In this document: positions 1 to 64,000 of the stretch, in pieces | Position numbering within the stretch: the first letter of the stretch is position 1 | Layout of the letters: each line of letters opens with the position of its first letter | Translations under genes and position numbers: made by a program | From: Minisyncoccia bacterium | Lineage (GTDB): Bacteria > Patescibacteriota > Minisyncoccia > Phycocordibacterales > UBA918 | NCBI GenBank assembly: GCA_046598345.1 | Contig: JBKJIT010000003.1 | Span: forward strand, 156,549 to 220,548 | Direction: 5' to 3' | Length of the DNA: 64,000 nt | Notes under the pieces: model-generated | What the model saw: the letters and a program-made list of their open reading frames with translations, nothing else | The model's database searches: none | What the model was told of the DNA's origin: nothing

Positions 1-1350
1 GGTGCGCAGATTCCAAAGGGAGTAATGATGATGGGTGCGCCCGGTACGGGAAAGACACTCCTCGCACGTGCCGTTGCCGGTGAAGCTGGAGTACCGTTCC
101 TCACGATTTCAGGAAGTGAATTCGTTGAGATGTTTGTGGGGGTGGGTGCGAGTCGTGTACGCGATCTTTTCCAAATGGCGAAGAAAGCTGCGCCCTCCAT
201 TATCTTTGTGGACGAAATTGATGCGGTTGGACGAGTACGAGGTACTGGTGTTGGGGGAGGAAACGATGAACGCGAACAAACGCTTAACCAGATTCTCGTT
301 GAAATGGATGGATTTGAACCCAATGAAAAGGTAGTGGTGATCGCTGCGACGAATCGTCCTGATGTACTTGACCCAGCACTCTTACGCCCCGGTCGTTTTG
401 ACCGTCGTGTAACGATTGATCTTCCTGACCGTGAAGACCGAAAGGCAATTCTTGAAGTCCATGCGCGCAAGAAGCCATTCCAGGAAGATATCAATCTCGA
501 TGTGATCGCCCAACGAACACCAGGTTTCTCAGGAGCCGATCTGTATTCACTCATGAATGAAGGAGCTATTCTTGCAGCTCGTGAAGAGCGTAAAAAGATC
601 GGTCAGTTCGATCTCGTCCGCTCTATTGAAAAGGTGATGCTGGGGCCGGAACGAAAGAGTCACGTACTCAGTCGTCGTGAACGAGAAATTACTGCCTACC
701 ATGAGGCTGGACATGCACTCGTAGCATCAGTCCTTCCGTATGCTGATCCTGTCCAGAAGATTTCAATTATTTCTCGTGGTCGAGCTGCTGGGTATACGCT
801 CAAGCTTCCCGACGAAGATAGGCGCATGCAGTCAAAAAAAGAATTTCTTGATGATATTGCAATGACATTGGGAGGCTACATGACCGAGAAACTCATTTTC
901 GATGATCTTACGACGGGTCCATCAAACGATCTTCAGGTTATCGGTAACCTTGCGCGCGATATGGTTACAAAGTACGGCATGAGCGACAAGCTTGGGCCAA
1001 TTGCACTTGAAGGTACGGGCGGACGAATTTTAGGCGGAGGTATGAGTGAAGATCGTGGATTTTCGCACGAGATTGCAAAGCAGATTGACGACGAAGTTGC
1101 TGCAATAATCGAACAAGGAAAACACCGAGCATTGGAAATTCTCACAAAAAATCGTGGCGCGCTCGACGCGGTTGCGAAGCGTCTACTTGAAGTTGAAACA
1201 CTCGAACGTGAAGAGTACGAGGCAATCCTAAAGACTGAAGGTGTGCAGATAAACGATGCGTATAAAGACATGCGTGAAAAGGCTGAGCGAATGGGGGATC
1301 CAACGAAGACACTGGAACCAGATACGGACGTCCTCGCTGGGAAGCTGTAA
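1..1350 (+). CDS. ftsH: ATP-dependent zinc metalloprotease FtsH, C-terminal part (5' end lies outside window)
   Basis: ORF 25..1350 reads [18 protein letters not shown] (Walker A), FVDEIDAV (Walker B), the AAA second region of homology and the HEAGHA zinc motif of the M41 peptidase; the reading frame stays open back to window position 1. Confidence 0.9.
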
Positions 1351-1370
1351 ATAAATAGACAAAGAAAAAA

Positions 1371-1394
1371 CGGGTCGCGTGAGCGACCCGTTTT
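1371..1394 (+). terminator. rho-independent terminator after ftsH (cgggtcgc-gtga-gcgacccg followed by tttt)
   Basis: GC-rich 8-bp stem hairpin followed by a T run, 20 nt after the ftsH stop codon. Confidence 0.6.
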
Positions 1395-1401
1395 ACTCAT
1401 T

Positions 1402-1857
1402 TCAACTCTTGAGAGTCCATGCCGCTGGGTGTATGAGGAGTGACCAAAATGCGTGTCTGTACACTTGCACAAACTTTTTGAAGTCACCCCGCCGCCAGTT
1501 TTTGCGGTATTCCCAATTGCGCTTCAGCGCTCGGAGAAGCAGAAGTGGAACGGAGCGTGTCTCGAGGGGTTGTTGGTCTCTTCTACTGCAGAAGAGACCA
1601 AACCCTACTACTTTATTCTGGCGATGAGCATCGACGTGAAGTGCTACTGAGAATGGTGAATATTTTTCGCAGTACGATACATCTCGTAGCACAACCATTA
1701 TCTGATGCAATGCTGGTAAGTAGTACGCAGCCGGCCTGAATGAGCGAAAATTCTCTCGCATGAAGGCAGAAAGTAAGGTAGAGTTTGATTCTTCACTTCG
1801 ATCCATTGCAATCTCCTTGTGATGAGGAACATCTAAAAATATATTGTACCACACCAC
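1402..1857 (-). CDS. hypothetical protein (151 aa), doubtful
   Basis: longest ORF in this stretch; no recognisable motif; other-frame ORFs overlap it; the region may instead be non-coding. Confidence 0.2.
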   Translation of the reverse strand: MVWYNIFLDVPHHKEIAMDRSEESNSTLLSAFMRENFRSFRPAAYYLPALHQIMVVLRDVSYCEKYSPFSVALHVDAHRQNKVVGFGLFCSRRDQQPLETRSVPLLLLRALKRNWEYRKNWRRGDFKKFVQVYRHAFWSLLIHPAAWTLKS

Positions 1858-1865
1858 GAACGAAC

Positions 1866-2175
1866 GTATCGCTCCGCTTCGTACATGTCGTGTCAGGTTG
1901 CTAATTCACTACGTTCACTTCGCTTCGGACATTGTCGTCACGAGTTACTAAGTTGAATTTCAGCTTCGCTCAAATTCTACTAAGTACTCGCGACCCCACC
2001 TCACTCACTTTGTTTCCTTATGGTCAACAAAGTATCGTTCCGGTTCGGACATAATCAGTCGTCACTGATTGCTAAGTATAATTATCGCTTTGCTCAAATT
2101 ATTCTAAGCATCATCGACCCCAGCTCGCTGGTTCGCTGCTCAAGGTATAGCAGCTCACATCGCTCCGCTTCGGAC
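1866..2175. repeat. degenerate tandem repeats of about 120 bp (family B), next to tRNA-Ile
   Basis: units begin at 1870, 1921, 2038 and 2161 with CG(C/T)TCCG(C/G)TTCGGACA, which resembles the complement of the adjacent tRNA 3' end GTCCGCCCGCTTGGAC; units share GTCGTCAC, TT(G/A)CTAAGT, GCTCAAATT.T.CTAAG and CGACCCCA(C/G)CTC; homologous stretches recur at 34141-34200 and, inverted, at 35570-35625. Confidence 0.6.
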
Positions 2176-2217
2176 ACATACTAAAAAACCTGACACAAAG
2201 TCAGGTTTTTTAGTATG
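2176..2217. terminator. perfect 19-bp-arm palindrome (acatactaaaaaacctgac / gtcaggttttttagtatgt), probable bidirectional terminator just 3' of the minus-strand tRNA-Ile
   Basis: inverted repeat read directly; T runs on both strands. Confidence 0.6.
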
Positions 2218-2219
2218 TG

Positions 2220-2292
2220 TCCGCCCGCTTGGACTTGAACCAAGGACCACCGAGGTATAAGCTCGGCGCTCTACCAACTGAGCTACAGGCGG
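2220..2292 (-). tRNA. tRNA-Ile with anticodon UAU (decodes AUA)
   Basis: the reverse complement folds as a canonical 73-nt cloverleaf: acceptor CCGCCTG/CGGGCGG with U6-G67, D-arm GCTC-AGTTGGTA-GAGC, anticodon stem CCGAG/CTCGG, loop CTTATAC (U33, A37), T-arm CTTGG-TTCAAGT-CCAAG, discriminator A; CCA is not encoded. Confidence 0.75.
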
Positions 2293-3582
2293 AAGTGAGG
2301 GGGGGCGCGCAAGCTTGCTTGCAGGTTCCCCGAATGCACCGCATGAAAGATTTCTCTTACAGCGGAAGTGAGAAAGATAGTAAAAAAGAAGAGTTCACTA
2401 TTCTTTTTTTATTAGCCTTTCGAACGGGCCGCCTGTATGGAATTTTTCAAAATTCCATACAGGCGGCAAGAAACTCTGTATACGTCGCTGTCATTCAGCC
2501 GGCAAACAAGGGTTTCTTGCTCCAAAACTATAGCGCATAGCCCTTGTCAAAACAATCGACAAAGAGAAAGGGTCGACGTTGAATGCACGCCGACCCTGTA
2601 TTTCATGACGCGCTTGCGTCACTCTGCTGCGCTTACCTCCTTTCCGCGCGAGTAAGTACAGAAAGCATAGGAAACTTCATTGCAAAAGTCAAAGAGTGTT
2701 CATGCTCACAATATAAAATGGAAGGACCGGTACACACATGTGTTCCGGTCCGTGGGTGATTTATGTTTCCAGCGTTGACGGGGCTGCTCCCGAGATTTTG
2801 ACCACCTCCTCTCGCATGAACTACTGTGAGCATAAAGCCACTTCACTCCTAAGTCAAATCCCATTGTGGAAAAATGAAAAGGCCGACACAAATTTGCATT
2901 TGCGTCGGCCCGCCGCTGTTTCCGGCTATTATACCTCTGAGAACTAACCCTTGACCGGAGGCCGCGAGCGACTAGTCGCTTGGCCTCCGGGTACTACTGG
3001 CGTCGAGCTGTGACTTGAGCGAGCTTTGGCGAGAGTAGTCTAAGCTTTCCTGCCAGACCGGGTTTGCACAGCGCAACTCGGTCCTTTTTACAAATCGGTA
3101 CAGATCGTCGGTCCTATTCGTCCGACTCACGCGCGGTCGTTGGTGTATCAAGCGCGTGCCTAACATAAGCTACGGCCAGACCATACAGCCTCCTTTCGGC
3201 TTCGCGAGGGTGAATATAATTGACCCAACGACGTCAGGTCAAGAGCGCTGGGCTGGCGGATCGCAACAGCATGCTGCTATTGCGATCGTGCCCGGGCCGC
3301 CGGCGAATCAATCCAGGTATGCACTCATCGACGTTTTGATCGTCAAGTAGCGTCTCCTTTCTTTAAAATGTGATGAACAATGTCCAAAGCGGTGTTTTGA
3401 CCCGCTCGACTTCAGTATCATAGCACACCCTCAAATATTGTCAAGTATTAAAATCTATTCTGTAATATGAAGGAAGTGTGAAATCCTAATTTTGGCTTGA
3501 AATAATGCTCTTTTAGCTAAAAAAAGACCCCAGCCGTACGGCTGGGGTCAAGGGGGTCTTGCGTGTTTTAGGTTGCGCCGGG

Positions 3583-3942
3583 TTACTTCTTCGGCGCGGC
3601 CGGTGGGACAGGAGCGGGTGCAGGCGCTGGAGCCGGCTTTGCAGCTGCGGGAGCTGCCGGTGCAGGTGCCATCGCTTTGGGTGCATCCTTGGCCGGAGCT
3701 GACTTCTTCGCCTTCTTCGACTTCTTCGCTTTCGCCTTCATGGCCTTCGCTGGCGCTTTTGCGGTCGCGGGTACCGCTGCCGGTGCAGGTGCCACAACTT
3801 TCGCTGGTGCCGCGGCGGCCGAAGGTGCTGCTGCCGGTGCAGGTGCCACAACTTTCGCTGGTGCCGCCGTTTGCGCCATGGCCGAGCTCAACATACTTGC
3901 GGTCGCCAGAGCGGCCGTAAGGTACAACAGGGACTTCTTCAT
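3583..3942 (-). CDS. secreted low-complexity Ala/Pro/Lys-rich protein (signal peptide plus APAKVVAPAPAA repeats and a lysine-rich tail)
   Basis: ATG at 3942 is preceded by AGGAGG; N-terminal MKKSLLYLTAALATASMLSSAMA looks like a signal peptide; the ORF track's longer form starts at an upstream GTG; local GC is clearly higher than the window average. Confidence 0.55.
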   Translation of the reverse strand: MKKSLLYLTAALATASMLSSAMAQTAAPAKVVAPAPAAAPSAAAAPAKVVAPAPAAVPATAKAPAKAMKAKAKKSKKAKKSAPAKDAPKAMAPAPAAPAAAKPAPAPAPAPVPPAAPKK

Positions 3943-4134
3943 CTCAACTACCTCCTTGATTATCACTCACACGGATGTGCGAGTTGATTTCTGATTCTTA
4001 CTGTAAATATTACTTTTGTCAATCTCTTAAAAAAATCTGCATCACGTTCACATTTTTGTAATAAAACCCACTAATAAAAATTCCCTCGCGATGAAACTTG
4101 CGAGGGAATTGATCGACCGTTATGGAAACGATGA

Positions 4135-4554
4135 TCAGGAGATCTGGTACGGACCGGCTTCTGCGGTGAGGCGCTGGGGCTGCCGACTGCCGAGCGGAAC
4201 CGTCATGCCGCCGCCGATTTGCAAACGCCCACTGGTGTAGCTCGTGCTGATGAACTTGGTTTCGTCGACGTTGGTTTGCTTCGTGTGCTGCCAGCGTTCC
4301 GGAACGGTGTTCAGGTAGTCAACATTCGGCGCAATCGCCGCCTTGTTCATCTGCGCGAACGGACCGTCGGGCGCTTTTGGCGTCACGGGGTGACCAGCCT
4401 TGTTGAACGTCAGGTAGATCTGGTCTTGCCCGCTGTTGTATGCCGACATGTGACGATTGAGCTGCTGGTTACAGTCGCCCGCAATGACGGGCGTCGAGAT
4501 TGTTGCCAGTGCTGCTCCAACGACGAGTGCGATGCTGCGGAAACGCGTTCTCAT
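4135..4554 (-). CDS. secreted hypothetical protein (about 139 aa)
   Basis: internal ATG at 4554 is preceded by GGAGTCGGAG; MRTRFRSIALVVGAALATISTPVIAG looks like a signal peptide; the ORF track extends to 4656 without RBS support; GC-rich. Confidence 0.5.
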   Translation of the reverse strand: MRTRFRSIALVVGAALATISTPVIAGDCNQQLNRHMSAYNSGQDQIYLTFNKAGHPVTPKAPDGPFAQMNKAAIAPNVDYLNTVPERWQHTKQTNVDETKFISTSYTSGRLQIGGGMTVPLGSRQPQRLTAEAGPYQIS

Positions 4555-4652
4555 CTCCGACTCCTCTCTGTTGATCAAACGTGGGGTCACGTTCGATATA
4601 TTTGTTGTACACCTCATGGGTTCTTCACACAAGTACTCGAGGTGCAGAGAAC

Positions 4653-6872
4653 TCATTCCATATGGAGATCTTTGCCAAGTGTCAGAATCTTTTCGCGAAG
4701 AAGGGGATACTCCGTAAGTTCGGAGTCAGTCTCTATAAGTAATTGTGCCTCTTTTCTCGCCGCCTCTACCATCTTTATATTTTTAATCGCCTCCATGCCC
4801 AGGTCGGTGAGCCCCCACTGCTTCATGCCATAGAGTTCACCCGAGCCCCGGAGCGCAAGATCGAATTCCGCGAGCTCAAATCCGTTCTTCGCAGTCGTGA
4901 GTGCCTTGAGGCGCTCGAGGGTGCGTCCACTTTTTCCTGTGCTGTCTTTTGAAGTTACCGCAAAGCAGTACGCTTGGTGCTCACTCCGAATCACTCGCCC
5001 GCGAAGCTGGTGGAGTTGCGAGAGGCCAAATCGCTCTGCGCCTTCAATAAGAATATTAGTTGCGTTTGGCACATTGACGCCCACCTCGACAACCGATGTT
5101 GCGACTAGAATGTCGATGTTGTGTTCAAGAAACCGCTTCATCACGTCATCCTTTTCCTTCGGAGTCATTTTACTGTGGAGGATGCCAATGCGTGCAGTCT
5201 TAAACACTTCCTTTTTGAGTCGCAGAGCCTCTGCTTTTACTGACTTGAGCTGTAGCGCATTTTCTTTTAATGGGTCAGGTTCATCAATGCGCGGGCAGAT
5301 TATGTATGCCTGTCTTCCAGCTTTGATCTCGCCCTTCATATGTTCGTACACCTCAGCAATTTTAGTGGGAATCACGACTTTAGTGATGATGGGCTTTCGT
5401 CCCTTGGGCATTTCGTCGAGAAGGGAAATATCGAGGTCCCCATAGACGGTCAAGGCAAGCGTTCGAGGGATAGGAGTCGCCGTCATGGAGAGGAGGTGCG
5501 GCATACGAGTATCTTTCTTCGCGAGCGCACGCCGTTGCGAGGTCCCAAAGCGATGCTGTTCGTCGATAATGACATGCGCCAGGTGTTTGAATGCAACTGA
5601 TTTGTAGATCAGGGCATGTGTGCCGATAAGAATAGGAATTTCTCCATTCTGCACCCACTTAAGGAGCTGTGTCTTTGAGATTGTCGTTGGCTTTGAGGGA
5701 TTCGTCTTTGAAGGGAACTTCATGCAGCCGCTTCCTGTAATGAGTCCAATCTGAATTGGGAGGTGCTTAAAATATTCGATGAATGACTCGAAATGCTGTT
5801 TCGCAAGGATTTCTGTGGGTGCCATGTAGGCAACTTGGAGATTCCCGTATTCGAGAGAACCCACGGACCTCACGGAGGTCCGGCCTCCGTGAGGATTTAA
5901 ACCTTCCGGTGGCCTCGAGGTGGCGACGGCGTACGCGGTTGTGGCAGCGACCGCCGTCTTTCCGCTTCCCACATCTCCTTCGAGAAGTCGTGACATCGGA
6001 TGCTTCCCGGTGAAGTCCTTCAGCATTGCTGAAATGGCCCGCGTCTGTGCGTTCGTGAGCGGGAACGGGAAGCGAGAGGTGAATGCCTTGATGTGCTCTT
6101 CTTCAGTTTTAAATTGGTAGCTCGTCGAGACGGATATTTGGGCGCGCTCCTTTGCTTTTGCGAGCTGGATGCCAAAGACCTCTTCAAAGGCGAACCGCTT
6201 TCGTGCACTCTCTGCATGTTCCGCTTTCTTAGGAGTGTGTATCCAAATGAGCGCTGTACTAAGTACGGGTAGGTTGTATCGTTTGAGCACTTCGCTAGGT
6301 ATTGGGTCAGCGAGCTTCTCAAGGACGCCTGCACTAAAACACTTTTGCACCGTATGAAAAAACCATTTTGAGGTCACGCCCTTGGTTTCTCGGTATACGG
6401 GATAGATAGTCTCGTCTAAGTTTTCGGTGTTTTTGAAAATGGAATCGTGTCGGTCAATGGGAAGGCTTTCTAACTTTTCAATTTCAGGATTCGCGAGGTA
6501 GAGCTTTCCGTCACTCCCTGTCACTTTTCCCGCGAGCTTTACGTACGTGCCATCGGTGAGCATCTTTGCGATGTACGGTTGGTTAAACCACATGATCTTG
6601 ATTCTCGCTGTGCCATCCTCAACCCAGCCTTCTGAAATCGGTACGCGACTCTTCCACGATTTACGAGTGTTGAGCCCGCCAATTTGTCCATAGACCACCG
6701 CATCCTCTCCCTTTGTGAGTGAGCCAACAGATTGAATCGATGAAATATCCTCGTAGCGCTGCGGTACATGGAGGAGTAGATCTTGCACAGTTAAAACGCC
6801 TAAGCGTTTCAGAGCCTTTTGATGGATCTGATCAACTCTGAAATGGGAAGTAAGGAGATCGTGAGGCGACAC
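4653..6872 (-). CDS. recG: ATP-dependent DNA helicase RecG
   Basis: GDVGSGKT Walker A, DEQHRFG motif II, LSMTATPIPRTL, and an N-terminal wedge-like region beginning ...DLL..P.RYED. The track ORF runs to 7127, but that extension has no internal Met and contains the 6923-6945 hairpin; a GTG at 6872 is proposed as the start (uncertain). Confidence 0.85.
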   Translation of the reverse strand: MSPHDLLTSHFRVDQIHQKALKRLGVLTVQDLLLHVPQRYEDISSIQSVGSLTKGEDAVVYGQIGGLNTRKSWKSRVPISEGWVEDGTARIKIMWFNQPYIAKMLTDGTYVKLAGKVTGSDGKLYLANPEIEKLESLPIDRHDSIFKNTENLDETIYPVYRETKGVTSKWFFHTVQKCFSAGVLEKLADPIPSEVLKRYNLPVLSTALIWIHTPKKAEHAESARKRFAFEEVFGIQLAKAKERAQISVSTSYQFKTEEEHIKAFTSRFPFPLTNAQTRAISAMLKDFTGKHPMSRLLEGDVGSGKTAVAATTAYAVATSRPPEGLNPHGGRTSVRSVGSLEYGNLQVAYMAPTEILAKQHFESFIEYFKHLPIQIGLITGSGCMKFPSKTNPSKPTTISKTQLLKWVQNGEIPILIGTHALIYKSVAFKHLAHVIIDEQHRFGTSQRRALAKKDTRMPHLLSMTATPIPRTLALTVYGDLDISLLDEMPKGRKPIITKVVIPTKIAEVYEHMKGEIKAGRQAYIICPRIDEPDPLKENALQLKSVKAEALRLKKEVFKTARIGILHSKMTPKEKDDVMKRFLEHNIDILVATSVVEVGVNVPNATNILIEGAERFGLSQLHQLRGRVIRSEHQAYCFAVTSKDSTGKSGRTLERLKALTTAKNGFELAEFDLALRGSGELYGMKQWGLTDLGMEAIKNIKMVEAARKEAQLLIETDSELTEYPLLREKILTLGKDLHME

Positions 6873-6922
6873 GTTTCTATAGTACCAGATTGGAAGAAAT
6901 TGAAAGAATACAAAAGAAAAAG

Positions 6923-6945
6923 CCGGCGCAACGTGCGCCGGCTTC
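6923..6945. terminator. hairpin agccggcgcaacgtgcgccggct, likely terminator of the 6955..7563 gene
   Basis: 10-bp GC-rich stem directly downstream (minus sense) of the stop at 6955. Confidence 0.5.
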
Positions 6946-6954
6946 AAATCACGT

Positions 6955-7563
6955 TTACACCCGAGTCTTCCTTGCGGCAACAACGAGCTGTCCGTTCGAG
7001 AATCCGAACGTGACTTCGGTGTCAGTAGTGAGGCCACGGGCCGTGAGATGTGGTATGGGACGATATCGCTCTCCGGTGTCCAAGCGCTTGCGCAAACTGT
7101 CTTCACAGAGTTTCCGAAGCCTATCAAGTGAAGGAACTTCCCGCGCCTTTAATGATACAAAGAGGGGAGTGGCGTTCCGGGGAATGTCTTGGATCAAGAT
7201 CATTAGTCCTTCGCGGGTAATTCGATACGCTCCTTCCGCGAAGAAGTGCTCCGCGGCTGTTAGTGTGTCGGCGTATACTCTTGCCCACTCCGCTGCTTTA
7301 CGTAATGTTGACCCTGAAGGGACAGTCAGGGGTTCAACCTCAGCGCGAATCACGAGGAACCATTCAGAAGTAAATAGGCGCGTGGGGGCTTCTTGCACTT
7401 CTTCTCGTTGTTGATAGAGACTCATCGCGGGGAGAAGAACAAGAAAGAACATCACTGCTAACTTCGCAAACCCCTCTCGATCGTTACTCATGAGTGAAGC
7501 GAGGCACATTGCAAATAGCACAGAGTACCAAACCGCACTTGTTTCAGTCAGTATCTTTTTCAA
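6955..7563 (-). CDS. hypothetical membrane-anchored protein (202 aa)
   Basis: N-terminal hydrophobic segments (AVWYSVLFAMCLASL, MFFLVLLPAMSLY); no named motif recognised. Confidence 0.5.
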   Translation of the reverse strand: MKKILTETSAVWYSVLFAMCLASLMSNDREGFAKLAVMFFLVLLPAMSLYQQREEVQEAPTRLFTSEWFLVIRAEVEPLTVPSGSTLRKAAEWARVYADTLTAAEHFFAEGAYRITREGLMILIQDIPRNATPLFVSLKAREVPSLDRLRKLCEDSLRKRLDTGERYRPIPHLTARGLTTDTEVTFGFSNGQLVVAARKTRV

Positions 7564-7721
7564 GGTGCACCTCCCTTAGGGTTGTCAGTCTCGCATTACC
7601 ATACAACATTTTATGCTTACTCGAAAGAGACTGGCCGTGAAGCCGTAGGAGGTTGGTTTCTGATGAAAAGCGGGTGATTTTCTCTTAAGTTTCTTTTATA
7701 CCGTGAAAGGTGTCGTATACT

Positions 7722-8894
7722 ATGCGGATGAAAAAAAATGCTACTATAAAAAAAATTCGTAAGGACTATGGCAAGCTTTCGCTTGCACTCCATAAAAAAT
7801 TCCATGGAAAGCTCGAGGTGGTATCTAAGCATAAGCTCGTAACACGAGATGACTGGAGCCGGATGTATACACCCGGTATTGCTGCGGTTTCGAGTCATTT
7901 AGCCAAGAATCCGAAGGATGCGCGCATGTACAGCATTAAAGGAAATACTGTTGCTGTCATTAGTGATGGTTCTGCGGTATTAGGGCTGGGCAATATTGGA
8001 CCTCTGGGAGCACTTCCAGTTATGGAGGGTAAGTGTGCGATTTTAAAAGAGATGGCAGGGGTAGATGCGTTTCCTCTTGTTCTCGATGTGCACGGAGTAG
8101 ATGAGATTGTCGCTGTGGTGAAAGCAATTGCACCAGGATTTGGAGGAATTAATTTGGAGGATATTGCTGCGCCGAAATGTTTTGAAATTGAAGAACGCCT
8201 GAAGAAAGAGCTTACGATTCCTATTATGCATGACGATCAGCACGGGACGGCGATCGTGGTGCTTGCTGGACTAATTAATGCGGCAAAGGTTGTGGGAAAG
8301 AAGCTCGAATCACTGAGAGTCGTGATTGTGGGAGCGGGTGCTGCAGGTCGCGCAACGGCACTTCTCTTACTCAAGGCCGGCATTACGGACGTTATTGTGC
8401 TCGACAGTAAAGGGATTATATACAAAGGTCGTACGGGTATGGTTTCCTATAAGCTCGAATTGGCGAGGATCACAAATCCCCGGAACGTGAAAGGCGAACT
8501 GCTCGAAGCCGTTCAGGGCGCGGACGCGCTCATTGGAGTCTCTGGTCCTGGAACAGTTGCAAAAATGCACGTTGAGAAGATGGCAAAGAATTCGATTGTC
8601 TTTGCGCTCGCAAATCCAATTCCAGAAATCATGCCGGAGGACGCAAAACAGGCAGGAGCACGTGTGGTAGGAACTGGACGTTCAGACTTACCAAATCAGG
8701 TTAATAATTCTCTCGTATTTCCAGGAATTTTCCGAGGCGCGCTCGACAATGGGATTAACGTTATTACTGACGAAATAAAACTCACGGCCGCCAAGAAGCT
8801 TGCGAGTCTCGTCAAGAAACCAACTGCTGAAGAAATCATTCCACACGTTATGCTCCCTGGCCTTGTGAAAGCGATTGCGAGTGTGATCAAGTAA
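7722..8894 (+). CDS. NAD(P)-dependent malic enzyme (short form)
   Basis: VISDGSAVLGLGNIGPLGALPVMEGK and VIVGAGAAGRATALLL Rossmann motifs typical of malic enzymes; ATG at 7722 lies 11 nt after GAAAGG; the track start is a GTG at 7710. Confidence 0.85.
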   Translation: MRMKKNATIKKIRKDYGKLSLALHKKFHGKLEVVSKHKLVTRDDWSRMYTPGIAAVSSHLAKNPKDARMYSIKGNTVAVISDGSAVLGLGNIGPLGALPVMEGKCAILKEMAGVDAFPLVLDVHGVDEIVAVVKAIAPGFGGINLEDIAAPKCFEIEERLKKELTIPIMHDDQHGTAIVVLAGLINAAKVVGKKLESLRVVIVGAGAAGRATALLLLKAGITDVIVLDSKGIIYKGRTGMVSYKLELARITNPRNVKGELLEAVQGADALIGVSGPGTVAKMHVEKMAKNSIVFALANPIPEIMPEDAKQAGARVVGTGRSDLPNQVNNSLVFPGIFRGALDNGINVITDEIKLTAAKKLASLVKKPTAEEIIPHVMLPGLVKAIASVIK

Positions 8895-9062
8895 AACAAT
8901 CCTGTCGTAGCATCCCCGATGCAGAGCATGTGTAGCATTGCTCGACAGGCACCAGGTTGTTTTTCTAGAAGTAGTCTGTGCTCCGCACACACACGATGCT
9001 GCGACGATTCATCCCCGCAGCAAAGCTGTCGGGGCATTCTCGTCGTTCGCTAGTAAACAATA

Positions 9063-9098
9063 AAAACACCCCGCCCACGAAGTGGACGGGGTGTTTTT
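9063..9098. terminator. bidirectional terminator aaaaacaccccgtcc-acttcg-tgggcggggtgttttt between convergent genes
   Basis: GC-rich hairpin flanked by A and T runs. Confidence 0.65.
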
Positions 9099-9108
9099 AT
9101 GAAGAGCT

Positions 9109-9642
9109 CTAGTAAAATTTTGCTTCGTACTCAAGCTTCGACATAACCCGCACTAGGCCTGTATCTTCGAAGCTTGAATGATTGTGGTAACCCCACGCCC
9201 CGTTTTCAGTAAACGTAAAACTCCACGCCCCGCCTTTTTTAATGTCTTTGCAGGAATCAAATGAGCTTCCTTTGCAGTCGCTCCTATTTTCCACCGGATA
9301 GAGACTGTGGCTCGGGTGATTGTTTGAAGCAACCCACATATCTTCACCACTAGTATTCATAAACTGTACTGTCCCACCCGTAACAATGGTCACCTCCTTT
9401 GGAATGAATGATTTGCCATCGTATACGACGAGGGCACTTTCAGGGTACACCGGCTTTGGAAGTTCGTAGACTGGGCCGTCATCTTTCCTAATAGTCTCGC
9501 TTGAAACAGCCCGTTGAATTGTTTTTTCTCCTTCCATCTCAGCAACCGCTTCCTCTGGCGCTGCAGCCATCTTGGGTTGTAAGTAATAATAGCCCCCGTA
9601 CACCGCCGCTCCTAAAACTAGGAAAAATAGTATTGCTTTCAT
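9109..9642 (-). CDS. secreted or membrane-anchored protein, cupredoxin-like by eye
   Basis: MKAILFFLVLGAAVYGGYYYL anchor; beta-rich segment EVTIVTGGTVQFMNTSGEDMWVASNNHPSHS; start taken at the internal ATG 9642 rather than the track's 9717. Confidence 0.45.
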   Translation of the reverse strand: MKAILFFLVLGAAVYGGYYYLQPKMAAAPEEAVAEMEGEKTIQRAVSSETIRKDDGPVYELPKPVYPESALVVYDGKSFIPKEVTIVTGGTVQFMNTSGEDMWVASNNHPSHSLYPVENRSDCKGSSFDSCKDIKKGGAWSFTFTENGAWGYHNHSSFEDTGLVRVMSKLEYEAKFY

Positions 9643-9769
9643 ATTTGCGATCCTACAACGAAATTTCCGTTTTGTATAGTGGCCCTGGTAGTTACCGAAA
9701 ATGATAGTTCTAAACATGCGTTTGAATCTATGCTATTCTGGGTCGCATTCTCATGTATATCTGGGATAT

Positions 9770-9890
9770 GGAGAGTTGGCTGAGTGGATCAAATTGTATG
9801 GGACATAATTTGATCTGACTGAAAGGAAGTGGACGAACTTGTTCGACCACGTAAAGCCACCTTGAAATGAACAATGGAGAGTTGGCTGAG
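9770..9890 (+). repeat. two extra copies of the first 15-18 nt of tRNA-Ser (GGAGAGTTGGCTGAG...), at 9770-9787 and 9876-9890
   Basis: the string (AT)GGAGAGTTGGCTGAG occurs three times at 9768, 9874 and 9991; only the third continues into a complete tRNA; copy 2 is followed by tRNA-like hairpins and ends ...GCGGTCTCC, so it may be a pseudo-tRNA. Confidence 0.55.
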
Positions 9891-9992
9891 CTGCGTGAAG
9901 AAGAAACTGCTTTCTTCTGAACCGGTACTTGTACCGGACCACTCAGTCAACAAGCCGCGCAAGCGGTCTCCATATGAACGAAGTGAATATAT

Positions 9993-10078
9993 GGAGAGTT
10001 GGCTGAGTGGTCGAAAGCACCTCACTGCTAACGAGGCAGGGTCAAAAGCCCTCGCGAGTTCGAATCTCGCACTCTCCG
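9993..10078 (+). tRNA. tRNA-Ser(GCU), type II with long variable arm
   Basis: acceptor GGAGAGT/ACTCTCC, D-arm GCT...AGC, anticodon loop CTGCTAA, variable arm CAGGGTCAAAAGCCCTCG, T-arm GCGAG-TTCGAAT-CTCGC, discriminator G; A31xC39 mismatch noted. Confidence 0.8.
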
Positions 10079-10111
10079 CCCAAGAAACCAGTTATCGGCA
10101 TAAACCGACAC

Positions 10112-10558
10112 ATGGAAATAAAAATTGAGAAAGGATATATATCAATAGTCTCGCCAAAACTCACGTGGGTGTGTGGGCTTTGGGGTGGTGCACCGAAACT
10201 TGCCCGAGCTGCTGCGTTCTTTCCTTTTATCATTTTTCGCGCGGAAGGAGAAAAAGTGCCGTGGGTCATTAATCACGAACGTATTCACTTTCGCCAGCAA
10301 CTTGAAACAGCCTTTGTGGGTTTGATTATGTGGTCCATCATTGAAACCTTGTATGCACTAATTGTATTAAGGAAAAGTCTTAAAGAGGCATACCTGTGGC
10401 GTTCATCGGAACAGGAGGCGTATCGAAATCAGCAAGATTTTCAGTATCTTGATAACCGACATGTATGGGCACAGTTCAAGTATGTTAAAGACAAGAGAGT
10501 ATTTAACTTAGGAAATCCAGGAGAGATTATTTTCACCGACGACCCAGATACCCTCTGA
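10112..10558 (+). CDS. hypothetical protein with HExxH motif (HERIH), possibly a small metal-dependent hydrolase
   Basis: the track ORF from 10007 overlaps the tRNA; the first ATG after the tRNA (10112) is chosen. Confidence 0.5.
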   Translation: MEIKIEKGYISIVSPKLTWVCGLWGGAPKLARAAAFFPFIIFRAEGEKVPWVINHERIHFRQQLETAFVGLIMWSIIETLYALIVLRKSLKEAYLWRSSEQEAYRNQQDFQYLDNRHVWAQFKYVKDKRVFNLGNPGEIIFTDDPDTL

Positions 10559-10653
10559 GTGGCTAGGTAAGTGGGACGACTCCTATACTTTTCGGAACCA
10601 TGAAATAAAAAATCGCCCCTCACTTTCTGAGGGGCGATTCGCGGAATCGGTGT

Positions 10654-11163
10654 TCAGACGACTTTTCCCAAATCGTTCGGGTCAGACAGATCCCCAACAA
10701 TGACCACTCTGCCTTCGCTTCCGACAGACATGAGCATTTCAATAGGTGACGGCACGCGAGCTACTGTACCGGGTGGCATCCAAAATCCCTGACGGTCAGC
10801 CCCTGTCTCAGCGCAGTTCCAGCCGAGACATCCAACAAGACATCGATCATCCTTGCTATACCGCACGGCATACTCAGGAACCTCGAAGGGTTCCTGTGGA
10901 GTGTAGAGCGTGACCGGGTCACCGACATGGATCGAGTTTTCGCACCATGCGCATCTGATCGACATTTTGGCGATGCAATCGAAGCAGTAGTCTGGCATGC
11001 CGTTCTCGGAGAGCGGCATGGACACCGTACGGCTTTGGCCGTGTGAGGTAATTTTGCCGGCCTTCTTGGTATTGTGTCCACAAACATTGGCGGTATACGT
11101 CTTGCGGAATGGATGTGAGAGGGCGAGCCAAAGGACTCGCAGACAATACACTATTTTATGCAT
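10654..11163 (-). CDS. Cys-rich hypothetical protein (CxxC pairs)
   Basis: ORF with CFDC...CAWC...C..C motifs; no family recognised. Confidence 0.4.
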   Translation of the reverse strand: MHKIVYCLRVLWLALSHPFRKTYTANVCGHNTKKAGKITSHGQSRTVSMPLSENGMPDYCFDCIAKMSIRCAWCENSIHVGDPVTLYTPQEPFEVPEYAVRYSKDDRCLVGCLGWNCAETGADRQGFWMPPGTVARVPSPIEMLMSVGSEGRVVIVGDLSDPNDLGKVV

Positions 11164-11322
11164 AATGAACTCCTTTTTGGTTGAGGTTTCTCTGGTCGCG
11201 ATACTACTTGATATTCCACAATAAGTCTATGATTTGAGAAAATAGTTGTCCGGTGAGTTTCACGCTTGACTTTATTTAGATGTGACGTATTGTTTATTTC
11301 CGTTCTTTTTTGAAGGTTACTC

Positions 11323-11943
11323 ATGGGACATCGAGATTTGGTCGTATTAAATAAAGAGGGGTGGCGAAAGACGCTCGTGGAAACCCTTAAAAATCTTGAG
11401 GATCCACAGGGTGATTGTGCAACAATTCCTCTTTTAACGGTGATCGAAGGGATGATCGACCTGCGACATGTTGAGTTAAAAGACGACATACTCGCACTTA
11501 AGAAGAGGTCTCTCACTGACTCGGAACTTCATTTTCTGGCCTATCTGGAGGAAGCCCTCCAAATTGAGAGACGTCCCGGGTTTCGTTTTACCGCGATCTT
11601 TAGTGAGAAATATTGCGGTAATAAAGTAAGTATTACCCTGTACACAGACTCACAAAAAAAACCAGTTAAGGTAGCGCATCTGCGGTGGCATGAAGAGGAT
11701 CCTTGGAAAATTCTTGAAAGGTTTTTCCACAGGTGGGTTTTGCGGGGAAATTTTTCTGCTGTGGAAGATCCGGGCCTCTTGGCAGTATTAGAACGTATGC
11801 GCCATGAAAGGCGTATACGTAGGCGGTATCGCAAAGGTTGTTACTACTTCCTACGCAGTCCCTCTCCAGAGTATTTCATTGTCGATCGAAAAGTTCATGG
11901 GATACTCACCATGGACTATCATGACCTTGAAGAAACGTCTTGA
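11323..11943 (+). CDS. hypothetical protein (206 aa)
   Basis: clean ORF preceded by a TTGACT-N17-TATTGT promoter-like sequence; no motif recognised. Confidence 0.45.
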   Translation: MGHRDLVVLNKEGWRKTLVETLKNLEDPQGDCATIPLLTVIEGMIDLRHVELKDDILALKKRSLTDSELHFLAYLEEALQIERRPGFRFTAIFSEKYCGNKVSITLYTDSQKKPVKVAHLRWHEEDPWKILERFFHRWVLRGNFSAVEDPGLLAVLERMRHERRIRRRYRKGCYYFLRSPSPEYFIVDRKVHGILTMDYHDLEETS

Positions 11944-12067
11944 GACTGTTGTTCCACCATAACAAATCGTAGTTCAGCTCTAACCGGAAGACAGTTTCAG
12001 TCTTCATTGTTGGAGCTGTTTTTCGTTTATAATTCTGACAAACCTAGTAGTTGATATTGTAAGTTAA

Positions 12068-12805
12068 TTACTTACGTAAAATAACATTTGGCGTTGCACC
12101 ATATGGGTCGGGCCAGAATTCAAGGGATGACCATAGGGTTCCCTGTACGAGTTCACGAATTGTATCGTTATGATCCATGTCTGCTTCCATATAGAGTGTG
12201 CCGCCTTCCTTGAGAAGTGGCCACGCATGTTCAATCAGAAATCGGTGGAACGCATGCCCCTCTTCGTCTGCAAAAAAAGCGAGGTGTGGTTCGAAGTCGA
12301 TCATTTCACGATCCAGGTCGGGGAGTGCTGAGTAGGGAACATACGGTGGAACGGCGAAGATGGCATCATATGTCCCATTGAGACCGTCTAAGCCACTTGC
12401 CGAAAACACTCGCGTACGATTTTTGTCTATATGATTAAGATCAATATTTTTTTCAATCTGTGGTTTGAGGTTTGGGTCAAGTTCAGAAAAATCAACGCTC
12501 GAATTTGGAAGATGCGTGAGGATTGCAACACCCACATTTCCCGCACCCGAGAAGGTGTCGGCAATACGAAGTGTGCCTGATTTTTCCTTGAGCTCACTGA
12601 TTGCTCGTTCAACCCAGAATGCCGTCTCGGGCCGTGGAATCATAGGACGGAGCGAAAGGTCGATGTGTGCGCCAAGAAAAATTGTGTGCCCCAGCACGTA
12701 TTCATAGGGCTCACCGTTTTTTAAACGTTCAATGTCATGTAAATACGCGGGAGAGGATACTCCCGCGTATTTTTCTCGCTTTAGTTTGGCAATTTGTGCA
12801 TCCAT
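12068..12805 (-). CDS. prmC: release factor glutamine N5-methyltransferase PrmC/HemK
   Basis: YVLGHTIFLG...L.RP.IPRPET N-terminal region, SAM-binding D.F.GAG, and the VPPY variant of the NPPY motif. Confidence 0.8.
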   Translation of the reverse strand: MDAQIAKLKREKYAGVSSPAYLHDIERLKNGEPYEYVLGHTIFLGAHIDLSLRPMIPRPETAFWVERAISELKEKSGTLRIADTFSGAGNVGVAILTHLPNSSVDFSELDPNLKPQIEKNIDLNHIDKNRTRVFSASGLDGLNGTYDAIFAVPPYVPYSALPDLDREMIDFEPHLAFFADEEGHAFHRFLIEHAWPLLKEGGTLYMEADMDHNDTIRELVQGTLWSSLEFWPDPYGATPNVILRK

Positions 12806-12981
12806 ACAAGTCGCTAAAAAGTAACAGATTCAAGGCGACAAGTCACGGGAGAAATAAGTCCAAACCCATTTTAAAATGTAATATGCGCGGCGAGGAAGAG
12901 TAAAAACGCGAGACATATGGGTATATGATGAGCGTTTGAACGATGAACTCAACAAAGCAGATTACGATTTAAAATGGGTTT

Positions 12982-13587
12982 TTAGTGGGCAAACGCTAGG
13001 CAAGTGACGGAAGTGGGGTAGTGCGGCAAAAGCGCAGCTTTTGCCGCACGCATCGTTGCTCCGGTCGTTATGACATCATCGACAAGTAAAATGTCCCGAC
13101 CGTGTACCCGCTCGGGTGCTACAACCGTGAAGGCATTCGCAATATTTTGTTCCCGAGCTTCTTTTCTGAGGGATGTTTGCGGCAGGGTTTCCTTCGTGCG
13201 CGTGAGAATCCGTTCGTCTACAGTACCTCCGCCACTCACCACTGTCCTCAGTACTTCCGAAACCTGATTGTACCCCCGTTCCCGCTCTCGTGTTTTTGAG
13301 AGTGGAACAGGAATAATGATGTACGTCAGAGCGAATTCTGAGCTCTCTATGTAGTGAGTAAACAAAAACCCGAGGAGTTTCTGCGCGCGCTCGTTGCCAT
13401 GAAACTTTGCTTCATGAATCAGTGCGCGTACGCGTGCATCACTAAAATGCGCGAGCGCGAGGATGTCATGCGCACTCCTTAGTTGGTAGAGATCGTGCAT
13501 ATTTGATTCGCGTAAACCCCTCACCAACATCGCCTCTTCGGTAGGAGGGAAGAGAATATCAAAAAAAAGTGAAACGTAATTACGCAT
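12982..13587 (-). CDS. comFC: ComFC-type phosphoribosyltransferase-domain protein
   Basis: ERGYNQ motif and DDVITTGATM PRTase signature typical of ComF/ComFC. Confidence 0.75.
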   Translation of the reverse strand: MRNYVSLFFDILFPPTEEAMLVRGLRESNMHDLYQLRSAHDILALAHFSDARVRALIHEAKFHGNERAQKLLGFLFTHYIESSEFALTYIIIPVPLSKTRERERGYNQVSEVLRTVVSGGGTVDERILTRTKETLPQTSLRKEAREQNIANAFTVVAPERVHGRDILLVDDVITTGATMRAAKAALLPHYPTSVTCLAFAH

Positions 13588-13632
13588 GTAGAAAAGTCAC
13601 GTGATGATCCATGATAGAATATTTTTATCAAT

Positions 13633-14724
13633 ATGGCATTTGACCTGTCCAAAGTAACCTCGTTTTTTGAGAAAAAAATAACAACATCCAGTAAAAAGAT
13701 GGTGGTGGGCATTGATATTGGCTCCTCTGCAATAAAAATAGTACAGCTCTACGACAATAAGGGCACACCTACGCTTGAAACCTACGGTGAATTGCAGCTT
13801 GGTCCGTATGAAAATTCAGATATTGGACGCACGACACATCTCCATGAGGAGAAACTGAGGGAAGCGTTTGTAGACATTCTTCGTGAGTCATCAGTTACCG
13901 CAAAAAAAGTAGCACTTGCGATTTCCTACAGTGGAAGTTTCTCCTCGATTATTCCTGTACCGACGAGTGATATTGCGAGTATCGCTGCTATGATTCCTGT
14001 GGAAGCGCGCAAGTATGTGCCCGTACCACTTGCTGAAGTAACGCTCGATTGGTTCCCGGTATCAAGTCGATCGGACGGTACTGGGACGAATGTGCTCCTC
14101 GTTGCTATTCACAATGGCGTACTCAAGAAGTACGAAACCATGGTTCGCACGTTGAATTTGGAATCTACACTTACTGAAATTGAAATGTTTAGTACGATTC
14201 GTTCAGCAGTGAGTCAAAAAGATACCTCAGTTGCAGTTATCGATATCGGTGCCGGTTCAACAAAGGTGTATATCGCAGAACAGGGAGTGGTGGCAAAGAC
14301 GCATAGTCTCCTCATGAGCGGTGTGCTCTGTACGAAGGCAATTGCGGACGCAGCAAGAATTCCCTTTAAAGAGGCTGAAGAACTCAAACGACGTTATGGA
14401 CTCAGTGAAATAACTGAATATCCGCTCGCAGGGAAGGCACTCCTTGATGTTGTGGAGAGAGGGTTTAGAGAAATTGCGAAAGTGATTGAGCGTTTTGAAG
14501 AGAGTGGGGGAACGAAGGTGGAGAAAATTGTACTCGCGGGGAGTGGAGCTCTGCTTCAAGGGATTCCCTCATTCGGAGAACAACTTTTCTCGCGCACAGT
14601 TTCGCTCGCTGATCCCTTTTCGAAGGTGGCGTATCCTGCCTTTCTCGAAGACACACTCAAAGAAGCGGGTCCATCATTTGCAGTGTCGGTTGGAGTGGCG
14701 ATTCGCGCACTCGGGAGTTTGTAG
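13633..14724 (+). CDS. pilM: type IV pilus assembly protein PilM (actin-like ATPase)
   Basis: VVGIDIGSSAIKIVQL N-terminal motif, about 360 aa, first gene of a pilMNO block. Confidence 0.85.
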   Translation: MAFDLSKVTSFFEKKITTSSKKMVVGIDIGSSAIKIVQLYDNKGTPTLETYGELQLGPYENSDIGRTTHLHEEKLREAFVDILRESSVTAKKVALAISYSGSFSSIIPVPTSDIASIAAMIPVEARKYVPVPLAEVTLDWFPVSSRSDGTGTNVLLVAIHNGVLKKYETMVRTLNLESTLTEIEMFSTIRSAVSQKDTSVAVIDIGAGSTKVYIAEQGVVAKTHSLLMSGVLCTKAIADAARIPFKEAEELKRRYGLSEITEYPLAGKALLDVVERGFREIAKVIERFEESGGTKVEKIVLAGSGALLQGIPSFGEQLFSRTVSLADPFSKVAYPAFLEDTLKEAGPSFAVSVGVAIRALGSL

Positions 14725-14835
14725 ACCGAGCGAACCATTTTTAAATGGGCAGAACGCAGCAAGTGTATGGTTCTTTTCTCTCCAATGTCCACAGCACCGT
14801 GACCGTATTGTTTTCTCTCCTAACGTATACTGTAA

Positions 14836-15531
14836 ATGATGGCAGAAATTCCACGTTCTTCTTTCATACCAAAACAACCAGGTTCGGTTGTTCCTGCCGC
14901 GATGCAGCGTCGACGGCGTTTTCATGTTTTTGGTTTTATTGCGACCGTCATTCTTGTCGGCTCCTTACTTTTTGCTGGAGGAGCATATTTTTACAAAGGG
15001 GTTTCTGAACAGCGGCTCATAAAAGCGCAGGAAAACTTAAAAGCTGAAAAGGATAAGTTTGATATTGCAAAGTTAAATGAGATCCGTGACTTCAATCGTC
15101 AGATTCTTGCAGTACGATTTCTGCTTGATCAGCATATTGCCCCGTCGAAGATCTTTGACGTGCTCGAACTCAATACGATGGAGCGGCTTCAATTTACCTC
15201 ACTTCACCTCACGTACGATCCTTCGCGCGAGATATTGATGGATGTGCAGGGGAGTACTGAAGAATTTAAGACGGTCGCACTTCAGGGTCTCAGTTTTGGA
15301 AAGGTGCCCCTTCTTAGAGATTCGATAATCTCTGAGCTCGGCACTTCAAATACAGCCGAATCGGAAACAGGCGAAGATGACCAACAGGTTACGTTTAACG
15401 TGAAGAGTGTGCTCAGCATAGATGGTCTGGCGTATACAGCTGCTCCACGTACTGAAGCACTCCCATCTGGGGACAGGGCGACTACTTCTCTGGAGGGCGC
15501 GGCGTCACCGAGTAATTCGGGTCAACAATAA
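14836..15531 (+). CDS. pilN: PilN-like pilus assembly protein
   Basis: single N-terminal TM segment then a coiled-coil region; assigned from position after pilM. Confidence 0.6.
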   Translation: MMAEIPRSSFIPKQPGSVVPAAMQRRRRFHVFGFIATVILVGSLLFAGGAYFYKGVSEQRLIKAQENLKAEKDKFDIAKLNEIRDFNRQILAVRFLLDQHIAPSKIFDVLELNTMERLQFTSLHLTYDPSREILMDVQGSTEEFKTVALQGLSFGKVPLLRDSIISELGTSNTAESETGEDDQQVTFNVKSVLSIDGLAYTAAPRTEALPSGDRATTSLEGAASPSNSGQQ

Positions 15532-15536
15532 CGAAT

Positions 15537-16106
15537 ATGTTTAGAACTATTACACCAATTTTTTCCATAATTCTCGCCATAGCGATCTATTTTCTTTTTA
15601 CAAGTGAAATTTTTGTAGGTATTAAGGCTACCCAGGTAGAAGCAGAGGGGCTTGAGGTGGCAGTGTTGGAAGTGAAAAAGTTCAATGACGAACTTGAGCG
15701 CCTCTTGGCCATCAAGCGTTCCATGAGTTCTGAGCGAGACCGCATTGAGGCGTTTGTGAGTACTGAAACAGACGAGGTGCGCATGCTCGTTGATCTTGAG
15801 GCTATGGCTAAGAGACATAATATGCTCCTTGGAAATATTAGCGTTACAAAAGCAACGGCCGAAACAGCGGCACCTACTGACGTGACGGCGATGTCGAGTG
15901 GGATTGGTCTCTCAGATTTTATGAGCACGGACATCTCATTTGGTCTCATTGGTACCTATGAAGACTTCCGCGCAATTCTTGCAGAACTTGAGAGAAGCCT
16001 CGTCCTTATGGAAATCATTGATATCTCTCATACGGCGAACGAGGGAGACTTACAGCAGTTTGATCTAACCGTTCGCGCGTATGCATTAAAATCAGTAGCC
16101 CAATAA
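15537..16106 (+). CDS. pilO: PilO-like pilus assembly protein
   Basis: N-terminal TM segment, coiled coil; assigned from position. Confidence 0.55.
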   Translation: MFRTITPIFSIILAIAIYFLFTSEIFVGIKATQVEAEGLEVAVLEVKKFNDELERLLAIKRSMSSERDRIEAFVSTETDEVRMLVDLEAMAKRHNMLLGNISVTKATAETAAPTDVTAMSSGIGLSDFMSTDISFGLIGTYEDFRAILAELERSLVLMEIIDISHTANEGDLQQFDLTVRAYALKSVAQ

Positions 16107-16109
16107 CGT

Positions 16110-16409
16110 ATGTCTAATCTTCTTAAAAATTTACTGTTTGCGCTCGGACTCTCCGTTTTGTTGTGGCTCGGGTACGTACTTTTTGTAAAGGATACTGATG
16201 AATTTGCAGATGGTGAAGCTGGAGTTGTCGTATCTCCAGAGGCCCAACTCGAAGCTCAAGAGTTCGTTGCTCGGCTCAATGAGCTCAAAGATATGGACAT
16301 TGATTCTGGTGTGACGAGCGAGGAGAAGTTTAAATCGCTCGAGGATTTTAGGGTGACGATTGAAGATGAACCAAAGGGGAGACGGAATCCATTTGCTCCG
16401 GTGGAATAG
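16110..16409 (+). CDS. small membrane-anchored protein (PilP-like by position)
   Basis: N-terminal TM segment LLFALGLSVLLWLGYVLFV; sits between pilO and pilB. Confidence 0.4.
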   Translation: MSNLLKNLLFALGLSVLLWLGYVLFVKDTDEFADGEAGVVVSPEAQLEAQEFVARLNELKDMDIDSGVTSEEKFKSLEDFRVTIEDEPKGRRNPFAPVE

Positions 16410-16430
16410 AGTACAAGCTCACATAAAGGT

Positions 16431-18290
16431 ATGAATCTTCTTGCACTTCTAGAAGAAAAGAATGTTATTGATGCTGAAAAATCAGCTGGAGCTCTTCAAT
16501 ATGCGAAGGAGCACGGGGTATCGTACGAACGGGCGCTCCTTGAAGATGGTGTTGATGACGAGGTTATCAGAAAGACCATTGGGGAATATTTTGAGCTTCC
16601 CTCGCGAGCAATCGATGAAAACGAGAAGATCGACCCTACGGTACTCAAGTATCTTTCCCTTGAGTCATCACGACATTACGGTATTGTGCCACTCGCTATC
16701 GAAGATGGGGTGCTCGAGGTAGGTATTATTGATCCTGAAAATCTCTCGTTTCGAGATGCGCTTAATTTTATAACGACTAAGGAGCAACTTCCGTACAAAC
16801 TTATTTATATACTCGAACAGGATTTTGAACATGCGCTCAAGTCCTATGAAAACCTCACGGGGGATGTGGATGCGGCACTCGGTGACCTTGAATCCGAACT
16901 TGATGAGCAAGATGTTGTAGAGCGAGCTGTGCACGAGGGCCTTAGTAAGCCGGGTATGGAGCACATCAAGGAAGATGCTCCTGTTACTAAAATTGTGGCG
17001 ACGATTCTTCGGTACGCGGTGGATGGAGGGGCATCTGATATCCACATCGAGCCAACCATGAAAAAGATTGTGGTGCGCTTTCGTGTCGACGGTATTCTCG
17101 CGCACAGTCTTGAGCTTCCACTGAAAGCACATTTAGCGGTTGTCGCACGCATTAAAATTTTGGCGTCACTTCGTCTTGATGAAAAGCGTAAGCCACAGGA
17201 CGGTCGTTTTTCAGCTTCGATTGATGGGAGACAGATAGACTTCCGTGTCTCTATTCTGCCGACGAGCCATGGAGAGAAGGTGGTTATGCGTATTCTCGAT
17301 ACTGAAACAGGTGTGCGCACCCTTGAGGACACAGGTGTATCGAAACACAATATCGACCTCATTCGTAAGGCGATTAAACAACCGTACGGCATCATTCTCA
17401 TTTCTGGACCAACGGGCTCGGGTAAATCAACGACGCTCTATGCGATGCTCTCTGAGGTAGACCGGGTAGGGAAGAACGTTATTTCGCTCGAGGATCCGGT
17501 GGAATATAGCATTGATGGGGTGAGTCAATCGCAGATGCGTCCTGAAATTGGGTATACATTCGCGAACGGTCTCCGCACCGCGCTTCGACAAGATCCGGAC
17601 GTGATCATGGTGGGAGAAATTCGTGATAAGGAAACGGCCCAACTGGCGATTCAGGCCGCACTGACGGGACACCTCGTGCTTTCAACGATTCACACCAACA
17701 ATGCAGCGGGAGTTATCCCACGCCTCATTGATATGGGTGTGGATCCATATCTCATCGCTCCTACGCTTCAGCTCGCGCTCGCACAACGCCTCGTGCGACG
17801 TATTTGTCCTAACTCAGGGAAGAAAATTCCAGTTCAAGGAAGTATGAAAATGATGATTGAGCACGAGTTTAACGAACTCTCCGGTGAGTTCCGAAAGTTG
17901 ATTCCTAACGCTGAGTACGTTCTCAATGCCGAACCAACCGCTGAGTGTGCGAGTGGCACGAAGGGACGTGTTGCGGTTATGGAGGCGATTGAAGTGAACG
18001 ACGATATCCAAAAACTTATCCTCAACGGCACGAACGAGGATGAGCTTACCAAGGCAGCACGAAAGAATGGATTTATGACGATGAAGGAAGATGCCATTAT
18101 AAAGGCGCTCGAACACTCGATTCCCTTTGAAGAAATTAATACCCTTGGTGGTGCACTTCTCATTTCGGACGAAGCTGAAAAGGAGGCGGAGGCACCCGTC
18201 TTGCCGACCGAAGGAGAGAAGCTTGAAGCTGAGGGTATTGAAGTCGCACCTTCGGAACCTGTCGATAACCAAGAGATTCCAAAGTTCTAG
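16431..18290 (+). CDS. pilB: type IV pilus assembly ATPase PilB (GspE family)
   Basis: GPTGSGKSTTLYAML Walker A, Asp box, His box, GSPII_E N-terminal domain; acidic C-terminal extension. Confidence 0.9.
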   Translation: MNLLALLEEKNVIDAEKSAGALQYAKEHGVSYERALLEDGVDDEVIRKTIGEYFELPSRAIDENEKIDPTVLKYLSLESSRHYGIVPLAIEDGVLEVGIIDPENLSFRDALNFITTKEQLPYKLIYILEQDFEHALKSYENLTGDVDAALGDLESELDEQDVVERAVHEGLSKPGMEHIKEDAPVTKIVATILRYAVDGGASDIHIEPTMKKIVVRFRVDGILAHSLELPLKAHLAVVARIKILASLRLDEKRKPQDGRFSASIDGRQIDFRVSILPTSHGEKVVMRILDTETGVRTLEDTGVSKHNIDLIRKAIKQPYGIILISGPTGSGKSTTLYAMLSEVDRVGKNVISLEDPVEYSIDGVSQSQMRPEIGYTFANGLRTALRQDPDVIMVGEIRDKETAQLAIQAALTGHLVLSTIHTNNAAGVIPRLIDMGVDPYLIAPTLQLALAQRLVRRICPNSGKKIPVQGSMKMMIEHEFNELSGEFRKLIPNAEYVLNAEPTAECASGTKGRVAVMEAIEVNDDIQKLILNGTNEDELTKAARKNGFMTMKEDAIIKALEHSIPFEEINTLGGALLISDEAEKEAEAPVLPTEGEKLEAEGIEVAPSEPVDNQEIPKF

Positions 18291-18308
18291 TAAGTATAAT
18301 AGCTATAT

Positions 18309-18674
18309 ATGAAAATTCTTCTCGTGGATGACGATGCTTTTTTACGCGATATGTATGCGACCAAATTTGGTGAAGAGGGCCATTCGGTATCGGTTGCAGA
18401 AAGTGGAGAACAGGCACTTGAAATGTTGAAGACAGAATCCTTTGAGACAGTACTTATGGATATGATTATGCCAGGAATGACGGGGGTTGAGCTTCTCAAG
18501 GCAATTCAAGGTGCATCGCTCTCGCCAATGCCGATCTGTATTGTCCTTTCCAATCAGGGAGAACAGGAGGATATGAAAGCAGCACTGGCAGCTGGCGCAA
18601 AAGGGTATATTATCAAAGCTGAGATGATCCCGAGTGAGGTCGTCGCTAAAGTTAAAAGTATAGTTGAGGGATAA
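18309..18674 (+). CDS. CheY-like response-regulator receiver domain protein
   Basis: MKILLVDDDAFLRDM...DMIMPGMTG with the conserved Asp positions; stand-alone REC between pilB and pilT. Confidence 0.8.
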   Translation: MKILLVDDDAFLRDMYATKFGEEGHSVSVAESGEQALEMLKTESFETVLMDMIMPGMTGVELLKAIQGASLSPMPICIVLSNQGEQEDMKAALAAGAKGYIIKAEMIPSEVVAKVKSIVEG

Positions 18675-18676
18675 TT

Positions 18677-19747
18677 ATGGCAACGGTTGACTACAAACGA
18701 GAGCTGGAAGATCTCATCGATATTGTTATTACTGAGAATGGCTCCGACATACACCTTTCTGTTGGCTCGCACCCAATCATTCGAGTTGCGGGTGTACTCA
18801 TTCCACTGACGAAGAAGCCAGTTCTTAATACCACCGATGTGCTTGGGTTCCTTCGGTCCCTCATCACAAAAGAATCAGAGGATAAATTTATAGCTTCGCA
18901 TGAGGTGGATTTCTCATTTGCTGCACAAAAGGGTGTACGTTTTCGTGGGAATGCTTTTTATCAGAAAGGAACAATCGCAATCGCACTTCGACACATTCCG
19001 AATAATGTCCGCACATTTCAGGAGCTCAACCTTCCTCCGATTCTTGAAAGTTTTACCCAGCGCCCCCAGGGATTCTTTCTCTGTGTGGGTCCCGTAGGTC
19101 AGGGTAAATCAACCACGCTCGCAGCCATGGTGGATTTGATTAACCAGACACGCGCCGAACACATTGTGACCATTGAAGATCCAATCGAGTATATTTTCGA
19201 ACCCAAAAAATCGCTCATTGATCAGCGCGAAATAGGGCTCGATACTAAAGATTTCTATACAGGGCTACACTCAGCGTTCCGTCAGGACGTCGACGTGATC
19301 ATGGTGGGAGAAATGCGTGGACATGAGACGATCAGCACCGCTGTTACTGCTGCGGAGACGGGTCATCTTGTTTTTTCAACGCTCCATACGAACAACGCAG
19401 CGCAAACAATCGATCGTATTATCGATACCTTCCCGGCAGAGCAGCAGGATCAGATCCGTACGCAGCTCTCAGGCTCACTCGCGGGCATTTTCTCACAGCG
19501 CCTCATCCCACGTATTTCAGGAGGACTCATCCCTACATACGAACTCCTCATCAATAACTCTGCAGTTTCAAACCTCATTCGTGAACGTCGTACCCATGAA
19601 ATTCAAACCGTCATCGAAACCGGACTTGAGCACGGTATGATTGATATGAACCGCTCTCTTGTGGAGCTCGTACAAAAAGGAGAAGTCACCGTTGAAAACG
19701 CATTCGCGTATTCCACAAATCCAAAAGGACTCGAACGACTTATGTAA
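18677..19747 (+). CDS. pilT: twitching-motility ATPase PilT
   Basis: GPVGQGKSTTLAAMVDLIN Walker A and PilT-type motifs, about 356 aa. Confidence 0.9.
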   Translation: MATVDYKRELEDLIDIVITENGSDIHLSVGSHPIIRVAGVLIPLTKKPVLNTTDVLGFLRSLITKESEDKFIASHEVDFSFAAQKGVRFRGNAFYQKGTIAIALRHIPNNVRTFQELNLPPILESFTQRPQGFFLCVGPVGQGKSTTLAAMVDLINQTRAEHIVTIEDPIEYIFEPKKSLIDQREIGLDTKDFYTGLHSAFRQDVDVIMVGEMRGHETISTAVTAAETGHLVFSTLHTNNAAQTIDRIIDTFPAEQQDQIRTQLSGSLAGIFSQRLIPRISGGLIPTYELLINNSAVSNLIRERRTHEIQTVIETGLEHGMIDMNRSLVELVQKGEVTVENAFAYSTNPKGLERLM

Positions 19748-19755
19748 TCTCATAT

Positions 19756-20964
19756 ATGCTCTTTTCTTATAAAGCAATTGATCAAAACAGCACACCGCGC
19801 GAAGGCACGGTGGAGGCAAAGAGCACTGAGTCTGCGATTCAAACCGTGCAGGATAGAGGGTATACCATTATTTCAGTTGAGCCGCTGAATGAGAAAACCT
19901 CCGCGCTTAACATAGAAATCAAGTGGTTTGAGCGCGTATCAATGAAGGAGATTGTAATCCTTTCAAGACAGGTAGCTACGCTCTTTGAGGCACAGGTATC
20001 CGCGCTCCGCGTGTTTCGCCTTCTTGCAGCGGAAAGTGAGAACCCAAAGATGCAGAGCATTCTCACCGCCATATCAGATGATTTGCAGGGCGGAAGTTCA
20101 ATTTCCCGTGCACTCGCGCATCATCCGGATGTATTTTCGCCGTTTTATGTCAGCATGGTTCGCTCAGGTGAAGAATCAGGAACCCTTGAAAAGGTATTTA
20201 TGTACCTCGCGGATTATTTGGACCGCACGTACCAAGTCGTTACGAAAGCGCGAAATGCACTGATCTACCCGGCCTTTGTGATAGCCATTTTTATCGCGGT
20301 TATGCTCCTTATGCTCACGATGGTTATTCCACGCATCAGTGAAATTCTCATTAGTTCTGGAGGAGAAATTCCGATTTATACAAAGATTGTAATGAGTATC
20401 TCAAGCTTCTTCGCAAACTACATTGGTCTCATTCTTGTGTTTGTGGCGCTCGGGGGTTTTGTGTTCTGGCAATTTATGCGCACTGAAGTAGGGAAGCGTG
20501 CCGTTGACGAATTTAAGCTACGGGTTCCAATTATTGGAGATCTCTACGAAAAGCTTTTCCTCACTCGCATCTGCGACAATCTTTCTACAATGCTTGGAAG
20601 CGGCATCTCAATGGTCCAGGCGCTTGAAATCACGGCTGAGGTTGTCGACAACGCGGTCTATCGCGAAATTATCGAAGATACGCTCGTTGATGTGAAGGGT
20701 GGGAAATCGTTTGCGGACTCTATTTCTGAGTATCCCGAGATTCCTGGGGTACTTGCCCAAATGAGTAAGGTTGGTGAAGAAACGGGTAAACTGGGGGATA
20801 TTTTGGATACGCTTTCAACATTTTATAGACGCGAGGTAAATAATTCGGTTGATACGCTCATTTCACTTATTGAGCCTGCGATGATTGTGCTTCTCGGCCT
20901 TGGGGTGGGGACTTTGTTGGCTTCTGTACTAATACCTATCTACAACATCACCGGAAGCGTTTAG
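19756..20964 (+). CDS. pilC: type IV pilus inner-membrane platform protein PilC (GspF family)
   Basis: two repeats of the GspF domain; about 400 aa with three TM regions. Confidence 0.85.
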   Translation: MLFSYKAIDQNSTPREGTVEAKSTESAIQTVQDRGYTIISVEPLNEKTSALNIEIKWFERVSMKEIVILSRQVATLFEAQVSALRVFRLLAAESENPKMQSILTAISDDLQGGSSISRALAHHPDVFSPFYVSMVRSGEESGTLEKVFMYLADYLDRTYQVVTKARNALIYPAFVIAIFIAVMLLMLTMVIPRISEILISSGGEIPIYTKIVMSISSFFANYIGLILVFVALGGFVFWQFMRTEVGKRAVDEFKLRVPIIGDLYEKLFLTRICDNLSTMLGSGISMVQALEITAEVVDNAVYREIIEDTLVDVKGGKSFADSISEYPEIPGVLAQMSKVGEETGKLGDILDTLSTFYRREVNNSVDTLISLIEPAMIVLLGLGVGTLLASVLIPIYNITGSV

Positions 20965-21185
20965 CGGATTCTCGCACACTTCTTTGTTGCTTCAGTCATA
21001 GTATGTCTCGTCGTATATTAAATACGCCTCAACAGACTATTTCCTTTGCGCCTCGAATTGTACTGAGAATCCGCTAAACGCTTTTGTTATATGTGCTGTC
21101 CACAGCAGTAAGCCAAATTGTAACGAAAGCTCGTATAATGGATGTAACCACACTACGTGGAGCAATAATTATTTATTTATAAATT

Positions 21186-21680
21186 ATGATGAAAATCAAT
21201 ACATTCAAACGAGGCTTCACTCTCATCGAGCTCCTCGTAGTAATCGCGATCATCGGTATCCTCGCATCCGTTGTTCTCGCATCACTAAACACAGCTCGAA
21301 GTAAAGGGTCTGACGCAGCTGTTAAGTCAAATGTGAACGGTATCCGTGTTGGTGCAGAAGTTGTGTATGACAACCTTGCTAACAGATACAGTTCCGTAGC
21401 TGATGCGTATTCAGCAGCATGCGGGGCGATAGCTATAGCAACTCCAGCTACCTTTGTATTTAACGATTCTAATGTTCAAGCACAAGTAGATGGTGCAGTA
21501 ACTGCTGGAGGTCTTGAATCGAAATGCGCTTATGGAGCAACTTTCTATGTAATCGCTGTTCCTCTTAAGTCCACACCAACTCAAGCATGGTGTGTTGATA
21601 GTACTGGTGCAGCAACTACAATCACATTTGCAAACTTCACTGCGGCAACAGATGTGACGTGTGCACTTGCAGGAACGTAA
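21186..21680 (+). CDS. type IV pilin (prepilin with class III signal)
   Basis: N-terminus KRGFTLIELLVVIAIIGILASVVLASL, the G/F cleavage-methylation motif. Confidence 0.8.
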   Translation: MMKINTFKRGFTLIELLVVIAIIGILASVVLASLNTARSKGSDAAVKSNVNGIRVGAEVVYDNLANRYSSVADAYSAACGAIAIATPATFVFNDSNVQAQVDGAVTAGGLESKCAYGATFYVIAVPLKSTPTQAWCVDSTGAATTITFANFTAATDVTCALAGT

Positions 21681-21696
21681 AAAATACAATTTTGAC

Positions 21697-21724
21697 AAAA
21701 AACACCCTTTAAGGGTGTTTTTTG
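21697..21724 (+). terminator. rho-independent terminator aaaaaacaccctttaagggtgttttttg after the pilin gene
   Basis: hairpin followed by a T run. Confidence 0.6.
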
Positions 21725-21791
21725 TTTTCCACAAGGTTTATGTTTAGTTACATAATTATTTGTCGTTGTACGCTACACTTAATTATTCTTA

Positions 21792-22277
21792 ATGAATCAA
21801 AATTCAAACATAAGAGGTTTTACTTTACTCGAGCTCCTCGTAGTAATAGCGATCATCGGTATCATGACATCAATTGCGATGATGGCGCTCTCTCAGTCAA
21901 AAAATAAAGGTGGAGATGGAGGCGTGAAACAAAATCTTGTGAATGCGCGAGCGCAAGCAGCTTTTTACTATAATGGTTCCGCAACCAGCTCAGATTCCTA
22001 CACCGGGGGAGTCTCGGGGAATATGTGTAACGATGCGCGTAATGGTGTGTATCGACAAGTGCAAGCTGCCGCAAGGGCTGCAGGGTTAACTCCTCAGGGA
22101 ACTTATGCGAATAATACAACGGGAACGGCTTCACTTGAGGTGTGTCATGCTATAGCTACTCAATTCGCAATTTGGGTTCCTCTCAAGCAGGGTAATGGAT
22201 GGTGTATTGATAGCGCTGGTGCTTCTAGAAATACAGCCCCTCTTGACCAGGCAGGAAATCAATATGTTTGCCCTTAA
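21792..22277 (+). CDS. type IV pilin (second copy)
   Basis: N-terminus IRGFTLLELLVVIAIIGIMTSIAMMAL. Confidence 0.8.
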   Translation: MNQNSNIRGFTLLELLVVIAIIGIMTSIAMMALSQSKNKGGDGGVKQNLVNARAQAAFYYNGSATSSDSYTGGVSGNMCNDARNGVYRQVQAAARAAGLTPQGTYANNTTGTASLEVCHAIATQFAIWVPLKQGNGWCIDSAGASRNTAPLDQAGNQYVCP

Positions 22278-22312
22278 AACGATCATAGAATGGAGACTTA
22301 CTGGTACGTCCC

Positions 22313-23025
22313 ACTCCATAGGTCTGCCCTATGAGAACACAATATTTGCTGTTAGCATAGTGGTATGGCAAATCGATATTACAATTTCGTAGAACATGAG
22401 TTCTACCACATATACAATCGTGGAAATAGTAAGCAAACTATTTTTAAGGAAGAAAGTGATTACGAACGGTTTAATAAACTGCTGTATATTGCTAACAATA
22501 ATAAGCGCTTCGTGCTTCGGGAGCTTGATACCGGCAATGTGTTTGACTTAGAACGAGAGGATCAATTGGTACACATAGGAGCCTATTGCCTCATGCCAAA
22601 TCATTATCACCTCCTGCTCACTCCTGCGCAAGAAAATGGTATTCCACGTTTCATGCGGAAACTTGCAACAGGTTATGCAGCTTATTTTAATAAAAAATAT
22701 TTTAGAACGGGAGGGTTGTTTGAGGGACCCTATAAAGCACGCTGGGCTGATTCGGACAGATACTTAAAGTACCTCTTTTCGTATATTCATCTCAACCCAT
22801 ACAGAAGTAAAGATGAAAATCATAAAAACACCATTGTGGCATCTAGACTTAATGAGTATCGTCATTCGAGTCTTCCTGATTACCTGGGAGAAAAAAGACA
22901 ACTTGGAAAAATCCTCTCGTACAAAGCATTTCCTGAATACTTCACTACAGTTAAAGATCAAATAGGGGAATTGATGGAGTGGCTTGACTATCAGGAAATT
23001 TAATGTGCCATAGGGCTGACCTATG
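22313..23025 (+). mobile_element. RAYT-like transposase gene flanked by short CATAGG-N5-CCTATG hairpins (REP-like), inserted between pilin gene and pilD
   Basis: hairpins ccataggtctgccctatg (22315-22332) and ccatagggctgacctatg (23008-23025) bracket the 22365..23003 ORF. Confidence 0.55.
22365..23003 (+). CDS. IS200/IS605-family Y1 (HUH) transposase, REP-associated tyrosine transposase (RAYT)-like
   Basis: LMPNHYHLLLTP (HuH motif) and RYLKYLFSYIHLNPY (the catalytic-Tyr YIHxNP motif), characteristic of PF01797-type transposases. Confidence 0.8.
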   Translation: MANRYYNFVEHEFYHIYNRGNSKQTIFKEESDYERFNKLLYIANNNKRFVLRELDTGNVFDLEREDQLVHIGAYCLMPNHYHLLLTPAQENGIPRFMRKLATGYAAYFNKKYFRTGGLFEGPYKARWADSDRYLKYLFSYIHLNPYRSKDENHKNTIVASRLNEYRHSSLPDYLGEKRQLGKILSYKAFPEYFTTVKDQIGELMEWLDYQEI

Positions 23026-23053
23026 TAAATAGGGACGAGGGTAGAATGGAGGG

Positions 23054-23896
23054 ATGGAAATTTTTGCCGAAAATTTTGGATATTTTTGGTACATCATGGT
23101 GTTTGTATTTGGGGCGATTGTCGGGAGTTTTCTCAACGTGGTCATTTACCGCATTCATACGGGACGTTCGCTTAATGGGCGTTCTCACTGCATGTCCTGT
23201 GGTACGACGCTCAAGTGGTATGAGTTATTTCCCATTTTTTCATACCTCGCACTTAGGGCTCGTTGTCGGCATTGTGAGGCATACATCCCGAATCGGTATC
23301 TCGTAGTCGAATTGCTTACTGGCGCGTCGTTTGCATTTTTATGGTCTCTCTCAGCTCCTAACCTCTGGCTTTTTGCTTTATATGCTGGGCTCATCTCGGT
23401 GTGCATCATTATCGTAGTGTACGACATGCGACACACCATTATTCCTGACGAACTCACCATTCTTGTGGGAGTATTCGCTTTTCTCCTTCTTGGGTATGAA
23501 TACATGGAAACAAGGCAGGTAATCCCACTCCTTTACGACCTGCTTGCGGGAGTGAGTGCCGCGCTCTTTTTTGCTGGACTTTGGCTTGTGTCGAAGGGAC
23601 GATGGCTTGGCCTAGGAGACGCGAAGCTCGCGCTCCCACTCGGTATTATTGCAGGGTATTCTTCCGCGCTTTCCATGGTCGTCCTATCGTTTTGGGTCGG
23701 TGCTCTTATTAGTATTGTGCTCCTCTTGATCCAGAGCTTCCTCAGAAGGTGGAAAACTCACTTACCGTATCTCCCCGAAACCATTACAATGAAGAGTGAA
23801 ATCCCATTTGCTCCGTTTCTTATCGTGGGATTCATACTCGTTCTCTTTTTTCATGCAAATATTTTCACCATCACGAGTTACCTCTTACCGCTTTAG
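23054..23896 (+). CDS. pilD: prepilin peptidase PilD (A24 family)
   Basis: N-terminal CxxC...CxxC zinc motif (CMSCGTTL...CRHCEAYI), IVVYDMRHTIIPDE, GLGDAKL. Confidence 0.85.
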   Translation: MEIFAENFGYFWYIMVFVFGAIVGSFLNVVIYRIHTGRSLNGRSHCMSCGTTLKWYELFPIFSYLALRARCRHCEAYIPNRYLVVELLTGASFAFLWSLSAPNLWLFALYAGLISVCIIIVVYDMRHTIIPDELTILVGVFAFLLLGYEYMETRQVIPLLYDLLAGVSAALFFAGLWLVSKGRWLGLGDAKLALPLGIIAGYSSALSMVVLSFWVGALISIVLLLIQSFLRRWKTHLPYLPETITMKSEIPFAPFLIVGFILVLFFHANIFTITSYLLPL

Positions 23897-23912
23897 GAAG
23901 GGTAGAGAAGGT

Positions 23913-24488
23913 GTGCGTGGGTTTACGCTCCTTGAGATGATGGTCTCTGTTGCCATCATTGCTCTCATCACCGCCCTTGTGTTGGTAAAATTTGGTGCGT
24001 TTGAAAGTACGACGCTTCTTAAGGGCGCGGCGTACGAGCTCGCGCTTTCAATCCGCGACGCCCAAGTCTACTCAATCAGTGTGAAAGGAAATGCAGGCGG
24101 GTTTGATTACCCCTATGGGGTACATTTTGCAAAGTTAGGGACCACCTACACGTTTTTTAGAGATGAAAATTCTCAATCTGGTCAGCTTTTCTATCTTGGT
24201 GGCACAGACACTCCTCTGAGTAGTCCAGTGGTCGGTAGGTCAATGCGTATAGAAGACTTATGTGTGTATACCACAGGAAGTCCAAACACATGTGTACCTG
24301 TCGATGCGCTCGATGTTTCATTCAGGCGGCCGGAATTTTATGCTTTATTTTATGCTGCCCAAGGAGAAGGAACATCGTATACTTCTGAGATAACGAAAGC
24401 CCAGGTAAAGCTCAAATCCACGAAGGGGACGGACATTTGGGTAATTGAGATCGGGCTATTGGGACACATTTCGGTGTTTAAGGGATAA
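23913..24488 (+). CDS. pseudopilin / minor pilin (prepilin-type N-terminal domain)
   Basis: GFTLLEMMVSVAIIALITALVL. A GTG at 23913 gives leader MRGFTLLE, preceded by AGGAAGG and lying just after the pilD stop; the track's ATG at 23796 would overlap pilD by 100 nt. Confidence 0.6.
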   Translation: MRGFTLLEMMVSVAIIALITALVLVKFGAFESTTLLKGAAYELALSIRDAQVYSISVKGNAGGFDYPYGVHFAKLGTTYTFFRDENSQSGQLFYLGGTDTPLSSPVVGRSMRIEDLCVYTTGSPNTCVPVDALDVSFRRPEFYALFYAAQGEGTSYTSEITKAQVKLKSTKGTDIWVIEIGLLGHISVFKG

Positions 24489-24491
24489 CGT

Positions 24492-25100
24492 ATGCAGTTA
24501 CTTCATAAGAAAAACAAATATTCTCAGACCTCACACGGTTTTTCTCTGATTGAACTTATGGTGTCGCTCTCACTTTTTGCGATCGTCATGGTAATTAGCA
24601 TTAGCACGCTCCTCACCATTATTGATGCAAATGGAAAAGCACAGGCCCTCTACTCAGCTATGACGAATATATCCTTTGCACTCGATAGTATGAGTAGAAA
24701 TATTCGTACAGCCTCGGAGCATAATTGTGCTTCAGACCCAGTTTGGACCTCACTTCCAACTGATCCACAGGATTGTCCGACAGGTAATGCTATTGCCTTT
24801 CTGCGACAAAAGGACGGCGCTCGCACTGCATATCGACTCAATTCGGGAACTATAGAGCAGCGAGTAATCAATGCTTCAAGCATTGATTCTGGCTGGCTAC
24901 CGATCACTGCTTCGTCAACAGTCATTGACACATTTCGGGTTTCAGTAAGTGAGGCAGATGGGGTTGTTGATAATAAGCAAACCCAAGTCTCGCTTCTCAT
25001 TAAGGGTTACGTCTCAAATGGACTCGAGGCAAATACGAACTTCACCCTCCAGACGACCGTTACGCCCCGCGTATTAGATATCTACCACGATGTACCATGA
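24492..25100 (+). CDS. pseudopilin / minor pilin
   Basis: HGFSLIELMVSLSLFAIVMVISI N-terminal methylation motif. Confidence 0.7.
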   Translation: MQLLHKKNKYSQTSHGFSLIELMVSLSLFAIVMVISISTLLTIIDANGKAQALYSAMTNISFALDSMSRNIRTASEHNCASDPVWTSLPTDPQDCPTGNAIAFLRQKDGARTAYRLNSGTIEQRVINASSIDSGWLPITASSTVIDTFRVSVSEADGVVDNKQTQVSLLIKGYVSNGLEANTNFTLQTTVTPRVLDIYHDVP

Positions 25101-25684
25101 GTAATAGTAACAATCACAAATTCTTTAGAACGACTGAATCACGAGGTTTTACTCTAGTTGAAACCCTGGTTGCAATCACGATTCTTATCATGGCAGTTAT
25201 GGGTCCTATGACGATTGCGGCCCGAGGTATGCAAATGGGATTTTACGCAAACCAACAGACCACTGCGGTCTCACTTGCACAGGAATCCATCGAGTCCATT
25301 CAGAAGCTTCGAGATGATAACGCGCTTGAAGCATTTGTTGACACAGCAAATAATGGAACAGAAGACACATGGTCATGGTACAGTGCGTCAAACATAAGCT
25401 CATGCAAGAATGGTAGTTGTGACTATGATCCGACTACAAGTGGAAACTATCGGAATTGTACTTTGGGTTGCAGATTGTATCTTGAGACTGTGACAAATAA
25501 ATATGGATATGGAGCTGGTGCGCAGTCACCATTCACACGAACAATCCAGATCGGAGCTGTTTCGGGGGGAGGTGTACCTGTGACAGTAACAGTAAGTTGG
25601 AGTACACCGCTTTTTTCAACAACTCGGTCAGTGGTACTTCGAACATGGGTATATGACCATTATGAGTTCTTTGAGACTAATTAA
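25097..25684 (+). CDS. pseudopilin / minor pilin
   Basis: RGFTLVETLVAITILIMAVMGP N-terminal motif. Confidence 0.7.
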   Translation: MSNSNNHKFFRTTESRGFTLVETLVAITILIMAVMGPMTIAARGMQMGFYANQQTTAVSLAQESIESIQKLRDDNALEAFVDTANNGTEDTWSWYSASNISSCKNGSCDYDPTTSGNYRNCTLGCRLYLETVTNKYGYGAGAQSPFTRTIQIGAVSGGGVPVTVTVSWSTPLFSTTRSVVLRTWVYDHYEFFETN

Positions 25685-25687
25685 TAT

Positions 25688-26275
25688 ATGAGTAAGCAAC
25701 ATAACAAAGGGTTTGCGCTCCTCATTACGATTTTGCTCGTGACCGTACTACTTGGAATTAGTAGTTCACTTCTCAATGTGGTTTTAAAGCAATACCAGCT
25801 TTCAGGCATATCCAATGCATCCGAAACTGCATTTCAAGCTGCAAATGCGGGGCTTGAATGTGCTCTATACCATGATTTTTTAAATTATCCATACACAAGC
25901 ACAGCAAGTCCATTTGACGTACTAGCATCACCCGGAACCTCTGGTGAAGCTAGCATAGGGTGCTTTGGTGGTGTCGCAATTGCAGATAGTGAAACTCTAA
26001 CAAACACAAAATCAAGTGGTGAAGAACAGAGATTCGAATTTTCATGGCCCACGGGAAGTGCCAGTCTTTGTACTAAGGTGAGTGTGTATAAATTTTATAG
26101 CACGAGTGCTTCTGTTTCTATGTCGACAGTTCTGGAGATCCCATCCTTTCCAGGTCGTTCATGTCCACAGGGAGCGATTTGTACAGTGATTAAATCACGA
26201 GGATATAATGCAGCCTGTGCTGATATCACTACCAATCCGCGAGTTGTTGAACGTGAGCTCATCAAGGTCTACTGA
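25688..26275 (+). CDS. PilX-like minor pilin
   Basis: KGFALLITILLVTVLLGISSSL N-terminal hydrophobic helix after a short leader. Confidence 0.55.
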   Translation: MSKQHNKGFALLITILLVTVLLGISSSLLNVVLKQYQLSGISNASETAFQAANAGLECALYHDFLNYPYTSTASPFDVLASPGTSGEASIGCFGGVAIADSETLTNTKSSGEEQRFEFSWPTGSASLCTKVSVYKFYSTSASVSMSTVLEIPSFPGRSCPQGAICTVIKSRGYNAACADITTNPRVVERELIKVY

Positions 26276-26338
26276 TTCACCATTCGGCTCTCAAAGAATC
26301 ACGAGAATTTCAGGAAAAGCTTAATATGCTATCTTTAA

Positions 26339-28390
<2,052 letters not shown>

Positions 28391-28436
28391 TGGCTCTGTA
28401 GCGGCACCGCGTGGTTAATGCTACTATACGCGAAAT

Positions 28437-28742
28437 TTGAAACACATCATGGACCGCGCAAACATTGAAAAACTTGCCCGCATGGCTCGTATAGAACTTC
28501 AGGAAGACGAAGCAGATATTCTTGCAGAAAATATCACGTCAATCTTGAATTACGTGAGTGAAATTAGTGAAATTACGGGAGATAAGGAAGTGGAAAAGAA
28601 AGCTGGTCCTCTTCATAATGTCTTTCGGGAGGATGGTAAGCCACATGCGCCGGGAATCTATACAGACGATCTGCTTAAGGCGGCACCGAATCGGGAGGGA
28701 ATGTATATAAAAGTAAAAAAGATTCTTGAAGATAAAAAATAG
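28437..28742 (+). CDS. gatC: Asp/Glu-tRNA(Asn/Gln) amidotransferase subunit C
   Basis: about 100 aa, IEKLARMARIEL...L..I..Y GatC pattern, directly upstream of gatA. Confidence 0.8.
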   Translation: MKHIMDRANIEKLARMARIELQEDEADILAENITSILNYVSEISEITGDKEVEKKAGPLHNVFREDGKPHAPGIYTDDLLKAAPNREGMYIKVKKILEDKK

Positions 28743-28743
28743 T

Positions 28744-30153
28744 ATGACTATTGAATCGCTTCGAAAAAAATTTATTGAAGGTAGTTACACGCCACTCGAT
28801 GCGTACCATGAGGTGCGGAAGGTTATCGATGCAAAGAATCCAGAACTGAATGCATTTCTCCATGTTTATGATGCAGAAGGAGAGGCAGAGAGTGCAACAA
28901 AGCGTTACGCAGAGGAAGGCGATGCGGCCCCTATGCTTCTGGGTATGCCGATTGCAGTGAAGAACAATATTCTCATGAAAGGGAAGGTGACGACCGCAGG
29001 GTCACGAATGCTCGAGAAGTATGTTGCGTCGTTTGATGCGACGGTAATCGCACGCATGAAGGCCGAGGGCCCAGTATTTGTCGGGGATACCAACCTGGAT
29101 GAATTTGCGATGGGTTCTTCGACAGAAAATTCCGCGTTTGGAGTTACCAAGAATCCTATCGATCCAACGCGTGTCCCGGGAGGCTCATCGGGAGGCTCTG
29201 GTGCTGCGGTGGCAATGGGAGCGGCGGTTGCTGCACTTGGTACTGATACAGGAGGCTCAGTGCGCCTCCCGGGAAGTTTCTGTGGTGTTGTAGGCTTTAA
29301 GCCTACGTATGGCGCTGTTTCGCGCCATGGGCTTATTGCGATGGGTTCATCTCTAGATCAGGCCGGGACCATCACGAACAATGTGAGAGACTCGGAAATC
29401 ATTTTTAATACAGTACGCGGTGAAGATAGGATGGACGCAACGACCATTACGAAAGACACCTATCCACTCGTTTCTACTAAAGAGCGCTACCGAATCGGCG
29501 TACCACGAGATTTTCTCAAAGAAGGTATTGATGCGGATATTCTTGCGGTGTTTGAAAAGAAGATTGAAGCACTAACGCTAGCTGGTCACGAGGTTGTCGA
29601 TGTATCGCTTCCCTTAATGAAGAAAGGGCTCGCGGCGTACTACATCGTGATGCCTGCTGAAGTATCTTCCAATTTGGCGAGGTACGATGGTGTGCGCTAC
29701 GGCCTCCATGTGCCGGGTGACAATCTCCTCGAGGATTATTTGAAGACGCGAGCGGAAGGTTTCGGGGCTGAGGTAAAGCGAAGAATTTTACTCGGAACAT
29801 ACGTACTCAGTGCGGGGTACTACGATGCGTATTACGGAAAGGCTGAACGAGTCCGGGCGCTTATGCGGGATGAGCTCGCGCAGGCATTTGCTGATATTGA
29901 TCTCATAATGACGCCAACTGCTCCTATTGTGCCACCCAAGATCGGAGAAAAGAGCGATCCGCTTTCTATGTATCTCTTGGATATTTGTACCGTTTCAGTA
30001 AATCTTACCGGTGTGCCAGCCATTTCTATTCCAAGTGGCAGTGTAGAACGCGACGGAACAGCACTCCCGGTTGGGGTACAATATATAGCACCACTTAATG
30101 GTGACGACCGCCTCTTCGATTTCGGCAAAAGAATTTTTGACGAATCTTTGTAG
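28744..30153 (+). CDS. gatA: Asp/Glu-tRNA amidotransferase subunit A (amidase family)
   Basis: amidase signature GGSSGGSGAAVA and the Ser-cisSer-Lys triad context; ATG at 28744 lies 1 nt after the gatC stop; the track's start at 28726 is a TTG inside gatC. Confidence 0.9.
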   Translation: MTIESLRKKFIEGSYTPLDAYHEVRKVIDAKNPELNAFLHVYDAEGEAESATKRYAEEGDAAPMLLGMPIAVKNNILMKGKVTTAGSRMLEKYVASFDATVIARMKAEGPVFVGDTNLDEFAMGSSTENSAFGVTKNPIDPTRVPGGSSGGSGAAVAMGAAVAALGTDTGGSVRLPGSFCGVVGFKPTYGAVSRHGLIAMGSSLDQAGTITNNVRDSEIIFNTVRGEDRMDATTITKDTYPLVSTKERYRIGVPRDFLKEGIDADILAVFEKKIEALTLAGHEVVDVSLPLMKKGLAAYYIVMPAEVSSNLARYDGVRYGLHVPGDNLLEDYLKTRAEGFGAEVKRRILLGTYVLSAGYYDAYYGKAERVRALMRDELAQAFADIDLIMTPTAPIVPPKIGEKSDPLSMYLLDICTVSVNLTGVPAISIPSGSVERDGTALPVGVQYIAPLNGDDRLFDFGKRIFDESL

Positions 30154-30176
30154 GACCGCACCTGTGCGTAGGTTCT

Positions 30177-30782
30177 ATGTACCCCACAGTAAATATTGAT
30201 GAACAAACGATAGAAGGCCCTGGGCTCGATGCATTTCTTAGCATTGGGGATTCATTTCCTGGTCTCTCAGGGTTCTTTGGTGGTTTTCTGAATGGCTTGG
30301 AACACTGGTGGAGTATTTACTCTATATTTGCGATGGTCCTGTCACTCGTGTTTTTCCTTGGATTTATTTATGCTCGAATTCGGTTTGGCGAACAGATCGA
30401 AATTGAGCAACAGGGTCTGCGTAAAGAAGAGGAAAAGTGGCGACTCAAGTATGAAGCTGGTTCAACAGGGAATAGTCGGTGGTCACAAATTCAAGAACAC
30501 GTACGTGATGATAGTCCCTCTGCGTGGCGTATTGCGATTATTGAAGCTGATATCCTGCTTGAAGAAACACTCACCAATGCGGGGTACGTGGGAATGACTA
30601 TTGGAGAAAAGCTCAAAGGGGCAAACCCGCTTTCATTTACGACGCTCCATGATGCGTGGGAAGCGCACAAAGTGCGTAATGAAATTGCGCACGCAGGGAG
30701 CGATTTTGTGCTTACGAAAAAAATTGCAGCGGAAACTATCGTACGATTTGAGCGTGTGTTTCGAGAATTTGGAGTGATTTAG
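30177..30782 (+). CDS. hypothetical membrane protein (201 aa)
   Basis: one TM segment (IYSIFAMVLSLVFFLGFIYA); no motif recognised. Confidence 0.5.
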   Translation: MYPTVNIDEQTIEGPGLDAFLSIGDSFPGLSGFFGGFLNGLEHWWSIYSIFAMVLSLVFFLGFIYARIRFGEQIEIEQQGLRKEEEKWRLKYEAGSTGNSRWSQIQEHVRDDSPSAWRIAIIEADILLEETLTNAGYVGMTIGEKLKGANPLSFTTLHDAWEAHKVRNEIAHAGSDFVLTKKIAAETIVRFERVFREFGVI

Positions 30783-30784
30783 TA

Positions 30785-30827
30785 ACAAGAACAAGAAAAG
30801 ACTGGCATGAACCAGTCTTTTCTTGTT
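30785..30827 (+). terminator. terminator hairpin aacaagaaaagactgg-catgaa-ccagtcttttcttgtt
   Basis: 16-bp perfect stem immediately after the stop at 30782. Confidence 0.65.
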
Positions 30828-30848
30828 CTTGTTGCGGGGCCCGGAATC
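30826..30848 (-). repeat. isolated copy of the 3' end of tRNA-fMet (TCGATTCCGGGCCCCGCAACAAG in minus sense)
   Basis: cttgttgcggggcccggaatcga at 30826-30848 repeats the sequence at 30994-31016; the real tRNA lies about 150 nt away. Confidence 0.6.
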
Positions 30849-30967
30849 GACATCGAATCACTAGTTCACTTCGTTCATAAGTGTTCGTTAGCTCGGCTCA
30901 CTCATTTGACATTAGGAATAGTCAAATTGAGTTCCGCATGTTCGATTCCTGAGCACAAGAAACGAAA

Positions 30968-30990
30968 ACGCCAGCAAAAGCTGGCATTTT
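30968..30990. terminator. hairpin gccagcaaaagctggc with flanking A and T runs, terminator for minus-strand tRNA-fMet
   Basis: hairpin 10 nt after the tRNA 3' end in minus sense. Confidence 0.5.
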
Positions 30991-30998
30991 CTCTCTTG

Positions 30999-31069
30999 TT
31001 GCGGGGCCCGGAATCGAACCGGGGTCTGGAGGTTATGAGCCTCCCGAGGTACCTCTCCTCTACCCCGCG
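30999..31069 (-). tRNA. initiator tRNA-fMet (CAU)
   Basis: reverse complement CGCGGGGTAGAGGAGAGGTACCTCGGGAGGCTCATAACCTCCAGACCCCGGTTCGATTCCGGGCCCCGCAA is very close to E. coli tRNA-fMet; C1xA72 mismatch and A11-U24 pair (initiator hallmarks); anticodon loop CTCATAA; only 2 of the 3 G-C pairs at 29-31/39-41. Confidence 0.8.
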
Positions 31070-31110
31070 ATGTAATACTCCTATGAGTACATACGAATGT
31101 ACCGTATGTT

Positions 31111-31822
31111 GTGTCCATATGCAAACGTATATGTTATAAATTCTTCATGCAATGCGTTATATTGGCTGCAGGGAAGGGTACGCGACTTCGTCCATTTACC
31201 GATCATACTCCTAAGCCTCTCATACAAGTGGGTGATCGAGCGCTTCTCGATCACATTGTTGAAGCTCTTCCCACTGAGGTGGATGAAATCATCTTAGTTA
31301 TCGGATACTTAGGGGATCAGCTACGTTCATATTGTGGTACTGAATTTCATGGAAGAAAGATGACCTATGTAGAGCAGGTAGTGCAGGACGGCACAGCAAG
31401 GGCGTTGTGGCTTTGCAAAGAATATCTTAAGGGAAGGTTTTTTCATGTTTGCCGATGATATTCATGGAGAGGAGGATGTTAAGAGAGCCCTCAAGTACCC
31501 GCGCTCACTCCTTGTTATGAAAAGTGAGCATCCTGAACGGTTTGGTGTGGTGGTCCAGCATGCGGATGGAACACTCGCAGAGCTTATTGAAAAGCCTGAA
31601 AATCCACCAACGAATCTGGTTTCTACTGGCGGTATAGTGCTTGATGAACATATCTTTGATTTCGAGGCGAAAGCACCAGTAAAAGGAGAATATTACTTAA
31701 CAGAGGTAGTACAAGAATACGCGCATACATATCCGGTCATGGTAGTTGAAGAAAACCTCTGGATTCCTATTGGCTACCCAGAAGATATTCCCCGTGCGGA
31801 GAAAATATTGAGCTTGAAATAG
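31111..31822 (+). pseudogene. sugar-phosphate nucleotidyltransferase (RmlA/GlmU-N-like) split by a 1-nt frameshift in a T6 run (31440-31445)
   Basis: ORF 31111..31458 (ILAAGKGTRLRPFTDHTPKPL motif) and ORF 31445..31822 (FADDIHGEE..., matching the expected F.v.GDnI catalytic region) are adjacent in frames 0 and +1; removing one T from ggttttttcatg fuses them into ...KGRFFMFADDIHGE. Confidence 0.7.
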
Positions 31823-31876
31823 TGTATTGAATCACCATCTATCTAATGGTATTCTTTCGAGGCTTAACACAAATAT

Positions 31877-31950
31877 GTCGGCGTAGCTCAGTTGGTTAGA
31901 GCATCTCACTCATAAAGAGAAGGTCGGAAGTTCAACTCTTCCCGTCGACA
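31877..31950 (+). tRNA. elongator-type tRNA with CAU anticodon (Met, or Ile2 if lysidinylated)
   Basis: acceptor GTCGGCG/CGTCGAC (G1-C72 paired), D-arm GCTC-AGTTGGTTA-GAGC (C11-G24), loop CTCATAA, T-arm GGAAG-TTCAACT-CTTCC, discriminator A. Confidence 0.8.
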
Positions 31951-31954
31951 CTAG

Positions 31955-31992
31955 CACACAAAAAGCTGGATATCCGTCCAGCTTTTTGTGTG
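31955..31992 (+). terminator. terminator hairpin cacacaaaaagctgga-tatccg-tccagctttttgtgtg
   Basis: 16-bp stem immediately after the tRNA. Confidence 0.65.
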
Positions 31993-31997
31993 TCTCT

Positions 31998-32021
31998 GTA
32001 AGTCGACGGGAAGAGTTGAAG
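31998..32021. repeat. inverted copy of the tRNA-Met 3' end (gtcgacgggaagagttgaa is the reverse complement of ttcaactcttcccgtcgac); a direct partial copy caactcttcccgtc lies at about 32117-32130
   Basis: read directly from sequence. Confidence 0.55.
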
Positions 32022-32181
32022 AGAGCGAGTATATCGCACGGAGTGAAACGAGTACGATTCGAGCGACGGGGCAGCGAGTTCTTAATATTTTGAAGTATGA
32101 AAAATATTTAGAACTGGCGCCAACTCTTCCCGTCTCCGGCCTTCATCTAATCCGCATAAGAGCCTGTGTCATAATGGTCAT

Positions 32182-33393
32182 ATGAAAATAAGTCTTTCTA
32201 GAATCATTCGAGGTTTTTTCTTAGCGACTCTTCTCTCGTCTATTACGTTCGTTTCACCAGTGTTTGCTGCAACTTCAAATACCGCTGCATCCAAAAGCGT
32301 ATTTAAGGAGAGTATTAGTACGCTGGATATTCGAGAGAAATTTGAAAAAGCTTCGAGTACCAAGTCAAAAACAGAAAAGGTAAAAATACTTATCGTGCCG
32401 GGGCACGACGACAAATATGCCGGGGCTCTTTTTGGTGATATACGGGAGGCAGACTTGACGCTTAGGCTCGGAAAAGAATTGCATGCGCTTCTTAAGAAAG
32501 AGAAGGGTGTGGAAACCACTTTGCTTCGCACAGAAAAAGGGTACGATCCACATTTTTCAAACTACATAACAAAGAATCTAAAGTCGATTCTCAAATTTCG
32601 GGAGTCCAAACAGACGACAATGCAGAAGCTTATACTAGAGGGGAAAGTACAGGATTATTCCAATGTAAGCCACAATAATGCGTTACCGTCGGTTGCCACA
32701 ATCCTCTATGGCATTAACAAATACGCAAACGACAATGAGTATGACATTGTGCTCCACATACATTTTAATGATTACCCAGGCCACGGGGCCCTCCCGGGAA
32801 CCTATACTGGTTTTACAATATATGTACCTGAGAAACAGTTTGGAAATGCAAAGGCAAGCCAGGATCTCGCCAAAAAAGTACGCGATCAGCTTAGCCTCGT
32901 TTCAGCGGAAAGTAGCCATCCACAAGAAGACGGGATCACCCCAGATCAAGAGCTCATTGGTATTGGGGCATACAATACCCTTAGTGCCGCGGTCATTCTG
33001 ACCGAATACGGATATGTGTATGAACCGCAATTTATTGATCCCGCCATTGCTCCTACAGTGATTACAGAACTTGCTCGCCAGACGTACGTTGGGGTTATGA
33101 ATTATCTTAAAAACACCAAGATAGTGAAAACGACCTATCCTACGCTTGAAGGATACGTCTGGAAAAAGGAGCTCTCTACGAATTCAGGCTTGGATATTCT
33201 CGCACTCCAGGATCTCCTGTATGAATGGGAACTGTATCCAAACGAGGAATCACTAAATACATGTCAACTACACGGTCAGTATAATAGATGCATCACGAAT
33301 GGAATCCGTAAATTCCAAAAGGAAAATAAGCTAAAAGTAACTGGACTGTTTAATAAGGCGACACGTGCAGCAGTGAATCAATTGGCAAAATAA
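32182..33393 (+). CDS. N-acetylmuramoyl-L-alanine amidase (Amidase_3) with C-terminal peptidoglycan-binding domain, secreted
   Basis: signal peptide; ILIVPGHDDKYAG...; C-terminal LALQDLLYEWELY...NGIRKFQKENKLKVTGLFNKATRAAV resembles PG_binding_1. Confidence 0.75.
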   Translation: MKISLSRIIRGFFLATLLSSITFVSPVFAATSNTAASKSVFKESISTLDIREKFEKASSTKSKTEKVKILIVPGHDDKYAGALFGDIREADLTLRLGKELHALLKKEKGVETTLLRTEKGYDPHFSNYITKNLKSILKFRESKQTTMQKLILEGKVQDYSNVSHNNALPSVATILYGINKYANDNEYDIVLHIHFNDYPGHGALPGTYTGFTIYVPEKQFGNAKASQDLAKKVRDQLSLVSAESSHPQEDGITPDQELIGIGAYNTLSAAVILTEYGYVYEPQFIDPAIAPTVITELARQTYVGVMNYLKNTKIVKTTYPTLEGYVWKKELSTNSGLDILALQDLLYEWELYPNEESLNTCQLHGQYNRCITNGIRKFQKENKLKVTGLFNKATRAAVNQLAK

Positions 33394-33505
33394 GAGCCCC
33401 TTTGCAGGGATTTTATGTTTTGCGCAACGTACTGGCTGCTGTTAAAACTAAGATAAGGGTGTTTAATTATTCCTGATTTACCACTGCCACCTTCCTGAAC
33501 AGTAT

Positions 33506-34042
33506 TTAGTTTGGCTGTACCATTTCGACAATTTCCTGGGCAACTTCTAAGGGAGTCTTGGTATCAGTATCGATTATTCTGCAACCTTCCTTTGAAAAAA
33601 TGTCACGAAGCTTTGGTGCATAAGTTGCGCATTCTTCAGCAAATTGAATGAGCGGTTTACCTGCCGCTCGCTCAATCTCTTTTTCGCTTTCTTTGGTGGG
33701 GTAACGACCGAGCAGGCGTTTCCGAACTATGTCGCCACTGGCGTGTAAGAGAATTAATTCAACCACAGGATGCGTTTCGTCTTGCACTAAACGAACTCTC
33801 TTTGGTTCGTTAAAGCCACAAATTATGGTTGATTTACCCAAGCGTGCATTCTCCGTCCCCACACTAAGCCAATTAGCCGTCTCTTTTTTGTGCCAGGCAG
33901 AACCGCCACCAGCGGGCACACCTCGTTCGTCAAAGTCTCGAATATCGAACTTGTCTTGCGGCAAGAGCTTTTTGAGATGCTCGAGGGCCGAAGATTTACC
34001 GACACCAGAAACTCCACTGATAAAATAGATCTTTGGCTTCAT
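33506..34042 (-). CDS. P-loop NTPase / small kinase-like protein
   Basis: IYFISGVSGVGKSS Walker A at the N-terminus, about 178 aa; family not resolved. Confidence 0.55.
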   Translation of the reverse strand: MKPKIYFISGVSGVGKSSALEHLKKLLPQDKFDIRDFDERGVPAGGGSAWHKKETANWLSVGTENARLGKSTIICGFNEPKRVRLVQDETHPVVELILLHASGDIVRKRLLGRYPTKESEKEIERAAGKPLIQFAEECATYAPKLRDIFSKEGCRIIDTDTKTPLEVAQEIVEMVQPN

Positions 34043-34140
34043 GTCTAAATCATAACAAAAACAGACCCTTTAGAGAAAGTCTGTTTTTGAGCCGGGATAC
34101 AGTTATTCATATGGTCACGAGTCACTCAGTAAAATGCTTA

Positions 34141-34302
34141 CATTTGTACTAAGTGCTTTCGACCCCACCTCACGTGCCCCCGGCATCGTTCCGGTTCGCA
34201 TTTAGACACTGACACAAAGCAGTTTGTGTCATAGAACAAAACACCATCATTTCATGATGGTGTTTTGTTCTATCTAACTGCGCGGCGGACGGGACTCGAA
34301 AC
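34141..34302. repeat. family-B repeat segment plus a 19-bp-arm hairpin (34231-34273) plus an isolated, minus-oriented copy of the last 28 nt of tRNA-Asp (34274-34302)
   Basis: TTGTACTAAGTGCTTTCGACCCCACCTCAC and ATCGTTCCGGTTCG match the 1975-2055 repeat; taactgcgcggcggacgggactcgaaac is the reverse complement of GTTTCGAGTCCCGTCCGCCGCGCAGTTA; hairpin gacacaaagcagtttgtgtc (34211-34230) recurs inverted at 35500-35521. Confidence 0.6.
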
Positions 34303-34352
34303 GTATTGATAACTTGTTTAGGTAAATATACTGTCATGACATACTATGTACT

Positions 34353-35009
34353 ATGCCCATACAAAAGATTGTACAATCAGATTTTTTTAAAACATGGAGT
34401 CATGGCATGGCGTACATTTTGGGATTTTTTGCAGCAGACGGAAGTATAACGAAGACAAAAAGAAATACTCATTTTATTTCGTTTACTTCTGCCGATAGAG
34501 AGATTTTATCCGCCATACAAAGATTGATGAAGTCTAATCATAAATTATCCGAACGAAAATCTAAGACCGGTTGTGTCTATCGTTTCCAAATTGGTAGCAA
34601 AGTCATTTTTAATGACCTCATTGCACTTGGTTTTAGTAAACGCAAATCAACTCGTATGCTCATGCCTAATATCCCCAATCAATACATTCCAGATTTCATT
34701 CGGGGTTATTTTGATGGTGATGGAAATGTTTGGATTGGTTATATGAATAAACACAGAGAAAGGCAGACAAAAGTAATCCAAGTCGCATTTACAAGCGGAA
34801 GTAAAAAATTTCTTGAAACGCTTTTATCTCTCTTGCGAGAGAGAGGGATACGAGGTGGCTCACTTTACTCATCAAAGACAAAGAATTTTTCTCGACTTTC
34901 CTTAAGTACTTTAGATGCTTTGAAACTGAAGGGAATCATGTATAATGGGCAACCGAAGCTCTATTTGAAAAGAAAAAAGCTTCGCTTTGATACGTATAAA
35001 TCAATGTAA
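34353..35009 (+). CDS. LAGLIDADG homing endonuclease, double-motif type, free-standing immediately upstream of an intron-containing tRNA
   Basis: AYILGFFAADGSI and FIRGYFDGDGNV, two LAGLIDADG motifs about 100 aa apart; the stop codon lies 2 nt before the tRNA 5' end. Confidence 0.85.
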   Translation: MPIQKIVQSDFFKTWSHGMAYILGFFAADGSITKTKRNTHFISFTSADREILSAIQRLMKSNHKLSERKSKTGCVYRFQIGSKVIFNDLIALGFSKRKSTRMLMPNIPNQYIPDFIRGYFDGDGNVWIGYMNKHRERQTKVIQVAFTSGSKKFLETLLSLLRERGIRGGSLYSSKTKNFSRLSLSTLDALKLKGIMYNGQPKLYLKRKKLRFDTYKSM

Positions 35010-35011
35010 CT

Positions 35012-35307
35012 GCGGTGGTAGCTCAACTGGTTAGAGCACCCGCCTGTAGACGTGCAGCTTTCTTTCCGAAAGGGGGATTGAAACTTTCCGGGATAACGGT
35101 GAAGGCTAAGTTTGCCATTTGGCGAATATGCGAATACCGTGGGAACCTTATACACAAAAACACATAGTATAAGGGCGCCGTAGAGACTAGATACCGGGAT
35201 ATCTAAAAGTTTGAAAAAACTCATGATAAAGATATAGTCCACGCCACTATGAAAATAGTGGAAGCAGTGCACGCGGGAGGTTGCGGGTTCGAGTCCCGTC
35301 CGCCGCG
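35012..35307 (+). tRNA. tRNA-Asp(GUC) interrupted by a 222-nt group I intron between anticodon positions 35 and 36
   Basis: exons 35012..35047 and 35270..35307 join to GCGGTGGTAGCTCAACTGGTTAGAGCACCCGCCTGTCACGCGGGAGGTTGCGGGTTCGAGTCCCGTCCGCCGCG plus discriminator G. This matches E. coli tRNA-Asp closely (loop CTGTCAC, G73, C38, G10); 5' exon ends in U, intron ends in G. Confidence 0.8.
35048..35269 (+). mobile_element. group I intron (small, ORF-less) in tRNA-Asp
   Basis: internal guide GTGCAG at intron nt 5-10: CAG pairs the exon CUG(U.G) to form P1 with a U.G wobble at the splice site, and GTG pairs the 3' exon CAC (P10). An R-like element tagagactag lies at 35181-35190 and an exact S element aagatatagtcc at 35229-35240; a P9-like hairpin ccactat-gaaa-atagtgg precedes the terminal G at 35269. 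Confidence 0.75.
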
Positions 35308-35342
35308 CAGTTAGTAAAAGTCGGCCTTGTGCCGATTTTTTC

Positions 35343-35452
35343 GTGCGCGTCAGGGACTCGAAGAGGTTGCCAGCTATTTGTGACCGAAGGAAACAAATAG
35401 CGACAACCTGTACTGAACATGTAATGTTCGAGTCCCGTCCGCCGCGCAGTTA
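35343..35452 (+). repeat. family-A element L1: an inverted tRNA-Gln-like 3' piece, then GTTGCCAG plus hairpin plus core CGACAACCTGTACTGAACATGTAATGTTCGAGTCCC, ending in an exact copy of the tRNA-Asp 3' end (35426-35452)
   Basis: 35366-35436 aligns with 46480-46540 across a roughly 70-nt homologous span; the last 27 nt equal tRNA-Asp positions 53-73 plus CAGTTA. Confidence 0.6.
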
Positions 35453-35457
35453 AATAA

Positions 35458-35493
35458 ACCTAAAAACCACAGTCTAAGGACTGTGGTTTTTAG
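35458..35493 (+). terminator. terminator hairpin cctaaaaaccacagtc-ctta-gactgtggtttttagg
   Basis: perfect 16-bp stem; followed by hairpin gaacacaaactgctttgtgttc (35500-35521). Confidence 0.6.
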
Positions 35494-35654
35494 GTTTAGA
35501 ACACAAACTGCTTTGTGTTCGTATCTAACTGTGAGCTAGAGTCATGTTTTTGCTACACAAAATGCAAAATAGACGAGGCCGGGTCGAGAGTGCTTAAGAG
35601 CAAAGCGAATTAGCAACTCCTGACCAGTACCCAGCGAAAGGGATTTGAAAAGAC

Positions 35655-35730
35655 TGGAGCCGTCTCCGAGGATCGAACTCGGGACCTTTGCGTTACGAAT
35701 GCAATGCTCTACCAACTGAGCTAAGACGGC
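35655..35730 (-). tRNA. tRNA-Thr(CGU) with encoded CCA
   Basis: reverse complement GCCGTCTTAGCTCAGTTGGTAGAGCATTGCATTCGTAACGCAAAGGTCCCGAGTTCGATCCTCGGAGACGGCTCCA; loop TTCGTAA; A31xC39 mismatch; a family-B repeat piece lies downstream at about 35570-35625. Confidence 0.8.
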
Positions 35731-35757
35731 GGTGTCGCTATAGTATACTTAAGGTAT

Positions 35758-35958
35758 ATGAAAGACAAACAATATTACGCAATCACTTCCACAGTTTTTT
35801 TAGTAATCGCAGCGGCACATTTCACTCGAATTCTACTTAATCTCGGTGCTTCAATTGGTGGATACGAAATCCCACTCTACGCAAGCGGTGTTGCAGTAAT
35901 TCTTGCGGGGTATCTTGCAACTCGTGGTTTTATGACCCTTTGCAAAAATAAGGCCTAA
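35758..35958 (+). CDS. small hydrophobic protein (66 aa), doubtful
   Basis: two predicted TM helices; no other support. Confidence 0.3.
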   Translation: MKDKQYYAITSTVFLVIAAAHFTRILLNLGASIGGYEIPLYASGVAVILAGYLATRGFMTLCKNKA

Positions 35959-36003
35959 CATAGTAGAGTATATGTATAGTTTGGACATGCTATACTAATT
36001 TAT

Positions 36004-36615
36004 GTGATTAAAGAAAATCTCGAATTACAGTATCTCGTACAGCAGAAATCTGTAAGTCAAATTGCGGGAGAAGAGAAATGTTCACAAAACAAAATCACAT
36101 ATTGGCTCGAAAAACACAAAATTCCAAAACGGACAATTTCCGATGCTCTTTACATTAAATATAATCCACAGGGAGATCCGTTCCTATTTAAAAAACCAAA
36201 AAGTTCTGAAGAATGGTTTATATATGGTCTTGGACTAGGTCTGTTCTGGGGTGAGGGGAATAAGATGAATAAAAATTCTGTGCGACTTGGAAATACTGAC
36301 GGAGATTTGTTAAATTTATTTCTATACTTTTTACAGTCTGTTTATCAAATTAACGAACAGAAGTTACGCTTTGGATTACAGCTCTTTACTGATATTCCAA
36401 AAGAAAAGGCACTCGAATATTGGTCTCAGAAATTAAAAGTTTCAAAGAGTAAATTTCAAAAAATTGTTGTAACTAAGTCAGTACGCAAAGGTATCTACAA
36501 AAAGAAAAGCGAGTATGGGGTTCTGACCATCTATTTTTCGAACACCAAACTTCGTGATAGTATCATGGCTGCAATTACCGAATTGCGTGGGAAACTTTAC
36601 AATAAGCCATCTTAG
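36004..36615 (+). CDS. putative LAGLIDADG-type homing endonuclease (single motif with N-terminal HTH-like region), free-standing; stop codon lies inside tRNA-Thr positions 8-10
   Basis: WFIYGLGLGLFWGEGN fits the LAGLIDADG pattern (acidic residue at motif position 8); N-terminal LQYLVQQKSVSQIAGE...KITYWL is HTH-like; TAG at 36613-36615 overlaps gccatctTAGctc. Confidence 0.55.
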   Translation: MIKENLELQYLVQQKSVSQIAGEEKCSQNKITYWLEKHKIPKRTISDALYIKYNPQGDPFLFKKPKSSEEWFIYGLGLGLFWGEGNKMNKNSVRLGNTDGDLLNLFLYFLQSVYQINEQKLRFGLQLFTDIPKEKALEYWSQKLKVSKSKFQKIVVTKSVRKGIYKKKSEYGVLTIYFSNTKLRDSIMAAITELRGKLYNKPS

Positions 36616-36882
36616 CTCAGTCGGTAGAGCGCATCCATGGTAAGTCGCATGACTTCTTGCCCTTCAGACTGGAAACTGTCTGATGAAACCCGAATTACGG
36701 TTAAAAACTCAGGTGGAGTTAAGACCGTGGCCCAATTACCCCAATGGGCCCGAACGACTGACAAGGGGCGCTTCATTCAAGTTGAATATGCGTAAGATAC
36801 AGTCTAGTCCCCATATATCACTTTTTATAAATTGGGGTGTAAGCGAAGGATGAGGTCCACGGTTCAATCCCGTGAGATGGCT
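36606..36882 (+). tRNA. tRNA-Thr(GGU) interrupted by an intron of about 204 nt between positions 36 and 37
   Basis: exons 36606..36641 and 36846..36882 join to GCCATCTTAGCTCAGTCGGTAGAGCGCATCCATGGTAAGGATGAGGTCCACGGTTCAATCCCGTGAGATGGCT, close to E. coli tRNA-Thr(GGU); 5' exon ends in U, intron ends in G. Confidence 0.75.
36642..36845 (+). mobile_element. probable group I intron in tRNA-Thr(GGU)
   Basis: CTTGCC at intron nt 15-20 can pair the 3' exon AAG (P10) and the 5' exon GGU (P1, U.G at the splice site); an S-like taagatacagtctagtcc element lies near the 3' end; the core is less canonical than in the Asp intron. Confidence 0.55.
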
Positions 36883-36884
36883 CA

Positions 36885-36916
36885 GAAAAAAATCCCTGAA
36901 AGGGGATTTTTTGAGA
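36885..36916 (+). terminator. terminator aaaaaaatccctgaaaggggatttttt after tRNA-Thr
   Basis: hairpin plus T run. Confidence 0.65.
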
Positions 36917-36924
36917 CATCTAGG

Positions 36925-37060
36925 TAAGCAAACTACTTTGCCTGCATCCGGGATTGAAAACCAGAGTCATGTCGCTTGCGACAGACGAGGTCGGGTAGGA
37001 GGTTCTTGGCGAGCCTAGAAACCGGACACCAATCCCGTGAGGTGGCTCAAAAAAATTAAA
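36925..37060 (+). other. tRNA-like remnant ending in a degenerate copy of the tRNA-Thr 3' end (ccaatcccgtgaggtggctca), followed by the strong palindrome at 37058-37097
   Basis: the last 21 nt resemble TTCAATCCCGTGAGATGGCTCA of tRNA-Thr(GGU); no complete cloverleaf can be drawn. Confidence 0.3.
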
Positions 37061-37097
37061 TATCCTATAGTGTCCGGCCGGACACTATAGGATATTT
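37058..37097. terminator. perfect 20-bp-arm palindrome aaatatcctatagtgtccgg / ccggacactataggatattt
   Basis: read directly from sequence. Confidence 0.6.
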
Positions 37098-37288
37098 ATG
37101 TAGGAGAATGGCATTGTGTAGAAGCTGCGAAGTATCAGAAAAGTAGTAAAAGAAGTAAGTGTTGTGTGATAGTCTAATATATCCCGTGTTTTCACAGGAT
37201 GGTTTTTGCTCTTTAAGATGATAGGAAAGAGTGGGGCCTTGCAAGAAGCTTCATGTGCTTCATGAATGCAGCCCAGCCTCGCCACAAT

Positions 37289-37313
37289 AAACGCCCGCAC
37301 ACACGGGCGTTTA
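37289..37313 (+). terminator. hairpin aaacgcccg-cacaca-cgggcgttt followed by T-rich sequence, directly upstream of prfB
   Basis: its presence argues that prfB starts at 37341 and is not preceded by a frameshifted leader ORF. Confidence 0.55.
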
Positions 37314-37340
37314 TTTATTATTTTTTGTATACTCATCATC

Positions 37341-38216
37341 ATGGCTGATGATCCAAATATTCGTATTGCAGAAATTGAGGCAGTAATGCTTCAGTCGGAT
37401 TTTTGGAGTGACCCCCAGAAAGCACAAGGGATGTTCAAGGAACTGGAAGCACTCAAAGATAAGGTCGCAGGGAAAGAGAAATATGATCGGAGCCCTGCCA
37501 TCCTAACGATCGTGGCGGGCGCCGGGGGAGACGATGCTGAAGATTTTGCTCGCATGCTCGTAGAGATGTATCAGAAATATGCCGAAGGGCGCGGATGGGG
37601 GCTTACCATTATTGATTCAAATGCCAATGAGCAGAATGGCTATCGCAACATTGCATTTGAAATAAATGGGAAAGAGGCGTACGGAACGCTGAAGCGTGAA
37701 TCGGGTGTTCACCGACTCGTGCGTATGTCTCCATTTAATGCAAATGGTAAACGGCAGACATCGTTTGTACTCGTTGAAGTTTCGCCTCGTGTTGACGATC
37801 TGAAAGAAGTAGATCTTCCTGAGGAGGAAATAGAAACCTCGTACGCAAAGGCAGGAGGGGCTGGTGGACAAAACGTTAACAAGCGAGAAACTGCGGTCCG
37901 CGCAACACACGTGCCGACGAAGATTACAGTGCATGTATCCTCAGAACGTAGTCAACAGCAAAATAAAGAGAAGGCACTCGCGCTCCTCGCAGGGAAGGTG
38001 TACGCCTTTCGTGAGGAACAGCATAAACGTGAAATGAAAGGACTTTCGATTGAGAAAACGGTCAAGATTGAGTGGGGAAGTCAGATTCGTTCGTATGTAC
38101 TCCATCCGTATCAACTCGTGAAGGATCATCGTACGGACGTGGAAATACGCGATATACAGAAGGTTTTAGGAGGCGACATCCAGCTATTTCTAGACGCAGA
38201 GAGTGTGATGGAGTAG
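37341..38216 (+). CDS. prfB: peptide chain release factor 2 (short N-terminal domain)
   Basis: SPF tripeptide (RMSPFNANGKRQTSF) and GGQ (AGGAGGQNVNKRETAVR); start taken at MADDPNIRIAE, as the track's 25-aa extension crosses the upstream terminator; no CTT TGA frameshift site seen. Confidence 0.85.
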   Translation: MADDPNIRIAEIEAVMLQSDFWSDPQKAQGMFKELEALKDKVAGKEKYDRSPAILTIVAGAGGDDAEDFARMLVEMYQKYAEGRGWGLTIIDSNANEQNGYRNIAFEINGKEAYGTLKRESGVHRLVRMSPFNANGKRQTSFVLVEVSPRVDDLKEVDLPEEEIETSYAKAGGAGGQNVNKRETAVRATHVPTKITVHVSSERSQQQNKEKALALLAGKVYAFREEQHKREMKGLSIEKTVKIEWGSQIRSYVLHPYQLVKDHRTDVEIRDIQKVLGGDIQLFLDAESVME

Positions 38217-38241
38217 AATAAAACATCGAGTTAGGTATTCT

Positions 38242-38925
38242 ATGATTTATTTTGATAATGTTTCGAAGATTTACAATGCAGGCCAATCAGTGGCCCTCAA
38301 AGATGTAACGTTTCAAGTAGCGCCAAACGAGTTCGTCTCAATCGTTGGACACTCAGGAGCAGGGAAAACGACGCTTCTTAAAATGCTCATCGCAGAAGAT
38401 AGGCCGAGTCATGGACAGGTTTTTTTTGAATCACTCGATATCCACTCTATTCCTCGTAGTTCGCTCTCGAAATATCGAAGAAAGATAGGAACCGTATTTC
38501 AGGACTTCAAGCTTCTATCAAATAAGACGGCGTACGAAAACGTTGCTTTTGCAATGGAAGCAAATGGTCGTTCAGATGAAGAGATTGCGGAGAATGTGCC
38601 GCAAGCGCTCGCCCTTGTGGATCTTACCGATAAAATCTGGAATTTTCCGCATGAACTCTCCGGTGGTGAGAAGCAGCGTGTAGCAATTGCGCGTGCAATA
38701 GTGAATCAGCCCGACATTATCATTGCGGATGAGCCAACGGGCAACCTGGATCCAATAGCGACGTATGAGGTTGTGCAGATTTTGAAAAAGATTAACGATT
38801 TAGGAACGACTGTTATTATGACGACTCATAATAAGGGTGTTATTGACGCTCTTGAGCGACGGGTAATTACGATGGACGAAGGTCGAATAGTCCGGGATGA
38901 CGCTGAGGGTAAGTACGTGCTTTAA
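38242..38925 (+). CDS. ftsE: cell-division ABC ATPase FtsE
   Basis: GHSGAGKTTLLKML Walker A, LSGGEKQRVAIARA signature, followed by ftsX. Confidence 0.9.
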   Translation: MIYFDNVSKIYNAGQSVALKDVTFQVAPNEFVSIVGHSGAGKTTLLKMLIAEDRPSHGQVFFESLDIHSIPRSSLSKYRRKIGTVFQDFKLLSNKTAYENVAFAMEANGRSDEEIAENVPQALALVDLTDKIWNFPHELSGGEKQRVAIARAIVNQPDIIIADEPTGNLDPIATYEVVQILKKINDLGTTVIMTTHNKGVIDALERRVITMDEGRIVRDDAEGKYVL

Positions 38926-39064
38926 TTGAACTATGAATTTGTCACATTTCTTTGTCGCTTCACTCATACGCTCCACGCACGGTAGGTCGACTACCGCTTG
39001 GTCGCGTATTTCACTCGCTTCGCGAACTCTGAACAAATTCTTAATTTCAACAAACCAGTAAGAT

Positions 39065-39985
39065 ATGTTTACGGGTATTAAACGAATTATTCGCGCTGGT
39101 TTTGTGGGGTTTTGGCGCAACGCATTTGTTTCCTTGGCAGCCATTTTTGTAATGACCGTGACACTTACCGTGATTGCAGGAGTGCTTTTATTAGGACAAA
39201 TCCTCAATGCTTCTCTTTCACAGATTGAAGAAAAGGTTGATATCAACGTCTACTTTGTGACGAGTGCCGAGGAAGAAAGTATTTTGAAATTTAAAACCTC
39301 ACTCGAAACACTTCCGGATGTACGAGACGTAACGTACACGAATCGCAATGATGCACTCGCACAGTTTAGGGAGCGTCACCAGAATGACGAACTTACACTC
39401 CAGGCGCTTGAAGAACTCGATGACAATCCACTCGGGGCAACGCTTTCCATTCGAGCAAAAGAAACTTCGCAGTATGAAAACATTTCAACCTTCATTCAGG
39501 AACAACGCGCGAGTGAGGACGCAGAGAACCCACTCATTGATCGAGTAAATTACCTCAACAATAAAGACGCAATCGACAAGCTGACGAATATTATTAATGC
39601 AGTTGAGCGGTCAAGTCTCATTGCCATGATTGTGCTGGTCGCCTCATCAATTCTCATTACCTTCAACACCATTCGTCTCGCTATTTACACCATGCGTGAG
39701 GAAATTTCCATCATGCGGCTTGTGGGTGCGGGGAACATGTTTATCCGTGGGCCATTTATGCTTCAGGGCGTCATGTATGGGCTCGTTGCAGGAGTTATAA
39801 CCCTACTCATCATTTATCCTACTGTTCTTTGGCTTGGGCCGGCGACTGAAAGTTTCTTCTCTCTTAACCTCTTTGTACACTTCGTAAATAACTTCGCTTA
39901 CTTCTTCCTTGTCCTTGTCGGTTCGGGAATGGCACTCGGCCTTATTTCGAGCACGCTCGCAGTTGCACGCTACCTTCGCATCTAA
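39065..39985 (+). CDS. ftsX: cell-division permease-like protein FtsX
   Basis: four TM segments with a large first periplasmic loop, immediately after ftsE. Confidence 0.8.
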   Translation: MFTGIKRIIRAGFVGFWRNAFVSLAAIFVMTVTLTVIAGVLLLGQILNASLSQIEEKVDINVYFVTSAEEESILKFKTSLETLPDVRDVTYTNRNDALAQFRERHQNDELTLQALEELDDNPLGATLSIRAKETSQYENISTFIQEQRASEDAENPLIDRVNYLNNKDAIDKLTNIINAVERSSLIAMIVLVASSILITFNTIRLAIYTMREEISIMRLVGAGNMFIRGPFMLQGVMYGLVAGVITLLIIYPTVLWLGPATESFFSLNLFVHFVNNFAYFFLVLVGSGMALGLISSTLAVARYLRI

Positions 39986-39988
39986 CGC

Positions 39989-41662
39989 ATGAAGAAGAAT
40001 CAAAAGAAACTGAAAAGCACGAAAAAAGAACATGCATACATCTTCGTCGTCGGCGGGGTCATGAGTGGAGTTGGGAAGGGAATTTCCTCTTCGTCGATCG
40101 CGATGCTTCTTCAGGCGCGTGGGCTCATCGTGACCGCAGTAAAAATTGATCCATACATCAACGTTGACGCAGGTACGATGAATCCGACTGAACACGGTGA
40201 GGTGTTTGTGCTAAATACAGGCCTTGAAACTGATCAGGATATGGGGAACTACGAGCGTTTTCTCAATATCGATATTCCAGGCATTAACTACATGACGACA
40301 GGGAGTGTGTACCAGGATGTTATCCGTAAGGAGCGCAATCTTGAGTACAAAGGAAAGAATGTTGAGGTTGTTCCGGATTTCCCGAGAGAGGTAATTAGAC
40401 GAATTAAAATTGCTGCGGAAGCTGCGAACGCTGATGTGACGCTCATTGAAGTGGGAGGAACGGTAGGAGAATACCAAAACGTACTGTTTCTCGAAGCAGT
40501 ACGTATGATGAAATCTGAAATGCCCCACAAGGTTGCGGTCGTCATGGTCAGTTATCTTCCGGTTCCGTACAGTATCGGAGAAATGAAAACAAAACCAACG
40601 CAAACAGCTGTGCGAAGCCTGAATAGCGCCGGAGTTTTTGCCGATTTTATCCTTGCGCGCGGCCCCGCGCCACTCGATATAAAACGCAAAGAGAAGATTG
40701 CGCAATTCTGTAATGTGCGAGCGGAACACGTTATCTCAGCACCTGATGTTGCGAGCGTCTATGACATTCCCCTCAATTTTGAAAAAGATGATCTCTCTAA
40801 GCGCATTTGTGAGGTACTTGGTATTAAAAAGATTAAGCCACTCAACCTAACGCTCTGGAAAAAATTTGTTGAGCGTTCAAAAAATGGAAAGGATACGGTG
40901 AAGATAGCCGTAGTAGGAAAATATTTTAATTCAGGAGATTTCGTCCTTTCGGATGTCTATATTTCGGTCCTTGAAGCAATTAAGTACTCTGCATATGCAC
41001 TCCACTTGAAGCCTGAAATAGTGTATCTCTCGTCTGCGCAGTTCGCTGACGCAAAACAACTCCGGAAGCTCAAAGAGTACGACGGGGTCCTTATTCCGGG
41101 AGGATTTGGTTCAACGGGAATTGAAGGAAAACTCAAGGTGATAGCCTATGTCCGCAAAAATAAGATCCCATACTTCGGACTCTGCTACGGAATGCAGCTT
41201 GCAGTACTTGAGTATGCCCAGAATGTGCTGCGTCTCTCACATGCAAGCACGGAAGAAATCGATCCTACCTCGAAGCATTTGGTTATTGGGGTGATGCCTG
41301 ATCAAAGGGATAAAATAGCGAAAGGGGATATGGGGGGCACGATGCGTCTTGGTGAATATGTGTCAGTTTTAGAAAAAGGTTCAATTGCAGCCAATGCGTA
41401 TGGTACCCGAGAAATAACCGAACGACATCGTCATCGGTACGAGGTGAATCCTGAATATATAGAGAGGCTTCAAAATAAAGGCCTTGTGTTTTCCGGCACC
41501 TCGCCCGACGGAAGGCTTATGGAAATCATGGAACTTCCTAAAGACGAACATCCTTTTTTCCTAGCAACACAATTTCATCCAGAATTTCACGCTCGCCCAC
41601 TTCGTCCGCACCCACTTTTCACAGCTTTCATCAAGGCTTCGTATGAAAACAAAACAGGCTAG
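39989..41662 (+). CDS. pyrG: CTP synthase
   Basis: IFVVGGVMSGVGKGISSSSIAMLL N-terminal synthetase motif and a C-terminal glutamine amidotransferase domain (LCYGMQ...HPEF). Confidence 0.9.
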   Translation: MKKNQKKLKSTKKEHAYIFVVGGVMSGVGKGISSSSIAMLLQARGLIVTAVKIDPYINVDAGTMNPTEHGEVFVLNTGLETDQDMGNYERFLNIDIPGINYMTTGSVYQDVIRKERNLEYKGKNVEVVPDFPREVIRRIKIAAEAANADVTLIEVGGTVGEYQNVLFLEAVRMMKSEMPHKVAVVMVSYLPVPYSIGEMKTKPTQTAVRSLNSAGVFADFILARGPAPLDIKRKEKIAQFCNVRAEHVISAPDVASVYDIPLNFEKDDLSKRICEVLGIKKIKPLNLTLWKKFVERSKNGKDTVKIAVVGKYFNSGDFVLSDVYISVLEAIKYSAYALHLKPEIVYLSSAQFADAKQLRKLKEYDGVLIPGGFGSTGIEGKLKVIAYVRKNKIPYFGLCYGMQLAVLEYAQNVLRLSHASTEEIDPTSKHLVIGVMPDQRDKIAKGDMGGTMRLGEYVSVLEKGSIAANAYGTREITERHRHRYEVNPEYIERLQNKGLVFSGTSPDGRLMEIMELPKDEHPFFLATQFHPEFHARPLRPHPLFTAFIKASYENKTG

Positions 41663-41957
41663 ATCGTTTACCTTTAAGGGGAAAATCTGGCTGTACCCGG
41701 GTGAGTCGGCCAACTGGCACTTTTGCACCGTTCCGAAAAAGCAATCGAGCGAACTCAAAGAATTATATAAAGGGCTCACGAAAGGATGGGGTTCACTCCC
41801 TGTAGAAGTGACTATCGGAAAAACGACATGGAACACATCTATTTTTCCAGACAGTAAATCAGGAACCTACATTCTTCCGCTTAAGGCACAGATACGCAAA
41901 AAGGAAGGACTTTACGAAGGTGATGCATGCACCATTTCATGTGTGGTCTGTGTATAA
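41643..41957 (+). CDS. small DUF1905-like hypothetical protein
   Basis: 104-aa ORF overlapping the pyrG stop; assignment by resemblance only. Confidence 0.4.
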   Translation: MKTKQARSFTFKGKIWLYPGESANWHFCTVPKKQSSELKELYKGLTKGWGSLPVEVTIGKTTWNTSIFPDSKSGTYILPLKAQIRKKEGLYEGDACTISCVVCV

Positions 41958-42064
41958 GGTTTTCAAAAATTGATCAAATGAGGCGTGATCTCGTGTACGT
42001 GGATTCTGCACATTCGCTAGCGGGTAGGGTATACTGGACGCTAAGTAATTAAATAAATTCACGT

Positions 42065-42352
42065 TTGCGTATGAATCAAGGAAATTGGACCTGTAGTAGC
42101 TGCGGTACCGCGATCACCGAGCTCCCGTTTGAGCCACGTAGCACTGACGGGCTACTCTGCAAAGAGTGTCACGGTAAGAAGCGAAATGAAGGTGGTGGAA
42201 GTGCGCCTAGGCCACAGCAAGGCGATAAGCCTCGGTTTGCAGGAAACTGGTCATGTAGTTCTTGCGGTACTGCAATTACTTCACTCCCATTTGAGCCAAA
42301 AGATACCTCCAATTTGAAGTGCATTGACTGTTTCAAGAAGAGTAGGGCGTAG
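42065..42352 (+). CDS. tandem zinc-ribbon protein (internal duplication)
   Basis: W(T/S)CSSCGTAIT(E/S)LPFEP...C..C occurs twice. Confidence 0.5.
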   Translation: MRMNQGNWTCSSCGTAITELPFEPRSTDGLLCKECHGKKRNEGGGSAPRPQQGDKPRFAGNWSCSSCGTAITSLPFEPKDTSNLKCIDCFKKSRA

Positions 42353-42377
42353 GTGGTGTAACTAACCCGTATCTCAT

Positions 42378-42413
42378 AAAAAACAGCAGGCCTCACGGCC
42401 TGCTGTTTTTTTT
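42378..42413 (+). terminator. terminator aaaaaacagcaggcc-tcac-ggcctgctgtttttttt
   Basis: GC-rich hairpin plus T8. Confidence 0.7.
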
Positions 42414-42470
42414 GTAATTACAGAAGAAAGCACTTACAACCAGGGAGAATAAGTCTGCACTACCAAAATC

Positions 42471-44372
42471 TTAGTTTGAGGTGCTTACCTTAAATCCACG
42501 AGGGAAGAGGACTTTTGTGCCGTTTGAAGTTGTTCCATCACCCGCAAGCGGTAACTGTTCTGAATGGTGCGGCCAAGGAAGGGGAAGTGTGCCAGTAAAT
42601 GGTTTTTTCCCAAAAAGCACATCGGCAACGCCACCGCCTTCGCTTCCGGGTAGCCACGCTGCGACGAGTGCGTCCCACGATCCTACTTCTTCAGCGATAA
42701 AGAGTGGTCTTCCCGACACAATGACGACGATTACTTTGTCGGATGTCTCCTGTAATTTTTTGATTGCTTCTCTGTCTTCGCTATCAAGGATAGGGAATTC
42801 AAGGTCACCCCAGCCTTCCGCATACGGTTTTTCACCTACAACTGCGATACCGATCTCCGCTACTCCTTCCTTAAAATTTCCTAATGCATCGTACTCAATC
42901 ACAACATCTTTTCCGGCAACCTGCTTGATCCCATCGAGTATTGAGGTCGCCCCCGGAAGCCAATTCCCATCGATGCCTTGCCATTCGACTGTCCATGCGC
43001 CGGATTGCCTTCCGATGTTATGTGCGGCGCTCCCGGCTACACGAATCGTGCGCACAGTGCTCTTGAGAGGAAGCGTCGCGCTTTTGTTTTGAAGGAGTAC
43101 CATGGATTTTGATACTGCCTCCCGCGCGAGCTCGTGATGCCTAGGAGATCCAACCACTTCGTGCGTAACGCGCTCACTCTCTGGGTCGAAAAGTCCAAGT
43201 GCAAATTTTGCGCCTAGGATTCTCCTTGTCGCATCATCAATGCGTGCTTCTGTAATGTCACCCCGCCGCACTGCACGGGAAACATTTCGAACAAATTCCT
43301 TGTAGTCAAAGGGAAGCATCACCATATCTACTCCTGCGTTAATGGCGGTCACTGCCGCAGCGTAATTACTCTCTGGAATCTCATACACCCCATACCAGTC
43401 GGACACCACAAATCCAGTAAAACCAAGATCACCCTTTAACACATCTGTAATGAGATACTTTTCTGCCGCAAGTTTTGTGTTCCCCCAACTATTTAATCCA
43501 ACCATGACACTTTTGACACCTGCAACCACAGCACTCTTAAATGGAGGGAGGTAGATATTTCGAAGCGCCTCTTCGTTCGGCAAGGTTAGCCCTTGATCAA
43601 TTTTAAAATTTTCATTACTCGCAGTCCCCCAAAGCATACTCCCCGCTCCAATAAAGTGTTTTGGTGTACTGAGTACTTTGATTCGCCCGTTATCGTTTCC
43701 TTCTGTTCCACGTACGAATGCACTACCGAGCAAACTCACGAGTGCGGGGTCGTCTGAAAAAGTCTCATACGTTCTACCCCACCGTATATCACGAGGGAGG
43801 TCGAGTGTGGGGGAGTACGTCCAGTTAATGTGTGTTGCCAACAGCTCATCTCGAGTAGCCTCCGCAATCTTTTCTACAAGTACCGCGTCTCTCGTCGCTC
43901 CGAGACCAATGAAGTGAGGGAAAATCGTAGCGCCAGGAACATTTGAATGTCCGTGGATTGCATCTACACCATAGAGAATTGGAATGCCGAGCCGACTCTG
44001 CTTTGAGGCTTCAGTAAAACTCAACACCATGTCACTCCATCCCTGCACTGTGTTATCCATTGGCTTTGCACCAAAGCCACTTAAAAGAGCTCCAAGACCG
44101 TAGCGTGGCACGTCCTCGAGTTTCTCGATGCTATTCTTGTCGATGAGTGCCATTTGCCCGATTTTCTCTTCGAGCGTCATGTACGAAAGAAGATTGGTGA
44201 TTCGATCCTGAATAGGCAGGGTGATATCCAAATATCGAGGATCAGGAGGTAGAGCGGGGGTAGTGTCTGTTTTGAAAAAGTGGAGACTCATAACAACAAT
44301 TACGATACCAAACAGGGTAAGTGCTACTTGCGAAAAAGGTATTTTTCTAAGTCTTGAGAAAGCCATCTGCAT
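42471..44372 (-). CDS. glycoside hydrolase family 3 (beta-glucosidase / beta-hexosaminidase-like), membrane-anchored or secreted
   Basis: GVDAIHGHSNVPGATIFPHFIGLGATRD, KHFIGAGS, VVSDWYG motifs; N-terminal hydrophobic segment. Confidence 0.8.
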   Translation of the reverse strand: MQMAFSRLRKIPFSQVALTLFGIVIVVMSLHFFKTDTTPALPPDPRYLDITLPIQDRITNLLSYMTLEEKIGQMALIDKNSIEKLEDVPRYGLGALLSGFGAKPMDNTVQGWSDMVLSFTEASKQSRLGIPILYGVDAIHGHSNVPGATIFPHFIGLGATRDAVLVEKIAEATRDELLATHINWTYSPTLDLPRDIRWGRTYETFSDDPALVSLLGSAFVRGTEGNDNGRIKVLSTPKHFIGAGSMLWGTASNENFKIDQGLTLPNEEALRNIYLPPFKSAVVAGVKSVMVGLNSWGNTKLAAEKYLITDVLKGDLGFTGFVVSDWYGVYEIPESNYAAAVTAINAGVDMVMLPFDYKEFVRNVSRAVRRGDITEARIDDATRRILGAKFALGLFDPESERVTHEVVGSPRHHELAREAVSKSMVLLQNKSATLPLKSTVRTIRVAGSAAHNIGRQSGAWTVEWQGIDGNWLPGATSILDGIKQVAGKDVVIEYDALGNFKEGVAEIGIAVVGEKPYAEGWGDLEFPILDSEDREAIKKLQETSDKVIVVIVSGRPLFIAEEVGSWDALVAAWLPGSEGGGVADVLFGKKPFTGTLPLPWPHHSEQLPLAGDGTTSNGTKVLFPRGFKVSTSN

Positions 44373-44486
44373 AGTATAGCAGTGTCGGTGAACGATATTT
44401 TTTCTAAAAATCTCTCCGTCAACCAGATTTCATCATAATCTTCGTACCGAAGCTATCTGGGACTGTGTTGGACTTTTGTGTTTAAA

Positions 44487-44520
44487 AACGCCCCAACTTT
44501 CTAATGGTTGGGGTCGTCCT
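44487..44520. terminator. hairpin cgccccaac-ttctaatgg-ttggggtcg downstream of the 44526..45065 gene
   Basis: supports this ORF over the overlapping 44501..45010 alternative. Confidence 0.45.
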
Positions 44521-44525
44521 TTATG

Positions 44526-45065
44526 TTACGGCCGACTGAGGTACAGAAAACTTCCACCCCAATATTGATGTGACCCGGCATAATCCCTTTTTCCGTTGTC
44601 GAGTACGCGATCAATTTGTTCGCTTCCGCTGAATCGTTCGAAGGTACCCTCAAACTCATTGGTGTACAAGAGAGAATCTGCTTGGAATGTTTGTGGACCT
44701 CTTCCCCCGCAAAATTCTCGCTTCCGATAACTTTCCATGAGTGCCGTGCGGAGAAAGGGGAATACGTCCTTGCTGTATGGCTCGCCACCAACCCACATGC
44801 CCCAAACGGGAATTCCCCAATGGGTGATGAACAGGGATCCTGAAGGTCTGCCGCTATGGGGGTCGGTACCCCATCGGTCTGCGAAGTGATATCCACCAAA
44901 ACCGAGGTGGTCCCCGTAGCCTGCTTCTCTCCAATCATCCAGACCAGGAACTGCTTTTCCCGCAGGGAAGAGCAGAGACCCGTTATTTCCGCCTGCCCTA
45001 CCGAAGCCAACGCTATTGAAGAAAAACGTTTCCGTCTCTTTTAGCCAATGGGAGTCCATGACCAT
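44526..45065 (-). CDS. hypothetical protein (179 aa, Trp/Gly-rich)
   Basis: chosen over the overlapping 44501..45010 ORF because of composition and the downstream hairpin. Confidence 0.4.
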   Translation of the reverse strand: MVMDSHWLKETETFFFNSVGFGRAGGNNGSLLFPAGKAVPGLDDWREAGYGDHLGFGGYHFADRWGTDPHSGRPSGSLFITHWGIPVWGMWVGGEPYSKDVFPFLRTALMESYRKREFCGGRGPQTFQADSLLYTNEFEGTFERFSGSEQIDRVLDNGKRDYAGSHQYWGGSFLYLSRP

Positions 45066-45136
45066 CCTTTCAAAGTGGTTTAACTTCTAAGAACAGACTA
45101 TCCCATAAGAAGGAAATGTAAAGTATATGTTGGCTG

Positions 45137-45157
45137 TTTGGGAAGAAGTTGGAACTG
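45137..45157 (-). repeat. copy of the AAGTTCCAAC..TCCCAAAC intergenic motif (minus orientation)
   Basis: gtttgggaagaagttggaact is the reverse complement of AGTTCCAACTTCTTCCCAAAC; a second minus-oriented copy lies at 46187-46207. Confidence 0.5.
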
Positions 45158-45218
45158 ATCTTGCTGTTCCCTAAGACTGTCTTACGCCGATCAGTTAATC
45201 TGTTTGCTTTTTACAAAC

Positions 45219-45527
45219 CTATTTTTTCTCTACAACTTCCTTGAGCTTACGTAGTCGCTTGTCCCACTGGTTTTCTATATGAGTGATGAACTCACTGCAT
45301 CGCTTCAAGGACTTCATATCAAGGGACACTCGCACTTCTCGCCCCTCTGGCTTTAGGTGTAAAACACTCGCAGACACCAATACCTGAACCTGCTTCCTTG
45401 CACCTTGTCTTGAGATAGCAAGATTGTTGGTCAAGTCTCCCATCGTGTAGGTAGCTCCAAGAGAAAGTCGTCGCACTATCTCGAGACGTATTGGATCTCC
45501 CAGTGCTTTAAATATTTGCGCCTCCAT
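45219..45527 (-). CDS. ArsR/SmtB-family transcriptional regulator
   Basis: IFKALGDPIRLEIVRRL helix-turn-helix signature; start at the internal ATG 45527. Confidence 0.75.
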   Translation of the reverse strand: MEAQIFKALGDPIRLEIVRRLSLGATYTMGDLTNNLAISRQGARKQVQVLVSASVLHLKPEGREVRVSLDMKSLKRCSEFITHIENQWDKRLRKLKEVVEKK

Positions 45528-45529
45528 AA

Positions 45530-45970
45530 CTAGTTCTCTGTACAGAATTTTACAAGTCGTCCCAGCATATAATCCCACCCTCCTGAATTCTGCTTGAATG
45601 ATTTTTCTGCAATGTCTTCAGGTAATGATGCGAAACCGGATTCCGTCACTATGACTGTACACGCACCATTCTTTTCCTCAATACGAAACTCCACCAGGGT
45701 GTTCGGCACTTTGGACACATCTCCAAGAAAAGTACTTCCTCCAGGAATCCAACGGTATGAGAAATACTCGTAGGGCCGTGCGTCAACAATTAATACCTTG
45801 GTTTTACTATCGTGCTCACTGAAGACAAAGACAGGTTGTTCACCAGCTGCGTAGGTTCCTTCTATGGCATTCGGGAACCACAATACCACTTGCTCGGGAT
45901 TTGCGATGGCCTCGTACACTGCCTCTTTAGAGGCCTCAATAACTATTTCACGCTGTATCGTGTCTTGCAT
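45530..45970 (-). CDS. SRPBCC / AHSA1-like protein
   Basis: about 147 aa starting MQDTIQREIVIEASKEAVYEAI, the typical AHSA1/polyketide-cyclase-like N-terminus; partnered with ArsR. Confidence 0.6.
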   Translation of the reverse strand: MQDTIQREIVIEASKEAVYEAIANPEQVVLWFPNAIEGTYAAGEQPVFVFSEHDSKTKVLIVDARPYEYFSYRWIPGGSTFLGDVSKVPNTLVEFRIEEKNGACTVIVTESGFASLPEDIAEKSFKQNSGGWDYMLGRLVKFCTEN

Positions 45971-46329
45971 ACTTTCACTAATTAATTCGTAACATTTATA
46001 TGCAAGGAGTGTAGCAAAGTACATACAAATATGCAACCTATAGGTTGCATATGATCCTTCCTCTAGGAGATCGTACGCTTTACAAGTCCGTTTTTCCTTT
46101 CAGAGACTCGATTTCTTTTTTTAAGCTCTACCATCCTTAGTTCTTGGTCAATCACAAATGTATTCAGACGCTCCAATTGGCTCGTTGTTTGGGAAGCAGT
46201 TGGAACTTTTGAGTAACTAATTCTCCAAATGTACTGGATCATCCTTTTGACATGAGGAGATAGAATCATAAAAATGTCGTGGATGGGAAGATCGAAATAT
46301 GGTAAGGTAACATCGCTTTTCAAAAGCAC

Positions 46330-46549
46330 CATTGCCAGTTCGTCTAATGGTGGCCAGAAATTAATGAGCGCTGCGATTATAATTTCTGAGTCCGTCTGAT
46401 TTTCTTCCTCACAGAAGAAAATCAGACGTTTGGGAGGTCCTGAGTATTGGGGCTGAAATGATATGGGGTATTATTTCAGGACGTTGCCAGATATTTATAA
46501 AAAATATCGACAACGTGTACTGATCATGTAATGATCGAGTCCCTTACCA
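46330..46549 (+). repeat. split pseudo-copy of tRNA-Gln: the first 21 nt (46330-46351) and a 3' piece inside family-A element L2 (46480-46549, core CGACAACGTGTACTGATCATGTAATGATCGAGTCCC)
   Basis: cattgccagttcgtctaatggt occurs at 46329 and 46560; 46480-46540 aligns with 35366-35436. Confidence 0.55.
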
Positions 46550-46562
46550 GAACAAAAAATAT

Positions 46563-46633
46563 TGCCAGTTCGTCTAATGGTAGGACACATGCCTCTGGAG
46601 CATGTTATTGGGGTTCGAGTCCCTGACTGGCAG
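46563..46633 (+). tRNA. tRNA-Gln(CUG)
   Basis: acceptor TGCCAGT/ACTGGCA (U1-A72), D-arm GTCT-AATGGTA-GGAC, anticodon stem CATGC/GCATG, loop CTCTGGA, T-arm TGGGG-TTCGAGT-CCCTG (two G.U pairs), discriminator G. Confidence 0.7.
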
Positions 46634-46647
46634 CTAATAGAAAATCG

Positions 46648-46941
46648 TCATCTTTGGGTAAATGTAAGAGTTTTAGAAATGGCATCGAATAGTTGAAGTG
46701 TTTCATTGGTCATACTTTCGTCCTTTGCCAATGCTACATAGGTTAATACAAAACCACTTTTTCCAATTACATGCACCTTGTCACAGGTGGAATTGAAGGG
46801 GTATGCTGATAGTAAGTTTTCCTTTTCTTCTGCTGTGAACCCTTTGAGTGCACAAAATTCAATAATTGGTGCTGAAATGCCCTCGACATGAGGTATCTGG
46901 TCTCTATATAAATCTTTGCCAGCAACAGTTATAGGCGTCAT
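46648..46941 (-). CDS. hypothetical protein (97 aa)
   Basis: ORF only; may be the 3' part of a frameshifted gene together with 46988..47329. Confidence 0.3.
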   Translation of the reverse strand: MTPITVAGKDLYRDQIPHVEGISAPIIEFCALKGFTAEEKENLLSAYPFNSTCDKVHVIGKSGFVLTYVALAKDESMTNETLQLFDAISKTLTFTQR

Positions 46942-46987
46942 TGTATTTATATTTACCGCTGCATTACCTCCAACGACATTATGGTCG

Positions 46988-47329
46988 CTAAAGTATTTGT
47001 AATACCCACTCTTCAGAATCCCTTGTTAATTCAATTCTAGTCTCAACAGAATTTGATTCACCGTACATGTTTTTTGTGTGGTTAATTTTATTTTGCTTGA
47101 ACTGTAGTTCCGGGGGGTATTTAAATTCAAAACCATACTCCTCGTTCGAATAAGTCTTCCAGTTTGATGTAGCGGTAGTATGAGTGAGATCACTTTCAAT
47201 AAGTTTCTCGTCGCTGTTATTCGTATTTGTGTTTGCGCGGAAATACAAATAACTGCCACCTAACAATAGGACTGTCAAAACTATTAAAAACAATTTTTTA
47301 TTATTCATCTTATTGAAACAATGCATCAT
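46988..47329 (-). CDS. hypothetical secreted protein (113 aa)
   Basis: signal-peptide-like N-terminus MMHCFNKMNNKKLFLIVLTVLLLGGSYLYF. Confidence 0.4.
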   Translation of the reverse strand: MMHCFNKMNNKKLFLIVLTVLLLGGSYLYFRANTNTNNSDEKLIESDLTHTTATSNWKTYSNEEYGFEFKYPPELQFKQNKINHTKNMYGESNSVETRIELTRDSEEWVLQIL

Positions 47330-47420
47330 GATTTTTCACCTGTCAATTAATGTAGCATTGCAGCCTTCAATAGACAGTATCCACCTCCCATGCAGCAATC
47401 TAGACATTTTAAAAAATGAT

Positions 47421-47477
47421 GTTGCCACAGGGTAACCCTGTGGAGGACATGTTGTCACAAGGTAACCTTGTGGAGGA
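47421..47477. repeat. two tandem REP-like palindromic units GTTG(C/T)CACA(G/A)GGTAACC(C/T)TGTGGAGGA centred on GGTAACC, preceded by tagacattttaaaaaatgatg
   Basis: the same units occur at 48938-48964, 56133-56159, 56166-56190 and 58118-58140. Confidence 0.7.
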
Positions 47478-47518
47478 TATATATCAAATTCGAACCCAAG
47501 TTTTGGTAAACTTATATT

Positions 47519-48097
47519 ATGGAATCAATACCGTCTCATGAAGAAGTGAAGGTTGTAATTGAACGTGCACGTCCGGAGGATGCAGAAGAAATCCAAACTG
47601 TTTTCTATAAAACCTGGCTCGCAACATATCCTAATGAGGTGTCAGGTGTAACTGTGGATGACGTACATGAATATTACAGGGACAAATTAACTCCAGAAGG
47701 AATCAAAAAATCCCAAAGAAAGATTGAAGAGGATAGTCGAATGGAAAACCTAAGAGTTTTTGTTGCAAAAATCAATGAAAAAGTTGCAGGTGTCTGTATA
47801 GCAAGAATTCTTGAGGACAAGAATCAGTTGAAAGCAATATACGTCTTACCTGAATTTCAAGGAAAGGGAATTGGTTCCAAATTATGGAATCAGGTACTTA
47901 CGTTCATTGATCAGACAAAAGACACGACAGTTGAAGTTGTGACCTATAACAGTAATGCAATCGAGTTTTATAAACGACTAGGTTTTGAAGATACTGGTAG
48001 GAGGTGGACTGATGAAAAATTTCGAATGAAAAGTGGTGCAACGTTTCCAGAAATGGAGATGAAAATTAATGGTTTAGGGTCACTAGAAAAGTTCTAA
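47519..48097 (+). CDS. GNAT-family N-acetyltransferase
   Basis: acetyl-CoA binding motif QLKAIYVLPEFQGKGIGSKLW. Confidence 0.8.
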   Translation: MESIPSHEEVKVVIERARPEDAEEIQTVFYKTWLATYPNEVSGVTVDDVHEYYRDKLTPEGIKKSQRKIEEDSRMENLRVFVAKINEKVAGVCIARILEDKNQLKAIYVLPEFQGKGIGSKLWNQVLTFIDQTKDTTVEVVTYNSNAIEFYKRLGFEDTGRRWTDEKFRMKSGATFPEMEMKINGLGSLEKF

Positions 48098-48284
48098 CAT
48101 TACACCCCAGGGTGCCTTCTTTACCTCGCATGTTCAGTTCAGGTTGTCGCTTTTTCATAAAAACGCTGGCAACCTCCTGAATACATATCCCATATGCATT
48201 CAGCTTCGTCCCATACAGCCAGCTCACTAAGTTGTGGTCGCGGGACACTTGCATAATTGTTATGGTAAAATTTAAATATTCAAA

Positions 48285-48860
48285 ATGAATAAAAAATTCT
48301 TATACGCTATTTTTGTTGTTCTACTCCTCGCAGGTGCACTTCTCTTCCGTGAATATGGTACTGGTGACAAAGCAGTAGTAATTCAGAATGATTATAAAAA
48401 TACTGATTACGTTATTGAAGGGAGGCACATCAAACTTCTTAACGGTGTGTCAGAAGTAGAATCTGCACCTGGTTCTGCATCCAAAACCATAACTCGATAT
48501 TTTGGTAATGAACTAAAAACTGACCTTAACAATGATGGTCGCGACGACGTGGTGTTCCTACTCACACAGGAAACAGGGGGAACCGGCACATTTTTCTATG
48601 CTGTCGCTGCTCTTAATACTGAAGATGGATATCTTGGTTCCGATGGTTTTTTGCTTGGAGATAGGGTTGCTCCGCAATCGACTGAATTGAGTAGAAACGG
48701 AAGACATAAAAATGTTGTCGTCATAAACTATGCAGACCGCGCACAAAACGATTCTATGGATGTTACGCCGTCACTCAACAAGAGTGTTTATTTGAAACTT
48801 GATCCAGTAAGCAAACAGTGGGGTGTTGTAGAAGCAAATTTTGAAGGTGAATCGAGATAG
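48285..48860 (+). CDS. hypothetical membrane-anchored or secreted protein
   Basis: N-terminal TM segment FLYAIFVVLLLAGALLF; no motif recognised. Confidence 0.5.
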   Translation: MNKKFLYAIFVVLLLAGALLFREYGTGDKAVVIQNDYKNTDYVIEGRHIKLLNGVSEVESAPGSASKTITRYFGNELKTDLNNDGRDDVVFLLTQETGGTGTFFYAVAALNTEDGYLGSDGFLLGDRVAPQSTELSRNGRHKNVVVINYADRAQNDSMDVTPSLNKSVYLKLDPVSKQWGVVEANFEGESR

Positions 48861-48913
48861 TGAGGCATCAACGCACTCTCAACTTGGTGCTTGAGTATCT
48901 TGCTGTGATAAAA

Positions 48914-48964
48914 AAGTTCGAACATGTCCTAAACAGCGTTGCCACAGGGTAACCTAGTGGAGGA
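48914..48964 (+). repeat. composite intergenic repeat: AAGTTCGAACATGTCCTAAACAGC followed by one GGTAACC palindromic unit
   Basis: matches 56084-56159 and 57353-57370. Confidence 0.65.
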
Positions 48965-49095
48965 ACTGCACTAACAAATCTTAGATAAAGCAAAAAATAT
49001 TAAATCCGACGACAGAAATTGTCTAGGAAGCCCTATAGCAATGCTATAATTGCATCAGTGCAGTTTCCAGAATAAAATCTGAACTATTACCTAGT

Positions 49096-49133
49096 ATGTA
49101 AAGTCGACTTGACATGTGTGTAGCTCGTGCATT
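49096..49133 (+). promoter_or_regulatory. sigma70-like promoter candidate: TTGACA -35 element (49106-49111) with an A/T-rich downstream region; no convincing -10 hexamer identified
   Basis: TTGACA hexamer plus AT-rich sequence about 50 nt upstream of the XRE gene. Confidence 0.4.
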
Positions 49134-49158
49134 ATAGTGTATATAAATCAGAAATGAT

Positions 49159-49371
49159 ATGGGAGAATATATTTCAAACACTGTGTATACCTTACGTACC
49201 AAAAAAAATCTCACTCAAGAAGAGTTTGCTCAAAAACTTGGTATTACAAGACAAACCGTTATTTCAATCGAAAAGGGAAATTACACCCCTTCAGTATTAT
49301 TGGCCCTTAAAATCGCGTCTGTTTTTAAAGTACGAGTCGAAGATATTTTTACTATTACCTATGACAAATAA
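49159..49371 (+). CDS. XRE-family helix-turn-helix transcriptional regulator
   Basis: KKNLTQEEFAQKLGITRQTVISIEKGNYTPSVLLALKIASVF, the classic HTH_3 motif. Confidence 0.8.
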   Translation: MGEYISNTVYTLRTKKNLTQEEFAQKLGITRQTVISIEKGNYTPSVLLALKIASVFKVRVEDIFTITYDK

Positions 49372-49726
49372 TAAAATTATTCACATTAGTATTGCAGTAC
49401 TTCTTGTCGTGTTCCTCACACTATTATCTGATCCGTTTATGTACTGGATGCCAATGGGTTTACAAATGGTGGCACTGCTTGGAGCGGCCGTACTTGGAGC
49501 GGTTTGGTCTGGATTTGTGATGTATGAACGTGCACCTGATGAACGTGAAGCGATTCATCGAATGCATGCAGGGCGTATGGCCTACCTTTCAGGAATTATG
49601 ATACTTACTATTGCGTTGGTGACACAAGGACTAGCTCATGATATCGACCCGTGGATTTCTGTTGCATTGGGTACTATGGTACTCGTGAAGCTTTTTTCTC
49701 GGTTCTATTCCGAGCGATATAAGTGA
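49361..49726 (+). CDS. small membrane protein co-encoded with the XRE regulator
   Basis: internal ATG overlapping the XRE stop; three predicted TM helices. Confidence 0.5.
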   Translation: MTNNKIIHISIAVLLVVFLTLLSDPFMYWMPMGLQMVALLGAAVLGAVWSGFVMYERAPDEREAIHRMHAGRMAYLSGIMILTIALVTQGLAHDIDPWISVALGTMVLVKLFSRFYSERYK

Positions 49727-49784
49727 GGTATCAACAGTGCATATGTAAAGTATGCTTTACACATGATGTATACTGTCAGGACAC

Positions 49785-51092
49785 ATGAATACAAAAATAA
49801 TACTAGCTTTTTTAGGTACTGTAGCTCTCGTCGTGGGAGTGTTATTTTTTATTAACGCACAAAATCCAAGCGAAGAAGCTTTGTCTCTATCTAATCTTCA
49901 AAATCAAGGCGAGGTTACCGAGCCGGTTACACTTTCAGATGATAATCCTACTCCGGGGGAGTCTGCATCTGAAATTCAAGTGACAGATGAACAGACACAC
50001 AGAGAAGAAAATGCTGTGCCAGTAGCCTCAAAACAAATGGTACAGTCTTCAACGAAACTCGCACTTTTTGCCAATGGTTGTTTCTGGTGTGTGGAAGCTG
50101 ACTTAGAAAAAGTAGCTGGAGTGAAAAGCGTCATCTCGGGATATGCTGGTGGGACCACAATAAGTCCAACGTATGAGAACGCTACTGTCGGAGGGCACAG
50201 AGAGGTTGTGTTAGTAACATATGATCCCACTATCGTTAGTTACGCTAACCTTGTTGAACACATCATTAAACACGGTGATCCGACTGATGCCTCTGGATCA
50301 TTTAATGACAGAGGTCCGCAATATGCGCCGGCGATCTACTATGAGAATGACGGAGAGAAAGATGAAGCGCTTCGAGTAATTGCAGCAATCGATGCAATGA
50401 AGGTATTTTCAAATCCCTTGCCACTTCTTGTTACACCAACAGTAAAATTCTGGCCCGCAGAAGAGTATCATCAAGATTTTGCAAAGAAAAACTCACTAAA
50501 ATATGGTTATTACCGAACGGGGTCAGGAAGGAGTGCGTTTATCGAAAAAACGTGGGGCGATAGAGCGTCACGATTTGAAGTTCCTGCGCAATCACTAAAT
50601 ACAGCGCAGGAGATGAATAAAGAGATAGCATCATTCAACACTATGTCATGGAAATCATTTATAAAACCATCAGAAGACACGTTAAGGGATGTACTCACTC
50701 CTTTGCAGTATGAGGTAACACAGGAAGAAGGAACAGAATCGCCCTTCAAAAATGAATACGACAAAAACTGGAAGGAGGGTATATACGTTGATATTGTTTC
50801 CGGAGAGCCTTTGTACCTTTCAAAGGATAAGTATGATTCTGGAACTGGCTGGCCGTCATTTGTGAAGCCAATTTCAATTGATGTCGTCACATTAAAAGTG
50901 GACAAGGGATTATTCAGTACACGTACAGAAGTACGTTCGCGCTATGCCGACTCGCACATTGGTCATGTTTTTGACGACGGACCTACCGATCGTGGCGGTA
51001 AACGGTACTGTATGAATTCTGCGGCGTTGCGTTTCGTTGCTAAGGCAGAAATGGAAAAAGAGGGGTATGGGTACCTACTCACACAAATGTAA
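49785..51092 (+). CDS. msrAB: bifunctional peptide methionine sulfoxide reductase MsrA/MsrB, membrane-anchored (extracytoplasmic type)
   Basis: N-terminal TM segment; GCFWCVE (MsrA active site) and GWPSF...HIGHVF...RYCMNSAAL (MsrB). Confidence 0.85.
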
Positions 51093-51094
51093 CT

Positions 51095-51760
51095 ATGCAA
51101 AGGAAGTACATCGTTCTTGTTCTTGGTTGTATAGCATTTGCTGGAATGCTTTTTGTACTCCACCAGTCAGGTGTACTTTCTGAATTCCAAGGTGAGGAGC
51201 TTAAACGCACCATTCTTGGGTTCGGAGTATTGGCTCCGATCGTGTACATGTCGTTGTATGCTCTCGCGTCAGTATTGTTTATTCCTGGAAGTCCTCTAAC
51301 TCTTGCGGGAGGGGCACTTTTTGGTCCGTTATATGGAACAATATATACCATAGTGGGGGCAACCATTGGCGCACTTCTGGCGTTCACTTTATCGCGAACA
51401 CTTGGTCGAAAGTTTATCTCATTCGGAAATGGAAGTGTGTCACAAAAACTCCAGACATACGACGTAAAAATTGCTCAGCATGGATTTCTGATGGTATTGT
51501 TTCTACGATTTGTACCGCTATTTCCATTTAATGGACTCAACTTTGCACTTGGATTAACAAAAGTGTCATATAGGGATTACTTCCTCGGAACCTTTTTGGG
51601 CATTATTCCAGGTACATTTGCATACGTCTATTTTGGAGACTCACTCGCAACACTCAGTCCATTAAGAATTGTTAGCGCAGTGGCTCTTGTTGTTGCCCTG
51701 ACTCTCTTGGGAAGATATGTTCTGAAACGCTATCAGAGTAACAATGCACAGTTGCTATGA
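51095..51760 (+). CDS. DedA / TVP38-TMEM64 family membrane protein
   Basis: FIPGSPLTLAGGALFGPLYGTIYTIVGATIGALLAF signature. Confidence 0.75.
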   Translation: MQRKYIVLVLGCIAFAGMLFVLHQSGVLSEFQGEELKRTILGFGVLAPIVYMSLYALASVLFIPGSPLTLAGGALFGPLYGTIYTIVGATIGALLAFTLSRTLGRKFISFGNGSVSQKLQTYDVKIAQHGFLMVLFLRFVPLFPFNGLNFALGLTKVSYRDYFLGTFLGIIPGTFAYVYFGDSLATLSPLRIVSAVALVVALTLLGRYVLKRYQSNNAQLL

Positions 51761-53184
51761 AAAAAGAAAATATATTCGACATCATTGTTATTGGGGCGGG
51801 ATCAGGTGGTTTGAACATCGCGTCATTTATTAATCGTGTTGGGCTCAAAGTGCTTTTGATAGACAAAAGTAATGCACATATCGGAGGCGATTGTCTTAAT
51901 TTTGGATGTGTTCCTTCTAAGGCCTTAATTCATGTTGCACGAACAGTGCGCGAGGCACAACGTGCCACTCGCTTCGGCCTCACTGTTAGTGGTGAGGTAG
52001 ATTGGCAAAAAGTTCGTTCCTATATACAACAAAAACAAGACATCATTCGTACACATGAAAACGCTGACTGGTTTCGGTCAAAAGGAATGTCAGTTGTACT
52101 AGGGAAGGCTTCTTTTGTCTCAAAAAATACAGTCGCAGTTAATGAGGTTGCCTATCAAGGGAAAAAGATTGTGCTTGCGACAGGTTCACGTCCGAGAGTG
52201 TTGGAAGGAAAAGGTATAGAGCAAGTAACAAGAGTTCTGAACAATGAAAATGTATTTACTATGGAGACATTGCCACAGAGCCTGTTAGTGCTTGGTGGGG
52301 GTCCAATCGGTATTGAAATTGCACAGGCACTCTCCTATCTAGGCTCAAAAGTGACTGTTGTTGATCCTGGCACTCAGATTCTTAGTAAGGAAGATAGAGA
52401 CATTGCTGATGTACTCCAAGGACAGATGAAGAACGAGGGAGTACAATTTCTTTTAGAACACACATTAAAAGAATTTACCTCTCCTACAGAAGCGGTTTTC
52501 ATGACGAACGATGGTATTGAAGTCAGGGTTACGTTTGACGCAGTCTTCATTGGGATTGGTCGCGTTTTAAATATTGAGGGGTTGGAATTAGAGAAAGCTG
52601 GCATCGAAATAGATGAAAAAGGGAAACTTGTTGTTGATGCATATTTGAGTACCACTAATAAAAACGTCTTCGCATGTGGTGATGTTGCTGGAAACTATCA
52701 GTTTACGCATGCTGCAGAAATGCACGCAAGCGTTATTTTAAAAAACTTCTTTTCACCGTTTAAGAAAAAATTTAATGGGGACTCAATTTCCTGGACTACG
52801 TACACGACTCCTGAAATAGCGACATTTGGTGTGCAAGAAACAGAACTCAAAAAAAGAAATATTGCCTATATTGTACTTGTATCAGATTTTAACGAAGATG
52901 ATAGGGCTATTACGGATGAATACCAGTATGGAAAAGCAAAACTTTTTATTACCGAGAAAGGAAAAGTTTTGGGTGGAACCTTGGTTGCACCACATGCCGG
53001 TGAACTCATCCAAGAACTTGTACTTGCACAAACAAACGGGCTTTCAGTTCGCTCTTTGTTCAATAAAACATATGCGTATCCAACTGCTTCTCGTATTAAT
53101 AAACGTCTCGTCTCGAGCTATTTTGCGTCTAAACTTACTGCAACGACGAACACCCTACTGCGTTTTTTGTACAGACTATTTTAA
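51757..53184 (+). CDS. class I pyridine nucleotide-disulfide oxidoreductase (Lpd/MerA-like FAD protein)
   Basis: DIIVIGAGSGGLNIA FAD-binding fold and the redox-active disulfide motif GGDCLNFGCVPSK. Confidence 0.8.
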   Translation: MKKENIFDIIVIGAGSGGLNIASFINRVGLKVLLIDKSNAHIGGDCLNFGCVPSKALIHVARTVREAQRATRFGLTVSGEVDWQKVRSYIQQKQDIIRTHENADWFRSKGMSVVLGKASFVSKNTVAVNEVAYQGKKIVLATGSRPRVLEGKGIEQVTRVLNNENVFTMETLPQSLLVLGGGPIGIEIAQALSYLGSKVTVVDPGTQILSKEDRDIADVLQGQMKNEGVQFLLEHTLKEFTSPTEAVFMTNDGIEVRVTFDAVFIGIGRVLNIEGLELEKAGIEIDEKGKLVVDAYLSTTNKNVFACGDVAGNYQFTHAAEMHASVILKNFFSPFKKKFNGDSISWTTYTTPEIATFGVQETELKKRNIAYIVLVSDFNEDDRAITDEYQYGKAKLFITEKGKVLGGTLVAPHAGELIQELVLAQTNGLSVRSLFNKTYAYPTASRINKRLVSSYFASKLTATTNTLLRFLYRLF

Positions 53185-53285
53185 GGTGAGTACGGCTGGC
53201 TATCCACATAGATAATGTAAAGTATACTTTACATTTAGATATTGAATCTATATACTTATCTCTATTAATACGCAATCATAAAAAT

Positions 53286-53930
53286 ATGAATAAAAATATA
53301 GGAATTGTTGTTGGGGCGATAGCACTCGTTGTCATTGTTGGAGGAGTCTTCGCTTCAATCAGCGACACAGATAATGCCGCGATGATGGAGAAGCAAAAGA
53401 TGGAGCAGGTGGCGATGGAGAAAGAAAAAATGGAAAAGGAAGCAATGCTGAAAGAGCAGATGATGAAAGATGAAGCAATGGAGAAGGATGCATTGACAAA
53501 AGCAGAGGACTCAATGATGAAAGAGGATGACGCAACTATGATGGAAAAAGACGAGGGGGCGATGATGGACACGTCGACAGACGGTACTTTGATGAAAGAC
53601 GAGCAAGTCATGATGAAAGCGGGTTCATATGAGTCGTATGCATCTACAAAGGTTGCGATGGCTTCCGTAAGCCACGACGTCGTACTCTTTTTCCGTGCGA
53701 GCTGGTGCCCGACCTGTAGGGCAGTAGATGCAGACATCAAGGCCCATCTAAAAGATATTCCTGGGACTCTCTCTATCCTCGACGTAGACTACGACAATTC
53801 AACTGATCTCAAGAAAAAGTATGGGGTTACCTATCAGCACACATTTGTGCAAGTCGATGCACAAGGAAATCTCATCAAAAAGTGGAGTGGCAGTCCGACG
53901 CTCTCAGCACTTGTTGCGGAAGTAAAATAA
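53286..53930 (+). CDS. membrane-anchored thioredoxin-like protein with a Met/Lys/Glu-rich linker
   Basis: TM anchor, about 90 aa containing more than 20 Met (AMMEKQKMEQVAMEKEKMEKEAMLKEQMMKDEAMEKD...), then a thioredoxin fold with WCPTC. Confidence 0.7.
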   Translation: MNKNIGIVVGAIALVVIVGGVFASISDTDNAAMMEKQKMEQVAMEKEKMEKEAMLKEQMMKDEAMEKDALTKAEDSMMKEDDATMMEKDEGAMMDTSTDGTLMKDEQVMMKAGSYESYASTKVAMASVSHDVVLFFRASWCPTCRAVDADIKAHLKDIPGTLSILDVDYDNSTDLKKKYGVTYQHTFVQVDAQGNLIKKWSGSPTLSALVAEVK

Positions 53931-53934
53931 CACA

Positions 53935-55314
53935 ATGGTACTCCTACTCGTATCATTCATAGCTGGAGTACTGACGGTACTTGCGCCCTGCGTACTCCCG
54001 CTTCTTCCAGTGATTGTGGGTGGAAGTATTGGTGGTGGCAAGAGCTGGAAGCGTGCAATAACCGTTACCGCGTCACTTGCGGTTTCGGTTATTGTGTTTA
54101 CACTTCTCATAAAAGCGAGTACGCTTTTTATCGACATACCGCAGGATTTCTGGAAGTGGTTTTCCGGTAGTATTATCATCGTTTTCGGGCTCGTTACTGT
54201 TTTCCCGAACCTGTGGGAGAAATTGCCCTTTCTCTCAAAACTAAGCATTGGAAGCAATAAGTTGCTTTCCACTGGTTACCAAAAACAAAACTTCGTAGGC
54301 GATGCTATTGTCGGCGCGTCGCTCGGTCCAGTGTTCTCGACGTGTAGCCCGACGTATTTTCTTGTATTAGCTGCAGTACTTCCTGAAAATCTTGGTTTGG
54401 GCATACTGTACCTCATTGCTTATTCTTTCGGACTCTCACTCTCGCTCCTACTCGTTGCTTTTGTTGGACAGAAGATTATAGACAGGGCAGGAGTTGTTGC
54501 AAACTCGCATGGCTGGTTTAAGAAAACTCTTGGAGTACTGTTTCTGATTGTAGGCATCGCGATAATTTTCGGAGTGGACAAATCACTCCAAGTAAAAGTA
54601 CTCGATGCAGGATTTTTTGACGTAACAAAGATTGAGCAAAAATTGCTTGAATTAGTCCCTCGAGGTAAAGGGGAAGACGTCTCGGTTATACGTGAAAAAG
54701 AGGGAGTGGCACCAGTACCAGTGATTGTTGCTGAAGCAAAACCTGTTGTAGAGAAAGAAATGCCTGTGACTGTATCCGATATAGAGAATAACACTGTAGT
54801 ACAATCAGTTATTTCTCCTGCACCTGTTCGTGATGTAGAAAGTTTGGACGTGCGTGCTCCAGAAATAGTAAATCCTAGTGGGTTTATCAATACGGATGGA
54901 AAGCCAATTACTTTCGGAGAATTTAAAGGAAAGAAAGTGGTTCTGGTAAGTTTCTGGACATACAGCTGTATAAACTGCCAACGCACATTGCCATACCTAA
55001 ACTCATGGTATGAAAAGTATAAGGATCAAGGATTGGAAATAGTGAGTATCCACACACCAGAGTTTGCGTACGAGCAGGTCTTAAAAAATGTTGAAAAAGA
55101 GGTACTCAACACATACGACATCAAATATCCCGTGGTTCTCGACAACGACTATAGTACGTGGAAAGCGTTTGGAAATCGTTATTGGCCGAGGAAGTATCTC
55201 GTTGATATTGATGGGTATATCGTATATGACCATATTGGTGAAGGGGCGTATGATGAGACAGAAGAAGAGATACAGGAAGCACTCAAAAAACGCGCAGAAC
55301 GATTAGGTCAATAA
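53935..55314 (+). CDS. CcdA/DsbD-type membrane thiol-disulfide transporter fused to a thioredoxin-like (TlpA/ResA-like) domain
   Basis: LAPCVLPLLP two-Cys TM motif in a six-TM domain; C-terminal WTYSCINCQ thioredoxin CxxC. Confidence 0.8.
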   Translation: MVLLLVSFIAGVLTVLAPCVLPLLPVIVGGSIGGGKSWKRAITVTASLAVSVIVFTLLIKASTLFIDIPQDFWKWFSGSIIIVFGLVTVFPNLWEKLPFLSKLSIGSNKLLSTGYQKQNFVGDAIVGASLGPVFSTCSPTYFLVLAAVLPENLGLGILYLIAYSFGLSLSLLLVAFVGQKIIDRAGVVANSHGWFKKTLGVLFLIVGIAIIFGVDKSLQVKVLDAGFFDVTKIEQKLLELVPRGKGEDVSVIREKEGVAPVPVIVAEAKPVVEKEMPVTVSDIENNTVVQSVISPAPVRDVESLDVRAPEIVNPSGFINTDGKPITFGEFKGKKVVLVSFWTYSCINCQRTLPYLNSWYEKYKDQGLEIVSIHTPEFAYEQVLKNVEKEVLNTYDIKYPVVLDNDYSTWKAFGNRYWPRKYLVDIDGYIVYDHIGEGAYDETEEEIQEALKKRAERLGQ

Positions 55315-55339
55315 TGAGGGTCGTGTGACTGTGTGAAAT

Positions 55340-55915
55340 ATGTATAAAAAAATTATTTTCGGAGTTGTAGCCATTGTTTTTGTAAGTGTTGTGTATTACG
55401 GTATTTCGCCACTATTCAGAAACACTCGCATTGACGAAGTTGCACCAGTCTCGAAAGAGTCGCCGTTTGCAACTTCTTCAGGCGCAATAGTGGAGACCGA
55501 AGATTCTATGTCAGAGGAAAAATCATCACCAAGCGGGATGAAAAAACCAGTTGATGATACCTTAACTCAACCACGACCCAAAGAGGAGTTACCACTGACG
55601 GTAGTCTCATCACCTATTATTGGTACCACGGGGCATCCTGCAAGCGGAACTGCTCGAATCATCAATACGGAAGGTGGTGCTGTGATTCGCTATGAGAATT
55701 TTAAGACACTTAATGGTCCAGATTTGTTTGTCTATCTGGCAAAAGACCTCGACGCAGAAAGTTTTATAAATCTCGGTGAATTAAAAGCGACTGAAGGTAA
55801 TGTGAATTACGCTGTGCCCACAAATGTAGATGTGAATGAATACAAATACGTCATGGTGTGGTGCAGGCAGTTTGGCGTACTCTTTAATTATGCGGACCTG
55901 TCTTTGATTCGCTAG
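55340..55915 (+). CDS. DM13-domain protein (putative electron-transfer domain), membrane-anchored
   Basis: IRYENFKTLNGPDLFVYLAKD resembles the DM13 signature. Confidence 0.55.
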   Translation: MYKKIIFGVVAIVFVSVVYYGISPLFRNTRIDEVAPVSKESPFATSSGAIVETEDSMSEEKSSPSGMKKPVDDTLTQPRPKEELPLTVVSSPIIGTTGHPASGTARIINTEGGAVIRYENFKTLNGPDLFVYLAKDLDAESFINLGELKATEGNVNYAVPTNVDVNEYKYVMVWCRQFGVLFNYADLSLIR

Positions 55916-56083
55916 TGTATACAGCACAATCTAGAATCTTCAAATGAGACGTAGACCGAGACGGGTGTTTTCTGTCACATTTGTATCAGGTCAAAACAGA
56001 TACATTGACGGAAAAACTGAGTTGATTAACAAAGTGCTTGATGAATCTGGATTTGTGAGGTGGAAAGCCAATCTTCCTTAAAG

Positions 56084-56190
56084 AAGTTCGTACATCGTCC
56101 CAAACGGCAATTTAGACATTTAAAAAAATGATGTTGTCACAGGGTAACCTTGTGGAGGAAATGATGTTGTCACAGGCTAACCCTATGGAG
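56084..56190 (+). repeat. composite intergenic repeat: AAGTTCGTACATCGTCCCAAACGGC plus tagacatttaaaaaaatgatg plus two GGTAACC-type palindromic units
   Basis: about 80 nt nearly identical to 47401-47477. Confidence 0.7.
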
Positions 56191-56215
56191 TTATTGGTAG
56201 GTGTATAATTTCGTG

Positions 56216-56749
56216 ATGAAAAATGACAAATACTCTTATAAGGATAGAAAGTACGGAATTGTTTCTTATGACCCAAATTGGGTCCATGCATTTGAAAGCC
56301 TTAGAAAGAAAATCCAACTAATATTTGGTGACGTTTCGATAGAGCATATCGGTAGTACAGCAGTTCCAAACATGTCAGGAAAACCCTGCATTGATGTGCT
56401 AGTTATGATTGATAATTTAGATTCTATAGAACATCATATCGATGAAATGCGTGAAAAGGGATTTGAATATGTGGGAGAACTTGTGGTGGAAGACTCACGC
56501 CTTTTTAGAGTGATGGAAGAGAACATATCACTGGCCAATATTCACTTTTTTCCTAAAGATCATCCACACAATAGCGAGATGCTTGCCATGAGAGATTACC
56601 TTCGAAGTCATCCTGAAGAAGTTGAGGCCTATTCTCAACTAAAAGAGAATTTGTATGCAAAGTACTCTGATGAATATGCTTTGTATAGGAAAGAGAAAGA
56701 TGAATATATGAATGAACTAATGAAGCGAATACGCGATGTCACAATCTAA
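56216..56749 (+). CDS. GrpB-family (nucleotidyltransferase-like) protein
   Basis: YDPNWVHAFESLRKKI...IEHIGSTAVPNMSGKPCIDVLV pattern; a TATAAT hexamer lies just upstream; the track's start is a GTG at 56201. Confidence 0.65.
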   Translation: MKNDKYSYKDRKYGIVSYDPNWVHAFESLRKKIQLIFGDVSIEHIGSTAVPNMSGKPCIDVLVMIDNLDSIEHHIDEMREKGFEYVGELVVEDSRLFRVMEENISLANIHFFPKDHPHNSEMLAMRDYLRSHPEEVEAYSQLKENLYAKYSDEYALYRKEKDEYMNELMKRIRDVTI

Positions 56750-56751
56750 AA

Positions 56752-56769
56752 ATGTTCTTACATCGTCCA
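56752..56769 (+). repeat. AATGTTCTTACATCGTCC motif copy 2 nt after the GrpB stop
   Basis: matches the AAGTTCCAACATCGTCCC family. Confidence 0.6.
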
Positions 56770-56805
56770 TACAGCTCAGCTAAAGAATTTTGCTATAATG
56801 CAAAA

Positions 56806-57351
56806 ATGAAAAAGATTAAAAGTATTTCGTATGATGAAGTTGTCACATTCTTTGAAAAGGAACACCCTGTGGATGAAACATCACCTAACTTTGCTGGGAA
56901 TAAATGGGCAATGAAACACTTGGAGTGGGCAAATGACGTTTCTAAAGGAGAATGGACGTTATGCGAATTAGAACCTGAGGATATACTCGGGATTGTCTTT
57001 TCTCATCATACGTCAGAAGAAACAGAACACAGTTTAATTAATGTGCAGGGCATGACACTCAACCAAACGCTCACCTTAATGAAAGAAAATAATGTTGAAT
57101 ATGCAAAAAACAATCCAGTTTGTTGGTCAAAAATCATGTATTGGCAAAATAAAGATTTTTCGCCGGTACTTTTAAGTACTCGCCCTACTCCAGGAAAAGG
57201 TAAAAGGAGCGATGTGGATATAAATTTAGGAAATCTATTTCATCAAGACGGTTTGCATAGATTAATAAGATGGGGTCTTGATGGAAGGTTTGAACTAAAT
57301 AAGTATTCTCAAGGACCCAAATTAACAGCTTTTGTTTCTGGTCGAATTTAA
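56806..57351 (+). CDS. hypothetical protein (182 aa)
   Basis: start at the ATG following tgctataatgcaaaa; the track's extension from 56752 translates the repeat motif. Confidence 0.45.
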   Translation: MKKIKSISYDEVVTFFEKEHPVDETSPNFAGNKWAMKHLEWANDVSKGEWTLCELEPEDILGIVFSHHTSEETEHSLINVQGMTLNQTLTLMKENNVEYAKNNPVCWSKIMYWQNKDFSPVLLSTRPTPGKGKRSDVDINLGNLFHQDGLHRLIRWGLDGRFELNKYSQGPKLTAFVSGRI

Positions 57352-57352
57352 A

Positions 57353-57370
57353 AAGTTCCAACATCGTCCC
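57353..57370 (+). repeat. AAGTTCCAACATCGTCCC motif copy immediately after a stop codon
   Basis: read directly from sequence. Confidence 0.6.
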
Positions 57371-57706
57371 AGACAGCGGAGCTTACTAACTAAGTGAACC
57401 TTACATTTGGGTGCCCATTCTTAATTACCGGCGCAAGAAGGAGAGCTAATGACAGTTCTTCATAACTAACTCATTATGTATTTGTTACGTTTTTAATACA
57501 TATGCAAACTATTTAGCATATGAGAACCAACATAAATGGAATACATACAATTCCTTACTATCAAAAGACTGCATCTATAAATATTAATTTTTAAGAGTTA
57601 CATGACTTAAAATATTTTTGTGTTTGGTACCTATCAGGTAATGCTGATACAACCATGTACTCAATCAAGCGATTTTAGAACACAATTATAAAAATTAAAT
57701 AGAATT

Positions 57707-57964
57707 ATGAATATGGATAACCCAAATATGAACGACGCAGGTCACGATCGAAAGGAGTGGTGGGATGCAAAAAAAGCTGAGCATGAGGCACGATTAGAAA
57801 AAATGGATGCAGAAAAACGATTGGAAGCCAATGATGCGTTCAAAAACTTCAGTGAAGAATTTGACGCTGCAACTGATTGGACTGATGCTAGTTGGGATCA
57901 ATTTAAAGCAAAGGTTAGTAAGACATGGAATGCAGGAGAGGTAGAAGTAGATAACAAAATCTAA
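57707..57964 (+). CDS. small acidic hypothetical protein (85 aa)
   Basis: ORF after about 330 nt of AT-rich non-coding DNA; followed by a strong terminator. Confidence 0.35.
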   Translation: MNMDNPNMNDAGHDRKEWWDAKKAEHEARLEKMDAEKRLEANDAFKNFSEEFDAATDWTDASWDQFKAKVSKTWNAGEVEVDNKI

Positions 57965-57993
57965 TACCATTAGATTGTACTGATCAAGAAATC

Positions 57994-58032
57994 AAACAAC
58001 CGCCCTCTCTCACATGAGAGAGGGCGGTTGTT
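57994..58032 (+). terminator. terminator aaacaaccgccctctctc-acatg-agagagggcggttgttt
   Basis: 17-bp perfect stem. Confidence 0.7.
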
Positions 58033-58073
58033 TAGTCAGGAAGCAAAAGAATGGACTTCGGAGCAACAAAAAC

Positions 58074-58140
58074 CAATTCCAACTTCGTCCCTCATATTAA
58101 GCTCACATATACTGTTTCTCCACAGGGTTACTTTGTGGAG
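58074..58140 (+). repeat. composite repeat: AATTCCAACTTCGTCCC motif plus one palindromic unit ctccacagggttactttgtggag
   Basis: matches 59047-59064 and the GGTAACC-type units. Confidence 0.6.
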
Positions 58141-58184
58141 TTACTGATAAGTACCCACATTTTGACTGAGTACAATTAAATGCT

Positions 58185-59048
58185 ATGCTCGCGGGAATGA
58201 AAAAATGTCTTCTCGGAGCCCTGGTATTTGCCGTTGCTTTTAGCTATGGAGCAGTTTACCTACTCGAAGCAGAAGAGGTGAGGACTCTTGAGGACTTGTA
58301 CGAGCTTGCTCGCACTCACCCCGATGTCGCTCTGGATAAGATTCCATATATAATAAATGCGAATCCAGAGTTAATGAACCGCTGTCACGAAATTACGCAC
58401 AATATTGGACATATTGCGTACTCAGCTTTTCAAGAGCGTGCGTTTGATTTTGTTAGGCCTATGTGTGGAGCGGGATATCTACACGGAGCTTTAGAGGAGG
58501 CTGTAACATTGGACAGTGTAACTTCACTTGTGGGCGAAGTTCATAAGGTGTGTAAAGAAAATCAAATTGAAGCCTGTCTCCATGGGTTAGGGCATGCCAT
58601 ATTCAATGTAACCCAAAATACAAGCTCAGCTATAGATTTATGTAAAGGAATCACAAGCGAGCATACAGATTGCTATGATGGGGTATTTATGGAACAGTTC
58701 GACTCTGAAAGCTCTCCTATAAAGATTTCTTATAGTGATGGAATGAGTGTATGTCTGAATATGGATCATGACATCCAGGCAAGCTGTTTCTTTTATCTAC
58801 CTAGAACATTGAAGGATCAAGCTGCTAGTGAAGTTGCAATACAGTGTAATGAGCTTGAAACGCCATCTAATTTTATTTGTGCTCAGGGTAGCGGGGTCAT
58901 GTTTATGAAGTATGAACGAACATTTGACACTAACAATGCTCGTAGTATGTGTGACGCTTATGTAGACGCGAAGTTAAAGCAGCCATGCTTAGTTGGAGTA
59001 GAAAGCTACAGTCAATTTGGTTCTTTAGAGAATTCCCGCTGGCAGTAA
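58185..59048 (+). CDS. secreted Cys/His-rich hypothetical protein with an HExxH motif
   Basis: signal peptide; CHEITHNIGH and CLHGLGHAIF; 14 Cys. Confidence 0.45.
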   Translation: MLAGMKKCLLGALVFAVAFSYGAVYLLEAEEVRTLEDLYELARTHPDVALDKIPYIINANPELMNRCHEITHNIGHIAYSAFQERAFDFVRPMCGAGYLHGALEEAVTLDSVTSLVGEVHKVCKENQIEACLHGLGHAIFNVTQNTSSAIDLCKGITSEHTDCYDGVFMEQFDSESSPIKISYSDGMSVCLNMDHDIQASCFFYLPRTLKDQAASEVAIQCNELETPSNFICAQGSGVMFMKYERTFDTNNARSMCDAYVDAKLKQPCLVGVESYSQFGSLENSRWQ

Positions 59049-59064
59049 GTTCCAACTTCGTCCC
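59047..59064 (+). repeat. AAGTTCCAACTTCGTCCC motif copy overlapping the stop codon
   Basis: read directly from sequence. Confidence 0.6.
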
Positions 59065-59104
59065 TCATATAAAGCTCACGTATACTTTTGGTATACTCAT
59101 GTAA

Positions 59105-59845
59105 ATGGGAAACTTTGAAATGAAGAAACTACTTTTTTACCTGGCCCTCGGTATATTTTTTCTCCTTGTACTCGACACGACTCGGACTTACTTACTTTTT
59201 AGAAAGAGTAAAAGTTTAGTAGAGAAATCCATTCCTTTTGAACGTATAAACGAAAAAGCCGAACAGAAGATCCTGGTTCTTGGAGACAGTACGGCAGTGG
59301 GGACGGGGGTAGAGGAGCCCTCTCTTAGTACTGCCGGTCGTTTGAGTGCCCTCTATCCCGATGCAGAGGTACGGAATCTGGCACAAAATGGAATGCGTGT
59401 GAAAGGCTTAGTTTCAGTTATAGAAGAATTGAAACCGGAAGACCAGTTTTCACTCATACTGGTACAAATAGGGGCGAATGACATTATTCGACTTACCTCA
59501 TTAAAAGACATTGAGAGCGATGCTGAGAAAATTCTTAGTCAGCTCAGAGAACATTCAAGCACTGTACTGATTTTACATTCTGGAAATGTAGGAGAAGCAC
59601 TCTTCTTTCCTCGATATTTTCGTCCACTGTTATCACGACGAAGTCTAGAAGTGCGCGAAATATATCAAAAATTGAGCAATACCCACGGAGCTACCTATGT
59701 AGATTTGATAGATTCAGAGATTGGGACATTACTTACAGAGCATCCCTCAAAATACTATGCAGCGGATTACCTACATCTCAGTGATGAGGGATACGGTCTG
59801 TGGTTTTCTGAAATCCAAAAAAGTTTAACGAACAAACCAATCTAG
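59105..59845 (+). CDS. SGNH/GDSL-family hydrolase
   Basis: ILVLGDSTAVGTGV block I (GDS), ...GANDI block III, DYLHLSDEGY block V (D..H). Confidence 0.75.
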   Translation: MGNFEMKKLLFYLALGIFFLLVLDTTRTYLLFRKSKSLVEKSIPFERINEKAEQKILVLGDSTAVGTGVEEPSLSTAGRLSALYPDAEVRNLAQNGMRVKGLVSVIEELKPEDQFSLILVQIGANDIIRLTSLKDIESDAEKILSQLREHSSTVLILHSGNVGEALFFPRYFRPLLSRRSLEVREIYQKLSNTHGATYVDLIDSEIGTLLTEHPSKYYAADYLHLSDEGYGLWFSEIQKSLTNKPI

Positions 59846-60340
59846 CACACCAGACATCGGATTTTATTTCGGAAGTAGTACTGGTATACAAAAAGTCACC
59901 ACTGTAACTCCGATTATTGTTGAATACTTTTTGAGCAGGAATCGTATGCTGTTGCCTGCTTTTGTACGTTGCTTCATTTCGCCTATTGTATCAGCAGTTT
60001 TAAAAGTTTTTGCTTAGGAAAATGACCTATATACATGAGGTGAGTGACGTATTGTGAGGGTGTATTATAGTGATATCTATGGCATTTACTTTTACCAAAG
60101 ATCCAAATAGCAGTGCACCGTTACTTAATACTCTACAGATATTCCTACTCGTGCTCATTGTGCTTGGGGTGATGCTCCTCGCGACGCAGGCACTCTGGGT
60201 ACCAAAGGTGGTGGATTACCTCATGCAGGAAGAAAGAGCACCAATTACGGAAGTGGGTACGCATATCCCGCCGTCAGAGGAAGGGGGGCAATAGACACAC
60301 ACCTGTGGATTACTAGAAGTACAGCAATAATAGCGCTCAC

Positions 60341-60718
60341 ATGACTAAACAAACACTCAAAGACATCTTTAAAATAAGTAGTATTCCAGTAGTACTCGCA
60401 TCGCTTTGTTGTTTTTCTCCCATCATTCTTGTGCTCCTTGGTGTTTCGACCGTGAGCTTTGCGTCGTCATTAGCTGACACCCTCTACGGCGAATATAAGT
60501 GGATATTTAGAGGAGTGGGTATTCTCGCGCTCCTTGTATCCCTCATGTATTATCTGCGGCGTAAGAAAGGAATTTGCACTATTGACGACCTGAAGCGGCG
60601 GCGGAATGAGGTCCTGAATTACATAGCGCTCGTTGTAATTTTGGGAGTCCTAGGCTACGTCTTCTTTCTCTACGTTGTGTTACATTATATCGGCGTGTGG
60701 CTTACTATTTGGCAATAA
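60341..60718 (+). CDS. small membrane protein (125 aa)
   Basis: three predicted TM helices; the ORF 60070..60294 upstream is also hydrophobic but weaker. Confidence 0.35.
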   Translation: MTKQTLKDIFKISSIPVVLASLCCFSPIILVLLGVSTVSFASSLADTLYGEYKWIFRGVGILALLVSLMYYLRRKKGICTIDDLKRRRNEVLNYIALVVILGVLGYVFFLYVVLHYIGVWLTIWQ

Positions 60719-60732
60719 TTACACATATATAT

Positions 60733-61185
60733 ATGGAAAAAATACATTTTGAGACGGTTATCAATGCTCCTCGAGAAAAGGTGTGGGACCTTATGCTGGG
60801 AGATGCCACGTATCGCGTCTGGACGAAGCCATTCAGTGGCAATTCATCCTTTAGAGGTGATTGGAGTGAGGGCTCGAAGATTATATTTGTTGGGGATGAT
60901 GGCAAAGGCGGAGGAGAGATGGGTATGGTGAGTCGGATTGCAGAAAATAGAAAGCCTGAGTTCATATCAATACAACACATGGGTATTTACAAGGATGGGA
61001 TTGAGGACACTCTGAGTGACGAAGCGAAGAAGTGGGCACTGTCATTTGAGAACTACACATTCTTAGAAGTTGAAGGGGGCACCAAGCTTATGGTTGATAT
61101 TGATGTGGAAGCAGAATACAAAGATATGTTCGGGAACATGTGGCCGGAGGCACTCAAAATTCTTAAAGAACTCGCGGAAGCATAA
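60733..61185 (+). CDS. SRPBCC / AHSA1-like protein (second copy in window)
   Basis: MEKIHFETVINAPREKVWDLM...; about 150 aa. Confidence 0.55.
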   Translation: MEKIHFETVINAPREKVWDLMLGDATYRVWTKPFSGNSSFRGDWSEGSKIIFVGDDGKGGGEMGMVSRIAENRKPEFISIQHMGIYKDGIEDTLSDEAKKWALSFENYTFLEVEGGTKLMVDIDVEAEYKDMFGNMWPEALKILKELAEA

Positions 61186-61212
61186 TTCCTAGACGGTAGA
61201 AAATATTTTTTT

Positions 61213-61860
61213 GTGATGAAACCTAGAATAATCGTATTCGATTTCGATGGGGTGATTTGTGACAGCATGCAGAATGTGCTGGAAGAACTTCGGCGTACAT
61301 ATCCTGAAATCACTCCCGAGATTCACCGAGAAATGGGGGTGGGGAATTGGTATGAGGAGATGGCAAAGCGGAATTTTGTGAAGATTGAAGAAACAGAAGA
61401 AGAAAAAGAACACCACAGGATTGAGTATGCACGGAAGAAGCTCGAAGTCCCCCTATTTGAAGGCATGCACGATCTTCTCAAGGCCTTGCATGAGCGGAAC
61501 TGCGTTCTTGCGCTCAGTACTGCTGCAAACGTAGCGAACTGCGTTCCCATTCTGGAGAAGAATGGGGTTCATGGGCTATTTGATTTTATCGGAACCAGAG
61601 AAGTTTCTCCGAGTAAGGTGGTTAAATTTAAAATTATTAGTGAGAAGTACGCAGTTGCACAAAGTGACATGGTGTTCGTGACGGATACCCTAGGGGACAT
61701 ACGTGAAGCCGACGAAGCGGGAGTGCCTACAATTGCCGTTACCTGGGGTTCTCATGACCGGTCACATTTCCTACGCGAACCCCACAAGAATCTCCTCAAG
61801 ATTGTAGATTCGGTTTTTGAGCTCAGAGCCATTCTTGAGGATGGTAAAATGAAAGCGTGA
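61213..61860 (+). CDS. HAD-superfamily hydrolase (phosphatase)
   Basis: IVFDFDGVICDS motif I, ...LSTA motif II, ...VTDTLGDIREADEAG motif IV. Confidence 0.75.
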   Translation: MMKPRIIVFDFDGVICDSMQNVLEELRRTYPEITPEIHREMGVGNWYEEMAKRNFVKIEETEEEKEHHRIEYARKKLEVPLFEGMHDLLKALHERNCVLALSTAANVANCVPILEKNGVHGLFDFIGTREVSPSKVVKFKIISEKYAVAQSDMVFVTDTLGDIREADEAGVPTIAVTWGSHDRSHFLREPHKNLLKIVDSVFELRAILEDGKMKA

Positions 61861-62215
61861 GTTTCGACAGATCTATTCCCAAGCATCTTTTTCGAGGAAG
61901 TGTCCTCGTACTTTTTGAAATCGGTATTGCGTTTATTTGCGTAAGAAGATATATATCCTTAACCAAGTCTCATCAGAGCTTACTTATACACAAGAAATTA
62001 TGGGGATGAAAGCACAGGTACTTGATGGAGATCTTACTCGAATAACGTAATCAACATGCGGTTCTTTTCACTCATCTCGCTCCTCGTTGTTGTTGGACTC
62101 ATTGTATGGATGAGTACAAAAAGTATCGATCAATCTGAAACAGTAGATGGAACTTCAGAAAGAAATATCCTCACACCAATTGACGAGGCCGAACATGCAA
62201 AATATTTAATTGAGT

Positions 62216-63259
62216 CTAGGAACCAAGCTGTGGAGTAGACGTGCTCATGTTGGCCATGAGTGTTATGCGTGTTGAGACATCATAAATACCCGTTACTCTG
62301 AGCTTTTTAAGAGTTTGGTATTCGCGTAAGGCTGCCTCAGTGAGTGAGCCAAAATAACCGGTCGCTCCGGCCTCGCGGAGAAGTGTCGTCTTCTCTCCCG
62401 CGTTCGACATCATGAGCGCCATTTGGAGTGTAACGACCGCGTCACTTCTTGAACCAAGTGCAAGTCCTGCGGGAACTCCATCGAGGGTGAAGTTCGATGT
62501 GAATGTATTGAGTGCCGCCCCAAGCGATTTGTCTAATACTATTTTGCTCTGCGCCGCCTCCAAGAAGAATCCGTTGTACCGCTCTACGAGGGACGTTGCG
62601 AGCCTGACACGTTCTTTGGAAGACTTGGTGTTCACGAGCATCCGGTTCGTAAACGTAATATGTTCTGTAAGGGTAAATTCTTTGGTAAGTCGAGGAAATG
62701 GATCAGTTGGTTTACTCTTTCGAATTTCGAGGTGGAGGTGGGGTGTACCACCTTTTGCATTTCCCGTATCACCGACCGTACCAATTACATCTCCTATCTC
62801 GAGAAACTGCCCTGCTTTAAGTGGCGCAATCGAAGCGAGGTGCATATACACAAATGTCTCTCCTCCAGGATTTCTTGTATACACGTATTTACCAGCACTC
62901 CCCTCTGAACCAGTTTTTATAACGACTGCCTTAGTCGGACTCACAATAGGGGTACCAGAAGGGGCGAGGATATCGAGCCCTTCATGGGTTCGTGTACCAC
63001 CACCCCGAGGGTCACCGAAATTTTCAGTGAGATCTTCAAGTTTTACTGTGAAGAGTACCGGAATTGGAAGATTCTGTACGGGATCGTCATCCAGTTTTTT
63101 TACATTTCTTCGAAAGGTAGTGGATTGCGAGCGCATCCAGTCCGTATATTCAGTAACGCCATCGTTGTCATTCGTGTGGGAAGCTTTCGAGTAACTTATG
63201 GGTCCGCTTACAAGCAATAAGAAGGTAATTATAATGAACGGGAATTGTTTTGGGGACAT
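62216..63259 (-). CDS. M23-family metallopeptidase (LytM-like) with a C-terminal peptidoglycan-binding domain
   Basis: HEGLDILAP...GTVGDTGNAKGGTPHLHLEI (M23 Hx3D and HxH motifs); C-terminal ...LREYQTLKKLRVTGIYDVSTR is PG_binding_1-like; signal peptide present. Confidence 0.8.
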   Translation of the reverse strand: MSPKQFPFIIITFLLLVSGPISYSKASHTNDNDGVTEYTDWMRSQSTTFRRNVKKLDDDPVQNLPIPVLFTVKLEDLTENFGDPRGGGTRTHEGLDILAPSGTPIVSPTKAVVIKTGSEGSAGKYVYTRNPGGETFVYMHLASIAPLKAGQFLEIGDVIGTVGDTGNAKGGTPHLHLEIRKSKPTDPFPRLTKEFTLTEHITFTNRMLVNTKSSKERVRLATSLVERYNGFFLEAAQSKIVLDKSLGAALNTFTSNFTLDGVPAGLALGSRSDAVVTLQMALMMSNAGEKTTLLREAGATGYFGSLTEAALREYQTLKKLRVTGIYDVSTRITLMANMSTSTPQLGS

Positions 63260-63399
63260 CTAAAAAGTATACCAGTCTTCATAATCTAGCCATGAAGGAA
63301 TTCATTCACATGAGAGGGTAGGGGCGATTTATAGACTTGTAGAAGTTGATGAAATAGAAGAAGGTATTGAGATAATGAGTAGGCTATAGCATAATCGCG

Positions 63400-63660
63400 C
63401 GAGTTAGTTTTTTGGTGGCGAGTGAATAAATGCTTCGATTCGGACGGTGCCACCATCAACCGCGACGAAGTCGCGGTTGAGAATTTTTGAGGGGCGAATA
63501 GTAAGCTGTGGCGAGGATCCAAGTGCCCCTCACCCCGCGCTGACTCATCAGCGCGGGAACTCTTTCGGGTGGCGAGTCGCAACTTGTTGCGATGGAACGA
63601 CTGCCACCTTAAAACCCGCGTTTCGACGCGGGTTTTCTTTTGGCAAAATTTGAAGGGCTG
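63400..63660 (+). ncRNA. candidate structured RNA (unclassified) between two direct repeats CATGAAGGAATTCATT
   Basis: two similar modules GGTGGCGAGT-N25-GAC.GTGCCACC at 63415 and 63572, internal hairpins (aaccgcgac-gaa-gtcgcggtt; cccgcgctga...agcgcggg), terminal terminator aaacccgcgtttcgacgcgggtttt; no ORF. Confidence 0.25.
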
Positions 63661-63767
63661 CCTCTGTCTTCATAATCCCCCATGAAGGAATTCATTACGT
63701 AAGCGGGATTGCGTACATCTCAGATGACAGGGTGAGGGCAATGTACAGACTCGTACGTACTAAAGAA

Positions 63768-63802
63768 GACTGACATTAAAACCCCGCGCCAATCTCTGGC
63801 GC
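63768..63802. terminator. hairpin aaaaccccgcgcc-aatctct-ggcgcggggttttt
   Basis: GC-rich stem with A and T flanks. Confidence 0.6.
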
Positions 63803-64000
63803 GGGGTTTTTAACATTTTGTGCATTCCATCACTACTTTTCTTAATACCGCTCCATATCAGTTTCAAGTTCTGAAGTACGGGTACGTTCTTCAAGTTCCA
63901 TTTCTTGTCGTGTGTCTTCTTTGGCTCGTTTAGCTGCTTCGCGCATTTCATTCCAGCGGGCTTTGAAATTCGCTTTCACCCGTTCCACATGGGAAATGCT

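Follow-up and report, generated by a model that had tools for sequence, protein, structure and literature searches.

A direct repeat running from the T-loop to the 3' end of a tRNA gene is the signature of integration by a tyrosine integrase. Integron attC sites are recognised by their R''/L''-L'/R' boxes (RYYYAAC...GTTRRRY) together with an integron integrase, and MITEs by terminal inverted repeats that are the same in every copy and by a target-site duplication of constant length. Fragments of tRNA genes are usually attributed to integration (PMC9897764). In the TIGR-Tas and bridge RNA systems, a Nop-domain Tas gene or an IS110 gene is adjacent and the RNA carries unpaired dual guides for neighbouring half-sites on opposite strands; the TIGR 'box C' is CCA (PMC12045711).

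In the window, by which we mean the whole 64-kb stretch of DNA analysed, the partial copies of tRNA-fMet and tRNA-Met form both strands of the stem that closes small, non-coding cassettes attached to these tRNA genes (Table 1). The copies at tRNA-Asp and tRNA-Gln are part of units of this kind too, a link not drawn in the initial annotation, and the unit anatomy recurs at five tRNA loci of the window. The order is tRNA, intrinsic terminator, antisense T-loop copy (often also taking in the T-stem and acceptor 3' strand), structured module and a sense copy that begins at G53/T54 and extends to the 3' end, often trailed by a second terminator. Units are about 110-190 nt long and non-coding. The inverted and direct copies pair as the closing stem of a multi-hairpin module beyond the tRNA terminator, and between the repeats we found just 70-120 nt of non-coding hairpins and no integrase or cargo. 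Neither ARAGORN nor the Rfam tRNA model called a tRNA on any copy; the copies are without all sequence 5' of position 53 or 54. No description of these tRNA-linked cassettes was found in a search of full-text literature.

Table 1. Positions of tRNA genes, tRNA-derived copies and structured modules in the window
Feature	Position	Strand	Basis
tRNA-Ser 5'-end direct copies, hairpins between	9769-9787 and 9875-9890	+	Repeat search
Interrupted inverted copy ahead of tRNA-Ser gene	9992-10082		Sequence
Perfect hairpin, 22 bp	30784-30833		Inverted-repeat search
Direct tRNA-fMet copy, from T-loop through 3' end and 4 nt into trailer	30827-30850	-	Repeat search, 24/24
Type B module	30851-30939	-	Homologues in L096, L101, L104, L106-L109
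Antisense arm CAGGAATCGAAC, complement of fMet T-loop	30940-30951	-	Sequence
Intrinsic terminator hairpin immediately 3' of tRNA-fMet	30964-30991	-	Terminator scan
tRNA-fMet (CAU) gene	30998-31069	-	ARAGORN; Rfam tRNA 59.1 bits
Elongator tRNA-Met (CAU) gene	31877-31951	+	ARAGORN; Rfam 67.3 bits
Terminator-type hairpin 3' of tRNA-Met, 16-bp arms	31955-31992	+	Inverted-repeat search
Inverted (antisense) copy of last 19 nt of tRNA-Met	32002-32020	+	Inverted-repeat search; L096
Hairpins inside Met clamp	32021-32120	+	Fold z = -4.9; compared with L096, L103, L105
Direct copy of tRNA-Met T-loop, T-stem and acceptor 3' strand	32121-32134	+	Direct- and inverted-repeat search
Inverted 26-nt copy of tRNA-Asp 3' end, upstream of LAGLIDADG ORF	34276-34301	+	Sequence
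Type A unit behind intron-containing tRNA-Asp	35352-35452	+	Sequence; covariance model R1, 94.2 bits
tRNA-Gln 5'-end copy	46333-46351		Repeat search
Type A module within decayed tRNA-Gln copy	46469-46549	+	R1, 58.3 bits
Degenerate orphan type A module, no nearby tRNA	48083-48187	-	R1, 40.1 bits

Behind tRNA-fMet, 24 nt (30827-30850) are 100% identical to 30994-31017. In a consensus structure built from 10 homologues, CAGGAATCGAAC is the 5' strand of the type B closing stem P1 (pairs 3-10/110-117) and the fMet copy is its 3' strand. The type B module consists of a long covarying hairpin, a conserved GAGCCGAGCTAAC block and a TGA-AC-GAA-GT-GAA mini-hairpin, with compensatory changes in 18 of 31 pairs across the 10 sequences. 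It lies behind tRNA-fMet in seven other genomes, and in two of these (L101 and L109) the arm tracks the T-loop variant TTCAATT. The 22-bp hairpin is a bidirectional terminator that also serves the convergent 201-aa CDS, and the end of the fMet copy lies within its right arm in part. A permissive Rfam scan of 30780-32200 gave no match to the type B module.

At tRNA-Met the inverted repeat is 19 nt long and 100% complementary (31931-31949 and 32002-32020), the direct repeat is 14 nt long (31933-31946 and 32121-32134), and the direct copy pairs with 32005-32018. The identical 19-mer is found at the same position in L096, and the clamp is found again in relatives. The internal hairpins are akin to the type C modules of the relatives, which have the form GGGGTCGAGAG...hairpin...ACTCGTGACC. 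When the fMet and Met modules were considered as type A, the module family present at tRNA-Asp and tRNA-Gln, there was no covariance-model hit with E <= 5, and they are therefore assigned to other module families. All three copies had been reported in the initial annotation, within 1-4 nt of the positions given here, and the fMet copy and the inverted Met copy proved to be exact.

Exact copies of at least 14 nt within 600 nt were found at five of the seven tRNA genes in the window, including Asp, Gln and Ser, compared with 1.25% of 400 random 75-nt non-tRNA segments from the same window. This excludes chance, and the proposal that random segments might match at a similar rate did not hold. The claim that nearly every tRNA in the window carries such copies also stands; at tRNA-Ile and tRNA-Thr no exact copy reached 11 nt. 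The type A core is present three times in the 64 kb, twice at tRNA loci. In the Asp unit the antisense T-loop arm is followed by P2, P3 and 27 nt (35426-35452) that repeat tRNA-Asp from its T-loop to its 3' end, a copy placed by the repeat search at 35426-35449; the Gln module lies directly upstream of the intact tRNA-Gln (46563-46634). An Rfam scan of the window at gathering thresholds returned six tRNAs, one group I intron and nothing else, and permissive scans of the type A unit region (35300-35520) and of 30780-32200 added only terminator-hairpin noise.

The distribution of type A is lineage-wide. We found 95 hits in species-representative genomes, 93 of them in Patescibacteria MAGs, and 0 in viral contigs. 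A tRNA on the same strand lies 46-111 nt upstream of 53 of 106 type A matches, with at least 12 nt of its 3' end copied after P3. There are several module families, namely type A, type B and the GGGGTCGAGAG 'type C'. One family can be found behind different tRNAs, with recurrence at about 15 tRNA species, and the arms always match the adjoining tRNA. The boundary at T54 is sharp: of the 52 tRNA-linked type A units, 41 have a direct repeat whose first nucleotide lies at -22/-21 relative to the tRNA end (G53/T54), and in 29 of the 52 the repeat ends between 0 and +5. Repeat length ranges from 8 to 90 nt; nine of the 52 repeats run at least 26 nt into the spacer, and six of these reach the next module, forming tandem units. 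Copies were found at 45 of 93 non-seed tRNAs, at 16 of 33 in the synteny-selected loci plus the window, and at 1 of 11 in two regions of E. coli. In this group of tiny-genome Patescibacteria, roughly one in two of the sampled tRNA genes carries such copies.

Covariation in type A, assessed with 73 sequences, is strong. In all, 97% of cells are paired, changes on both sides were seen in 15 pairs, none of 500 shuffles matched the observed values, and the covariation score was 0.363 against at most 0.083 when the partners were slid. G-U pairs (7) and A-C mismatches (4) are equally rare in the 949 cells of P2 and P3, with no strand asymmetry. The unpaired nucleotides of the CCA/GA loop and the CUGUACUGA junction are invariant over many genera, though the invariance of the core was partly imposed by the search pattern that collected the sequences.

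Comparison of related genomes revealed that units are gained, lost, tandemly duplicated and inverted, and that orthologous tRNAs differ in the presence, module family and copy number of their units. The window, L096, L101 and L104 have the fMet unit; L097, L102 and L105 lack it. The fMet gene and its unit are inverted in the window relative to all relatives. Serial, non-identical units lie behind one tRNA in L046, L083, L103 and L105, an arrangement compatible with recombination between a folded strand and a duplex entry site. The tRNA-Met of L105 has two different units in series, the second of which is orthologous to the single unit in the window and L096, placing the point of insertion or deletion inside the T54-to-3'-end repeat. 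Copies inside one genome have diverged and are not near-identical, and so give no sign of recent bursts. Persistence was also evident. Units are retained at orthologous tRNA loci of genomes whose GatA proteins are about 75-78% identical, and in old units the longest-surviving part of the copy is the T-loop part, which is paired in the stem. L096 and L104 have kept the antisense acceptor arm although the downstream sense copy has decayed, so that the arm can pair only with the real 3' end of the tRNA. Modules were also found within the T-loop of decayed tRNA copies beside intact paralogues, and 5'-linked versions exist upstream of tRNAs; the 5'-end copies in L096 include a host-specific upstream flank.

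No protein gene is linked to the units. When the ORFs lying up to 3 kb from 93 modules were clustered all against all, no protein family recurred; the top clusters were syntenic and housekeeping-like, as judged from sequence and synteny without a database search, and a linked protein gene was rejected on these grounds. Across the 93 loci no recombinase or transposase linked to the units was found, and none of the Pfam-scanned ORFs near units was a tyrosine recombinase.

The reading that we favour, with a probability of roughly 45%, is that the units are small, non-autonomous cassettes whose recombination takes place at the tRNA T-loop and depends on a folded strand. They would enter, leave and multiply via recombination within the repeated T54-to-3'-end segment, the T-loop serving as the entry point, and their structure would be required as a folded single strand recognised by an unlinked protein acting in trans. 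The folded strand would more likely be DNA than RNA: a hairpin and T-run terminator, judged by eye, usually separates the tRNA from the module, no promoter-like site was found inside the fMet and Met units, and G-U pairs are as rare as A-C mismatches. Recombination would be site-specific at the T-loop, and a recombinase would act in trans; this factor is hypothetical, given that no recombinase or other family recurs near the 93 loci. Against such cassettes, persistence across genera in very small genomes and invariant unpaired nucleotides fit a host-selected function equally well. A cassette that carries one tRNA's 3' end has no straightforward way of moving to a different tRNA, and the spread of one module family over about 15 tRNA species would therefore need an extra step.

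It is possible, though doubtful, that the units represent a class of nucleic-acid device that is new and confined to Patescibacteria. Two forms can be envisaged. They may be ORF-less, T-arm-mimicking folded-strand cassettes that recombine into T-loops, in effect an integron-like system in which the tRNA gene itself is the entry site. Alternatively, they may be RNA switches in the tRNA trailer: the conserved three-way junction would determine whether the antisense arm invades the T-arm and acceptor stem of the tRNA, and tRNA maturation would be controlled directly in cis.

The main rival to recombining cassettes, which we consider unlikely, is that the tRNA 3' trailer contains a structured RNA acting in cis. 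In a read-through transcript the antisense arm would pair either with the T-arm and acceptor 3' strand of the tRNA or with the downstream decoy copy, and the three-way junction would act as a switch or protein platform for tRNA 3' maturation, termination or stability. The sense-antisense-sense layout is indeed attenuator-like and the unit is always in the orientation of the tRNA. The strong covariation, the junction nucleotides that stay unpaired and invariant across orders and the long retention at orthologous loci in reduced genomes all suit an RNA, as do the conservation of the stem-forming T-loop part in old units and the state of L096 and L104, where only the antisense arm has survived. 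However, the terminator normally standing between tRNA and module and the missing promoter argue against this rival, as does the near absence of G-U pairs, with no strand asymmetry. Half of the tRNAs are without a unit, orthologues vary in presence, family and copy number, and modules also occur in dead tRNA copies, as orphans and, in the 5'-linked versions, upstream of tRNAs.

That the copies are classical att scars, left by phages, ICEs or islands whose integrases acted at the T-loop and which were later deleted down to about 150 nt, is improbable. A repeat from the T-loop to the tRNA 3' end with the boundaries seen in the type A units is what such integration produces, but neither an integrase nor cargo is present at about 93 loci or in the window units, the spacing between tRNA and module is uniformly 46-111 nt and not kilobases, and viral contigs gave 0 hits, on which a phage origin was also rejected. 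The antisense copy is always there and is not a product of integration, the interior is a conserved covarying structure rather than random remnants, and the 5'-end copies of L096 carry their host-specific flank. The word scars used in the initial annotation is apt for real duplications of tRNA ends that mark recombination or insertion at the 3' (or 5') end, but not for leftovers of decayed large elements, as the copies pair around conserved structured modules 70-120 nt long.

Equally improbable is a neutral by-product of replication, in which template switching at hairpins copies the tRNA 3' end first inverted and then direct, and switching at the terminator and module hairpins extends quasi-palindromes and 'corrects' stems, with no function or mobility. 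The stems are nearly pure Watson-Crick, and each arm is the exact reverse complement of the tRNA 3' strand and no copy of the 5' strand; the inverted Met copy has A opposite U68, where the 5' strand of the gene has G. Microhomology in the T-stem could perhaps set the T54 boundary. Yet template switching cannot keep unpaired nucleotides or module families invariant across orders, and it leaves unexplained both the recurrence of module families at about 15 tRNA species and the other terminators in the window, which are without such extensions.

Several further candidates were rejected. No match was found with Rfam models, at gathering or permissive thresholds, to known ribozyme families (hammerhead, twister, pistol, hatchet, hairpin, HDV) or to omega-RNA/HEARO, YrlA, tmRNA, T-box, GOLLD, ROOL or riboswitches; checked by hand, the junction order P1, GAAA, P2, GUACU, P3 does not fit a hammerhead core, and the CCA/GA loop is in the wrong register for a K-turn. 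The units are not MITEs, as their terminal arms covary with the adjoining tRNA T-loop and the direct repeat varies in length. Nor are they retro-copies of mature tRNA fragments, since the copies have no CCA and several extend into the gene-specific trailer or upstream flank. A functional T-loop intron in the Gln/Arg-like tRNA genes (L050, L008 and the window Gln) was rejected on two grounds: their 3' parts have lost the pairing with the 5' acceptor strand, and most have an intact paralogue at a distance of about 10-55 nt (the window, L008, L011, L022 and L072; none within the 8-kb locus for L050). A RAYT-like Y1 transposase may still be the mobiliser but has no support: the ORF in the window (22365-23003; Pfam Y1_Tnp, 1.9e-8; NCBIfam REP_Tyr_transpos, 35.7 bits against a cut-off of 80), which is syntenic in relatives, lies between CATAGG..CCTATG hairpins that show no relation to the modules and are absent from the rest of the window.

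The units are a conserved structured appendage on about half of the sampled Patescibacteria tRNA genes that matches no Rfam family, and they provide a searchable motif family, with more than 100 instances and a covariance model, for research on CPR non-coding RNA and mobile DNA. Annotators should not take tRNA fragments in these genomes as a sign of prophages. Local rearrangements, namely the inversion of the fMet gene and the growth and shrinkage of unit arrays, can be attributed to the repeats. If either folded-strand recombination or control of tRNA maturation is true, the mechanism would be new, and it would operate in organisms about whose gene regulation and genome dynamics very little is known.

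The logic of the proposed cassettes would be closer to integron attC, the folded attP of CTX phage or REPINs than to a decayed prophage. With integrase att fragments the units have in common the direct repeat from T-loop to 3' end and the intact gene on one side, but they differ in the missing integrase and cargo, a spacing of about 100 nt, the obligatory antisense copy and the conserved structured interior. Guide RNAs (IS110 bridge RNA, TIGR-Tas tigRNA and TnpB omega-RNA) likewise combine a scaffold with a 20-24-nt segment identical to the target, and the units also have target-derived segments in both orientations and a conserved CCA in an internal loop. However, there is no IS110, Tas or TnpB gene near the units, Rfam models of the known scaffolds do not match them, and their two target-derived segments are mutually complementary and paired with each other, unlike unpaired half-site guides; a TIGR-Tas or bridge RNA reading was rejected on the gene and the pairing.

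REP, BIME and REPIN sequences are similarly extragenic mosaic palindromes located beyond transcription units, with inverted doublets that form long hairpins, vertical persistence and, in the window, a RAYT-like Y1 gene. The units differ in that they have no GTAG/CGTC tag and are confined to tRNA flanks, and they were rejected as members of this class because the arms are specific to each tRNA, not one REP sequence, and other hairpins flank the RAYT-like ORF. With integron attC and CTX attP(+) the units share an imperfect palindrome of about 60-170 nt whose arms rebuild a duplex copy of the target, a structure conserved beyond its sequence and serial stacking at one entry point, and the G|TT boundary of the repeat (G53|T54-T55) recalls the attC/attI G|TT crossover. 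They differ from attC in that no IntI/Xer-type gene lies near the tRNA-linked units, their T-loop GTTCGAA departs from the GTTRRRY consensus with a stem foot of GTTG...CAAC, they are without an ORF and their recombination is putative; the arms are copied from the adjoining tRNA, and the centre is a conserved multi-hairpin module in place of a variable loop.

The repeated segments described in the initial annotation, a direct copy of the tRNA-fMet 3′ end and an inverted and a shorter direct copy of the tRNA-Met 3′ end, were all present (see table), and further exact copies of 14–24 nt flank the genes for tRNA-Ser (5′ end, twice), tRNA-Gln (5′ end) and tRNA-Asp (3′ end). Six tRNA genes were detected in the window using ARAGORN and Rfam. 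The seventh, for tRNA-Asp(GUC), was missed by ARAGORN and contains a group I intron that splits the anticodon at positions 35/36 (Rfam match at 35052–35261; exons assigned by eye). A group I intron at this position of tRNA-Asp has already been described for Patescibacteria, in a paper that is silent on the present repeats (PMC13011429). Among orthologous genes in comparison loci from other genomes (L numbers), the intron is present in L101 and absent from L097, L100 and L102. A copy of at least 14 nt within 600 nt was found for five of the seven tRNA genes, compared with 1.25% of 400 segments of 75 nt drawn at random from the window, so the repeats are real and far above chance. The claim that nearly every tRNA in the window carries such copies holds, and random segments do not give them at a similar rate. 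Copies were also found at 16 of the 33 tRNA genes in the window and loci chosen solely by GatA synteny, at 45 of 93 tRNAs in loci chosen by the type A motif (seed tRNAs left out), and at one of 11 tRNA genes (lysV) in two control regions of Escherichia coli K-12.

The window is part of the chromosome of a CPR/Patescibacteria bacterium, of Paceibacteria/Kaiserbacteria type. The gene neighbourhood is ordinary (LigA, GatA, an unclassified 201-aa protein, a frameshifted sugar nucleotidyltransferase, an amidase, a LAGLIDADG ORF and RF-2). The closest non-identical GatA relatives are ~78% identical, those named being from Minisyncoccia, Kaiserbacteria or Pacebacteria. The sugar nucleotidyltransferase gene, flanked by the two Met tRNA genes, is a single ORF of 225–260 aa in relatives and here consists of two overlapping ORFs, with the frameshift in ...ggttttttcatg..., which points to a pseudogene or to an assembly error at a homopolymer. 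The LAGLIDADG endonuclease ORF is free-standing, outside the intron, and ends 2 nt before tRNA-Asp, with the inverted Asp copy upstream of it. It is likewise placed in L101, with the intron, and in L102, without it.

Coordinates of tRNA genes, tRNA copies, modules and neighbouring features (window positions unless another locus is named)
Feature	Position	Strand	Remark
tRNA-fMet gene	30998–31069	–	
fMet 3′-end direct copy	30827–30850		= 30994–31017; 24 nt, exact
tRNA-Met gene	31877–31951	+	
Met 3′-end inverted copy	32002–32020		19 nt, exact
Met 3′-end direct copy	32121–32134		14 nt
tRNA-Asp(GUC) gene	35012–35307		exon 1, 35012–35047; intron, 35048–35269; exon 2, 35270–35307
Asp 3′ end, inverted copy	34276–34301		26-mer
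LAGLIDADG ORF	34353–35009	+	
Sugar nucleotidyltransferase	31111–31822	+	ORFs 31111–31458 and 31445–31822
tRNA-Ile(UAU) gene	2219–2292	–	
TCGYTCCGSTTCGGACA hairpin motif	1860–2215		four copies, ~100–120 nt apart
Third type A core	48143–48173	–	orphan
Type C modules	1985–2000, 2110–2125, 34155–34175, 35578–35640		
Type C, L096	11660–11700		
Type C, L097	14395–14440		
Mini-hairpin	9975–9990, 30868–30885, 32040–32055		
Y1 transposase gene	22365–23003	+	212 aa
CATAGG-N5-CCTATG hairpins	22317–22333, 23009–23025		flank Y1 gene
L050 (CAYTYF010000030.1) units	~7400–8000	–	at least three, tandem, 172 nt
lysV, E. coli K-12 (L111)	2521253–2521328		18-nt direct and 11-nt inverted 3′-end copies within 400 nt downstream

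The three 3′ cases share a common plan, in which the tRNA is followed by an intrinsic-terminator hairpin, an antisense copy of the T-loop, 70–120 nt of hairpins and a sense copy that starts in the T-loop. The antisense and sense copies pair, closing a multi-branched structure (single-strand folds; z-scores –3.3 to –5.8). At tRNA-Met the antisense copy spans the whole of the last 19 nt of the tRNA. It has an A opposite U68, where the 5′ acceptor strand of the gene has G, indicating that the arm is the reverse complement of the 3′ strand rather than a copy of the 5′ half.

A common motif, here type A, adjoins both the Asp and the Gln copy. It consists of GTTGCCAG, a stem, CGACAAC, N, TGTACTGA, N4-GTA-N4 and TCGAGTCCC, and its stems differ between the two loci through compensatory changes. 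A scan of one genome per GTDB species for the type A core matched 95 stretches, 93 of them in Patescibacteria MAGs (Kaiser-, Nomura-, Paceibacteria and similar), and no matches were found in IMG/VR viral contigs. In 53 of 106 regex matches (GTDB-derived loci and the window), a tRNA lies 46–111 nt upstream on the same strand and at least 12 nt of its 3′ end is repeated after the P3 hairpin. About 15 tRNA species are involved. Counted from the tRNA end, the direct repeat begins at –22/–21 (G53/T54) in 41 of 52 units and stops at 0 to +5 in 29; none includes CCA. Nine of the 52 extend at least 26 nt into the spacer, six of these reaching the next module to form tandem units.

Alignment of 73 non-identical type A units gave strong comparative support for a predicted three-way junction made up of P1 (antisense T-loop with T-loop copy), P2 (interrupted by a CCA/GA internal loop) and P3 (ending in a GUA triloop). 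Paired bases occupied 97% of cells and 15 pairs were changed on both sides, values reached by none of 500 column shuffles, and the covariation score was 0.363 against at most 0.083 with partners slid. P1 changes in step with the type of T-loop in the neighbouring tRNA (GGAATCGAA/TTCGATTCC, GGGACTCGAA/TTCGAGTCCC, GGACTTGAA/TTCAAGTCC and others). That the P2 foot and junction are invariant is in part a consequence of the search pattern, and relaxed matches vary there (GTTGTYGATA...CATACAAC CTAAAC in L097 and L103). No Rfam family matched type A, even at permissive thresholds. A mini-hairpin, (T)GA-NN-GAA-NN-GAA (for example, TGAACGAAGTGAA and GAGCGAAGCGAA), with a 2-bp stem, a GAA triloop and flanking G-A mismatches, recurs in the window and caps P2 apically in many type A units; GCGAAGC is an unusually stable DNA mini-hairpin.

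The type A covariance model detected neither the fMet nor the Met module of the window, which therefore belong to other families. Among orthologous loci picked by GatA synteny, a selection blind to repeats, L096, L101 and L104 have homologues of the stretch that joins the antisense T-loop arm to the fMet copy (type B). Conserved blocks are GCGGAAC, GAGCYGAGCTAAC and ACTTATGARCGWAGYGAA, and the main hairpin varies by compensation. Searching metagenomes for these blocks yielded four further modules, each directly behind tRNA-fMet, and in the 10 sequences 18 of 31 predicted pairs had compensatory changes. The T-loop of tRNA-fMet in L101 and L109 is TTCAATT, and both antisense arm and copy match this variant. 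In L096, L101, L104 and L109 the sense copy is reduced to the T-loop part; since this is precisely what P1 pairs, it is the stem and not tRNA-like sequence that is maintained. A type B-like module also lies behind tRNA-Asp in L101 and L102; module families are thus common to several tRNA species, and the arms are tRNA-specific.

L096 shares the 19-nt antisense Met arm without any change and carries a direct CAACTCTTC copy as well. The interior of the window Met module resembles the type C modules (GGGGTCGAGAG, a hairpin, ACTCGTGACC) of L096, L097 and L103 and of four other places in the window. Those in the window adjoin tRNA-Ile, tRNA-Thr and the inverted remnant of Asp, whereas type C modules of relatives lie directly before tRNA 3′-end copies. 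The hairpin motif repeated downstream of tRNA-Ile(UAU) has only CGGACA in common with the 3′ end of that tRNA. This anticodon is uncommon in bacteria, AUA being mostly decoded by lysidine-modified CAU.

Relatives do not all carry the same units. L097, L102 and L105 lack the fMet unit, and L100 and L101 lack the Met unit. Type A units lie behind the orthologous tRNA-Met in L097, L103 and L105. L105 has two different units in series there, the second of which (spacer starting 'tag', same terminator family) corresponds to the lone unit of the window and L096, which argues for gain and loss of units by recombination within the repeated segment from T54 to the 3′ end. Tandem units are identical in L023, L025, L050, L056 and L063, and serial units are non-identical in L046, L083, L103 and L105. 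In the window the fMet gene has the opposite orientation to that in every relative, and its promoter-like upstream motif, its terminator and its unit are inverted along with it.

Copies that reach from the 5′ end of the tRNA to the D-loop, broken by P0-P2-P3-type hairpins, form 5′-linked versions upstream of fMet in L096, L097, L105 and L109 and upstream of Ser in the window. The L096 repeat takes in 10 nt of gene-specific upstream flank and so is a local DNA duplication, not an imported att core. Type A modules also lie within the T-loop of decayed tRNA-Gln or tRNA-Arg copies, mostly with an intact paralogue 10–55 nt away; in the decayed Gln copy of the window, the altered 3′ part now pairs with upstream sequence. 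Each L050 unit consists of a tRNA-Gln(UUG)-like 5′ part (up to the T-stem), a type A module and a degenerate 3′ part, and the 8-kb sequence of this locus contains no intact tRNA-Gln.

No protein family recurred within 3 kb of 93 modules, and no integrase was found near the window units among the Pfam-scanned ORFs. A RAYT-like Y1 transposase gene lies inside a type IV pilin/prepilin-peptidase cluster. Its flanking hairpins occur nowhere else in the window and are unrelated to the modules, and its syntenic position in L097, L102 and L103 suggests that this IS200/RAYT-like gene is domesticated and vertically inherited. TIGR-Tas arrays and bridge RNAs occur in CPR, with target copies on both strands, and were rejected as both depend on guides that are unpaired and on a Tas or IS110 gene alongside (PMC12045711).

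The sharp T-loop boundary, tRNA-tailored arms, a conserved folded core whose unpaired bases are invariant, units arranged in series at a single entry point, the gain, loss and inversion of units, and the lack of a linked gene favour a reading, to which we give a probability of about 45%, in which the units would be non-autonomous cassettes whose recombination takes place at the tRNA T-loop and depends on a folded single strand. Terminators precede the modules (judged by eye), the fMet and Met units contain no promoter, and the P2/P3 stems consist almost entirely of Watson-Crick pairs, G-U pairs not being in excess, all of which leans weakly towards DNA over RNA and adds to this preference. The main rival, rather unlikely in our estimate, is a cis-acting trailer RNA, which would suit how long units have been kept in such very small genomes, and also their sense-antisense-sense layout. 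Decayed integrase scars or neutral palindrome extension could each account for parts of the picture and leave the conserved modules unexplained; we consider both improbable.

A full-text literature search for tRNA-linked repeats or motifs in Patescibacteria found nothing comparable. The units are akin to known kinds, namely extragenic palindromic elements and att-type tRNA duplications, and there is a real chance that their mechanism is new. The logic proposed for T-loop cassettes is like that of attC sites, the CTX attP and REPINs.

Follow-up and report, generated by a model that had tools for sequence, protein, structure and literature searches.

Group I introns in Patescibacteria tRNA genes have been described at position 35/36 of tRNA-Asp and position 36/37 of tRNA-Thr (Nakagawa et al. 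2026, mSystems, PMC13011429). In that study, self-splicing in vitro was demonstrated for an Asp intron, the tRNA-Thr intron type was missed by the Rfam model RF00028, and each type was present in about 3% (3/95) of complete Patescibacteria genomes. Endonuclease genes were sought only inside the introns; most of the tRNA introns lacked them and were judged poorly mobile, and the account makes no mention of flanking free-standing endonuclease genes.

Free-standing endonucleases near ORF-less introns are associated with collaborative or trans homing (PMC3984707), the phage examples being F-CphI with psbA in cyanophage S-PM2 and mobE with nrdB in the T-even phages (PMC3984707, PMC2988022). Phage T4 also carries segB, a free-standing GIY-YIG endonuclease gene located between tRNA genes (PMC2988022). 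A further related case comes from cyanobacteria, where anticodon-loop group I introns of tRNA-fMet and tRNA-Arg(CCU) each have an endonuclease dedicated to that one tRNA, of the PD-(D/E)XK and LAGLIDADG (PF03161) type, respectively, encoded inside the intron.

Two interrupted tRNA genes with upstream endonuclease genes

The window, meaning the whole 64-kb stretch of DNA analysed here, derives from a tiny-genome bacterium of the Patescibacteria (CPR). ARAGORN in intron mode identified a tRNA-Asp(GUC) gene on the forward strand at 35012-35308, with the 5′ exon (positions 1-35; 35012-35047) and the 3′ exon (35270-35308) separated by a 222-nt intron at anticodon-loop position 35/36 (35048-35269; junctions cctgt / cacgc). 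RF00028 matched 35052-35261 with 51.4 bits (gathering score 50), in an alignment that takes in the R-like (AGACUA) and S (AAGAUAUAGUC) elements. Base pairing of the internal guide GTGCAG (35052-57) is possible with CUGU of exon 1, where one pair is U.G, and with CAC of exon 2. Intron-less tRNA-Asp alleles in three related genomes (L002, L003 and L007) align contiguously over the 35047/35270 junction, and the 5′ exon of the L002 allele is 100% identical to that of the window. The intron shares 87% identity with a published intron of GCA_023898525.1 and 76% with the published Asp intron shown to self-splice. The original prediction, made from the sequence of the window, of a tRNA-Asp split at 35/36 by a 222-nt element with a guide, R-like and S elements is thus borne out by ARAGORN, by RF00028 and by intron-less alleles that join at the predicted junction.

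The tRNA-Thr(GGU) gene, also on the forward strand, consists of a 5′ exon (positions 1-36; 36606-36641), a 204-nt intron at position 36/37 (36642-36845) and a 3′ exon (36846-36883). ARAGORN detected the gene but misplaced the boundary, and the exons were assigned with the help of an alignment of 57 homologous pre-tRNAs. The intron had no Rfam match, even at E ≤ 10, so this type is invisible to RF00028 both here and in the published survey. Its last nucleotide is G, and its 5′ splice site is marked by a U.G pair. Across the 57 pre-tRNAs, our hand-drawn P1-P9 helices were paired in 90.7% of cells, compared with 35-43% when partners were slid, and the covariation score was 0.416 against ~0.09. 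Judged by this covariation, the element, which has no ORF, is a divergent intron with a full group I fold. The predicted split of tRNA-Thr(GGU) at 36/37 therefore holds on the gene call and the alignment; the RF00028 search suggested for it gave no match, while the group I assignment itself was supported by covariation.

Each gene is preceded by an endonuclease-like ORF on the same strand. ORF1 (34353-35009, 218 aa) ends 2 nt before tRNA-Asp, is matched in two stretches by Pfam LAGLIDADG_3 (E 1.1e-17) and by PHROG 4645 ‘endonuclease’ (E 2e-32), and has >1300 homologues. Residues D29 and D123 are invariant, in 68/68 and 69/69 of the homologues having a residue there, and by its sequence ORF1 is a double LAGLIDADG homing endonuclease. 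ORF2 (36004-36615, 203 aa) combines an N-terminal HTH with a single domain of LAGLIDADG-like fold, and its TAG stop codon forms positions 8-10 of tRNA-Thr. In WhiA, a LAGLIDADG-derived transcription factor, the two LAGLIDADG domains are degenerate and lack catalytic residues, and the HTH is C-terminal; ORF2 differs in having one domain, an invariant acidic residue and the HTH at the N-terminus. Internal stops occur in only 4 and 1 copies of the two endonuclease families. No ORF with a homing-endonuclease signature was found inside either intron. On all these points, namely ORF-less introns, a double-motif gene ending 2 nt before tRNA-Asp and a single-motif gene ending within tRNA-Thr, the first description of the locus was accurate. 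There is no space for a terminator between either endonuclease gene and its tRNA, and from this geometry co-transcription is plausible. Next to the ORF2 unit, and divergent from it, lies an uninterrupted tRNA-Thr(CGU) gene on the reverse strand (35655-35730; ARAGORN and Rfam tRNA). No second copy of tRNA-Asp(GUC) or tRNA-Thr(GGU) was found within the 64-kb window.

Each endonuclease family is docked on one tRNA species

Among scoreable related loci, ORF2 homologues lie directly 5′ of tRNA-Thr(GGU) in 77/77 cases and ORF1 homologues directly 5′ of tRNA-Asp(GUC) in 68/68. The stop codon falls within the tRNA at 52/77 ORF2 loci and 49/68 ORF1 loci; the overlap has a median of 10 nt. This strict docking shows that the arrangement is conserved rather than accidental. 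It holds with or without an intron: the Thr intron is present at 52/77 ORF2 loci (68%) and the Asp intron at 12/68 ORF1 loci (18%), leaving 25 and 56 homologues, respectively, beside an intron-less tRNA. The endonuclease gene is thus linked to the tRNA gene and not to the intron. Since catalytic residues are retained in the copies at intron-less tRNAs, the intron is not required for self-immunity and the nuclease target need not coincide with the intron insertion site.

Both components are polymorphic among relatives. For tRNA-Thr, 52 loci have an intact endonuclease and the intron, and 25 an intact endonuclease only; the 13 comparison loci without an intact endonuclease comprise three with an intron only, nine with neither and one (L148) in which an ORF2 remnant, truncated at its 5′ end and interrupted by stops, sits beside an intron-bearing tRNA-Thr. 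Such a decayed remnant is what a homing cycle predicts. Three combinations were seen at tRNA-Asp, where loci had the endonuclease with or without an intron or lacked both. L002, L003 and L007 resemble the window in carrying ORF2 and the Thr intron but lack both ORF1 and the Asp intron. Introns are more frequent at endonuclease-bearing loci. Within our own Thr loci, which are not phylogenetically independent, the association has a Fisher p of 0.027; the frequencies of 68% and 18% compare with a base rate of ~3% that comes from another data set, again with loci that are not phylogenetically independent. On the endonuclease tree, the Thr intron state is partly clustered (nearest-neighbour concordance 0.74 versus 0.56), and clustering of the Asp intron state was not significant. 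The exon context TCC-AU-GGU|AAGGA at Thr loci goes with the intron and not with the endonuclease, a pattern that may stem from constraints on splicing instead of co-conversion.

The phylum, host tRNAs and insertion sites, Asp(GUC) 35/36 and Thr(GGU) 36/37, are those of the Patescibacteria introns already published (PMC13011429; tFind preprint, Williams 2020, 10.1101/2020.01.27.920355). What is new is that each endonuclease family has its own tRNA species and adjoins it at the 5′ end: unlike in the published account, a dedicated LAGLIDADG-type gene abuts each tRNA, as is the rule in ~145 related loci. As in phage collaborative homing, a free-standing endonuclease gene adjoins a gene with an ORF-less intron, and linked inheritance and intron-mediated protection would be expected. 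In the phage cases, however, the interrupted genes code for proteins and the enzymes are HNH or EndoVII-like, whereas here LAGLIDADG-type genes adjoin tRNA genes on the chromosome of a cellular organism, the ORF runs into the 5′ end of its target gene, and the neighbours of most family members are intron-less. For the phage enzymes the target was identified experimentally as the intron insertion site, whereas cutting at the tRNA locus is a prediction here. SegB is likewise a free-standing homing endonuclease encoded in a tRNA cluster, where it promotes inheritance of the tRNA region, but it belongs to another enzyme family, is encoded by a phage and not on a bacterial chromosome, and has no intron partner. 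Unlike the cyanobacterial ORFs, those described here are outside and upstream of the intron, often without any intron at all. The initial view of the arrangement as non-standard therefore needs qualifying, given the phage precedents.

Structured elements and orphan tRNA ends

Novel structured elements with tRNA-matched arms flank many tRNA genes here. An ‘A-type’ element (35344-35452, +; direct repeat D1) comprises a 5′ arm antisense to the tRNA-Asp T-loop/T-stem, a hairpin, the motif GTACTGAACATGTAATG and a 27-nt orphan that copies the 3′ part of tRNA-Asp exactly. At related loci, the motif is found again downstream of tRNA-Asp, tRNA-Met and tRNA-Thr. Covariance model R1 detected three ‘B-type’ elements, at 34103-34206 (−; 52 bits, E 9e-15), 35524-35649 (+; 62.1 bits, E 5e-18) and 36949-37054 (+; 84.5 bits; direct repeat D2, 92%). 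The last has a 5′ arm (CGGGATTGAA) antisense to the tRNA-Thr T-loop/T-stem and ends with an orphan tRNA-Thr 3′ copy (37030-37055). The first, part of an imperfect inverted repeat (34196-34300 / 35427-35534), lies downstream, on the reverse strand, of an orphan tRNA-Asp 3′ part (34274-34300, −; T-loop to 3′ end plus 5 nt). This orphan is located just upstream of ORF1 and forms a 27-nt exact inverted repeat with 35288-35314. When reversed, segment 34141-34300 matches the L007 region downstream of the intron-less tRNA-Asp.

Proposed homing at tRNA genes and its alternatives

The locus probably contains two independent selfish units, each a free-standing homing endonuclease whose neighbouring intron hitch-hikes or collaborates, in a cellular variant of phage “collaborative homing”. 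The endonuclease would cut the cognate tRNA locus of genomes that lack it, and repair of the break from the endonuclease-bearing allele would amount to intron-less homing. Where an intron is present it would be carried along by co-conversion (trans or collaborative homing), because only ~40 nt separate it from the point where the endonuclease gene ends. It may also interrupt the nuclease recognition site, protecting the host's own tRNA gene, which would stay functional because the intron splices itself out. We infer DNA cleavage and its site, co-conversion, immunity and co-transcription from the organisation of these loci.

A rather doubtful alternative is that the two are unrelated residents, endonucleases homing into the spacer at the tRNA 5′ boundary and introns that are old, essentially immobile and vertically inherited, which co-occur since both survive best in indispensable tRNA genes. 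The many endonuclease copies at intron-less tRNAs, the intron-bearing loci without an endonuclease, the correlation of the intron with its own exon context and the published view of limited mobility are all compatible with this. It accounts poorly for the excess of introns at endonuclease loci over complete genomes and for an Asp intron that is present or absent among relatives with identical exon sequence. Homing in general also leads one to expect that break repair from an endonuclease-bearing donor co-converts a marker only 40 nt away. That the proteins are instead domesticated and not active selfish nucleases, serving the adjacent introns as maturases or binding DNA at the tRNA locus as WhiA-like regulators, seems very improbable. 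LAGLIDADG maturases are known from organelles, ORF2 has an HTH, and the position beside one tRNA species is strictly conserved. Yet the trans-acting maturase role proposed originally cannot explain the 25/77 ORF2 and 56/68 ORF1 homologues with no intron to assist, homologous Asp introns self-splice without protein, and the metal-binding acidic residues absent from WhiA are invariant here. The patchy distribution among close relatives and the decayed copy are more in keeping with a selfish element than with a role for the host.

The original prediction also raised a composite mobile cassette made of endonuclease gene and intron-containing tRNA. Such a unit would move with the tRNA in its entirety and would replace the resident tRNA gene or disrupt it, and the orphan tRNA 3′ fragments would be scars of that event. 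The exact inverted 27-nt copy upstream of ORF1, the direct copy downstream and the match of both flanks to the region downstream of the intron-less tRNA-Asp in L007 speak for it. The inverted orphan is, however, unique to this genome: it was found upstream of the endonuclease in none of 68 other ORF1 loci, where tRNA-Met is the usual upstream neighbour. Behind tRNA-Met, Trp and Tyr genes without an endonuclease there are likewise orphan 3′ copies, as part of A-type and B-type elements, and a local inversion or duplication between repeats accounts for the window equally well, making the cassette improbable. Collaborative or hitch-hiking homing remains our preferred reading, and the pairing with endonucleases in ~145 related loci suggests a greater mobility of these tRNA introns than is assumed in the literature.

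Split tRNA genes and their introns

With standard tRNA and Rfam searches the window yielded six tRNAs and a single group I intron match, and plain ARAGORN missed both split tRNA genes. With introns allowed, ARAGORN recovered tRNA-Asp(GUC) at 35012-35308, with a 222 nt insert between cctgt and cacgc, and tRNA-Thr(GGU) at 36606-36883, in the latter case with the intron boundary misplaced. No further split tRNA was found in the 64-kb window. The Asp insert matches the Rfam group I intron model RF00028 at 35052-35261 with 51.4 bits (gathering score 50) in an alignment that spans the whole model; the score covers the catalytic core (P3-P8, with the guanosine-binding site in P7), and the core elements AGACUA and AAGAUAUAGUC lie within the alignment. 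Homologues of this intron in the related loci L087 and L083 score 82.2 and 52.9 bits, respectively. CUGU of exon 1 can pair with GCAG of the guide GTGCAG to form P1, so that the 5′ splice site falls at a U.G pair; GUG of the guide can pair with CAC of exon 2 to form P10, and the terminal base of the intron is G. Intron-less tRNA-Asp genes from three related genomes (L002, L003 and L007) align without gaps over 35047/35270, which confirms the junction, and the 5′ exon of L002 is 100% identical to that of the window. Intron-aware ARAGORN and the intron-less alleles agree with the position of the split in the original prediction (35048-35269).

The 204-nt insert in tRNA-Thr(GGU), at 36642-36845, gave no match to RF00028 or any other Rfam family even at E ≤ 10, and a covariation test was used in place of Rfam. 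By eye, the insert could be folded as follows: GGU of the exon and GCC form P1, with a U.G pair at the splice site; P2 is a hairpin capped by GAAA; P3 to P9 are present, with UAAGAUA as J8/7 and GACUG pairing with CAGUC in P7; AAGGA and UUCUU make a candidate P10, and the last base is G. This hand-drawn structure, with P7 treated as a pseudoknot, was evaluated on an alignment of 57 homologous pre-tRNAs from related loci, using as controls the same structure with partners slid by 1-3 columns. Cells were paired in 90.7% of cases, compared with 35-43% in the slid controls, and the covariation score was 0.416 against about 0.09. Double changes were seen in 45 of 71 pairs (16 helices, counting in the four tRNA stems). 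P1, P4 and P7 are invariant; P2, P3, P5, P6, P8 and P9 carry many double changes. Two helices score poorly, the extension of P1 and the P8 tip, and both fall in regions of variable length that MAFFT misaligned. The Thr insert is a genuine, divergent group I intron located after position 36. The group I assignment made from sequence therefore stands for both introns, for Asp through RF00028 and for Thr through covariation of P1-P9 with its P3/P7 pseudoknot, the Rfam model having failed to detect the latter.

Group I introns in the tRNA genes of Patescibacteria were described in 2026 (PMC13011429). In that work the tRNA-Asp(GUC) 35/36 intron, represented by GCA_001029755.1, self-spliced precisely in vitro, and the tRNA-Thr(GGU) 36/37 introns, missed by RF00028, were termed “divergent” (PMC13011429). 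The Asp intron of the window is 76% identical over aligned positions to the GCA_001029755.1 intron, and by analogy with it self-splicing with guanosine is predicted. It is 87% identical to the intron of GCA_023898525.1 listed in the same study, and the 5′ exons are identical. Both introns were therefore already known, and the novelty does not lie in the introns themselves.

Endonuclease genes docked on tRNA 5′ ends

ORF1 (34353-35009, 218 aa) ends with its stop codon 2 nt 5′ of tRNA-Asp. It matches PF14528 (LAGLIDADG_3) over two stretches (E 1.1e-17) and PF00961 (LAGLIDADG_1) with E 1.6e-5, as well as a phage endonuclease family, which bears out the earlier reading of a double-motif LAGLIDADG gene. 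More than 1300 homologues were found, and those that carry names are LAGLIDADG or intein-type endonucleases of Patescibacteria. The acidic residues of the motifs, D29 and D123, are invariant among homologues. With two motifs, each ending in an acidic residue, ORF1 has the sequence features expected of a LAGLIDADG homing endonuclease; its patchy occurrence among relatives bears indirectly on the predicted site-specific double-strand cleavage and homing.

ORF2 (36004-36615, 203 aa) terminates in a TAG that forms positions 8-10 of tRNA-Thr, as originally described. No Pfam or NCBIfam family matched it, Foldseek gave no match and a sequence search of the PDB was empty. Its motif is GLGLFWGEG, with Gly-Glu-Gly invariant in 78/78 homologues. 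The motif region aligns weakly with the first motif of ORF1 in a profile-profile comparison (hhalign, E 0.029, probability 1.7%), and residues 1-50 form a helix-turn-helix like the N-terminal DNA-binding modules of phage homing endonucleases. ORF2 is probably a single-domain LAGLIDADG-type enzyme, and so presumably a homodimer. Neither ORF has a second copy in the window. A 66-aa hydrophobic ORF without Pfam or NCBIfam match occupies 35758-35958, between tRNA-Thr(CGU) and ORF2.

We fetched 80 loci with ORF2 relatives from species-representative genomes and 80 with ORF1 relatives from metagenomes; the named genome records of the former are nearly all Patescibacteria, and the metagenome contigs of the latter carry no taxonomy. 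An ORF2 relative lies directly 5′ of tRNA-Thr(GGU) in 77/77 scorable loci, and an ORF1 relative directly 5′ of tRNA-Asp(GUC) in 68/68. The endonuclease stop codon falls inside the tRNA in 52/77 and 49/68 loci, respectively, with a median overlap of 10 nt. The upstream neighbour is variable for ORF2 and usually tRNA-Met for ORF1. Introns are present at only 52/77 Thr and 12/68 Asp loci, which shows that each endonuclease gene is bound to a specific tRNA gene rather than to the intron. A free-standing endonuclease is thus paired with an ORF-less intron in the window and at those 52 Thr and 12 Asp loci.

Since the stop usually lies within the tRNA, several ORF2 homologues end in “...AQSVERIHGKS”, which is translated tRNA. 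Many predicted proteins (e.g. P0139, P0150, P0158 and P0180; alignment A3) end in “...ANVAQSVERIHGKSQ”, a translation of the 5′ exon of tRNA-Thr and the first part of its intron, because the reading frame enters an unannotated split tRNA. These tRNA-derived tails are an annotation artefact that marks such loci. In practical terms, protein databases list ORFs that run into tRNA genes, two essential tRNAs are hidden from standard annotation, and loci of this kind break assemblies.

The published survey sought endonuclease genes only within introns, found most tRNA introns to be without them, and makes no mention of upstream or free-standing endonuclease genes (PMC13011429). The tFind preprint and a study of CPR rRNA insertions are likewise silent on flanking endonuclease genes, and in our literature searches no account of free-standing LAGLIDADG genes adjoining CPR tRNA genes came to light. 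The systematic docking of two dedicated LAGLIDADG-type families on tRNA-Asp(GUC) and tRNA-Thr(GGU) genes, at their 5′ ends, across Patescibacteria is thus apparently unreported. In this docked system introns are enriched, not obligatory: they occur at 68% (Thr) and 18% (Asp) of endonuclease-bearing loci, compared with 3/95 complete genomes for each intron in the survey (PMC13011429), a contrast affected by the non-independence and mixed ascertainment of the loci.

Orphan tRNA fragments and tRNA-flanking elements

Stray copies of tRNA 3′ parts (orphans) occur in this region. The tRNA-Asp segment from T-loop to end is repeated exactly (27 nt) in direct orientation at 35426-35452 and inverted at 34274-34300, shortly before the start of ORF1. 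At 37030-37055 the 3′ part of tRNA-Thr recurs as a 92% copy. Similar orphans, sometimes in tandem, follow tRNA-Asp, Thr, Met, Trp and Tyr in 22/160 related loci. An origin as homing scars was largely rejected, as orphans also occur at tRNAs without an endonuclease and are part of conserved structured elements. Remnants of integrase attachment sites or transposon ends were considered as well, and no integrase, transposase, TnpB or reverse transcriptase was found among window ORFs of at least 300 aa.

The exact 27-nt inverted repeats at 34274-34300 and 35288-35314 flank ORF1 and most of the split tRNA-Asp, such that inversion between them would leave the tRNA-Asp gene intact in both orientations. 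A larger, imperfect (78%) inverted repeat, 34196-34300/35427-35534, extends outwards, and both of its arms match the L007 region downstream of tRNA-Asp. The repeats point to a local inversion or duplication in the window genome, not to a general property of the endonuclease unit.

Two kinds of small element lie downstream of tRNA genes. B-type elements (~105-140 nt) follow many tRNA genes at a distance of 24-80 nt; they share the strand of the tRNA and come after a terminator-like hairpin. A covariance model detected seven copies in the window, at 36949-37054(+), 35524-35649(+), 34103-34206(-), 1935-2044(-), 2059-2169(-), 30826-30950(-) and 32011-32148(+), each of them downstream of, and co-directional with, a tRNA or tRNA 3′ fragment. 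Matches were obtained in 15 related loci, with 17 copies at E ≤ 0.001 (L098, L002, L015, L084, L121, L003, L139, L094, L156, L012 and others). The consensus structure is 94% paired over 24 aligned copies and shows many double changes, whereas slid controls reach 30-43%; the 94% is flattered by the model-fitted alignment. About a dozen copies open with an arm antisense to a segment of the tRNA they follow (T-loop, T-stem and 3′ strand of the acceptor; Asp, Met or Thr; 9-19 nt exact), and the same copies terminate in a direct orphan copy of that segment.

A-type elements share these tRNA-matched arms and carry the motif GTACTGAAnnTGTAA, in the order 5′ antisense arm, variable hairpin, GTACTGAAnnTGTAA, orphan tRNA 3′ part; the sequence of a short hairpin beside the orphan co-varies with that of the T-loop in the respective tRNA. 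Copies lie at 35344-35452 and 46440-46560 in the window, and at L083 4114-4454, L139 2636-2928 and L007 3603-3790; those of L083 and L139 are arranged in tandem. In a read-through transcript the element arm is predicted to pair perfectly with the 3′ half of the real tRNA. For tRNA-Met and its B-type element at 31877-32150, a 19-nt arm is predicted to unfold the tRNA (MFE -122.7 kcal/mol, z = -9.6), and at the DNA level the region forms a long palindrome with the terminator hairpin at its centre. Neither type matches an Rfam family, and our literature searches found no description of them; more speculatively, they could represent a novel class of mobile or regulatory RNA directed at tRNAs.

Several arrangements were seen alongside these elements. 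L139 contains five head-to-tail B-type copies with a period of 136 nt (5336-6004) and, on this metagenomic locus, a group I intron-like RF00028 match just below the gathering score (49-317(-), 49.9 bits). L087 has two tandem 203-nt units behind tRNA-Met (2324-2738), both of which carry the 3′ part of the tRNA in inverted as well as direct copies. At 46337-46634 in the window, the intact tRNA-Gln(CUG) (46563-46634) is directly preceded by a tRNA-Gln 5′ fragment (~19 nt, 46337-46357), followed by a hairpin, one A-type element and a degenerate copy of the tRNA-Gln 3′ part. The fragments from 46337 onward look like a disrupted older copy of the gene, a pseudogene.

Proposed homing and a possible gene drive

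All stages of association are represented: endonuclease alone, intron alone, both together, and a decaying endonuclease. L002, L003 and L007 have ORF2 and the Thr intron in common with the window, and lack both ORF1 and the Asp intron. Among loci ascertained via the other endonuclease, nine tRNA-Thr(GGU) genes have neither ORF2 nor intron and four have the intron without an intact ORF2, and of the tRNA-Asp genes 12 have neither element and one has both. In one of the four such Thr loci, L148, a 5′-truncated ORF2 pseudogene with internal stops (3742-4135, profile positions 120-197) lies between tRNA-Asp and the tRNA-Thr(GGU) that carries the intron; it has the look of an endonuclease in decay that stayed behind next to its intron. 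No ORF1 remnants were found upstream of the 12 endonuclease-less tRNA-Asp genes. For loci that are non-independent and of mixed ascertainment, intron and endonuclease are associated for Thr (Fisher p=0.027), and for Asp not significantly. On the ORF2 similarity tree, nearest neighbours agree in intron state with a concordance of 0.74, compared with 0.56 expected (p=0.001, again for non-independent loci); the clustering is only partial, intron state being otherwise intermixed. A comparison of tRNA consensus sequences over the four endonuclease/intron classes, as a guide to the nuclease target, yielded no endonuclease-linked difference and only the intron-linked exon context UCC-AU-GGU/AAGGA.

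The pattern is that of free-standing homing endonucleases: a dedicated, conserved target gene, patchy spread, conserved catalytic residues and an occasional decayed copy. The closest precedents are segB of phage T4, a free-standing endonuclease sited between tRNA genes, and collaborative or trans homing, where a free-standing endonuclease and an ORF-less intron share one target gene. In such a scheme the break would be repaired from the endonuclease-bearing donor; from what is known of homing, the intron, which begins ~40 nt beyond the endonuclease gene, would be expected to be carried along. The intron may also confer immunity, if its insertion site is where the nuclease cuts; many loci bear the endonuclease without an intron, and the intron therefore cannot be the sole protection.

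The original prediction offered trans-acting maturase or homing functions, or a composite mobile cassette of endonuclease gene plus intron-containing tRNA, and took the endonuclease genes to be co-transcribed with the tRNAs. It was partly right: the docking it rested on is conserved across relatives; the introns had already been published, and the nuclease gene is linked to the tRNA gene, not to the intron. As a general explanation the maturase role is ruled out, as 56/68 ORF1 and 25/77 ORF2 homologues have no nearby intron. Given the invariance of the acidic residues, a domesticated, WhiA-like role is also unlikely. Co-transcription of ORF and tRNA is suggested by geometry, with a 2-nt gap or an overlap and terminator-like hairpins only after each tRNA; a promoter scan gave fewer sites than shuffled sequences and was uninformative on this point.

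More speculatively, and we regard this as rather unlikely, the endonuclease-tRNA-intron unit would be a two-part gene drive in a cellular genome, a nuclease acting against intron-less copies of an essential tRNA with the intron as antidote. The enzyme would cut at the anticodon stem-loop of intron-less copies, a natural pseudo-palindrome that would suit a homodimeric enzyme such as ORF2, and the ORF-less intron would break the recognition site.

The enzymes themselves are putative natural nucleases of compact size, whose recognition sites are presumably long and tRNA-gene-specific. The sole systematic study concluded that horizontal transfer of these tRNA introns is limited, inferring poor mobility because they carry no endonuclease genes (PMC13011429); dedicated genes just outside the introns, in hundreds of genomes, change that inference. 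The docked loci provide a candidate cellular and very widespread parallel to collaborative homing, of which phages offer a few examples. If the gene-drive reading were true, they would be living intermediates in the birth of mobile introns, spreading among Patescibacteria.

Follow-up and report, generated by a model that had tools for sequence, protein, structure and literature searches.

How did a segment that carries a LAGLIDADG endonuclease gene and an intron-containing tRNA-Asp gene come to be bracketed by outward-facing copies of the tRNA-Asp 3′ end? The first-pass annotation of this locus proposed either insertion into, or inversion at, a former tRNA-Asp gene. In the window, i.e., the whole 64-kb stretch of DNA that we analyzed, the mirrored tRNA-Asp ends, the hairpins, the LAGLIDADG gene and the intron-bearing tRNA-Asp gene all lie where that annotation had put them. 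The features are as follows.

33506..34042, minus strand: P-loop NTPase/kinase gene (ORF; weak AAA_18 match)
34056..34107, minus: ancestral tRNA-Asp trailer AATAACTGTATCCCGGCTCAAAAA and terminator hairpin upstream of the kinase gene (alignment; terminator-like site)
34108..34210, minus: X unit (B-X repeat family), an insertion that separates the ancestral trailer from the tRNA 3′ end
34211..34230, minus: hairpin B with conserved loop CAAACTGCTTTG (sequence, repeat matches)
34231..34273, minus: hairpin A, perfect 20-bp arm, terminator-like (inverted-repeat search)
34274..34300, minus: left orphan tRNA-Asp 3′ end, running from T54 through the 7 nt that follow the tRNA (inverted repeat with 35288-35314)
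34301..34352, plus: native 5′ region, putative endonuclease promoter (homology to L087 from 34318 into the ORF)
34353..35009, plus: free-standing double-motif LAGLIDADG endonuclease gene (Pfam LAGLIDADG_3, 1.1e-17)
35012..35047, plus: tRNA-Asp(GUC) 5′ exon, positions 1-35 (aragorn -i gives 35012-35308)
35048..35269, plus: group I intron at anticodon-loop position 35/36 (Rfam RF00028)
35270..35313, plus: tRNA-Asp 3′ exon (to 35307) and trailer; the live 27-mer, 35287-35313, starts at G53
35318..35342, plus: terminator of the live tRNA-Asp (sequence; stem detected on the opposite strand)
35343..35362, plus: S′, antisense copy of the tRNA-Asp 3′ end, GTGCGCG-TCA-GGGACTCGAA (sequence, comparison with other modules)
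35365..35429, plus: module core, composed of HP1 (35365-35408), linker TGTACTGA and HP2 (35415-35429) (covariance model R1, 92.3 bits)
35426..35452, plus: right orphan tRNA-Asp 3′ end, from G53 to +6, marking the distal end of the module (direct repeat)
35455..35498, plus: hairpin A′, terminator-like (inverted-repeat search)
35499..35627, plus: hairpin B′ (35499-35521) and X′ unit (repeat matches)
35655..35730, minus: tRNA-Thr(CGT), in the opposite orientation to that in L094 and L091

Mirrored arms around the segment

The 27-mer GTTCGAGTCCCGTCCGCCGCGCAGTTA, which is the 3′ end of tRNA-Asp, occurs in three exact copies, at 34274-34300 on the minus strand and at 35287-35313 (the live gene) and 35426-35452 on the plus strand. 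A search with a 22-mer, with up to three mismatches allowed, gave 3 matches for 0.00 expected. All three copies start at the same T-loop site, within 1 nt. The left copy forms a perfect inverted repeat with 35288-35314 (27 nt, 100%); the mechanistically relevant inverted pair is the left copy with the 3′ end of the live gene, and not only with the third copy. The live and right copies are identical direct repeats that flank just a 112-nt non-coding module. Farther out, hairpins A and A′ both have perfect 20-nt arms, and the 18-nt core of hairpin B is found exactly at 34212-34229 (minus strand) and 35501-35518 (plus strand), i.e., 2 matches for 0.04 expected. With these exact copies and paired hairpins, the mirror symmetry of the boundaries is real, and it extends farther than first described, over ~200 nt and through a further repeat unit (34108-34300 versus 35426-35627). 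The two arms are 70% identical overall, rising to 26/26 identities across the tRNA part and 20/23 across hairpin B.

Such long symmetry could mean that the 3′ flank of tRNA-Asp was recently duplicated in inverted orientation, e.g., by fold-back repair after endonuclease cleavage. However, once the 27-mer and hairpin B are set aside, the arms share only ~70% identity and are no closer to each other than either is to the related locus L074. The left arm is also continuous with the ancestral trailer and the kinase gene, and the parts that the arms share belong to repeat families present at other tRNAs, making this origin very unlikely. Hairpin B is also located 3′ of tRNA genes in L012, L015, L021, L055 and L074. 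The X unit has homologs at 35522-35627 and 1930-2170 and in tandem units of L074, and it is missing from the corresponding position in L003 and L091. The right arm from B′ to X′ resembles the downstream sequence of L074 (74% identity) about as much as it does the left arm (70%).

An assembly artefact at a short repeat is extremely improbable. An independent Logan contig, identical to the window over 27301-35424, stops one base before the right copy, as might be expected of an artefact. Nevertheless, it includes the left junction and shows zero mismatches there and across the live tRNA 3′ end, the repeat is just 27 nt long, and similar structures are present in many independent assemblies.

The endonuclease gene and its tRNA-Asp partner

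The protein encoded by the free-standing gene has two LAGLIDADG stretches (Pfam LAGLIDADG_3). Its homologs number 1310, and D29 and D121/D123 are invariant across 36 homologs. The two motifs and the conserved acidic residues argue that it is a LAGLIDADG endonuclease. Free-standing homing endonuclease genes are harbored by phage tRNA clusters, as exemplified by T4 SegB. Like SegB, the window ORF is wedged between tRNA genes rather than encoded in an intron; unlike it, it is of the LAGLIDADG and not the GIY-YIG type and resides on a bacterial chromosome, not in a phage.

The ORF ends at 35009, two nucleotides before the 5′ end of tRNA-Asp and outside the intron, and the ORF list has no endonuclease ORF within the intron (35048-35269). 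The match to RF00028 spans 35052-35261 and scores 51.4 bits (gathering score, 50). The intron splits tRNA-Asp(GUC) after U35, with the boundaries ...CTGT/AGAC...GCAGTG/CAC, i.e., with the U before the 5′ splice site and the G at the intron 3′ end that are characteristic of group I introns. Insertion of group I introns at position 35/36 of tRNA-Asp and tRNA-Asn has been described in Patescibacteria (Nakagawa et al. 2026, PMC13011429). The window intron shares insertion site and host phylum with them, and default tRNA finders miss the gene both in those cases and in the window. Most of those introns are reported to be devoid of endonuclease genes (PMC13011429). In contrast, a free-standing LAGLIDADG gene adjoins the tRNA 5′ end here, whether or not an intron is present.

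That gene adjoins tRNA-Asp in 66 of 75 related Patescibacteria loci. The neighboring tRNA-Asp has no intron in 54 loci and carries one in at least 12, and intron and endonuclease thus show no strict co-occurrence. An intron-encoded homing endonuclease cassette was therefore rejected, as the ORF lies outside the intron and the two do not co-occur. The endonuclease gene and tRNA-Asp are an old, fixed pair, and conservation of the former across a wide clade suggests long residence or domestication.

These observations bear on the insertion proposed initially, whereby the endonuclease gene and the intron-bearing tRNA-Asp would form a mobile cassette that a tyrosine or serine recombinase integrated into a resident tRNA-Asp at att-like sites. 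Repeated tRNA 3′ ends, direct and inverted, are a hallmark of integrative elements, and in L016 a 2.2-kb gene does sit between two tRNA-Asp 3′ ends. Nevertheless, the pair occupies its ancestral neighborhood and is conserved in those 66 loci. They, as well as L087, L094 and L110, carry it at the syntenic site, from which a mobile segment should have been absent. There is no integrase gene inside the segment, the LAGLIDADG gene being the sole ORF with a domain match between the copies, and no integrase or transposase gene in or near it. The scan of part of the window's ORFs identified no recombinase or transposase gene. Furthermore, the directly repeated copies enclose merely the 112-nt module, and the left copy runs on into the ancestral trailer on the kinase side. 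Integration of a cassette at att-like sites is thus highly improbable. The locus resembles the tRNA att sites of tyrosine-integrase islands and prophages in having duplicated 3′ ends, a complete live gene and an orphan copy beyond the insert. It differs from them in that the window has no integrase and the insert is a structured non-coding module. In addition, an antisense tRNA-end copy is always present in such modules, and the third window copy is inverted and linked to rearrangement rather than insertion.

Gene order in relatives and a probable inversion

In the related loci L003, L091/L093 and L094, whose kinase orthologs are 86, 83 and 81% identical in amino acid sequence to that of the window, the kinase gene is preceded, at a distance of 57 to 334 nt, by an intact, co-oriented tRNA-Asp gene. 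In the window, just the last 27 nt of tRNA-Asp are found beside the kinase gene, followed by the ancestral trailer and terminator (34056-34107), which align with the sequence directly 3′ of tRNA-Asp in L003, L091 and L094. The left 27-mer has the position and orientation of the intact tRNA-Asp in these three loci, and it appears to be the in-place remnant of the kinase-linked gene. The breakpoint is at 34300/34301. In L110, which has the closest relative of the endonuclease (73% amino acid identity), a tRNA-Met 3′ end precedes the gene where the window has the tRNA-Asp copy, arguing that the left junction is lineage specific. The outer synteny, from NTP-transferase and tRNA-Met to prfB, is common to the window, L087 and L094; in the latter two, neither the amidase nor the kinase gene lies between tRNA-Met and the endonuclease gene. 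The neighbors of the L003 locus, murD and purD, were sought in the window as the second half of a split locus and were absent. The relatives used for the inversion comparison are only moderately close, at 81 to 86% identity in one protein, which weighs somewhat against the inversion reading.

The 27-bp inverted repeat encloses exactly the putative promoter, the endonuclease gene and positions 1-53 of tRNA-Asp, and flipping the segment that it brackets restores the gene order of the relatives. We consider it probable that the mirrored ends stem from a lineage-specific inversion, in which tRNA-Asp was broken and rebuilt from spare copies of its own 3′ end. The starting order would have been the endonuclease gene, tRNA-Asp and then, in the same orientation, the P-loop kinase gene, as in the nearest relatives. 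After breakage of tRNA-Asp in the T loop at G53/T54, the final 27 nt and the former trailer would have remained beside the kinase gene, as the minus-strand left copy. The rest of the tRNA, positions 1-53, would have been reversed together with the endonuclease gene and completed by another 27-nt copy of identical sequence that has a terminator of its own. Recombination between spare copies in opposite orientations would invert the intervening DNA and always regenerate a complete tRNA gene. Such rebuilding would be feasible because the tRNA genes of this lineage are trailed by modules that carry spare antisense and sense 3′-end copies, and the third copy, on the right, is the far end of one of them. 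The part of the initial proposal that invoked inversion at a former tRNA-Asp thus stands in modified form, given that relatives keep an intact kinase-linked tRNA-Asp, and cassette insertion falls.

We infer that recombination went through the 27-bp copies, by a homologous or enzyme-guided mechanism, and likewise the order of steps. At least two events separate an L094-like order from that of the window; two overlapping inversions or more would fit, without a unique path. In the alternative junctions, the left trailer ...CAGTTAGATAGAAC would adjoin tRNA-Asp 1-53, and the reverse complement of ACGTATTGATAAC would adjoin the right 27-mer. Counting against the inversion, the left junction is not flanked by a module core or an IS end, and 27 bp is short for RecA-type recombination. 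A single orientation was observed, in two assemblies. As in inversions mediated by IS, rRNA or tRNA copies, perfect inverted repeats bracket the segment, and the gene order differs from that of relatives exactly there. In contrast to such inversions, the repeats are 27-bp partial gene copies in or beside a single-copy essential tRNA gene, which is rebuilt at each product junction.

The segment might also be a programmed reversible switch that preserves an intact tRNA-Asp either way and couples it to different downstream sequences. Its flanking inverted repeat is like that of site-specific invertible segments of the Hin/Piv type. The repeat has no mismatch, even in its 6-7 nt of trailer, whereas the adjacent sequence is ~30% diverged, and by sequence logic the gene would be reconstituted in either orientation. 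However, no invertase gene was found nearby among the ORFs examined, both assemblies have the same orientation, and the arrangements are fixed in relatives. A switch is therefore improbable, though less so than a cassette.

tRNA-trailing modules and IS110-family elements

The modules have a conserved layout, in which a terminator is followed by an antisense version of the 3′ strand of the tRNA's acceptor and T arms, a pair of covarying hairpins and an exact sense copy. Compensatory changes affect 14 of the 20 base pairs of the core across 11 copies. In the window, HP2 includes G53-C56 of the right tRNA-Asp copy, and the junction at that copy, ...CATGTAAT/GTTC..., is the same in L010, L074 and L087. 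The antisense segment fits whichever tRNA precedes the module, tRNA-Met in L087 and tRNA-Tyr, Ala or Ser in L107-L109. For 22 of 193 tRNAs, 12 nt or more of the 3′ end recurred as a direct copy within 300 nt downstream, versus 1 upstream, and about 13% of the tRNA genes sampled have such 3′-end copies. The modules had no match in Rfam 15 or in the literature searched.

Several identities were considered for the module and discarded. The core motifs of the hammerhead or other known ribozymes did not fit its three-way junction by inspection, and Rfam E-value searches were empty. A 14-nt match of 35345-35364 to tRNA-Gln is better accounted for by an antisense tRNA-Asp copy of the kind that other modules also contain. 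Primer-binding sites were rejected because the antisense copies lack complementarity to mature, CCA-bearing tRNA and, in L097 and L109, reach into the genomic trailer. A consensus scan gave no support for a sigma-70 promoter in the linker.

IS110 transposase genes are carried by the related loci L074, L095-L100 and L107-L109; none was detected in the window by tblastn. The 1340-bp element (Pfam DEDD_Tnp_IS110 and Transposase_20; anchors CCACCATAGAACC ... GGGGTTCTATAGACG) is inserted at GGATTCG^AA, in the antisense T loop of modules, in 7 loci. The IS cores are 100% identical between loci and the flanking module parts 55-74% identical, and IS-free modules are continuous across the insertion point. 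We first entertained the idea that the 112-nt module is a miniature IS110/IS1111 derivative because L074 has an IS110 transposase gene between the same flanks. The idea was abandoned, as the IS is a discrete unit inserted into pre-existing modules. The right non-coding end of the IS has one 8-nt match to the target, for a chance expectation of about 0.14. In L107, L108 and L109, identical IS copies have exchanged tRNA flanks at the same T-loop position.

IS110/IS1111 recombinases guided by bridge RNA or seekRNA target repeated palindromes, as shown for IS621 and ISPpu9 at REP elements (PMC11208160, PMC11187229, PMC12288879). Similarly, the DEDD/Transposase_20 IS of the related genomes has a long right non-coding end and enters a fixed position of a repeated palindromic module without target duplication. 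Unlike IS621 and ISPpu9, this element targets the antisense T loop within a tRNA-end module, and the window has the module alone, without an IS. IS110 recombinases mediate inversion besides insertion and excision (PMC11208160), and an IS110-family RNA-guided recombinase could have caused the inversion by acting on T-loop sequences, in place of homologous recombination between the 27-bp copies. Insertion of the element into the antisense T loop in 7 loci, the exchanged flanks in L107-L109 and the shared T-loop start of all three window copies are consistent with this mechanism. Nevertheless, we regard it as rather unlikely: the window has no IS110 transposase and its left junction no IS end, the IS crossover lies in the antisense copy and not at G53/T54 of the sense copy, and recombination between homologous IS copies could equally explain the flank swaps.

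Tentatively, the modules may represent an undescribed class of structured elements trailing the tRNAs of this clade, which would serve as IS landing sites, spare 3′ ends and possibly RNA, with the mirrored boundaries as one outcome. The folded module resembles a tRNA minihelix, and we propose that an RNA-guided element of the IS110 family, which would recognize the T-loop sequence, can land there without harm. We also propose that the spare 3′ ends let essential single-copy tRNA genes survive T-loop breakage and inversion. Possibly, the module is transcribed as an RNA in its own right.

For annotation, the analysis corrects a tempting misreading, as the endonuclease is not the mobile agent here, and it brings to light a widespread family of structured tRNA-trailing modules, a possible new element. 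Being the specific target of an IS110-family element, the modules bear on how RNA-guided recombinases pick safe sites in nature. For the organism, the proposed inversion would mean that rearrangement around a tRNA gene that is essential and single-copy need not cost an ultra-small genome that gene, because spare exact 3′ ends make T-loop breakpoints harmless.

The endonuclease and its tRNA-Asp gene

The ORF between the two arms (34353-35009) codes for a double-motif LAGLIDADG endonuclease. The tRNA-Asp(GUC) gene is interrupted after U35 by a group I intron (RF00028, 51.4 bits), an insertion site in tRNA-Asp recently described for Patescibacteria (PMC13011429). We found 1310 homologues of the endonuclease, and all those with a source name are from Patescibacteria. 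In 80 metagenomic loci that we retrieved, carrying relatives at 42-58% amino acid identity, the recurrent order was tRNA-Met, endonuclease, tRNA-Asp, with tRNA-Thr genes frequently coming next. The tRNA-Asp gene lay directly 3′ of the endonuclease ORF in 66 of the 75 evaluable loci, with a median gap of -10 nt, the end or stop codon of the ORF overlapping the tRNA 5′ end; most of the remaining nine had intron-bearing tRNA genes overlooked by ARAGORN. This tRNA-Asp gene lacks an intron in 54 loci and has one in at least 12, which shows the endonuclease to be free-standing rather than intron-encoded. The end of tRNA-Met was often found 0-75 nt 5′ of the endonuclease start (L007-L086, L087 and L094; 80+ loci). 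In 80+ Patescibacteria loci the endonuclease resembles an ORF with tRNAs as its punctuation, and it is present irrespective of the intron.

The outer synteny of the window, gatC-gatA, NTP-transferase and tRNA-Met, then farther on prfB-ftsE, is common to two related loci, L087 (endonuclease 70% identical) and L094. The first-pass annotation had proposed a cassette integrated at att-like sites of a former tRNA-Asp gene. The frequency of the pair and this shared synteny led us to reject that proposal: judged by gene order, the endonuclease/tRNA-Asp pair is at its ancestral place and is not a recent cassette.

A 203-aa ORF in the 36004-36883 region has a LAGLIDADG-like motif (GLGLGLFWGEGNK) without a Pfam match. 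It ends within the 5′ end of an intron-containing tRNA-Thr(GGT) gene (36606-36883) overlooked by default ARAGORN, whose intron of ~200 nt gave no match to RF00028. An endonuclease-like ORF abutting the tRNA 5′ end is a layout common to tRNA-Thr(GGT) and tRNA-Asp.

Mirrored tRNA-Asp 3′ ends and segment orientation

A 27-mer, GTTCGAGTCCCGTCCGCCGCGCAGTTA, spans the tRNA-Asp gene from G53 to 6 nt beyond its end. It is found exactly in the live gene (35287-35313) and at 35426-35452 (right copy), and its exact reverse complement at 34274-34300 (left copy) pairs with 35288-35314. A 22-mer search allowing up to three mismatches gave three matches versus 0.00 expected. The terminator-like hairpins A and A′, on the left and right arms, have perfect 20-nt arms, and the 18-nt core of the next hairpin, B, is exact on both sides (two matches versus 0.04 expected). 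The mirrored tRNA-Asp boundaries reported previously were thus borne out, and the homology (34108-34300 versus 35426-35627) exceeds the extent first described, with an arm identity of only ~70% outside the tRNA part and hairpin B. The symmetry arises because the usual elements trailing tRNA-Asp occur twice, facing in opposite directions. The orphan copies are exact in the window, L074, L087 and L108 despite ~30% divergence of adjacent sequence, which points to gene conversion or selection for exact mimicry.

Using the neighboring P-loop kinase, we located relatives in L003 (86% amino acid identity), L091/L093 (83%) and L094 (81%). All have an intact tRNA-Asp gene 57-334 nt upstream of the kinase gene on the same strand, and L094 has the complete order tRNA-Met, endonuclease, tRNA-Asp, kinase. 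Window positions 34056-34107 align with a trailer (pattern AAATAnCnGTA...GGTTCAAAAA) and a terminator that come after the tRNA in L003 and L091; in L094 this sequence is found 5′ of the kinase gene. In the window, the kinase gene is on the minus strand, and upstream of it are the trailer, an inserted block of A, B and repeat unit X (34108-34273), and then only the 27-nt tRNA 3′ end. The trailer match and the kinase linkage therefore identify the left copy as the in-place remnant of a kinase-linked tRNA-Asp gene, cut in the T loop. Directly adjoining this break, and pointing in the opposite direction, is the endonuclease gene's native 5′ region, which shares homology with L087. In L110, which has the closest endonuclease relative (73% identity), and in most loci, the tRNA-Met 3′ end precedes this region; the junction in the window is thus specific to this lineage. 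Compared with L087 and L094, the window has a 2.35-kb block between tRNA-Met and the endonuclease gene, containing an amidase gene, the kinase gene, the trailer, X-B-A and the 27-mer.

Together, the left copy and the 3′ end of the live gene make up an inverted repeat that is perfect over 27 bp, with 987 nt between them. Its two halves enclose a segment consisting exactly of the promoter, the endonuclease gene and intron-containing tRNA-Asp 1-53. A flip of this segment would rejoin tRNA 1-53 and the left copy, giving the L094 order endonuclease, tRNA-Asp, kinase; as read from the sequence, tRNA-Asp is complete in both orientations. We saw one orientation only. An independent Logan contig is identical to 27301-35424 and covers both inverted-repeat junctions, and misassembly is therefore unlikely.

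The inversion considered in the first-pass annotation is supported by the remnant, the inverted repeat and the L094 order, but in a modified form that needs at least one further rearrangement. In the best-supported scenario, opposite-facing spare tRNA-Asp 3′ ends would recombine, inverting the segment while preserving the gene, and at least one further inversion or translocation would have moved the kinase block to its position separating the endonuclease gene from tRNA-Met. The exchanges would be either homologous or catalyzed by an IS110-type recombinase, a type known to invert DNA (PMC11208160). Compared with L094 and L091, both the tRNA-Met(CAT) (30998-31069) and the tRNA-Thr(CGT) (35655-35730) genes are inverted. 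The region is evidently prone to rearrangement, and single tRNA genes flip frequently in the tRNA-Asp neighborhood. In L087, tRNA-Thr(GGT) is inverted relative to the window.

A tRNA-trailing module

The right copy is at the far end of a module, 35314-35452.

Parts of the tRNA-Asp module (plus strand)
35318-35342, terminator
35343-35362, S′, antisense copy of the tRNA 3′ end
35365-35408, hairpin HP1
35409-35416, linker TGTACTGA
35415-35429, hairpin HP2, pairing with G53-C56
35426-35452, S, sense copy

This type of core, with the same junction (...CATGTAAT/GTTC...), is also found after tRNA-Asp (L010, L074) and tRNA-Met (L074, L087), S′ and S matching the local tRNA in each case. Compensatory changes affect 14 of 20 hairpin pairs (11 copies), and a covariance model detected 19 module copies in 543 kb, including three in the window. 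For 22 of 193 tRNAs, at least 12 nt of the tRNA's own 3′ end recur as a direct copy no more than 300 nt downstream, versus one tRNA with such a copy upstream; antisense copies (at least 10 nt) lie downstream of 24 tRNAs and upstream of two. Other core types follow three further tRNAs of the window, each of these modules containing both an antisense and a sense copy of the 3′ end of its tRNA.

Modules with other core types
30830-30997, minus, tRNA-Met(-), antisense and sense copies (sense copy 30830-30850)
31952-32134, plus, tRNA-Met(+), perfect 19-nt S′ at 32002-32020
36884-37049, plus, tRNA-Thr(GGT), sense copy 37030-37049

An orphan core (model R1, 78 bits; 46477-46552) is located just upstream of tRNA-Gln, followed by a degenerate tRNA-Gln-like 3′ end without an antisense partner, and a weak third copy (33 bits) at 48085-48179 (minus). 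L087 and L010 contain tandemly duplicated modules. The Logan contig (SRR31159418_424601), otherwise identical, ends one base short of the right 27-mer (35424/35425), even though this repeat falls below the assembler's k in length; variation in module copy number within the population may account for this stop. In L110 (820-900), a hairpin upstream of tRNA-Asp pairs a duplicate of the tRNA 5′ acceptor strand (GCGGTGGT) with the complementary sequence and is a 5′-end counterpart of the 3′-end modules.

Hairpin B and unit X form a separate repeat family, also present 3′ of tRNA-Ile in the window and as six tandem 136-nt units in L074 (6310-7130). Hairpin B, with the loop CAAACTGCTTTG, precedes a unit of ~110 nt with GAGTCATG...GACGAG...GGGTCGAGA...TGACCA; the unit includes a short stretch that is antisense to the end and trailer of the local tRNA.

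B-X copies in the window
1930-2170, minus
34108-34230, minus
35499-35627, plus
36914-37029, plus

No Rfam family matched the module, hairpin B or unit X.

An IS110-family element at modules of other loci

In L074, an IS110-family transposase gene (181 homologues) is located between tRNA-Asp and the orphan copy. It belongs to a discrete 1340-bp unit present in seven loci, L074 (4841-6180), L096, L097, L100, L107, L108 and L109. The unit is bounded by terminal inverted repeats (CCACCATAGAACCC / GGGGTTCTATAGACG), and its right noncoding end measures 230 nt. The right end contains ACCTTTTC, matching the target bottom strand over the crossover. Insertion was always at GGATTCG^AA, which in six of the seven loci is the antisense T loop/HP1 junction of a tRNA-downstream module. 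The IS cores are 100% identical between loci and the flanks just 55-74%, indicating that the modules are the target of the IS; the possibility that the window module is a miniature IS was ruled out by the same observations. No IS110-family transposase was found in the 64-kb window. L107, L108 and L109 have identical IS copies with swapped tRNA flanks (Ser...Ala copy, Tyr...Tyr copy and Ala...Tyr copy), and by this comparison rearrangements at exactly these T-loop positions occur in nature. In L016 (4741-6993), tRNA-Asp is separated from a 22-nt, one-mismatch copy of its 3′ end by the gene of a 737-aa Wzy_C (O-antigen ligase-like) membrane protein, a cargo-sized insertion bounded by the same type of repeat.

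The inversion event itself is an ordinary type of rearrangement. Its substrate is the more interesting lead: structured modules that mirror tRNA ends and are also a specific target of an IS110-family element appear to be undescribed.
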